From positions 1 through 39,199 of the forward strand of contig LWCA01000219.1 in the NCBI GenBank assembly GCA_001642005.1: 39,199 bases of DNA, in the 5' to 3' direction. This DNA comes from Intoshia linei (lineage: Eukaryota; Animalia; Orthonectida). Under the pieces are notes generated by a model. The model saw only the letters and a list, made by a program, of their open reading frames with translations, was not told the DNA's origin and did no database searches. Each line of letters opens with the position of its first letter. Positions within the stretch are counted from its first letter, which is position 1. This document shows positions 1 to 39,199 of the stretch, piece by piece. The position numbers were made by a program, and so were the translations under genes.

Positions 1-451
1 TAACATCGTTTAAATCGGTTTCATTCAACATCATAAATATTAATTCATCTTTACTACACGATTTTATCCTTTCAAATATACCTGATCGGTTTTACCACGA
101 AAATTGTTTTCAGATGGTAGCGATTTCCATATGTTGGTAAAAAATTCCTTGAAGTTTTTGTTGTTTAACTTGTATAAGGTCTAACGAGGCAAAAAGTTCT
201 ACTATGTCAATGGCAAAATCACTTTTTAATTTGCAATATTTACGAATTGGAGTAGTATCATTCAAAGTTAATGATTTGTGTTTAACAGACGACCTATGAC
301 TCTGCACATCATATAATTTTTCAAATGAGACATCATAATTGCATTTGATACAAATTAAACTGCCGGTCTTCATTTGGAAATATTCTTAAAATATTATCAA
401 TTTTTTCTTGTTAATTAATTAATTAGGTCTCGACTTTGGAAATTTAGGCAT
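1..451 (-). pseudogene. Degraded hAT-superfamily (CGGBP1-like zinc-finger) transposase, N-terminal part, probably inside a mitofusin intron; runs off the window start
   Basis: Minus strand from ATG at 451 reads MPKFPKS..., then stops, then a C2H2/BED-like finger LICIKCNYDVSFEKLYDVQSHRSSVKH, FAIDIVELFASLD and, after a frameshift, YKLNNKNFKEFF..LPSENNFR. Colinear with the relic at 35430-36142. Both share the upstream motif ATTAACTTTATAAAATTTTAATTAGC (611-636 and 36253-36278). Confidence 0.7.
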
Positions 452-978
452 TAACTGATTATTAGATTAAAATTTGGTTAAGATTCAGATTTGTAAAATT
501 TAAAAACAATGCACATTGTGCATTGTTCTGTGCAATTTGCACGTAAATAATTCAATATTTCAAAATCTAACTTTATTAACTTTTAAAAAAATTTTAACTT
601 TTCTAACCGTATTAACTTTATAAAATTTTAATTAGCCAATTAATATTGACGATATTGGTGCCATCATGCTGGAAATGTTAAACTATTTAACATATCAAAT
701 TTTAACTTTTCTGACTTTTGCTTGCTTTAATTATGATCAATATTTATATTAACAATTAATTTTGTAAGTAATTTAGTAATATATAATAATAAAGTAATAA
801 CATGTATTTCTGTTTATTTATTTAAGAAATTAATAGGTGTAGAGTTTTAAGTATACCAATTTCTAATACAGTTTGTGAGGGTGATGTTTTATCGCAAATT
901 TCATTTTCAGAAATTGTTTGTAATAATAATATTGGTTGCATTTTATTATATACTTTATTTACTAATTTGGCTTTTTAG

Positions 979-1640
979 GTAGCCAAATCCACAGGAATAA
1001 AGTTTTTGATGGTTGGGTTATCCGTCTATGGAATGATGTATGCAATAGAATATTTAACATGGACTAATAAGGCCAAAAAGATAAAATACAATCAGCAATA
1101 CACACATCATTTACAAAACAAAATTGTTACCGAATTATCTCCTCTTAATATCTTTATACCTAATCAATTTTATCAGTACATTTTTTAATTATAATTAACA
1201 GTTTTAGCCGGGGGTATTTATAACTTTTAAGTCGGGTAATTTGAAACATTTAAACCCTGAACCAAAAAATTAATGAAAATAATATTTTCTGATTATAATT
1301 TTTTTTGATTAACAATAAAATTATCATGACGGCTTGATTTCATTTTTATTTCTTTTTAATTTTAAAATTTAGAGATTGTCGTGCTTATAGAACTTGGTTC
1401 ATCAATAAAGCTAATCTATCTATTGCGCACAAGCTGACATTGAACGATAAACTGAAGGACACTATTTCAAAATGGAAATGTGCTGAGGAAATGTCAAAAA
1501 TTCACATGTAATTTAATATTTTGATACATATGTAGTATCAATATTGATTATAATAATTATTAACAAATGTGTGTATAAATATAGTATCCAATATTTAAAA
1601 TTACTGAACGAATTTTGTTTGATATTTGGTGACCAGGGTA
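979..1640 (+). CDS. MFN: Mitofusin (Fzo/Marf family), C-terminal exons: TM region and HR2 coiled coil (partial gene)
   Basis: Exon 979-1175 encodes VAKSTGIKFLMVGLSVYGMMYAIEYLTWTNKAKKIKYNQQY, which matches the mitofusin motif WKxxGWxxxxxxxxxYGxxYxYERLxWTxxAKERxFKxQF. Phase-compatible GT-AG exons follow at 1373-1507 and from 1585 (IQYLKLLNEF). A probable upstream exon starts near 838. The 3' end is uncertain and the GTPase domain lies outside the window. Confidence 0.75.
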
Positions 1641-3473
1641 AAAAAACTTGGACCCGACCTATAAATTTTTTTTGTAGTAATGTATATGTTTATGATGTTA
1701 TTTTACTTTAAATGTTTAATGAATATAATCAACTGAGAACAGTTTCGTTTGAAAATGGATTGGGTTCTCAGAAATTCATAATTGTTGGCTATGAAATATT
1801 TTTAGTTTATAGAAACTTTATTGCTGAAAACATAGTCTTAACGATTGAAAACGTCTATATGTTTTTTTCAACTATTTTAAATTCTGTTGTTTTCATTTTT
1901 CTAAACGGGTCATAGCTTTTCCGTAGATTGCACAGTATTATCATTTTGGAAGTGAAATAAATCCAATTTTATCACAAAGTATACCAACCAAATCAACAAT
2001 ATTTTGGAAGTTTTATGTATTTATTAAAACGAAAATTTATGGAAACGTTACGATCATCAAAATTATAATTTATAAATATTATTATATTATTTTTTTCTTT
2101 GAAATCTTACACTACGGTTAACATTTTCAGTAAAAACTATAAATACACAAAAATACTCCCAAAATGTTAAAATGAAAATCAAGTGAGCTACACTAGTGGC
2201 ACCACAATTACACTAGAAAAAAGGTTTAGTAACGTTGATATATTCAACATTTAAATTTACTTAAAACATTTTTATAATAGTCATGAAATTATTCTATAAA
2301 AAAATTTAGAAAAAAAATCAAAACGTCTTTGGAGAATGTAGCATTATTTTCCAGAACATATCTTACAATTTGAGTATAACTCACGATTGTAATTAACATT
2401 TTACATTGTAAACTTATTTTTTGCATAAACTTTAATGTACAACTTTTTTGAATATTATACGTCTTATTGAATACATCAACATGGGTTTATTTTATGTAGG
2501 GTTATCAACTAGAGCAACCTACTGTACTCCAACACTAAAAAAAGAGTGGGTAACCTGTGGATTTGTACGGTAGTTGGTCAATTTTTAGGGCGAATAATAC
2601 AGTGGTCCTCACCCATTTTGAAGAATAACCGTGGGCACCAAATGTATCATTTACCTGTATAAAATTAAATTTCTCGAGTTATTTTACTTGTACTAGACAT
2701 TTTGAAGATTTAATTAAACTTTAATTTAAATCGATTCAACTTTTAATAAATAACAAAATTTTTGAATTTTGAGCTGTATTTGAAAAAAATACTTTATATG
2801 CTTCAAAAAAGGCAAACTACTAATCAAATAATGTAAATAAACTTTGATAAATAAATGCGTAATTATTACGTGTGAATTAAAAAAATTATTTAACCATAAT
2901 TCATTCGATACATGAACCTCCCAGTAATACTTGAGACTTTCATACGTACTTGAAAAGCTTTAAAATCTATTAGACAATAATAAATTTTAATATTACACTA
3001 ACGACATTGTAGCATTTAATTTTATCACAGATTAAGCTGAAATTTGAAGAAACGAAAAGTAATTGATAAAAAGCACAAGTGATTATAAATAACGTTGCTA
3101 ACTCTCGTATACAACAATAAAAATATGATACAATTGAGCATTTAATAAAAACTAAACTCATAAACCAAAGGATATGCTTCAAACTGTAATCTACATATGC
3201 TGTTGAAAATTAACTGCTGCTGTAAATATAAAAATAATTTTATATTTTTAGGAAAAAATAAAATAAAGATTGTAAATTTATTATTGCTATAACACATACA
3301 TTTACATACTTTGACAATTACGCTATTATGAGAATATAATTAAAGTTTTTTGTTTAATTTTTTCATTTATCGCTATATCATCGTCTATTTTGTGTCTGGG
3401 TATATTTATCAAAACTAGTATATTTGATACAGATATTTTACATTGATTAAACACTGCGAATTACGTTTCTAGA

Positions 3474-6400
3474 ATGAAAAACAAGATTGAAAAGTCGAAT
3501 ATGGAATGTTTATCAAACGTAAAAAAAAATTTGAGAACTTCACCTATTAATACTAAAGGCAAACGTAAAAATGATGACAAGAATGATGAAAATCATCAAT
3601 ACGATCAAGATGTAAGAAATATTTCCATTGTTTTATTTTTTCATAGGTCGTTTTCGAAAAGAATGCATTTGAAAATATTTGTAATGGAAGTTTTGAAAAT
3701 GGAAATTTGAAATTGTAATTTTATCTCATGTTTTACGACGTTGACTATTTTTAGACCATTTGATATTGAAAATAGTGAATATCTTGAAAAAGGGACTGAA
3801 CTTTTATTTCAGGCGGTGGAAACTGGATGTGTTGCTTTAGTCAATGTATCATTTTTTAGAATTTAGTTATATTTTAATGTTTAGTCGTTGATTAATTTGA
3901 AAGTACCTGTAAATGTCAAATTGGAAGATCGTTGTTTATTGGTTGAAGCTGTATGTCGTGGATTTCATAATATTGTCGAGTTTCTTCTTAAAGCTGGAGC
4001 TGATGTTAATATTTTAACGAAAAGGAGTAATTTTACAAAATTTTAGACTGTATTTAACCTTGAAATTCTTTTTTTATTTTTTGCTTTTTTTTGGTTAATG
4101 GAGTTGATTTGATACTGGAATTTCATTTTTCTGTTTTTTAGGATATTTAAAAGTTTATATTTTTTATTTTATAAAAAAGCATTTTATTGTACTACAAATA
4201 GGGCTCGACAACGGGGCCGTGGAGAGGGGACCTACAATCATGAGGGATTTAATTTATTAATAGGTAATGTTGGAAAATTTCGATAACTAATACGAATTAC
4301 ATGGGTTATTTTTAATTTTTAGATAATGAACAATCGATTAATCAATGTATATAGGTCCAATCTTATATAATGGGCCAAAAATTTCCATCTGACCAGACTA
4401 CTTCTGCTGCTCCACGGCCCTGTCGACGAATTTCTAGTGTCGAATTTCATTTTTTATAAAAAATCTCATTCAAATTTTTGATATTTGTTTTTTACGATGG
4501 GGTTGTTTGATTCTTGACTCTTTTAAAAAAAATTAAAGTTGATTTACAAATTTTATTGATGTATATTGATTTATTTTTATATTTTAATTTTCAGGTCGAA
4601 CTGTGATGCATTTAGCTGTGATTGATAATGACGAAAAAATGGTTCGTATCTTATTACGATACTGTGTTTTAATTGATAAACCTGATGGTGACGGTCACAC
4701 TCCCCTAATGAAGGCTGTACTAAATAAAAATTTTGAATTGATGCAACTATTAATTCAAAACGGAGCAAAAGTTGTATCAACTGGAGATTTTAAAGAAACT
4801 CCGCTTTCTATCGCTGCTTATAAAGGTTATACAGATGTCGTGAAATTTTTGTTGATGTATATAAAAGATTGTAAATGCTTGGAATACGAATTATATAGTG
4901 CATTGATGGAAACATCAATGGATGGACACATTGAAGTAGCTAAATTGTTACTCGAGGCTGGATCTCCAGTAAATGTGATTATTGACGGATTTGAATCACC
5001 TCTCATGTTAGCAATTTGTTCTGGAAACAATAAATATGTTTCCATTTTATTGGACCATGGAGCTTTTATTGATGAAATTAATGAAGATGGGAACACTCCA
5101 TTGATGGAGGCATGTAGAGAAGGCAACGAATATGTGGTTTCCCTTTTGTTGAGTAGAGGGGCTGATACTGGCATACAGGCTGCAAATATTGGAGAAACTG
5201 CATTGACAATAGCTGCGTCTTCAGGGTATTTGGATATTGTTAGATTATTGGTTGCTATTGGAGCAGAAATTGATCAGTGTACGAATGATTATACTACGGC
5301 ACTAATGGAAGCCTGCCAGATGGACCATGTGGGTATAGGCAGGTTTTTATTAGAAAAAGGAGCAAACGTTAACGCCAAAACTAACACTCAAAGATGTGCA
5401 CTACACATGAGCGCAGATGGTGGTTCTGGTGAACTTATTCAACTGTTAATCAACTACAATGCAAATTTAGAAGATTTTGATGAATTTGGCACGAACCCTC
5501 TCATTATCGCTGCAAATTGTGGCAATTTAATAGTCGTAAAATTACTTGTAAAGAATGGGGTAAATGTGAATTCTTGTGAGATGGATGGTGGTATGACTGC
5601 TCTAATGGCTGCAGTTATTTCTGGTTATGAAAATGTTGTAGAATATTTAATCAGCGAAGGAGCTGACACTTCAGTGAAAATTAACGACAATCGAACGCTA
5701 CTTATTGAAGCTGTTAAAAACAATCATTTAAATATTGTCAAATTTTTATTAAACCTTGACGTAAAAAAAAATAACCAGCCACACTACTTGAATAAATCTG
5801 GAGAAATGTGTTGCGGTTGGGAAAACGAATCAAATCAAAATTCTGAGAATGGTTTGATTGTCGAAAATAAAGAAGACTCTAATAATGAAACTGAATTTCT
5901 TGTTGATGACTGTGATGAACTTGTAAATGCAAACAAAGCTTTTATGGGTCGGGTTCCATTAGTTTACAGATTAGCTGAACTGTCTTCAGAAAGTACTGAT
6001 CCGAGTAAATTTGACGAATTGATATTTAAAGTTATTAAACAAATCGAAGGTAATGGTGATTTGTTTGGAGTGCATAAAAATAAACGCAACAAATTTTTGG
6101 AAGAAATTAAACGAATCAAGGCATCGCATGCTCAGAAATTGCAAGAGAAAAACGACTTGGCAATTGAATTTTCGGGTGAATTGGAGCGACAAGACACTCT
6201 GTCTGGTACAGACATTGAAAACATTAAAAATGAAGCCATGTATCAATTGATCTCGAGTGAATTTTCTCAATTTCTAGAAGAATTTGATAGTTTTCAGTTG
6301 AACTCTAATGATCCAGAAAGTGAAAATTTAGAAAAAATTTTATCTGATGAAAATTCCCACCTGTTTAATAATGTTGTTAATAACGATTCACGAAATTCAA

Positions 6401-9400
6401 CTTCACCATTCTGTAATATTTGCTATCAACACCAAAAACTCCATAGACTACAGCAGCAGATTCACCTGCAGCTGAAACAACCAAATGTTTTAGAGATACA
6501 ACAAGAACAAGTTGAAAAACAGCTAAATCTAATCCGAGAGAAACGAATCCATGTTCAAAAACAATTCGGTCTTATCCAGGAACGACAGTGTATGTCATGT
6601 AGCGAAAAACCACAGTTGAAGCAAGACGATGAACCATTTTTTTGTGAAGAGGTTCTGCGTGATAAGGATGATAGACTTGTTAAAATCCAAATTGCTTGGA
6701 AAAAACAGTTACAGTTGATTAAAATTGTCCAAAATAATCATGAAATGAAAAAATTGCAATTGGTCAGTGAAGCACAAGTGATTAGAAACAAATTAAAATG
6801 CCAACAAAGGTATATCCACTCTAAAAAACTTTCTCAAAATTCTTGTAATCAAAACGAAACATGTAACCATACTTGTGTTAACAAATTAGGTTTTAATAAT
6901 TGCGCCCAACAGTACATACCATTTATTTCTAATTTACCACATATTCCAGAAATTAAACAAAACGATGTGTCCTTCATAAAACACTGCAAAAAATGTTACA
7001 ATGTAATTGCACACCCTATGGTGGAAATAAATGCCGAAACTAAAAGTACTCATGATACAGCTCTCACAATAGCTGCAACTGCTGGTAATGTTGATTTAGT
7101 TTCTATGCTCTTGAAATGTGACGCCAATATTGAACATCATGATAAAAAAGGATTCACCCCTTTAATTCTTTCCACCGCGGCTTGTAGTATTCCAGTTATT
7201 GAATTGTTATTGGATGCTGGAGCAAATATTAACGCGTATTGTGAAAAATCGCGCGATACTGCACTTTCTTTAGCTTGTTCTAGTGTTAAAAACGAAAAAA
7301 ACCGTTCCAAATTAGTCAAACTCATTTTGGATAGAGGAGCTGACATTGAACATCGTAATGTATCCGATTACACTCCTCTTTGTCTTGCAGCGTCTGATGG
7401 ACATTTAGATGTCATTAAAATTTTACTATCCTCTGGTGCTGAAATTAATGCTCGGACAGGTTCCAAATTGGGTATATCTCCTTTAATGTTGGCTTCAATG
7501 AATGGTCATGTCGAAGCTGTTGAATATTTTTTAAGCAAAGGAGCTGATATTCATGCTCAAATCGAAACTAATAAAAATACTGCTCTCACTCTTGCGTGCT
7601 TTCAAGGGCGTGCTGATGTTGTTGCCTTGTTGTTAAAAGCTAAACCAAACGTTGAGCACAGGTCTAAGGTAATTTATTTATTTTAAATTAATCTAAATTA
7701 GGCACCATGTTTTATTTTTGGAATTACCAACTTAATTGTTATATGAAATCAGCATTTCTTTCATTTTTTGACGTGACCACTTTATAAATGTATGCATTTT
7801 GTAATTAAATATGGGAATTTTTTTTAAATCAAATGCGGAAAATGTTTATCTTGTACGTATTTAACATCAAAGCTCATTTGATATTTAAATAGTCATTAGG
7901 CAGTAACGCGTAGGAATATAAATGAAATTTAAATTTTTTTGTTTTGAATATTCCAGGGTTTATCAACAAAAAAATTATGTGGAAAATTTTGCTTATTTTT
8001 TAAGGAGAATATTCTTAAATTCAACGATTTTTACTAAAAATAAAAATTTACTAACCCTTAAGGGAAAAATCCATAACTGTATATTATAGAAAATTTATAA
8101 ATCTAGAAAAATAGTAATTAAATTGTGTTTTGGATTTTCGTTACAAACTAGACAAATTACTATTTTTGATTTTTTATGAAATAATTGATATAATTTTATT
8201 AATCTTGCGTAATTATATATTTATATAAATTCACAATAAACCATACAATGCATAAAATATTTGGACTTTTGTTGTTTTGAAACTCAGTACTTTTAAAAAT
8301 TATTAATTTTGCCAATCAATGGAATGGTGAATTTGGAATATTTTCAAATTCGAGCGCGTATCCAAAAAACATCTGTTCGTCTATTCGTAGAACTAGGATG
8401 GTGCCAGAATTAATTGAAACTGAATTTTAAAATACAACAAAAACTTCATGTCTACAAAAAGTAAATTATAACCAATTTTTAGAATAGAAAATTTAATTAT
8501 CTACTACTTTCTGATAAAACTCGAATATTTGTCTTCCTCTAAATATTTTTTATTTATTATAAATAATATAATTTATTTTATATCTCCATCGAAAATCAGC
8601 AGCATTAATTTTATGTTATAAATTTCTCACGTAGTGTTACAAAAGCTGAAAATTCAAAAAATTTTTTAGAGTAATTTTACTAAAATTTGAAAAAAAGTAT
8701 TTACTGAGTTTTTACTTTGCAAAACTAAGTTAAACACACTACTACGTAGTACGTACCATACTGTTTGATAAATAAAATTATGAAGAAAGTCTGTAAAATA
8801 ATTTGTTAATATAAGGTTGTTTACATGTAAGTACTCTGTGAAAAAGTGATACCGTAACAATATTTTTTTTTGTTTTTCTAATTAACATTTAGGGTATGTC
8901 GCAAAGTTCTCTTTGTAAACTAGCCTTGGGTCATTAAAAAGTAGTATCCAAAGTGTAGTGTGAGTTGGTATAGTTTTTATTTAACTGTTAGCCTTTATGA
9001 CATGGATTACCAAAATTTAAAATTAATAACATGTCCCGTGATTAAAGAATAATTGATATGACAAATACATGCTTAGTTTGATTATACTGTTGTATTGTAT
9101 TAATTGTTATAATTAGAAATTGTTTTATTTATATTTTAAATAAAACAATTCAAATGCTATTTAACAAATGTAATTGCCTTTTTCCATAATTACTCATTTA
9201 TTACTTTATACAAAAAATACTCATTGTTTGAATTAAACAGTTGAACTTTAACTGTAATCTTTAATGTCTTTGTTTCCCTTTTGTATAAAACTATACATTT
9301 TCCGTTAAATTTATTTTAAATGTTTAATTAAAATATGATATTGCTATTAATAATTTAGCACAAATATTATCATAAACCAACATTTTTGTAAAAGTACTCT

Positions 9401-12400
9401 TATGTCGTTTGACTCAAACGGTTTGACTGATCAATGAGAATGAATCGTGATAAGAATAATCTTAATTTTTAGTTTGTTTTATTCTACAGATCTTTCGTTT
9501 CAATGAATATTTTATAACTTATGATTACACTAAGTATAGTTCCTTGGTATTGAGATTTGAAAGAAGCCACTACAGTTGTCCGAAAAATGGGCAGTAAAAG
9601 AATTATCCATGTGGAAATATAATAATAATCAACCATAAATTAATTGGTCGTCTTTTAATCGATAACTTATTTAGGTTGTGTCAAAATTTATAAATGATTT
9701 TGATTATTTCTTAATTAATTCTTATGTGTATACTTTCTCGTTTACTGTTGTAAGTTTGTTTGAACTAAAGTAATTTTAGAATTAACAGTGGCACCAATAT
9801 TTATATTGATTGTAATTGTTTCTTACGCACATTGTTCATTTTCATATAATAAACTGACTTAACTTTTTAAATGATATTGATCAATTTCGATTTATACATT
9901 AATAGGCGATTTTTATGCTTTTTTAGGTGTACAGCGGATTGTTTAGCTTTTTATTATCTGTCGCCAAAATGGTCCAGAATAATAACCAGGTTTGGACTAT
10001 AATCCCTGGTATATGAACATTTTCAGATTATGTAAAGACGATTGAACGACGAAAATTTTTATTTTTGTAGCGTTCCACAACGAAACAATTTGATCACCTT
10101 GCTTTATAAATGTGTAGTTTCTGATATAAGCGTTGTTAAGATTGTAGGAAATTGTGTAACTAAAATGACACACTACACTTTACGTTTGAAATAAGACTAA
10201 AATTTCGAAACTATAGAATGTTCATAAACCAATTTTCATTTGTAATAAAAATAAAATGTTGATCATGAAAATGAAAAATAAGCCTAAAAAAAATTTTACA
10301 AACGATGCGTAGTGTCACATAGTCCTAGCCACCTTTCCGAGGGTGTTAAATTGACATTTAAAATTTAATTCACAAAATAATTGTGAAATATTCAAGAATT
10401 AAAATGTTATATAAGTCAACTTGGAAAATTTACCCTATTTTACAAAAATTTTCGCCAAAGTTCCGAGTAGGGACTCGGTACGGTAGATTATGTACTCTTG
10501 GGCCGTGTATATGTCATTAAGTGTAATAATTTTAATCGGTTAATTACTTTTACTTTTGATTGGTTGATAGTCTCTATAATTTCTTATAAACATTATCTAA
10601 TAATTGTAGAGACGGACTAGAGACATATGACCCACCAAGAATCATTATGAGGCCTAATATTATATATTAATAGGTGATGTTAGATTTTTTTTGAAAAACC
10701 ACTGGATTACGGAATGGATATTAACTTATTATTTTTTTTAATGTATACGCTCCCACTTTTTTATCCCAGGTCATATATAGGGCATCTACAATTATGATTT
10801 TTATTAAAACTTTTTTAATGTTGTCTAGTAATTCTCTTTAATAAAAAATAAATTTTATAATTTATTACCGGTCCATTGTGAAAAAAGTGTGGGAACCTCT
10901 GATGTAATGTATTATACCCGCGTTATAATATAAATTTTTATTTTTATAACAATTTTTTACCCATATTTTTTTTTTTGCAGTTTTTTCATTATTTATTTAT
11001 TCATGATTACAATTTTAACATTATTATTGTTTCTTATTTCATTTTATAAATTAATTAAAACTGTTAGTTTTAACATAATTTTTTGAGTAAAGATTTTTTT
11101 TCATATTTGGTCTGCCAAGCAAATTGAATCTGACACTTCTATTATATAACCTTATATTTGTAATGAATGAGATTATTGTTTAAAATGTATAATGTATTTA
11201 CTCAAAACCGTTACTACTTTTTAATATTTTTTAATTGGGTTTCTACTGATTTTAAAAATATTTTCAATTTTAGTCTGGTTTAACACCACTTATGGAAGCA
11301 GCATCTGGTGGCTACGTTGACGTTTGTAAGCTCTTGGTTGAAAGTAATGCAGACGTGAATGCCATGCCCGTGAATTCATCTCGAGACACAGCATTAACAA
11401 TTGCCTGTGAAAAAGGACACACTAAATTTGTTGATGTGTTGATTCAAAAGTAATGTCATTTGTGAATATATTTTATATTTTTGTATAGCCACGCTTATTT
11501 GGACGTCAAAAATAAAAAAGGAAATTGTCCTTTATACTTAGCATGTATGGGAGGATTTTTTGAAATTGTAAAAATGTTGCTTAATGCTGGAGCAGACCCT
11601 GATTCAAATGATAACAGAAAAGTGTATTGTATTAGCGTAGCCCTGCGTAAAGGATTCGTTAATATTGTTCGGTATCTGGTTAAATTTGTGACTCAATTTC
11701 CTAGCGACATAAACCACAACCGATTCATGTCCAATATTGACAATTACGACGAGGTAATGCGAATATCATCTATATTAATATAATTATTAGGATCAATTGA
11801 GGCGATGTTTTACATGTCTGGAAGTAGTTAAGGCGGCTAAACATCAGCAAGAAACTCAAGCAAATCGAAACGCATTTCAATTGCTAATGGAAGAAGCCAA
11901 TGAAAAACACCGTGAAGAAATAAAACGTGGAGCTCTTGCTCGTAAGCGAGAAAAACGTAAAAACCGAAAAAACAAAATTAAAGCAAAAAGCCAAAAAGAT
12001 AAACTTGAACCGATAAAAAGTGAACCCGTGGAAAGCGACGAAGAGGTCCCCAAAATAAAATCTAAATGTTCCGTTGAAGAGGAGACTCAACCCATTAATG
12101 AGAAAGATGTGCAATTGCAAAACAACTGGTTCATCAAAAATAGCAATAAAAGCAATGATTCTGAGACTAATATTAAATTTGATACGAGCAATAATTCTAA
12201 TTACAAAGAAGTAGCTCTGTGCAGTGACAAAAAATCGATTTCAAAAAAAGAATCTGACAATATTGCTAATTCAACTGAAATTGAGTTTGAGACATACTTG
12301 AACGGGAATAATCGAAATTTCAGTTCAAATATTTCATTAACACAAGTTTATACAAATGGTAACGACAAAAACAAAAAAATTCCTCAAGTGAAACTATCCA

Positions 12401-15400
12401 ATAATTGCGATACACTTCCTATTGAAAAGATGTCCCATTCTAATACATCGTTTACTACAAACTGTCTGGTTGAAGATTCTCATGGTACTGTATCAGATTT
12501 TTCGACTGATAATCTCATCTCAGACAGGTAAATTCAACTTTTGTATATATTATTGTTCATTCGACCGAACAGTTTATATTTTTATATGGTTGTCTGCTAC
12601 AATGCCTAGTGTTCCATTGTTTTCTCTAAACCATTGTTGAGAGTTTAATCAATAGTTGTTACAATCGAACACCAAAGTCGATAGTATAATTTCCTATCTT
12701 GGTAACGTTAACCAATAAAGAAATATTAACCGAGTTTCAATGGTATAAATTAAAATTCCAGTCTATGCGATTTAAGTCGTAGTAGTCTATTATTTCTAGT
12801 ACAGTAGTTATATAGCAGTACACTTGGTTCCCATAAATTTATTGTGAACTAATATATTGCTAATACTGTAGTAACCGATCAAATTTAAATTTAATACAAA
12901 ATTATCAGCTAACTTAAGTATTTATCCATTGTCAGTTGAATTCTAATTTAAAAGTTTATCATTTTTTTAACATAAATGCTATATCATTCACACATTTCAT
13001 AGGTATATGGTGAAAAATTCAAATTTGAAATTACCAAGTCTATCACAAAACGACTGCATCAATACGTCCGATATCAACGATCGTTATTTTACAAATATTA
13101 CAGGTAATTGTGTTGTTACTGGGATATTCACTTTCACATGTTAGTTTGATTTAGTTTAGTTTCAGGGCGATAATTTGATTTTATGGATTTTTATAATTTT
13201 TGGAGTTTTGTGTGAATCCGATGTATTTATTTCTGTTTGTTTAATATTTGTTTATATTAGAATATCAATCCAACCTTACTGCGTTGAAAAGCGTTAAGAA
13301 TATAAACATACCTATAATGAGTACTACTGGTATTTCAAGTTCAACCAAAAGCACAACCGAATCATTAACTTCGCCACAATGTAATAGAAATTCCAAACAT
13401 TATAGAAAATCAGAAATGTAAGTTATTTTCTTTAACTTAATTTTTATTTTTTTTGTAGGGAACACATGTTTGATAAAAAAATTAACATGTCAAATAGAAC
13501 TAATATAGTTTCTACTCGAAAAACGGTACGTCGTGAAGTGCCTGAAAATTGGAAAGAAGTTGTGCCTCGTCGACCGGGGTCTACAATGTAAAATTTAATT
13601 TTTCTTTTGCGCCTAATGTTGTTTAGATCAAAGAAAGTTGTCGTTCCAGCCGGAGCTATTAGTAGAGTTATAGGAAGAGGAGGATGCAATATAAATGCAA
13701 TTCGAGAATCGTCAGCAGCTCACATTGATGTTGATAAGCACAGAGGCCCTGTAGACCGAGTCATAACCATTAAGTAACCGTTTTAAATGGATTTGTGTTT
13801 ATTATTATATAGAGGTATGCCGGAATCTGTAAGATATGCTGAAAGACTCATTAGAGCACTTGTTGAAGATGCTGACGTAGATTTAGATAAATTAATATTC
13901 AATGCCAAATGTGACAACTACCAACAACTCCAGTTTAATGCTTCAAACATTTATCAAAACCAACCTCATGCTTCCCACCACATTTCCAGTCAACCCAACA
14001 CAAGATCTTCCAACCAAAGTAATTCTGCTAATGGCAGCGACTCACGATCTTTTAAATATTACAATTATCCAAACACTACCGGTGTTCAAAATTCTCGCAT
14101 TTTACAAAACTGTATTGGTTCTAAAGATGCCGATGTACCCCAGTGCAATTCTCAGGAAGAAGAAACGATTCGAGTAACTGACTACGTTTACCAAAATGGA
14201 AACTCGACAAATTTGAACCTCAATCAGTCCGAAGAAAATCCCAAAAATCCAGCAATGTTACAATCTCGTAACATGACGTCAAATCATTTATACGATAATC
14301 ACTCAATTAGGTACGACGCTGTAGATTATGACACCGAAAGTATACCAACTCCCAGTCGCACACAAACTAATTTTGTTAAGTCTAATTATAACTACAGTCG
14401 AAATGAATCTGATTATTCTTACCGATATAACGATTCTTATAGAAACATGCCTCGTAGTGCGGCTCCAAATATCATGTGTAACAGAAATTCTATAAATATT
14501 CCTCTAGTTAATCCGGAAATTGGGAAAAACGAAAACTTTGCTCATCATTCAAATGTGTATATTTGCCCAGATAATGTAAAACGACCATTAATGTACCAAA
14601 TTGACAGTCAACATTATAACGGAACCGATTCACTTTCTCTAGGTGCTTGTTCCGCCAACATTAATGCAAATAGTATTGTAAATAGACCAAAATCATCTTC
14701 TTCGTTGAAAGAATACTCCCTTAATCAGTTTCAGAAAGAGCAGTATCCTTACTTTTCTTCCAATAGTAATCCCATTGAAAATTCTAACGAGGACAAAGTT
14801 TATGAATCGAATGATAATGATTTGAATAATGTCTTTTCGAGAATGAAAGTTGATTGTAGCGGTGCCAATCAAATACCCAATAATATGAATATCTTTACCG
14901 ATTTTAATAATTATTCTACCCATCAAATTGGTGAATTTAACGGCTCTTCGTATATACCTACTCCCATAGGCAGTAATGTTATAAGAATCAATTCTGATCA
15001 AATTTCGTCTGACCGAAGAGTTACTCCCGTTGGAAATAAATCAAACTTTGAAGTTAGTCCAACCAATTTTGAATCCAAAGAGCCTAGTGGTTACGACCAA
15101 TATAGAAATGATTCTGTTCAAAACAATATATGGGGTAATGGCAATTTTAGTTTTCATGAAGCCTCAAGTCCTCCACCGAGATCTGGTTATTTATTATGTA
15201 TGTTTTTTTATATTTCATTTAGAGTTTTGGCATTCTAAACAATATCAAACGAAAAAATTTGATTCAAACTCTACTAACCAACCTAGTTATATGAACGTAA
15301 TATTTTCAAAGATTTGATTTAATATTTTTTAGAATACTGATGGACAGGAAAAGTTTAGTGCCAATAATCAAAACATGTACTTTAATGTAAATAATTTTCA

Positions 15401-15545
15401 AAATGTGAAATTTTCACAAAATGAATCGGAGACTCTATTCCCTATCCAAATCAATAATAATGTGACGAACTCTCCCATCAACGATAAAAATATTTGGAAC
15501 TGGTCTAATTGGAAAAATGATAATGAGAATGACCCTACCAATTGA
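3474..15545 (+). CDS. ANKHD1: Multiple ankyrin repeats single KH domain protein (MASK / ANKHD1-ANKRD17 ortholog), multi-exon
   Basis: Two ankyrin blocks are separated by a Q-rich coiled coil (exon 4595-7668). Diagnostic motifs: EINARTGSKLGISPLMLASMNGH, AQIETNKNTALTLACFQGR, and EHRSK|SGLTPLMEAASGGY across intron 7669-11273. A basic NLS-like stretch ARKREKRKNRKNK and a KH domain SKKVVVPAGAISRVIGRGGCNINAIRESSAAHIDVDK (~13628-13770) follow. Small 5' exons at 3474-3611, 3647-3714, 3755-3845 and 3885-4026; stop TGA at 15543-15545. Confidence 0.93.
4212..4422. mobile_element. MITE, probably hAT-type, in a MASK intron
   Basis: TIRs CGGGGCCGTGGAG / CTCCACGGCCCTG with near-duplicated flanks (TCGACAA / TCGACGAA). 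A related terminus lies inverted at ~21608-21655. Confidence 0.6.
8000..8260 (+). repeat. Copy of the dispersed 29-bp-unit repeat family
   Basis: Contains TTTTTACTAAAAATAAAAATTTACTAACCCTTAAGGGAAAAATCCA, matching 38700-38765. The segment 8200-8260 matches 18435-18495. Confidence 0.6.
10262..10490 (+). repeat. Dispersed repeat (unclassified TE fragment); inverted partner at ~29620-29820
   Basis: GAAAATGAAAAATAAGCC...GATGCGTAGTGTCACATAGTCCTAGCCA...CGGTACGGTAG aligns to the reverse complement of 29620-29820. Confidence 0.65.
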
Positions 15546-15628
15546 TGAGATAATTAAAAATATTTACATTTGGTCTAGTTTTAGAATTGTGAAAAATAAA
15601 TTTTGGCAAATTAACAATTTTATTTATA

Positions 15629-18141
15629 TTAATAATCCGTTGACTCGTTTCCAGAATCTGCAGATATCCTTTCCAATGTGTCTAAATTTTTAATATAAAT
15701 AAAAATTCATTTAATTTTGACTACCCTCGAATTATTAAAATTAATGAAAAGTTTACTCAAAATCAGGACCATGCTCTGAATACACTAAATTAGTTTCTTT
15801 TGTTTTTACGTCTACTTAAAAATTGATAGCGGAATAAAAAGTTCAGATGTATAATAATTCGTAGCTTTTTCATGTGGAACCCCATTTGAAAAACAATATT
15901 TTATACAGTGAAACCTCTTTATAAACAAATTATCATGCTTTTAAAAATATATCAATCATATATAATTTATTACATTTTCACATGTCAACAGCTTACGTTG
16001 TATGGAATTTTTATGACACTTATCACGCTTTTTTGATAATCAAAAAACAAATTAGTTGTTAAATTTTCAAAATCGTTTTTTTATAAAGAGGTTTCACTGT
16101 ATTAAAAAAGATTACTATTGTAAAATATTTTGGTCATTCTTGAATGCACGCAGGCTGCAGTGATTCTTGCTAAATTTTTAATTAAAATTGACCAATAAAA
16201 ATTACCTTCAGAATCTCTTTCCCAACATTCAGTGATTGTTTGTTTTAAATAAGCAAGGTTCTAGTTTTAATAAATACCGATATATTTAAGAATAAAACCA
16301 TTAACTTTGAAGAAACTTTTACTGGAAACGGTGGCCGTAAGTTGTCTCTAACAATTTCGATTTTTATATTTTCGAATGAACCAGCTTTATTAGTTTCTTC
16401 TTCAAAGGGTAGTCGATATTTCGGCGGTTGACCAGCTACAAAATCATATGATTCATATTTAAATTGAATTACAATCATAAATATCAACTGTCATTCTACT
16501 CATTTCCCATAAGACCATTCCTAAAGCATAAATGTCAACTTGTTTAAGGGCTGTAATGCAATCGCTCAAATCAAGAGCTCTTTCAAATAGTTCTGGAGCC
16601 ATATATCGCTTTGTTCCAACCTATCAAAATAAAAATTAGATAAGAATGTCTATACTTCGTTAATTTGATATTCGGATTTGTCACTAGAAAATACTGCACC
16701 ATCGCTAATGTTATCGTTATATTTTCCGATGCAACTTAGGTTAAAATCACATAAAATACACTCTTCTTCTTTATTAATTAAAATGTTGCGACTATTTAAA
16801 TCTCGATGTGCGACGGGTGGTTTGTACGACGCTAAATTTATTAACAATTATTAAATTAAATGATAGTAATTTTTACATGTATAAAAGTTAAGTGTTTCTC
16901 TTAAATAAAAAGTAACTAATATACCAGATAAATTGATAGTTGAATGAAGAAAAGCGACGGCTGCACTAAGGGATTTCATGAGAATCTTTAATTTGGCAAC
17001 ATTAACTTGATTGTATTTTAGGTAATTTTGAAGAGATCCATGTGGATGATATTCGAAAACAATAACCTTGTACAAGGTTAATTTTGATTTCACATTATTA
17101 TATGTTGGATGAGGAGTAATTGACAAAGATGAAGCTGAAACAGTGCGTATGATGGACATTCTGGCGTTAAGTTCATACTTTTTATTTTCTTGTGCACTAA
17201 GTTTTGACTTGAAGTTATTTAGACTTGGTTGCGGTATGCACGGTCCAAAATTCCCATTAAAGTCTACTTTAGGAGAAATATCATCATTCGATAGTTCCAA
17301 GGAACCTGCATCAATGAATCGTAAAATGTAGCGACTGTTACTCATACACGGTAAATTATAAACACTAATCTCATTCAAAAAATGTTTGCAGTGTTGAGGT
17401 AGTATTAACTTGACTGCAACACTTTCTCCCTTATAATCAGCCGTCCAAACAGAACCAAATCGTCCATTAGCAACATTGCCTTGAAGTGTCAAATTTTTAT
17501 CGAAATTAACGAGTAATGCGTGTTCATCATCATTAGTTGAACTTTTTTTTTTAATCAAACAAATCTTTTTGTACTTTATCAAATAAAACAAAACACTCAC
17601 TACAAAAGCAAATAATAGCATCAACGTCATTAAAGATATCGTTATATGAATATAGGTAATCTCTAATTGAGTGTTTGTTTTTGTAGGGTTCACATTCATA
17701 TAAGAAAATATAGGCTTCGGTAGGATCGTTTTTTCTATCGAGTTGCAATAATTTTCAAAACAACAACATGTATAATACCAATGACTTTGTTTGTCGGAAT
17801 GAATCTCATGTGATTCTGCTGTGTCGCAGCGTTTACATACGCTGTTTTTATTTCCACAATATTTGAGAACCGGGTGATAATTAGAATTGTCATATTTCAA
17901 AAGCAATGAACAACCCACGTGTTTTGGACAATATATTACACTTTCATCAACGTTATATGTTTCATACAAACTCTTATTGTTGGATACGAAATTGTAATTT
18001 TTGAAATTGCATTTCAAAAAATCTTGTTCTAAAGTGCATCATCAATATTTATCAAAAATTTAACAATTTACCCATTCCATTTTGCGACAGTAGAGTTTTT
18101 ATTGCTGCAAAAATTATATTTAAGAGTAAAAAATTTTTCAT
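15629..18141 (-). CDS. BMPR2: TGF-beta family type II receptor Ser/Thr kinase, BMPR2/wishful thinking-like, multi-exon
   Basis: Exon 18141-18072 encodes a signal peptide (MKNFLLLNIIFAAIKTLLSQ). Exon 18028-16925 has a Cys-rich ectodomain ending CCFENYCN, a TM helix, no GS box, GRFGSVW and VAVK. Exon 16831-16656 has YKPPVAHRDLNSRNIL, the BMPR2/wit-type catalytic loop. Later exons encode VGTKRYMAPE...ALKQVDIYALGMVLWE, YRLPFEEE and ECWERDSE|ARITAAC. Exons below ~16116 and the stop at 15629-15631 are tentative. Confidence 0.85.
15906..16099. mobile_element. 194-bp Tc1/mariner (pogo/Tigger-like) MITE
   Basis: Perfect 20-bp TIRs CAGTGAAACCTCTTTATAAA / TTTATAAAGAGGTTTCACTG, flanked by TA duplications at 15904-15905 and 16100-16101. 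Confidence 0.9.
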
Positions 18142-18299
18142 TGATATTTAAAAACTTAAAACATTTCGATACAATTCGTAATCATAATTCATAAATAGTT
18201 ATGGTTATTAGAATTTTATTACGTTGCTTAATTACAGGAGTCAAAATTTTTTTCAGTGCAAATTTAGAAAGAATGTATTTTCTGCACAATAATTTAAAT

Positions 18300-19865
18300 T
18301 TTAAAACGATCATTTTTTCAGTAATACAATGAAATTTTACTTACCATTTAGGGAAAATTCCACTTTTACCTATTATTGAAACTTAACTTAATACTATTTT
18401 TGATCTTTTATGAAACAGTTTATCCAATTTTATAAATCTTCGTAATTATACATTTATATAAATTCACAGTGACCCATACAATATATAAAATATATACTTT
18501 TTCAATTGAATAGGGGTAAAGGTAATAATAATTTATATAATGCAAAAAACATATCTTAAAAATTACAATTTTTTAAACTAAATGGATAACTATGTTTGCA
18601 TAAAGCAATCTAATTCAATACCCAAAATTAAAAAAATATGTTTGGGTCTTTTGTAGAATAAACTTTAAAAATAAAACTTTATTTAATTTTTAAAAAATGT
18701 AACTTTTGTAAATACATATAATAAAGTCTATGAATAATTACTTAGTTAAGAATGCATCAAGTGATTTAATAATATAATAATTACATTATTGCGATAAATA
18801 AAAAAAATTTTTTGAGTTATTAAATAAAGTGTAAGTTTTATATTTTATTCTAGTGCGCTTATTCTACAAAAGGCCCATGTATTTCAGAATCGCATGTAAC
18901 AGTAATTATGACAACATTATTATATTATTTATATAATATATTAAGGTGGTTCAAAAACAAGAAAATTTTTGAAATTGAGAAAGTACTTATGACATTTTGA
19001 TAAGGATGGTAAATAATGATGATTGGCTAAAAAATTAATTCGATTTGATTAATTTAACCTTTGGCACCCGAGCAGGGGAAATCTATAATATAGTATTATA
19101 TAATATAAATATTTTAATGGTAACTATGAAAATTAATTGACGAATATTAATTGAAACGTTCATCCATTAGTAAAATTATCCATTAGGCAAAAAAATAATT
19201 AGATTTCATAAAATTTCCATCGTCAACTGAACAAGGGAATAATCAATATTATCGAATTTGTATAATATTAATGTTTCAATGGTAGTCGTGAAAGTCGAGT
19301 GACGATTATTAATTAAAACGATAATCCAATGGGCGACGAAGGCAGATTTATTTTATGAAAAAGTAATTAAAAATAATAGTCGTATCGATTCGAAAGACTA
19401 GGTTTTTTAACTGAATATGTGATTTTTTATAGATTTTAAAATTTGGACCAAAATTAAAATAAAATAATTTTTAAATAATAAAAGAACAACAAATGTTTTA
19501 TAATTTTAATTTATATTTCATTTCATAATTTCATAATAAATCTATTAACACATAATAAATTGTTTAAAAAATTAGAATAATTTGATAATGTAATAAATAA
19601 TTTCCATTTTATTTGTTTAAGTTAAACTTCAACAATGAATTCTAACGTGTAACCAACACTACATTTTTATACTACAAAAATGTATATATAAGAAATGTAA
19701 ATTTGGTGATGAGTGACGAAGCAATAATTAATTTTATGCTGTAAAAATTTTTACAAGTCATTTTTACCCAATTTCCCTAATATATTACTATGACATACTT
19801 GGTAAAAGTGGAATTTTCCCTTAAGGATTGGTAAATATTGATTCTTAGTAGATAGTTGGATATTT
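18300..19865. repeat. Inverted pair of 29-bp-family termini (possible foldback-type element) between two divergent genes
   Basis: AGGGAAAATTCCACTTTTACC at ~18350-18370 recurs as an exact reverse complement at ~19801-19821, with flanking similarity to the family termini at 8000 and 38680. Confidence 0.45.
18643..18877. mobile_element. MITE, superfamily unclear
   Basis: TIRs TGGGTCTTTTGTAGAATAAAC / GCTTATTCTACAAAAGGCCCA (19/21 match); no clean TSD. Confidence 0.65.
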
Positions 19866-20239
19866 GAAATTTTAGTCAAAATTTTTGAATGATTCATATA
19901 TAAACTATTCGATTATTTTGAAAATTTTGAATCTGAAAGTTTCACTGTGAAACCGTTAATTTAACTTTATTTAAAGAAAAACTAATTGAGAATTGTATAT
20001 TTTGAAAATGATGAATTTAGCAAAAAAAAGTAAATATTGATTCTATTTTGAATGTAACTATCTATCTATCGTCTTGTAGTCCAATCTGTAATAAATATGT
20101 AAAATAATGATTACTAATCATTGATTAGTCATAATTTATGACAACACAATAATCAACATAGAGATTTTATCACAAATGAAAAACCTTATCAACCAAAGTC
20201 GACAATTAAACTTGTATTAAACTTAAAACCTAAACTATA

Positions 20240-21303
20240 ATGAAATTTATGAATACAGCTAAAGATAATAAATTAAAAAGAAAAAATAGAGGAAGAACAT
20301 CCGAAAGTGAAATGGAGGAAATATTGATGCATCACTCGAAAGGTATCAGTAATACCTACATTTCAAGAATACTTAAAATACCAAGGTCAACTATTGGGAC
20401 TATTATAAAAAGAATGAAAGAAGGTAAACCTTTTCTACCTCAAGGAGGTGACAGAAGATCACTTCTTACTGAAGAAAATAAAAAACTTTTACAAAGTTGG
20501 GTCGAAAAAGACCCTACCGCAACATTAAAAGAATTGCAGCAAAAGACTATGGAATTGTTGGGAGTAAAATGCAGCATAACTACAATAAAACGATCCTTAA
20601 AAACTTTTGATTATACCATAAAGAAAATTACCATAAAAATTGAAGAAATAAACGGTCCGTCAACAATCAACGATAGATTTATATGTGCCGACACGTTTAA
20701 AAAAATTACCAGCGATTTGAATGCAAAACAATGTATATTTATAGATCTCATGAATTTTACTATAGAATTAGTCAATAAACGTGATGGTTTATTTACTACA
20801 GGAGCCGATATAAAAACGCGCCATATTTTTATTCTTGCTTCAATGAACAAATATGGTATTATATCATTTAAAATTTATGAAAAAGTAATTAACTTGCAAA
20901 ATTTACAGCATTTTTTATTGAATATGAAACATGAACTTGTAAGAAACGAAATTTACGATCCCATATTTATCGTGAGTCAGGTTGTGTCTCAAAAATATGA
21001 TGGATTGACGAAAATACTTGAAAATGAAAAAATAAAAACATTTTATATTCCTCGCCATTCTTTACATATACTTTATCCTATTGAACAATGTTTTATCAAA
21101 TGGAAAAAATACGTTCAGTGTGATAGAGTTCAGAATGAAAATCAACTGAATCAGTCCATGGAAAATGGATTTGTGGTAATATTTTATTATTTATATACAT
21201 TTTGATCGTTTTTTAGATTATTACGGAACAAGATTGTACAGAATATTATAATGCCATGTTGGACTATCTTGAGAAATGTTTAAATAAAAAAATTATCAAT
21301 TAG
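20240..21303 (+). CDS. IS630/Tc1-transposase-derived protein, copy 1 (~340 aa; candidate domesticated DNA-binding protein)
   Basis: Exon 20240-21175, a 41-nt GT-AG intron (21176-21216), and exon 21217-21303 (IITEQDCTEYYNAMLDYLEKCLNKKIIN*). Paired-like double HTH with GGDRRSLL linker. RNase H fold with FIDLMNF, FIVSQV (second Asp lost) and ILYPIEQCFIKWK. Confidence 0.85.
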
Positions 21304-22092
21304 TCATTTTTTGTTGTTTGTCTATTTTTTAAATTTATTAACAATTAAATTATTGTAAATTAATCTTGTACCACTTCATTACAGTTATTTAAGTATTGAC
21401 CATCATATTGGATTAAAAGCATTTTATTAATTCAGTGAATATTTTTTACTAACGATTTGTAAAAACTATAATTTTCTAATAAATTTTAAATCAAAAGCTT
21501 TTATCGTCGAAAGTCAAGCCATTTAAAATTTATATTTTATAGAATTAATGATATGACTGAACCTGAAGATTTGTTTGATCTGTCTGAATTCTGATTTGAC
21601 ACATGGATAGGACCGTGGAGAGTCAGCAGTAGGTCCTGACCAGATGGAAATTGAATGCCCAATAAATTTTGATCAAAAATGGAAACCTCTATATCAGGGG
21701 TGCACAACATTTCCACAAATTCAGCCACAATGCTACTTTTTTCATTGATACTACGGCCGCACAAAATTTACTTCGATATTGAGAAAGTTTACTCTGGACC
21801 TAAATTTTAGGTCTAATAAAATAGTTTTCTTTAAATTTTAATATCAGCAAGTTTTAATTCATAATTTTCAATTAAAATTAATCCTTAATTCACTCATATA
21901 AATTAATACCCCATCTGTCATTTATCTGAATTGGAATAAATAGCAATAGTAGGATTAATGCAGTGCTTTTCGTGGGGTGACTGGTTATCCCTAGGGGTGA
22001 ATACCAAAATTTAGATAATTGTAGACGAATCTAAAATATTCTGCATATTTCATTTTATCAGCCAATGTAATATAATATTATGAGAAAAAACC

Positions 22093-22370
22093 AAAATTTT
22101 ACCAACCCTTAAGGAAGAAATCTTTCTTTACCAATATTTTTTTTAAAAATCCATTTTTACCAAAGTTTTAAAATAGAAACTACCCTATCTGATTCCAAAA
22201 AAAAAAGCCTAATTTTACCAACCTATAATGAAAAAAATCGCATTTACCAATATTTTTATGAAAAATCCCATTTTACCAAACTTTTATATCAATAATTCCT
22301 CCAACTGATTCCATAAGATAACCCTGATTTTAAAAAAATTTGAAAAATCTGCTTTTACTAAATTTTTTTT
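22093..22370 (+). repeat. Degenerate tandem array of the ~29-bp TTTTACCAA...GGAAAAATCC unit
   Basis: TTTACCAA recurs at ~29-bp spacing with a higher-order ~115-bp duplication; same unit as 38735-38918. Confidence 0.65.
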
Positions 22371-23135
22371 AAAAAAACATTAATCGTTAATTTTTCGGTA
22401 AATCATTAATAATCATTGGACAAAAAAAAGTTCCATTAAAAACCGATGTGTTGATACATTAGAGTGGAAGACATAAAAAAAGATATCAGTGACTGCCTTG
22501 ATTTTGTGTGCCCTTCGCTAACATTTGAAAAACTGGGGCAAAGTCAAGAATGTAACTTTTTGATGAAAAGATTTTAAATAGACCTTGAATAAAATCTGAT
22601 TTAAACTTTTCTATTTGAAGTAAAATGATATATTGCATTATGATCAAATGTATTGCCTGCGGCCGCACATAAACGCTCTACATAATACTAAAATCAATCC
22701 TAAAATTTTAAAAACGTAAATTCTGGGGCGCGTTTTAACATTATTACTATTGTCGTAAATTTCAACCTCAGAAACTTACATCTTCATGGTCAAACCCCCA
22801 AATTACGCGTTTTTTCAAAAATGAAAAAAGTTACAGCATTTTATAAGACTTAAATTTTAGATATATTTTAAAATCATAAGCATTATTATAATTCAAAATC
22901 TCAAAAAGTTAAAATCAATTAAAAAGTTGGCATCGACAAAGCTAGCTACCGTTTTAAGAATAATTATTCAATCTCGATAGACACCAATCAAAAATACAAT
23001 AACATGTAACACTACTTCAATCTGAATTGATCTATTTAACTATCTCTAGTATAAATATAATCAACATGGATACTTTATCATAAACAAAAAACCTAACCAA
23101 CTAAATTCGACAGTTAAACTGGAAATAAAATTAAA

Positions 23136-24690
23136 ATGAGTGCAACGAACGAAAATACAGAGAAATTGAAGAGAAAATATAGGGGAAGAACATCAGAAAG
23201 TGAAATGGAACTAATATTATTGCACCACTCGAGAGGTATCAGCAATACCTACATTTCAAAAATACTGCAAATCCCAAGATCAACTGTTGTGACTAATATT
23301 AAAAGAATGAAAGAGGGTAAACCTTTTCTACCTCAAGGAGGTGACAGAAGATCACTACTCAATGATGAAAATAAAAAAACTTTACATGGTTGGGTTGAAA
23401 AAGACCCGACAATAACTTTAAAAGAATTACAACAAAAAACTCTGGAATTATTAGGCGTAAAGTGCAGTCTAAGTACAATAAAACGATCCTTAAAAACCTT
23501 TGATTATACCATAAAAGTAATTTCTACGAAACCCCAACAAATAGATAGTTCGTCTATAATTGACGATAGATTTGTATCTGCGGATTTATTTAAAAAAATG
23601 TCAGCTAATCTCGACATAAAACAGTTTATATTTATGGATTTGATGCAGTATAGTATAGAACTAGTAATTAATAAACGTGATGAAGCTAATACAGAATCTA
23701 CATATTCATCAAAATCTGATATAAAAATACGCCATATTTTTATTCTCGCCGGCATGAACAAATGTGGAATCATATCTTATAAAATTTATGAAGATCCAAT
23801 CGACATGGAAATTTTTCAAAATTTTCTAATGGAGTTGAAACGTGAACTTTTACAAACAGACATTTGCGATCCAATCTTTATCTTTAATGATGCCATCTCT
23901 CAAAAGTATCATGGAATAACTAAAATGGTGGAAGATGAAAAAATGAAAGTATTTTATGTTCCTCAACATTCATGGTACATTCTTCATCCTATTGAACAAT
24001 GCTTTATCAAATGGCGAAAGTACGTACAGCGTGATAGAGTCCAGAATGAAGGTCAATTGAATCAATCCATGGAAAATGGATTTGTGGTAATATTTTATTT
24101 CATAAAGCGTTTTTATATTTGTTTTTGCACTTTTCAACAAATATAAAAATACTGAAGTGTAGTGATATATCGTTATATTACTAATCGAGATTTGAATATA
24201 TACTTTTGATATAACTCACTTGTGATATCTAACGGCAGAGTGGTTATAGTTATATAATTGTATTCTACGGGGCTAGGTTCGGATCCCGATTTGGACATCT
24301 TTTTATTTAAGATGAACTTATCTGAGTTCGTCTCTGCTAATCGTTATAGTAATTGTTGGAATTTTACCACTATCACTATTTTATCCCATTGTTCCTTGAC
24401 CCGATTAATAATAACTTACTATATATTATATATTATATATAATATATATTTATTTATTATTTTGTATTGTATTTTTCAAATCTGGATTTATTTTTGATTA
24501 ATTTTCTGCTTTTGAGAGTTCTTGAGAATCAATTTTAATTGCATCATGTCCCAGAAGTTTTAAGATTGAGGTTTCCATAAAATTGTACTATTTAATATTT
24601 TAGATTATTACGGAACAAGATTGTAAAGAATATTATAATGAAATGTTGAAATACCTTGATAAAACTTTAAATAAAGAAATTATTGATTAG
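23136..24690 (+). CDS. IS630/Tc1-transposase-derived protein, copy 2 (~345 aa; tandem paralog of copy 1)
   Basis: Exon 23136-24086, a 517-nt GT-AG intron (24087-24603) at the same codon position as copy 1 (ENGFV|IITEQDC), and exon 24604-24690 (IITEQDCKEYYNEMLKYLDKTLNKEIID*). Motifs FMDLMQY, FIFNDA and ILHPIEQCFIKWRK. Confidence 0.85.
24227..24298 (+). pseudogene. Degenerate tRNA-like sequence (tRNA pseudogene or tRNA-derived SINE head) in the intron of transposase-derived copy 2
   Basis: Pol III A-box-like CGGCAGAGTGGTTA (24233-24246) and B-box-like GGTTCGGATCCC (24276-24287) at tRNA spacing. Partial acceptor stem (ATCTAA/TTGGAC) and a following T-run. The anticodon arm does not fold. Confidence 0.45.
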
Positions 24691-24775
24691 AAATTATTCT
24701 TTTTCAATATTAAATTTTAAACACACATTTATGGTTTTAATAAATATGATTCACATCCTTACTTATATAAAATTA

Positions 24776-25142
24776 CTAGCTTGACTGTTATGTACTTCGT
24801 ACAAACAGTATACTAGCTCTGATGAGGGCGGACTTTTTTAATGCTACCAAAAAATAAAATCAAACTTAAAAATGTTACTATACACTATTATAAATCCTTT
24901 AAAGGAGTGATTCCTAGACTTAAAATTAAGTGGGAATAATTCACTTTAAATTAATCTTGTTAAAAGTTGTGAAAAGAATTTTGTGATCCCATTTTTTTAA
25001 TTTATTAGAGAGAATAAGTGTAAAATCATAAAAATCAAATAAAAATAGTACAATGCTAAAAATTGTCATAGATAGCTTTAATTCAAGAAATAATAAAATA
25101 GTTAAAACCTATTTTGTCAATTTCAATGTGACAATATATATA
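24776..25142 (-). mobile_element. Non-autonomous Helitron, copy A
   Basis: Minus-strand 3' end is the hairpin CTGTTTGTAC-GAA-GTACATAACAG followed by TCAAG-CTAG|T. The other end is TATATATTGTCACATTGAAA. No TIR or TSD. Homologous to 29923-30310 and 36318-36600. Confidence 0.75.
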
Positions 25143-25720
25143 TTATTTTGTTGAATATACTAAAACTGTTTCTCTTCAGTTAAAATTGAAATGTAAATTT
25201 TCAAAAACAGGGTCCGTATAATTTTTTGATATAAAAAACTGGCCCACGAGACGCAAAAGGTTGTCGACCTCTGGTATAGAACAATGTGATTATTTACAAG
25301 TAAAATAAAATGTTTCGCGACCACCTGTTGGGAAACGCTGTTCTAGGTGAGAACAGCATTCTAGGACTTAATTGTTGAATAATTTATTTATTTCATTAGT
25401 TTTTAGATTTTTCAGACATAATCAGTATTCTCCACCTTTAAACCATCAGAAATTTTTTTTGGAAAATTTTTCCAAGAGTCGCGCACTTTTGTACTCCCAG
25501 AGTGGTAGCATTGTCAAAAAGTTTTACATCGACTGGAATAATGTATCATAACACTAATGATATTCTGCATGAATGATGAATATAGCTGTAAAAAAATGGA
25601 AAATGATAAATAATAAAAAATCCTTGAAAAGTTATATTGTTTATTAATATATACAGTCAAGATTTTGAAACAATCTAAAATACAGTAATACCGTAGATCA
25701 GTAAGGTAAAAGTTAGTAAT

Positions 25721-28222
25721 TTATCCCAGTCTATTTTTATTGTCTTGATAATTTAGTTCAGTAACATCGACTGGGTTAGAATCAAGCAAATCTTGGTACA
25801 TTTTCCGGTTATTTATCAAATATATTTGATTTCGTCCAATTTTTTTAATGTTACTCTAAAAATTTTCATTAATGACAAAAGTTTCATAATGTACAAAGTT
25901 TAACATTCAAAAATGTAACATATGGCTATTGCAGCTGCAAATATATAATACGTAAATATAACAAACAAATAAACTATTGTAAAAATCTAATTGAACGAAA
26001 TACGTTGTACATATAATGTAAATGTGAGCGTTTTATATCATTAAATATATTTTTTCTTTTCCTCTTGTACAATTATAATGAAAAGATTACATTCCAAAAA
26101 TGTCATAATAATCAAGTGTTTAAAATATCGATTTAATTTTGTATATAATTGTAAAATTGTAATTTAATTATCCAACTGTTTACATCAGTGTTTTTCAACA
26201 GGGGTCGCGAGAATTTGAAAATTTTTAATGTTCATAAAGGACCGCAACACAAAAAGGTTGACTAACTAATTTACATTTTATCAATATAAAATACCTCGAT
26301 TTTGGTTTTTCTTGGTTTAGGTCTAAGAAATAATTAATTCATGTAAATAAAAAATTATTAAGGAAATTACTTGTATCTATAATCTGGATGATCCTTCATG
26401 TGCTGTTCACTAAGCCGAATTTGTTCAGCATAAAATGGTTTTTTTTCAGAATCTGACATATTTTTCCAAATCTTTCCTAGGGTTACGATTAATAAATAAT
26501 TATACTTTCAATTAACATTTCATTACAATTAAAAAATACCTAAATATGTTGAAATTAAAGAATTGTGCAAGTTTGGGTTGTTTTTGAGCATGCGCTTTCT
26601 TTCGGTTTGTGACCAAACCATAAATGCATTCATTGGGCGTTTAACGTGTTTTTTTTGAAAGTCAGATTCCAAACTTTTTTTTTTCATTAGAAAATCCTTT
26701 TTTTGAAACACATCATCATTTTCTACAACAGAACAAGATTCTACAATGTTTAAAATTTAAATTAATTAGATATTTTTTTAGATTTAAAATGATTAAATCA
26801 AAGCGTCATAAATGGTTTCCATGGTTAATACCATCAATTTCCAAAAACCCTAACTACACAGAATATTGTACTAAATCAGGGCTAATTATTTTATATGCGC
26901 AATAAAATAATATTTTTTAAATGAATCATTATTATAGTAGCAAGCTTTTAGTATCCTATAAAAATAAAAATATGATAAATCTTGAGTAGCACATATAAAA
27001 ATTTTCAGAAATGTACTTTATTATTTTTTTTCATTTCAAAAAAATGAACTTTATCGCCACAATGATACAAGTGACAGAAATGGGTACCACTCATTCAGTT
27101 TAATCAGATTTCTAAATTTTTTTTTAATTGATGGTTTCTATCTATAATGGATGTAACTGACACTTGATTTGTTAATAATTTGATTATATATGAAAATATA
27201 AAAGAAAAAAGGTAAACTATGTATACTAATTACCAGTTTTAGAAAAAGATTTTGACAATTTATCCTAAAAAAGATTATAAATAAGAAAAAATAAAAAATT
27301 TTACCAAATCAAAGATATTGTCTGGAGATTTGTTTTTTAGTTGTACATTAAGGTTACAATTGATAAATTTATCTTCATTATCACTCTGAATTTTCATATA
27401 ACTTGGAAAAGCATTTTTGACTTGTGAAGGTTTAATATTCTGACCATTAACATATTTTTCGAAAAGTAATTTAGAAATATATTCCTGGGTGACTAGACCT
27501 TTACCAATATATTGACGAATCGTATCTATACAAAATCGTAAAACGCCAGTATTACAAAAAATATTGCTAATATATGCGGTATTTGGAATACCAAACTGAT
27601 TCACGGCAGAATTATTTTGATTAAACATGGAATAAAGTTGGTTGAGTCCATTTAATCGTTCAACGTTTTCTAGGTTGACTATGTTGTGATTAGCAACAGA
27701 ATCTGAATTTTCGGGTTGATTATTGGACAGTAAATTAAAAACGTCATGATAGATATCTGTATTATTCATCTGAATTTCTTTAACATGCATAGAATCTGCA
27801 ACATCTTGAAGATTCTTTATATGGTTTGGAGTTATTGCGTCTTTCTGGTTTGGTGAATTTGTAGGAGTCAGCAATTCAACTTTTTCATCGGGTGGTGTAA
27901 TATTTTGATCACTGGCATGTTTCTTTCGCCATATATTTGAAGTTATTTCTGAAACGCGTTTATTCCGCATATCAGTATTTTTAGAATCCAAGATATTTAA
28001 TTTATCCTGCTCTTCCTTCTTTTTACTTAGGTTTAAAGGGCCATGAATCATTGATTTTTTCAAATTTCCTCCAGGATCAAATGATATCAATATAGTATCA
28101 CTGTGTGTTTTATCATTGTTTAAATATATTACTTCATTATTTGCTTTATCATTAAAGTTTGTATTTAACTTTGTCGCACCTTTTTCGGTGTCTTCGCCAT
28201 CTGACATTCTAAATAGTGTCAT
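25721..28222 (-). CDS. SoxD: Sox HMG-box transcription factor, most like group D (Sox5/6/13, Sox102F), multi-exon
   Basis: Inferred exons 28222-27305, 27264-27234, 26740-26540, 26476-26371, 26322-26295 and 25855-25721. The HMG box reads [37 protein letters not shown]|[35 protein letters not shown]|PKPRKT. HNS, EQxRLSxQH, KPxPxKT, the C-terminal HMG position and an N-terminal PLNLSKK motif favour SoxD. Confidence 0.85.
26186..26268. mobile_element. 83-bp hAT (Charlie-like) MITE in a Sox intron
   Basis: Ends CAGTGTTTTTCAAC... / ...GGTTGACTAACTA with an 8-bp TSD GTTTACAT / ATTTACAT. Confidence 0.6.
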
Positions 28223-28359
28223 TATTGTTTTAAACCTTTCATCTAATATTCAAAGACTTTGTATCAATATTTATCTTATTTAAAGTCAAACAAACCTTTT
28301 AATATTTTATTTTGGTTAATCAATTGTAAATTCAAATTTACTTTTATCGAATGAAAGAA

Positions 28360-28650
28360 TATAAAACAATTACATACTATTCAATGCAAGATGTAATGAA
28401 TAAGATAAAAGGTTTATGGATGTAATTTTTATAAATAGGCAAGACAACAAAAGCAATATTACGAGGAAACAATACAATTGAAACAAGACAGATTATTAGC
28501 TTAAGCACACGCTATAAAACAATACTTGTGTAGACAATTGCATCATTGTCTGAATCAATAACAATACTAATCAATAATTCATTATTTCTTACATTTCATA
28601 TTTATTGGTTTAGAGGCGCACGCATTGTATTGTGCGCATTGTAGTGACAC
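28360..28650. promoter_or_regulatory. Putative SoxD upstream regulatory region rich in Sox consensus sites
   Basis: AACAAT at 28365, 28468, 28518 and 28560, plus further ACAAT/CATTGT cores, 140-430 bp upstream of the ATG. Confidence 0.3.
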
Positions 28651-29619
28651 ACTTTCCAACAAAACATCCCTGTAACAAACACGTACTTTGGTTAATAAGT
28701 TATAAGCACACATATTACTCTATTATAAAATTATATCAACGTCATAATCGAGAGCAATGTAGCAAATTAGGTTGAAACTATGTCAATTTATATTTATCAC
28801 ATGATTGCGTGTCTTCAATATATCACGGTAGCAATTTAATTAAGTTTTTTTATTGTCAATTGTATTTATTTACGTCTTATCTATAACTTTCTTTTGCTGT
28901 CATTTAGTGATTATTAACCTTAGTACTGCGACCTCTTTGTCAATAGTCTAATTTTTTATTTGTTATTTTTGTACTCTATTATTAATTTTTCGACAACTTA
29001 TTGATTGGAAACGACTATTTTGGATCATCTGCACTTTAATGGGTTAAAGTCAATTGTGGATGAGAAGAAAATAGCATAACCCCAATTCGGTGCAATTTTT
29101 ACTTGGTACCCGCGCTTTTTCGTTATCATGTATATTTCAAAGTATTTTGTTAAATTCATGTCAAATAAACCTCGTCTTTGGCACCATGTTTTAAATTAAT
29201 ATTTTTCTCCGTTTTATGGTGTATAAGTTTCAAGAATATGGATTTAGGATGTCAAGTTTTTGTAGATAAATAAAACAAAAATATACATCATTTTGTTTTT
29301 TTCAACGATCAGGTACTAATAACGTGATAACAATATTATTTTTCAATCACGTTCAGATTGTTTCTAAATATTGTTAAAATTGAAAAAATGCCAAAAATAG
29401 AGGGTTTCAAAGACATCTCAGACATAATTACAAACACCGAATATTTATAATATGCATTGATATGAATATATAATCTCTTTGAAAATATAAATTAAATGTT
29501 AGCAGTAATACTGCAGTATTTACTAAATACACGAAATATCAAATTAAGTTTGCTCAAACTGTTTTTATAATTACAAAGCTTTTCTGAAATATGTTAGAAT
29601 TACATATCAAACCACTGCC

Positions 29620-29820
29620 GAACCTACCGTACCGAAACCCTCTTTGGAACAATTTTTCTAAATAGAGTAATAAAAAATTTCTTGATTATGATAATCATTA
29701 TCACAACCATTTTGTATATTAAATTTAAAATTTCAAGTCAAGAGTCTTGGATAGTTGGCTAAGGCTATATGACATTACGCATCATGTGAAAAAAATTTGC
29801 GGCCTATTTTTCATTTTCTG
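29620..29820 (-). repeat. Dispersed repeat, inverted partner of 10262-10490
   Basis: The reverse complement aligns with 10262-10490. Confidence 0.65.
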
Positions 29821-29922
29821 GAGCTATTGCATATGGTAGATAAATTTTTAAGTTGTAAGAGACACTTGACTAAATTTGGTTTTTGTTATATTTTTTATTT
29901 TTATATTAACTTATATATTATA

Positions 29923-30310
29923 CTAGCTTGACTGTTATGTATTACGTACAAACAGCACCTAGCTATGCGGAGGGAACATTTTTATTATAGCAAAAAAATA
30001 AATTCACGTTGAAAATCTAACTTAAAAATCCTACTATTAACTATTATCATTTAAACGAGTTTTTCCCAAATTTGTTTCAGGTGGAACCATAATATTACAT
30101 TACTTTTTACTTTAAACTGAATTATTCCATCTTAATTTTGTATTTGTTAACATTTGCGTAAAGAATTTTATAAACAATTGTTATCCCATTTTTTTAATTT
30201 ATTAGACAGAATGTGTGTATAATTTTAAAAATTGTCATAAATAGCATAAATTTCAGAAAAAATAAAATTATAAAAACCTATTTTGTCATTTTCAATGTGA
30301 CGATATATAT
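29923..30310 (-). mobile_element. Non-autonomous Helitron, copy B
   Basis: A|CTAGCTTGACTGTTATGTATTACGTACAAACAG at 29923 and ...TTTCAATGTGACGATATATAT at 30310, the same two termini as copy A. Confidence 0.75.
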
Positions 30311-30454
30311 TCAGTACCAATTTAATAAATACTTAAAAATAACAATTGTGTATTAATAATTAACCGAATCTTTACTTTATAAATATATTTTAGTCGAATT
30401 TTACCATTATTGCAAAGGATTGTAATATAAAAATGATATTAACAAAGATATTAA

Positions 30455-30583
30455 TAGATTTTCACCCATGTCTTTATTGGAAATGTGTAGACGTACAATG
30501 CACATTTTTTTTGAAATTGTAGGTATTTACATTTTCAATTTTTGTGTTTAATCGAAATATTTGAAAAATATTCATTGATAATA
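30455..30583 (+). repeat. ~130-bp direct repeat, partner at 32970-33105
   Basis: TAGATTTTCACCCAT...GTAGACGTACAATGCACATTTTTTTTGAAATTGTAGG...AATCGAAATATTTGAAAAATATT is present at both sites. Confidence 0.8.
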
Positions 30584-32969
30584 TAATATTTTTTGAACTT
30601 TTTTAATTTTAATCCTAATAATTAAATGCTAAAAATTTCCAAAAAATGAGACACCCTAATGTAAATATTTATTATAATATATCAATTAATCGGTATTAGG
30701 AATCTTAACGGTAAGAACGTCTGCCTTATACGAGAGATACCCACCATTTAATAAAACTATTTTGGAGAGATATAATATAACTACAATGTAATTGTATTAA
30801 AAAATTATACAGTATTTTGTATTACAGACACGTTGCAGCAAAGCAAAACTTTATTTAGTATAATTAATATTTATTAAAATATTTAGTGAATATTTTTGAT
30901 TTTATCGCGATTCACGGTGTGGAATTTGGAAGATTACCATAGACGCAATAAGTGCAGATACACATTATACAGTATGAGTGATTTAAGAAAAACATAGTTT
31001 GGAGTTAAACTTTTAACCCACATAAATTAATCATAATACAAATCAATAAACCACCATTACAACAATCTGCGAAATACAAAAGAGTTATGATTTCTGGATA
31101 GTATTACATCTCAAATTGACGTCACAACAATAGTTTAAATTTAGCATGGATTAATAATTTGTCTTCATTGATAATTTGAATAAATTTAATCTTTGAAAAT
31201 AAATATGACATTTGATACAGTGTACAATATGGAATGTAATATTGATTCAGGGATTCAAAAGGTATTGATACTGAATCAGTATTTCTGATATATATTTATC
31301 AAAACTATTAAATCCAATTAATAATTAAATTCAGGTGTATAAAGATTCAATATACTACATGTACAATGTAAATTCCACTCATTCTCATTACACGATTGCC
31401 ACAAACATTATTACAAGAAAAATAAAATAATAAATGTACTCTAAAATTCTAAAACCGAAATAAACAAAATAAAAACCTTGTTGAAACTTTTAAGACAAAT
31501 GAATATTGTCAATTTTAAATAAATCTATACGCTAATAATTTTACAGATATACAACAATTTAAACTTAAATTACCTATACCAAAATGATAAATTGCAACTT
31601 GTTATTTTCTACAAACAATACTATATTGTTAATTCTACTTTTGACAATAAGCTACGCTGAACAAACACATTTATTTACATCGAATATAGGACAAGAGATA
31701 AGAAATTATGTGCAAATTTCATCAAATAAATTGCTCTGTAACATTGTATCCTATATTTCTCATAAATGTTTCTTTTTATCCAATTTAGTTGTTTGTAATA
31801 TTACTCATATAACTTACAATAATACTATTATCTTTCTGCTTTACAATATTTATTAGTAAACACAAATTAACATTTAGTATTACAAGTAACATTCCATTTA
31901 TCATGAAATTTTTGTTTTACGCTAAAATTTGAATTTGGTTAAATGGTTTCCAAAATCATTGGAGCTCGACGAAAATATATTATTTTTGCTTCAAATAAAA
32001 TAAAACAATAATACCCGTTGACAGTGACGCTTTCAAGGGTTTGAAATTAAAAATTAAATCTATTATGGTTCAAATAACTTTTGCGAACCCATTAAAGTAA
32101 GGGTACAAAAATGTATTACCGTAGATCATAACTTCATATATAATTCTACTAATTTTCCTAAATGTATATCAGAATGAATACATTATGATGATTAATCAGA
32201 GTTGCCAACTGCGTTATTTCCCCCCTGATAATTCGAGTTTTCAAATTCAACTTAAAGCTCAGGGTTAAGTGATATTTCACAGTGTAATTTAATTATTTCA
32301 ATAAAAATTATCAGATCAGACATATTTTATTTATATTATATAATTTTTTTCTCTATGGTGAAAGACTCTTAGTGTTAGCAGTTAATTTTATTCCATTACT
32401 TAGAGACACCCATATTTTGTTTTTTTCTCTTTAAAGTATTCATCATGAAGTCATTTTGAAATGTGCTATTTGCTATATGTTATGAAAAATTTAAAGTATT
32501 CATTTTGAAATTTGCAATAAAAATGGTGTGTAAACTGTTATTATTTTTTGAAAAAGAGACCCCAGTAAGTAACGAGTAAAAGAGAGCTTCCAAAAAAATT
32601 TTCGCATACGGCGAAATTGCATAACACGCTGCGCTTTACTATATGGCGCTTTGCTCTAAAAATCGGGTTGAGAACAACTTAATGTTGGTAAACCTTTGAT
32701 TAATTAAAAAAACAATTGTTATCTAACCTATTTCTGATATTATGATCTTATTGAGACTCATTGGGGCGTTTCATCTTCATACTTTTGACCTTTTTACTGG
32801 TGAATGTTACTTTTCTTTTTAGCATTTTCAAACAATGAGTTATTGTTTTATTTTATAAATTCGTTGCTGTAGTATTAACATTTAAAGATTATAAAAAATG
32901 TTTTAAAAATAAAAATTTAAAATTTAAAAATTGCGTAGCAATGAAAAAAATCCGAAAAAATGAATTATA

Positions 32970-33105
32970 TAGATTTTCACCCATATGTTTTCATTGGAAA
33001 TATGTAGACGTACAATGCACATTTTTTTTGAAATTGTAGGATCAATATTTACATTTTTAATTTTTGATTTTAATCGAAATATTTGAAAAATATTGGTTGA
33101 TAATA
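32970..33105 (+). repeat. ~130-bp direct repeat, partner at 30455-30583
   Basis: Near-identical to 30455-30583. Confidence 0.8.
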
Positions 33106-33124
33106 TATTAAAAATTATTTTTTA

Positions 33125-33650
33125 CCGGGAATGCGTAGATTTCTGGGGTTGAAATTTTGTATCTATATCAACTGGAATAAGCTCTATCGGAATAATCTTT
33201 TTTTTAAATTTTCGGACCGTTAATTATTTCATATTTTTTGTTTTAATAAAATATTTCGGAAAAAAATATATAAATACTAAAATGCTTTTTTGACCGTGAA
33301 GTCGTCACTTATTCGAATTGAAATTTTTTTATGTGTGTTAACATGATACAACTCTACCACCTGTAAATTGTTTGAAATTTTAGGGCTGTTTTCAAAAAAA
33401 AGGAAGGGAATTTGGGGTTTTGGCCCTGAAGATATAATTTTTTTAAATTCTCGAACTCGTTTGATTTTCAAAAAGAGGGACAACAGGGGTTTTTGACCCT
33501 TAAGATGTGAAATTTATCTTAATATACGTTCCGAAAAAAACTGTATTTGAAATGTGGTCTTTAAAAAATTCTAAGATGAGTAATTATTTAAATAAAGCTG
33601 AACACACACACACAAACAAAAATCGCGTCGCATTTTATATAAATTAGGAT
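33125..33650 (-). mobile_element. Possible second Helitron-like non-autonomous element (5' end with microsatellite)
   Basis: Minus strand from 33650 reads A|TCCTAATTTATATAAAATGCGACGCGATTTTTGTTTGTGTGTGTGTG, resembling the TC...TATAAATGCG plus microsatellite 5' ends of Lep1-like Helitrons. No CTAG/hairpin 3' end was found, so the extent is uncertain. Confidence 0.35.
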
Positions 33651-34509
33651 AAAACCAATATAATTTTAACGGAAAAAATCATTCTAATGGGCCGATTCCC
33701 ACAAGGCCCAAAATTTTTCATTTTACAATAAAAATAAAAATAAATGAAATAAATAAAATAATAAATACATATAATAATTTCATAATATAACATGTAAATC
33801 AGCATAAATAAAATAAATTGGCAATAGATCACATGTATTTTTAAATATGGATGAAATGATTTAAAAATAACCAAGACAATTCAACACAAGTTCTAAATAA
33901 ATTACGCCTAAGAATAGTGTTTAAATTTTATCAAAAAACCTACCTTTTAACTATGAACTTGCAACTTGTTACAATTTAATAGATACAACTTTAATTATAA
34001 ATGTGTGTTTAAATTTTTATATTTATACAACATTTGAAATTAAATTTATTTATGAACTCAAATTCTTCAAACATTGAATCTGTAAATTTTCTAGTATTTC
34101 ATTTATTATTTTATAGAAAAAACGCAAGTGCATGTATGAATATAATTGCTTAAATGCTAAAAAGATTACAAATGAAAATGAATTGTAAATTTTTTATAAA
34201 TCATCTTCCAATATAATTTTTACTTTTATAAAAGTGCATGTACAATGCGCTGCAGCGTAATCTGTTGATTTTAATTTTAATTCTGTTAAAAATTTTAAAA
34301 TTTTGATATTTTGGTTTCTGTTTATGTTACATTACGTTTAGTAATATCAAAATTTTTCTGCCAAGTGCTCTTGATGGTTTTATTTCTTTTGAAATTTTGA
34401 CGATTTCATTGTCACAGTTTGAATCACACTCTTATAGTTTATATATTTAATTTGCATAATTTTAATGATTATATAATTTGTAACTGATATCTTGATTTTT
34501 TAATTTAGT

Positions 34510-34942
34510 ATGGATCCTCTCGAAGAAACTAAATTATACATGACCAAATTCAGAGTAATTTTTTTAATGTATAAAAAAAATTATATTTTAAAAAGATATA
34601 TAAAAGATACACTTTTCATACCAACTTTTTTTTGTAAATTTAATCGAATCTACTTTTCGAGCTTTATTGTCTAAATTTGATAACAAAGTGTGCGAGTTCT
34701 AGAGTTTAATTTTTGTTTTATTTAGAAATGGAATATAACCCGTAGATGTGAAGTGCTGCACAACATTTTAGGTGAATTGAACCAATTCGAAATAAAATTC
34801 ATAATGAAAGCGATAAAACCAAATTTTCAAAGAGATTTCATAAAGCAATTACCTGTGAATGTAATTTTATTGATATAGGGTGGGTTTCATTTATTTTTAG
34901 GTAGCGATACAAATTATTCAAAGAATTCCATCTAAATATATG
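34510..34942 (+). CDS. F-box protein N-terminus with D (dimerization) domain, FBXW7/Cdc4/ago-like; partial (first three exons)
   Basis: Phase-0 GT-AG exons 34510-34554, 34726-34860 and 34901-34942 give MDPLEETKLYMTKFR|KWNITRRCEVLHNILGELNQFEIKFIMKAIKPNFQRDFIKQLPVN|VAIQIIQRIPSKYM. This parallels FBXW7 (FQSW...L..LDELI......QVKHMMQVIEPQFQRDFISLLPKELALYVLSFL). No WD40 exons were seen in the window. Confidence 0.75.
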
Positions 34943-35429
34943 GTATGAAATTGAATGTTTTTTAGTCTGTATGTTGTAGAGGACAAAGTTTACATCGTGC
35001 GCCATGTTATCGCAAGGGCGACTAAATAATTTAAATTTGGGTAATACAGCAAATTCTATGCTAAATAAATGTTTCTTAACTAGAAAATTTTCCTTCTGGG
35101 TTTATTACATTAGGTTAAATCGTATTACGAATTCAGTTGTTATTACTGGTTATTATTAATGGTACTTTACTTAGTACAATGTACTGTATCTTTCGCAACA
35201 TTTCTGCAAAATTTCGCCACATTTTATCATTTAATTAACTAAATAATTAAAAATTTAATTTTACATTCTAAAATTTTTGTCGCAAAACTATGTGAAATTA
35301 TAATTATTAAATTTTCTATTGTTTATTTTCAAGAATGTCCTTTATACTCATTATTCAGATATATTCAATATACCAAATATTAATTTAAATGAAGAAAATT
35401 AAACTATGCAAATGGATAATTAATATAGT

Positions 35430-36290
35430 ATTTATTGTTGTGATACAAAATTATGTATTTTTTTATATTTTCAGGTGCTAATGGTCTCTGTTTAGTTACC
35501 ATTTAATTTAACAGACTAAAACTTCTTTTTACGCTGACGGATGTAGAAGGAGCGTTGCTTAGAAAATGATATAATGGGGATTTGTTTGAATCTAAATTAT
35601 TCATAATGGCATATGTGTGGTTTTTCGTTAGACGTTTATTAATATAATCCTTTATGCTGCAGGCATCCGAATCAAAGGACAAATTACATAATACATTGTA
35701 GGCCTTTTCTATACTAAATGACGATTATTGAGCCATTTCTATTACATCTAACAGAAATAAATATTTACATATTTGAATTAAAGCATTATCTAATCCAAGT
35801 TGGTTAACAGTCGCTTTAGCTCGATTTATTATTAAATCATTAAATAAGCCCTTAATTTTAGGGTTGTTCAGTTTATAGAGTGGAATATCCGCAGATATAA
35901 ATGCCCCCAAAATTTAATTAGTAAAATCATGAGACATTTTTAAAAATTTAGGTAGAGGAGGAGTATCGTTTGACAATCTGTGTTTTGTGTTTCTGTGAAT
36001 TTTAATAAAATACATTTTTTCATAGGAAATAGTGCAATTGCAATTTATACAACTAAGTGAATTATCAGTTCACTTGAATTCATTAGGATACATTCATTAT
36101 GTTGTTCATTTTGAAATGAGGAGATTTAATAGGTTTTGGCATGCTAAATGAATGTTACATCATTTCGTGATGATCAAAATTTTTTCTGTAAAAAGTGAAG
36201 CATTTAGAATGAAATAGAAGTGTTTATTTTCAATTTCAAAAAAAATGACTTTATTAACTTTATAAAATTTTAATTAGCTAATTAATAAAC
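35430..36290 (-). mobile_element. Internally deleted hAT transposon relic (same broad family as 1-451)
   Basis: Minus strand from ATG 36142 reads MPKPIKS..YPNEFK*TDNSLSCINCNCTISYEKMYFIKIHRNTKH...GAFISADIPLYKLNNPKIK. It then jumps to the hAT C-terminal motif NAPSTSVSVKRSFSLL*MVTKQRPLAPENIKKYIILYHN (~35560-35436), with the catalytic E read as K. Stops and frameshifts are present. Confidence 0.8.
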
Positions 36291-36317
36291 GTTAAAATTT
36301 AAAATTAAAAATTAAAA

Positions 36318-36600
36318 AAATTAAAATAGAATAATTCACTTTAAAGTAAAAAGTAATGTGTTCCATCTGAAACAAATTTGGGAACCACTCCTTTAAAGGA
36401 TTGATAATAGTGAATAGTAGGATTTTTAAGTTAGATTTTCAACGTGAATTTATTTTTTAAGTATAATAAAAATGTGCTCTCGGCAGAGCTAGGTCCTGTT
36501 TGTACGTAGTAGAACATGAATTTATTTTTTTGGTAAAATAAAAGAGTGCCCTTCGCAGAGCTAGGCGCTGTTTGTACGTAGTACATAACAGTCAAGCTAG
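36318..36600 (+). mobile_element. Non-autonomous Helitron, copy C (5'-truncated, duplicated subterminal unit)
   Basis: Ends CTGTTTGTAC-GTA-GTACATAACAG-TCAAG-CTAG|T at 36600. The upstream part aligns to the reverse complement of copies A and B. A ~72-bp unit is duplicated (36446-36511 and 36517-36583). Confidence 0.75.
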
Positions 36601-37096
36601 TACAAATATAAAATTGTACTTGATACACTTTGGTGTTTCAAGTACGTTTTAACCTAATCTACAAGTAGTAAAACTTGATAAGTCCGGATTTTTAGTTTAA
36701 AAATAATTAACAAATAGTAAATAAATTACTTTATAATATTCTACATTGGTTTAAATTAATTTTACTATTTATATCAGACGTAGGTTAGAATGAGAAAAAT
36801 CTTGCATCATATCGTACATTTTATATCTAATTTTACGGGCCAAAAAATAATTAAAAAATTTTTTTTATAATGACAATAAATCAATTTAAAACAACGTTAT
36901 GGGTCATAGTTAAAGTGACACTGTACATTGACTTTATGAATTTGTTTTTATAAATATTAATACACTAAAATTATCCGTGCCCGAATTTTTTATTCAGTCA
37001 AACATGGGCCATATCCTATGTCATCTTATCATTTGTGTAAATAAAATCACTCTAGCTTAGTGAAGGCGAACCGGTTACCAGCAAGATAATTTACAT

Positions 37097-37507
37097 TAGG
37101 GGTGGGCACCTTTTTCGTGAAACGGGCCACACTGCACATTTCATTTTATCGGGCCGTACCAAGAAAAATTCTTCAATTTTACTTCGTTCCCTTTTTAATC
37201 AATATTACAAACCCTTATGCCTATTTTCACTAGTTTAAGAATATTTTAAGGTTTAATAGTCAATAAATTTACTCCTTAAATGTATTTGAATGCAGTAAAT
37301 TCTTATATTCGGTAGAATTTATAAAAAAATATTAAATCATTATTATTTATTATTAACATAATTCACTCATACTTACGAGTGATTTTGCTTTTTTCTGAGA
37401 GTTGAATAAGATCTGGTTTAATGATACTTGTTGTATTCATTAAATTTAAATTATTCCAAATTTTTAATTTCACTCGCGGGCTGCGGGCCACATTTTGCCC
37501 ATATATG
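37097..37507. mobile_element. 411-bp hAT (Charlie-like) MITE
   Basis: Ends TAGGGGTGGGCA / TGCCCATATATG, subterminal CGGGCC repeats, and a perfect 8-bp TSD ATTTACAT (37089-37096 and 37508-37515). Confidence 0.8.
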
Positions 37508-37680
37508 ATTTACATCTTCATAACGTAATATATATGTTCAAACACAGTTGTTAAAAAAATCTAATGTAAATTATGTAGATTCATCTGCTTTTCTAAATTT
37601 TTGTAAATATAAGGTTCAACTAAGGTTTAACTATTATACTAACACCCACATAACCTAAAAAAAATGTTAAACAAAAATAA

Positions 37681-38174
37681 TTATTTGTAACTTGCCGCAA
37701 CGTTTTCACTCTTCCAACGAAATTGTTTTTTGAGATCAAGGGTAGATGCTCCAGTTTCAGCAAATGCTGTAGCTGCAGACCTAACAAATTATTAATAAGT
37801 TTTGTTAATGTAATTTAATTTTTACCGACGAAAAGTGCCAGTGTATGAACTTGGCGAGTCTAGTTCCTAAAATGTAGCTATTAATTTCAGTGTACCTAAA
37901 AAATAATATAATTTTATTATTATACTTTTGGAAGTATCTTAGTTTTATGTCTCAATGATGTATATTTTTTTATAATCTCAAAGGGAGAATTATTTTTTTT
38001 TTATTTTAGGAATAATGAAATAATATCCATCTTTGCCTGTTGGATGAGTTTTTGATATAACAATATTTATCTTTATCTCATTTTCCTTTATTATCACATC
38101 AGCATCACATAATTCTACTAATTCTATACATCTCATAGCTCCATAATAAGCTATTAGTGCAACAGTCTTTCTGA
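37681..38174 (-). pseudogene. Crypton-type tyrosine recombinase relic with spliceosomal introns
   Basis: Minus-strand segment 38174-37926 reads RKTVALIAYYGAMRCIELVELCDADV...INIVISKTHPTGKDGYYFIIP, then frameshifts in a poly-A run to SPFEIIKKYTSLR. Segment 37895-37826 reads LKLIATF*ELDSPSSYTGTFR and segment 37780-37681 reads RSAATAFAETGASTLDLKKQFRWKSENVAASYK*. The segments are joined by GT-AG introns of 30 and 45 nt. The YR catalytic R, K, second R, W and Y are recognisable; the H of HxxR is deleted. Confidence 0.8.
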
Positions 38175-38679
38175 CTATAAAAAAATAATAGTAAAAAATG
38201 TTAAAATTTTAATATATCGCAGTGTTAGAGTTATAATGTTCTATTTGCTTAAACATAGTTTTGCCTAAATCGAATTTAAAGTTTTAAAGTACTATATTGC
38301 CTAAAACATAATTTTATATGGAAATTTAATTATACAATTTAGTTTGTTTACATTTTGTTAATATTATTATTTCTATATATAAATATATTATTATTATATA
38401 ATAATATTTGTTTAAGTATATTGAAAATTTTCGTACAATAAAAATAAAAACATGTTTTTTAGAACTTAAATTTCACTAATGGAACAATCAGTCTAACTAC
38501 AATATATATTTGATTTGAAAAAATTGCAAATAGAACATTATTTTATAGAAACTGTTAACATTTAACATTTTTATCAATTTACATGTACGCGTACGAAATG
38601 TCCCATGTATAAAATGTCCCAGACTATGCTTGATTTATAAAATAAATGAATTTTTATACTACTGATAATTTTATAAGGG

Positions 38680-38918
38680 TGTCTAGTTAAATCCAACCAT
38701 TTTTACTAAAATCCCACCATTTTTACTAAAAATCAAAATTTACCAACACTAACAGGAAAAATTCAGTTTTAACAACTTTTAAAGGAAAAATCCTGTTTTA
38801 CCAACCCTAAAAGGAAAATTCTAGTTTTACCAAATTTTAAGGGAAAAATCCAGTTTTGCCAACCTTAAAAGGAAAATTCTATTTTTACCAACCTTTAAGG
38901 AAAAAATCCAGTTTTACA
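38680..38918 (+). repeat. Minisatellite: ~6 tandem copies of a 29-bp unit (TTTTACCAACCTTAAAAGGAAAAATCCAG) preceded by a 20-bp tandem duplication
   Basis: Regular 29-bp period from ~38738 to 38918 with alternating unit variants. AAATCC(A/C)ACCATTTTTACT occurs twice at 38689-38730. Confidence 0.85.
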
Positions 38919-39199
38919 GAATTGCGGAGTATCCCATAAAAACTTAATATCACAAACAAAACAAAATGAAATTCTCAAATAGAAAGATTACCGATAAACA
39001 AGTTATAAACGCTTTAATACTTACTTAAACTGATGATGAAACAAAAAACTTTTTAAAACAATATAAAATTTTCGTATTAAAAATGGCTAATATTTATCGC
39101 GTCAGTATTTTAATCCGTAAAGTGTTAGTATTTTAGATGATTTGCCAGTAGAAATATTGAATTTTCAGTTGATATAATGGATTGTCAGTATTTAAATTG

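What the first reader, a model, noticed from the sequence alone, without database searches (positions are those of the whole stretch)
20240..24690. Tandem pair of intron-bearing, apparently domesticated IS630/Tc1 transposase genes (candidate lineage-specific paired-like DNA-binding factors)
Seen: two intact ~340-aa ORFs, whereas every other TE coding relic in the window is broken. Both have a GT-AG intron at the identical codon (ENGFV|IITEQDC; 41 vs 517 nt) and I found no TA-flanked TIRs around either. The N-terminal double-HTH is 100/118 identical by hand count with many third-position changes, while the central RNase H region is only roughly half identical. Known: active IS630/Tc1 enzymes use FxDE...xxDN(A/V)xxH...P(P)YSPxLNPIE. 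Here these read FIDL/FMDL, FIVSQV/FIFNDA and PRHSLHILYPIE/PQHSWYILHPIE, so the second Asp and the SPxLN motif are degraded. Copy 2 has a D one residue downstream that is 34 residues from the E, so residual activity is not excluded. Inference: a transposase was co-opted as a host DNA-binding protein, as with the Pax paired domain or CENP-B, then duplicated and kept under purifying selection, possibly to regulate genes or repress TEs.
Basis: partly seen in the sequence, partly recalled or inferred. Interest (0 to 1): 0.85.

Follow-up and report, generated by a model that had tools for sequence, protein, structure and literature searches.

The report
Tamed Tc1-like transposase gene pair
Two neighbouring genes of the parasitic worm Intoshia linei descend from a jumping-gene enzyme that has lost its cutting residues and mobile ends yet has been kept intact by selection, most likely as a DNA-binding protein; such taming is a known process, so this is a new example and not a new principle.

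Summary
The window is Intoshia linei contig C1393. The two genes are the annotated hypothetical proteins A3Q56_02389 (340 aa) and A3Q56_02390 (345 aa). They are 69% identical, and each has one GT-AG intron at the same codon (41 and 517 nt).

They belong to a Tc1-like DD34E transposase family. The closest relative, at 32% identity, sits in a Marteilia element with 49-nt inverted ends.

- **Not mobile:** the pair has no inverted ends and no other copy in the 41.6-Mb assembly.
- **Degraded catalytic core:** they keep only 19 and 21 of 40 family-conserved positions. The second catalytic Asp is N in copy 2 and S in copy 1. Most losses are shared, so they predate the duplication.
- **Under selection:** dN/dS is 0.14-0.39 overall and lowest in the paired-like HTH domain. 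Neutral drift over the same divergence would give about 12 stop codons per copy.
- **Repeats avoid the exons:** dispersed repeats landed in the long intron and in the spacer only.

I read this as a domesticated, tandemly duplicated, catalytically degenerate transposase kept as a DNA-binding protein (0.7).

The intron itself is weak evidence, since decayed transposons in this genome also carry mini-introns. Earlier notes of this scan report other transposase-derived genes elsewhere in this genome, but not this pair.

The parts
20149..20239 (+). Copy 1: conserved block directly upstream of the ATG (putative promoter or 5'UTR)
   Evidence: 79 nt align to 23057-23135 at 81% identity, score 83 against a shuffled maximum of 40. 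Its 19% difference is lower than the 38% seen at four-fold degenerate sites. It shows no similarity to transposon ends.
20240..21175 (+). Copy 1 exon 1 (312 codons) of A3Q56_02389: PAI+RED helix-turn-helix domain, linker, and most of the degenerate DDE/RNase H-like domain
   Evidence: Open frame. Weak Pfam matches to HTH_SB, HTH_Tnp_Tc3_2 and DDE_3, all below the curated cut-offs. Identical to P0002.
21176..21216 (+). Copy 1 intron, 41 nt, GT..AG, phase 0
   Evidence: Read from the sequence. Removing it restores colinearity with the family's C-terminal helix (G-x-x-x-I-T-x-x-D-C). The size is ordinary for this host, whose median intron is 57 bp (PMC6543705).
21217..21303 (+). Copy 1 exon 2 (28 codons plus stop): last helix of the catalytic domain
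   Evidence: 87% identical in DNA to 24598-24690 and aligns to the C-termini of the homologs.
21688..22680 (.). Dispersed repeat of about 1 kb inserted in the spacer between the two genes
   Evidence: At least 40 scored copies at 81-89% identity elsewhere in the assembly, from 2010 first-look candidates.
23057..23135 (+). Copy 2: conserved block directly upstream of the ATG
   Evidence: Partner of 20149-20227.
23136..24086 (+). Copy 2 exon 1 (317 codons) of A3Q56_02390. HTH helices lie at about aa 21-59 and 77-120 and the RNase H-like core from about aa 160. D168, N251/D252 and E287 occupy the catalytic sites.
   Evidence: Open frame, Pfam, AlphaFold2 model with mean pLDDT 88.7, and Foldseek hits to Mos1, Sleeping Beauty and Metnase.
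24087..24603 (+). Copy 2 intron, 517 nt, GT..AG, same position and phase as in copy 1
   Evidence: The first 13 and last 6 intron bases still align with copy 1.
24158..24346 (.). Dispersed repeat of about 190 bp inside the copy 2 intron, which accounts for part of its extra length
   Evidence: 40 copies at 84-92% identity elsewhere in the assembly, from 147 first-look candidates. ARAGORN finds no tRNA there.
24604..24690 (+). Copy 2 exon 2 (28 codons plus stop)

Best explanation
These are two host genes of Intoshia linei that descend from one immobilised copy of a Tc1-like DD34E transposon.

**Inferred order of events.**
1. The copy lost its inverted ends.
2. Its catalytic core decayed. The Glu next to the first Asp, the second Asp with its Asn and His neighbours, and the YSPxLN motif were all replaced.
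3. It acquired an intron of host size.
4. It was then duplicated in tandem together with about 90 nt of upstream sequence.

**State since the duplication.** Both copies have been held under purifying selection. Selection is strongest on the bipartite paired-like (PAI+RED) helix-turn-helix domain and weaker, but real, on the folded and catalytically degenerate RNase H-like domain.

**Most likely mode of action (inferred, not shown).** The products are probably nuclear sequence-specific DNA-binding proteins. They would recognise DNA through the two HTH subdomains and their basic linker. The dead catalytic domain would serve as a structural or oligomerisation module. They would not cut or move DNA. 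Their targets are unknown. The ends of related transposons or MITEs are one candidate.
For: **Homology and fold.**
- A profile search finds 1059 homologs with canonical D-E, D-N-x-x-x-H and P-P-Y-S-P-x-L-N-P-I-E motifs.
- The AlphaFold2 model (pLDDT 88.7) matches full-length Mos1 and the Sleeping Beauty and Metnase catalytic domains.

**Degeneration specific to the catalytic domain.**
- The pair keeps 19 and 21 of 40 columns that are at least 80% conserved. These are the lowest values among 76 sequences, and most losses are shared by both copies.
- The DDE_3 score is 25-27 bits, against 86-99 bits in relatives, while the HTH scores are similar.
- The ratio of catalytic to DNA-binding-domain identity to the family is 0.86 and 0.93, against a median of 1.23.

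**Selection.**
- dN/dS is 0.14-0.39 overall, 0.12-0.29 for the HTH domain and 0.17-0.38 for the rest. Every bootstrap replicate is below 1.
- Neutral simulation at matched divergence gives about 12.6 stops per copy and 0 of 4000 open frames.

**Immobility.**
- No TIRs are present, and these are the only two copies in the assembly.
- The same methods find a 49-nt TIR pair around the nearest relative and TA-flanked TIRs in a relic and in a MITE family.

**Other support.**
- Repeats were inserted only in the intron and the spacer.
- The tree shows a long stem (1.83) followed by short tips (0.25 and 0.28).
Against: - No RNA evidence was obtained.
- No ortholog or synteny test was possible, because no other orthonectid data were reachable.
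- Selection is inferred from a single paralog pair.
- Copy 2 keeps an Asp (D252) with the canonical 34-residue spacing to the Glu, so residual catalysis is not excluded.
- Introns also occur in decayed transposon copies of this genome, so the intron does not separate gene from transposon.
- DNA binding and nuclear localisation are inferred from homology only.
Confidence: 0.7

Rival explanations
1. The pair is a domesticated, transposon-directed repressor. It would bind the ends of the cognate Tc1-like family, including the roughly 200-bp MITEs with CAGTGAAACC... ends. It would block or poison transposition as a dominant-negative, catalytically dead transposase, and would not regulate host genes.
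For: - The DNA-binding domain is kept, the catalysis is dead and the dimer-forming fold is kept.
- The genome holds a MITE family with TA duplications, about 74 end matches against 9 in the control, and 92% mean pairwise identity. It is therefore much younger than the gene duplication.
- The relic with those ends groups near the pair in the tree.
Against: - The pair's DNA-binding domain is only about 30% identical to that of the relics.
- The tree grouping is weak (SH-aLRT 85, quick tree only).
- No TIR-like site lies near the pair.
- Nothing tests binding.
Confidence: 0.15
2. The pair is an immobile but still active transposase source. Copy 2 would use the displaced Asp252, Asp168 and Glu287 to mobilise the MITE family in trans. 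Copy 1 would be a dead partner.
For: - D252 lies 34 residues before E287.
- The MITEs are young, while every canonical transposase copy found is fragmentary or broken.
Against: - The canonical Asp column holds N251. In the model D252 starts the following helix.
- Eight further nearly invariant catalytic-domain residues are replaced.
- Copy 1 has no Asp at either position.
- The MITE ends belong to a relic only about 30% identical to the pair.
Confidence: 0.06
3. These are ordinary decaying transposon remnants, or annotation artefacts, whose frames are open by chance and which are not expressed.
For: - There is no RNA evidence.
- Two-copy transposase-like loci without TIRs were judged to be pseudogenes in Drosophila when synteny and expression were lacking (PMC13548663).
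Against: - Four-fold sites differ at 38%, yet both 340-aa frames are open. Neutral simulation gives 0 of 4000.
- dN/dS is far below 1.
- The upstream block is conserved.
- Repeats avoid the exons.
Confidence: 0.05
4. The pair is still a mobile element whose ends were not recognised, for example very short or atypical TIRs.
For: The search for ends relied on inverted-repeat similarity in AT-rich DNA, where short ends are hard to see.
Against: - The shared DNA stops at the stop codon and 91 nt upstream of the ATG.
- The arrangement is tandem and in the same orientation.
- There are only two copies.
- The catalytic losses are shared.
Confidence: 0.03

Closest known systems
SETMAR/Metnase transposase domain (domesticated Hsmar1 mariner, primates)
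   Same: It is a full-length Tc1/mariner transposase module kept by the host. It combines a paired-like HTH domain with an RNase H-like domain that has an altered catalytic triad. It is immobile and lacks its own TIRs, while related MITE ends persist in the genome. The Metnase catalytic domain is a structural match to the model. The biology quoted here is from general knowledge.
   Different: SETMAR is fused to a SET methyltransferase domain and alters the third catalytic residue. Here there is no fusion, the loss is at the second Asp together with many neighbouring residues, and the gene is duplicated in tandem. The sequence family is Tc1-like DD34E, not mariner.
Drosophila Tc1/mariner-derived genes: CG4570, cag, and a recently domesticated gene of the obscura group (PMC13548663)
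   Same: These are Tc1/mariner transposases co-opted through their DNA-binding module. They were identified by low copy number, absence of TIRs and TSDs, and purifying selection.
   Different: Those cases are backed by orthologs in conserved synteny and by expression data, both of which are missing here. The Intoshia pair keeps the whole folded catalytic domain, and that domain is under constraint.
Tc1-like DD34E element of the Marteilia pararefringens MAG (protein MEN2497738, P0003)
   Same: It is the closest sequence relative: 32% identity, profile E-value 7e-58, same length and same domain order.
   Different: It is a real transposon. It has a single uninterrupted ORF, 49-nt TIRs that are 94% complementary, a canonical DDE and a DDE_3 score of 99.5 bits.
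Pogo-derived CENP-B and the Pax paired domain
   Same: Both are transposase HTH modules reused as host DNA-binding domains (general knowledge).
   Different: They belong to different lineages. No Pfam PAX or CENP-B family match was found at E up to 1. They are analogies, not relatives.

Membership tests
Tc1/mariner (IS630-Tc1-mariner) transposases, by homology | N-terminal bipartite PAI+RED helix-turn-helix DNA-binding domain | tested here: met
   HTH_SB and HTH_Tnp_Tc3_2 match at E about 1e-6 to 1e-7, below the Pfam cut-offs. Sleeping Beauty PAI and RED chains are the best PDB sequence matches. The model has six helices at aa 21-120.
Tc1/mariner (IS630-Tc1-mariner) transposases, by homology | RNase H-like DDE catalytic fold | tested here: met
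   Foldseek matches Mos1 at E = 3e-13, the Sleeping Beauty catalytic domain at 1e-9 and Metnase at 1e-8.
Active Tc1/mariner transposon | Intact DD34E catalytic triad with the conserved DE, DNxxxH and YSPxLNPIE surroundings | tested here: not met
   The first Asp and the Glu are kept. The second Asp column holds N in copy 2 and S in copy 1. E->L, N->D/Q, H->Q, Y->H, P->Y/H and N->H/Y replacements follow. The pair keeps 19 and 21 of 40 conserved columns.
Active Tc1/mariner transposon | Terminal inverted repeats flanked by a TA target duplication | tested here: not met
   Flank against reverse-complement flank scores at the shuffled median. No match to the family's TIR lies within 6 mismatches of 24. 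The positive controls were found.
Active Tc1/mariner transposon | Several dispersed similar copies | tested here: not met
   Only the two tandem copies exist. The next best match is 34% identical and broken.
Domesticated transposase gene (criteria of PMC13548663) | Low copy number, no TIRs or TSDs, intact frame | tested here: met
Domesticated transposase gene (criteria of PMC13548663) | Purifying selection | tested here: met
   Paralog dN/dS is 0.14-0.39 by four methods and every bootstrap is below 1. Neutral simulation keeps 0 of 4000 frames open. The estimate rests on one paralog pair, not on orthologs.
Domesticated transposase gene (criteria of PMC13548663) | Orthologs in conserved synteny in related species | not testable with these tools
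   No other orthonectid genome or proteome is reachable. Protein searches return only the two Intoshia linei records above 35% identity.
Domesticated transposase gene (criteria of PMC13548663) | Expression with reads that fit the exon-intron model | not tested
The three runs holding 33-40% of the words are of unknown kind.
Pax paired-domain transcription factors | Match to the PAX paired-box family | tested here: not met
   No PAX family appears among the Pfam matches at E up to 1.

The most novel reading that the evidence does not exclude
The pair may be the trans-acting partner of the young CAGTGAAACC-ended MITE family of about 200 bp. That would make a SETMAR/MADE1-like network in a 41.6-Mb animal genome. 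One version has the pair binding those ends, scattered across the genome, to silence or wire nearby genes. The other has copy 2 still cutting through its displaced Asp252, with copy 1 as a dead partner, in the manner of active/dead domesticated transposase pairs in ciliates.
Probability: 0.1. Interest if true: 0.7.

Novelty: new member of a known kind. Interest (0 to 1): 0.4.

Why it matters
Orthonectids have one of the smallest and most gene-poor animal genomes. A transposase-derived gene that was duplicated and kept there suggests a real host function.

Earlier notes of this scan report other transposase-derived genes in the same genome. Together with those, the pair points to repeated co-option of transposase DNA-binding modules in a lineage that has lost many conventional regulators.

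The pair also offers a clean natural experiment. One paralog has no second Asp at all and the other has it shifted by one residue. This allows a test of how much of the Tc1/mariner active site can be lost before catalysis ends.

It does not open a new category, because Tc1/mariner domestication is already documented.

Tried and rejected
- **RNA check.** No letters of 24411-24476 were sent to any search tool afterwards.
- **Sequencing runs.** The look-up of sequencing runs gave three runs of unknown kind from one study, holding 33-40% of the words. This cannot be interpreted without laying reads.
- **Complex prediction.** Complex prediction of the two paralogs gave no verdict (score 0.01). It is evidence neither for nor against binding.
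- **Word-based protein search.** It returned only the two proteins themselves.
- **TIR searches.** Generic inverted repeats, flank against reverse-complement flank and the family-specific end motif found nothing at the pair.
- **Inverted 'TTGGTAAA...TTTACCAA' matches.** Those around copy 1 belong to the repeat-rich spacer and are absent around copy 2, so I rejected them as ends.
- **Upstream block.** Compared with the transposon and MITE ends, the 79-nt block shows no similarity.
- **tRNA-like stretch.** ARAGORN finds no tRNA in the copy 2 intron.
- **Neighbouring genes.** Pfam scans of neighbouring ORFs did not confirm SoxD.
- **Tree.** The careful maximum-likelihood tree did not finish in 300 s, so only the quick tree is reported.
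Full report
**What is in the sequence**

Two long open frames lie on the + strand at 20240-21205 and 23136-24146. Each is interrupted by a GT..AG intron after the same codons, G-F-V | I-I-T.
- Copy 1: exon 1 is 20240-21175, the intron 21176-21216 (41 nt) and exon 2 21217-21303.
- Copy 2: exon 1 is 23136-24086, the intron 24087-24603 (517 nt) and exon 2 24604-24690.

The first exons are 67% identical as protein. Over the whole spliced length, 234 of 337 aligned codons are identical. The figures are 95/115 in the HTH region, and 30/59 and 39/70 in the central region.

At the DNA level the shared unit runs from about 91 nt upstream of the ATG to the stop codon. The coding part is 79% identical, exon 2 is 87% identical and a 79-nt upstream block is 81% identical. 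Nothing is shared downstream of the stop.

**How the spliced models were handled**

Searches used exon references or the database's own records P0001 and P0002, which equal the spliced models. Joined codon strings existed only inside local scripts, for dN/dS and for the neutral simulation.

**Where it comes from**

The window is contig C1393 of a 41.6-Mb assembly in 3520 contigs. The two products are the NCBI records A3Q56_02389 (340 aa) and A3Q56_02390 (345 aa) of Intoshia linei. They are annotated only as hypothetical proteins, and by UniRef as Tc1-like DDE domain proteins. A 41-nt intron is ordinary for this host, whose median intron is 57 bp (PMC6543705).

**Family**

- Pfam gives weak matches to HTH_SB, HTH_Tnp_Tc3_2 and DDE_3, all below the curated cut-offs.
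- A profile of the two proteins finds 1059 homologs among 1.84 billion representatives, 30 of them below 1e-30.
- Their consensus carries the canonical motifs F-x-D-E-V-G-F, F-I-M-D-N-V-x-F-H-K and L-P-P-Y-S-P-F-L-N-P-I-E-N, with 34 residues between the second Asp and the Glu. This is a Tc1-like DD34E family.
- The closest relative, at 32% identity, is a protein of a Marteilia pararefringens MAG. It lies in a real transposon with a single ORF flanked by 49-nt inverted repeats that are 94% complementary.
- An AlphaFold2 model of copy 2 (mean pLDDT 88.7) has six N-terminal helices and an RNase H-like core.
- Its best structural matches are full-length Mos1 transposase (E = 3e-13), the Sleeping Beauty catalytic domain and the Metnase/SETMAR transposase domain.
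- Sleeping Beauty PAI and RED subdomains are also the best sequence matches in the PDB.

**Catalytic degeneration**

Forty alignment columns are at least 80% conserved in 74 homologs. Copy 2 keeps 19 of them and copy 1 keeps 21. These are the lowest values of all 76 rows. One other row keeps 23, and all the rest keep 31-40.

The first Asp (D168) and the Glu (E287) remain. The following are lost:
- the Glu next to the first Asp, now Leu;
- a Gly and an Arg that follow it;
- the G-R...G stretch;
- an Asn in strand 2, now His;
- the second Asp, now N251 in copy 2 and S246 in copy 1;
- the Asn after it, now D252 in copy 2 and Q247 in copy 1;
- the His, now Gln in both copies;
- most of P-Y-S-P-x-L-N.

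Most of these losses affect both copies, and several give the same new residue. They therefore very probably predate the duplication.

In the alignment it occupies the Asn column, and in the model it opens the helix after strand 247-251.

The degeneration is domain-specific.
- DDE_3 scores 25-27 bits in the pair against 86-99 bits in four relatives, while the HTH scores are alike.
- In typical members the catalytic part is more conserved than the DNA-binding part (median ratio 1.23). In the pair the ratio is 0.86 and 0.93.

**Selection**

| Region | NG86 | LWL85 | YN00 | ML |
|---|---|---|---|---|
| Whole protein | 0.31 | 0.39 | 0.14 | 0.20 |
| HTH domain | 0.18 | 0.29 | 0.12 | 0.14 |
| Linker plus catalytic part | 0.38 | 0.38 | 0.19 | 0.17 |

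These are dN/dS values between the paralogs. No bootstrap replicate reaches 1.

Synonymous divergence is large, at 0.4-1.2 depending on the method, and 22 of 58 four-fold sites differ. The duplication is therefore old, and recent gene conversion does not explain the similarity.

I simulated neutral substitution at half that divergence per lineage. It gives about 12.6 stop codons per copy and no open frame in 4000 trials.

The 79-nt upstream block differs at 19% of its sites, about half the four-fold rate. This suggests a constrained promoter or 5'UTR.

**Immobility**

- Each 5' flank against the reverse complement of its 3' flank scores at the shuffled median.
- The generic inverted-repeat scan finds nothing common to both copies.
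- Searching the assembly with copy 2 finds only the two copies. The next best match is 34% identical and broken.
- Searching with the canonical Marteilia protein again returns the pair as the only full-length uninterrupted matches among 49.

The methods can detect ends where they exist. They find the Marteilia TIRs. They also find a degraded TIR pair starting TA|CAGTGAAACC... around relic C1303.

That end motif occurs 74 times in the assembly, against 9 for the reversed control. It defines a MITE family of about 200 bp with TA duplications and 92% mean pairwise identity in 19 copies. One MITE copy lies in the window at 15906-16099. None lies near the pair.

Dispersed repeats did land in this locus, but only outside the exons.
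- A repeat of about 190 bp lies in the copy 2 intron at about 24158-24346, with 40 other copies.
- A repeat of about 1 kb lies in the spacer at about 21688-22680.

The first of these explains part of the difference in intron length.

**The intron is weak evidence**

Relics of the family in this genome keep canonical M-D-N-A-R-I-H-H-Y and Y-L-P-P-Y-S-P-F-L-N-P-I-E-N motifs. They carry a 24-42-nt insert with stops right after H-H-Y-K-G, which looks like a read-through mini-intron. They are uninterrupted at the G-F-V|I-I-T position.

Transposons in this genome can therefore carry host-sized introns, which earlier first-reader notes also suggest. What does count is this:
- the pair's intron is at a different site from the relics' insert;
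- both paralogs share it;
- it must be removed to restore colinearity with the family's last helix.

**Origin**

A quick maximum-likelihood tree places the pair (support 100) on a stem of 1.83 substitutions per site, with tips of only 0.25 and 0.28. The pair falls in a weakly supported group (85) with the Marteilia protein, one metagenomic protein and three Intoshia relics.

A long stem followed by short tips is what a burst of change at co-option followed by constraint would produce. The careful tree did not finish, so the placement is provisional.

**Mechanism**

*Shown:* homology, fold, loss of catalytic residues, absence of ends, copy number of two, and purifying selection on both domains.

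*Inferred:*
- The proteins bind DNA through the PAI and RED helix-turn-helix subdomains and the conserved basic stretches. These are K-L-K-R-K-x-R-G-R at the N-terminus and G-G-D-R-R in the linker, both identical in the two copies.
- The degenerate RNase H-like domain survives as a structural or oligomerisation module.
- The proteins act in the nucleus on specific sites.

Whether those sites are transposon ends or host regulatory DNA is open. A heteromer of the two paralogs is plausible for a family that works as dimers, but the complex prediction gave no verdict.

**Not tested**

- **Expression and splicing.** Earlier follow-up notes of this scan say that transcripts of other Intoshia genes were seen, so RNA data probably exist.
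- **Orthologs and synteny.** No other orthonectid was reachable.
- **Binding and catalysis.** Neither was tested.

**Comparison with what is known, and verdict**

Domestication of Tc1/mariner transposases is documented. SETMAR is the classic case, and five genes in Drosophila have been described, with explicit criteria (PMC13548663). The Intoshia pair meets the criteria on copy number, absence of ends, intact frame and selection. It lacks the evidence on synteny and expression.

It is a new, lineage-specific member of a known kind. It is notable for being a full-length, tandemly duplicated pair in a highly reduced animal genome. My confidence that it is a domesticated, non-mobile gene pair is about 0.7. 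I score interest at 0.4.

Noticed in passing
window 15906-16099: A 194-bp MITE with perfect CAGTGAAACCTCTTTATA ends and TA flanks. It belongs to a family with about 74 end matches in the assembly and 92% mean pairwise identity. The same ends flank a decayed Tc1-like copy of about 1.8 kb on contig C1303 (L013/L034).
   Followed up: yes
window 21688-22680: A high-copy dispersed repeat of about 1 kb (at least 40 copies at 81-89% identity, 2010 first-look candidates). It lies between the two genes and was not classified. Arrays of a TTTACCAA-containing 28-nt unit lie at 22212-22287.
   Followed up: partly
window 24158-24346: A dispersed repeat of about 190 bp (40 copies at 84-92% identity) inside the copy 2 intron. 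It contains a stretch that resembles a tRNA T-arm, but ARAGORN calls no tRNA. It may be a SINE or a MITE.
   Followed up: partly
G000 contigs C2638:1652-2014, C3108:35843-36115, C1574:47056-47349 (L005, L006, L012): Open frames of 124-184 aa that match only the HTH half of the transposase (30-40% identity) and contain no stops. They could be further genes built from the DNA-binding domain alone.
   Followed up: no
L004 2190-2235, L008 1650-1685, L014 about 1680-1700: Decayed Tc1-like relics carry a 24-42-nt insert with stops directly after the H-H-Y-K-G motif, at the same place in several copies. This is consistent with a mini-intron that was part of the transposon itself.
   Followed up: partly
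L015 3765-5194 (Marteilia pararefringens MAG contig JBCNYB010000265): An apparently intact Tc1-like element of about 1.43 kb. It has 49-nt TIRs that contain 21-nt direct subrepeats, and a 347-aa canonical DD34E transposase. It lies next to an AMP-binding enzyme gene.
   Followed up: partly
window 4603-7686 and 11481-11783: A long ankyrin-repeat ORF (1027 aa open frame) and a further ankyrin exon upstream of the pair. A weak kinase-domain match (at or below Pfam's cut-offs) lies on the minus-strand ORF 16851-18017.
   Followed up: no
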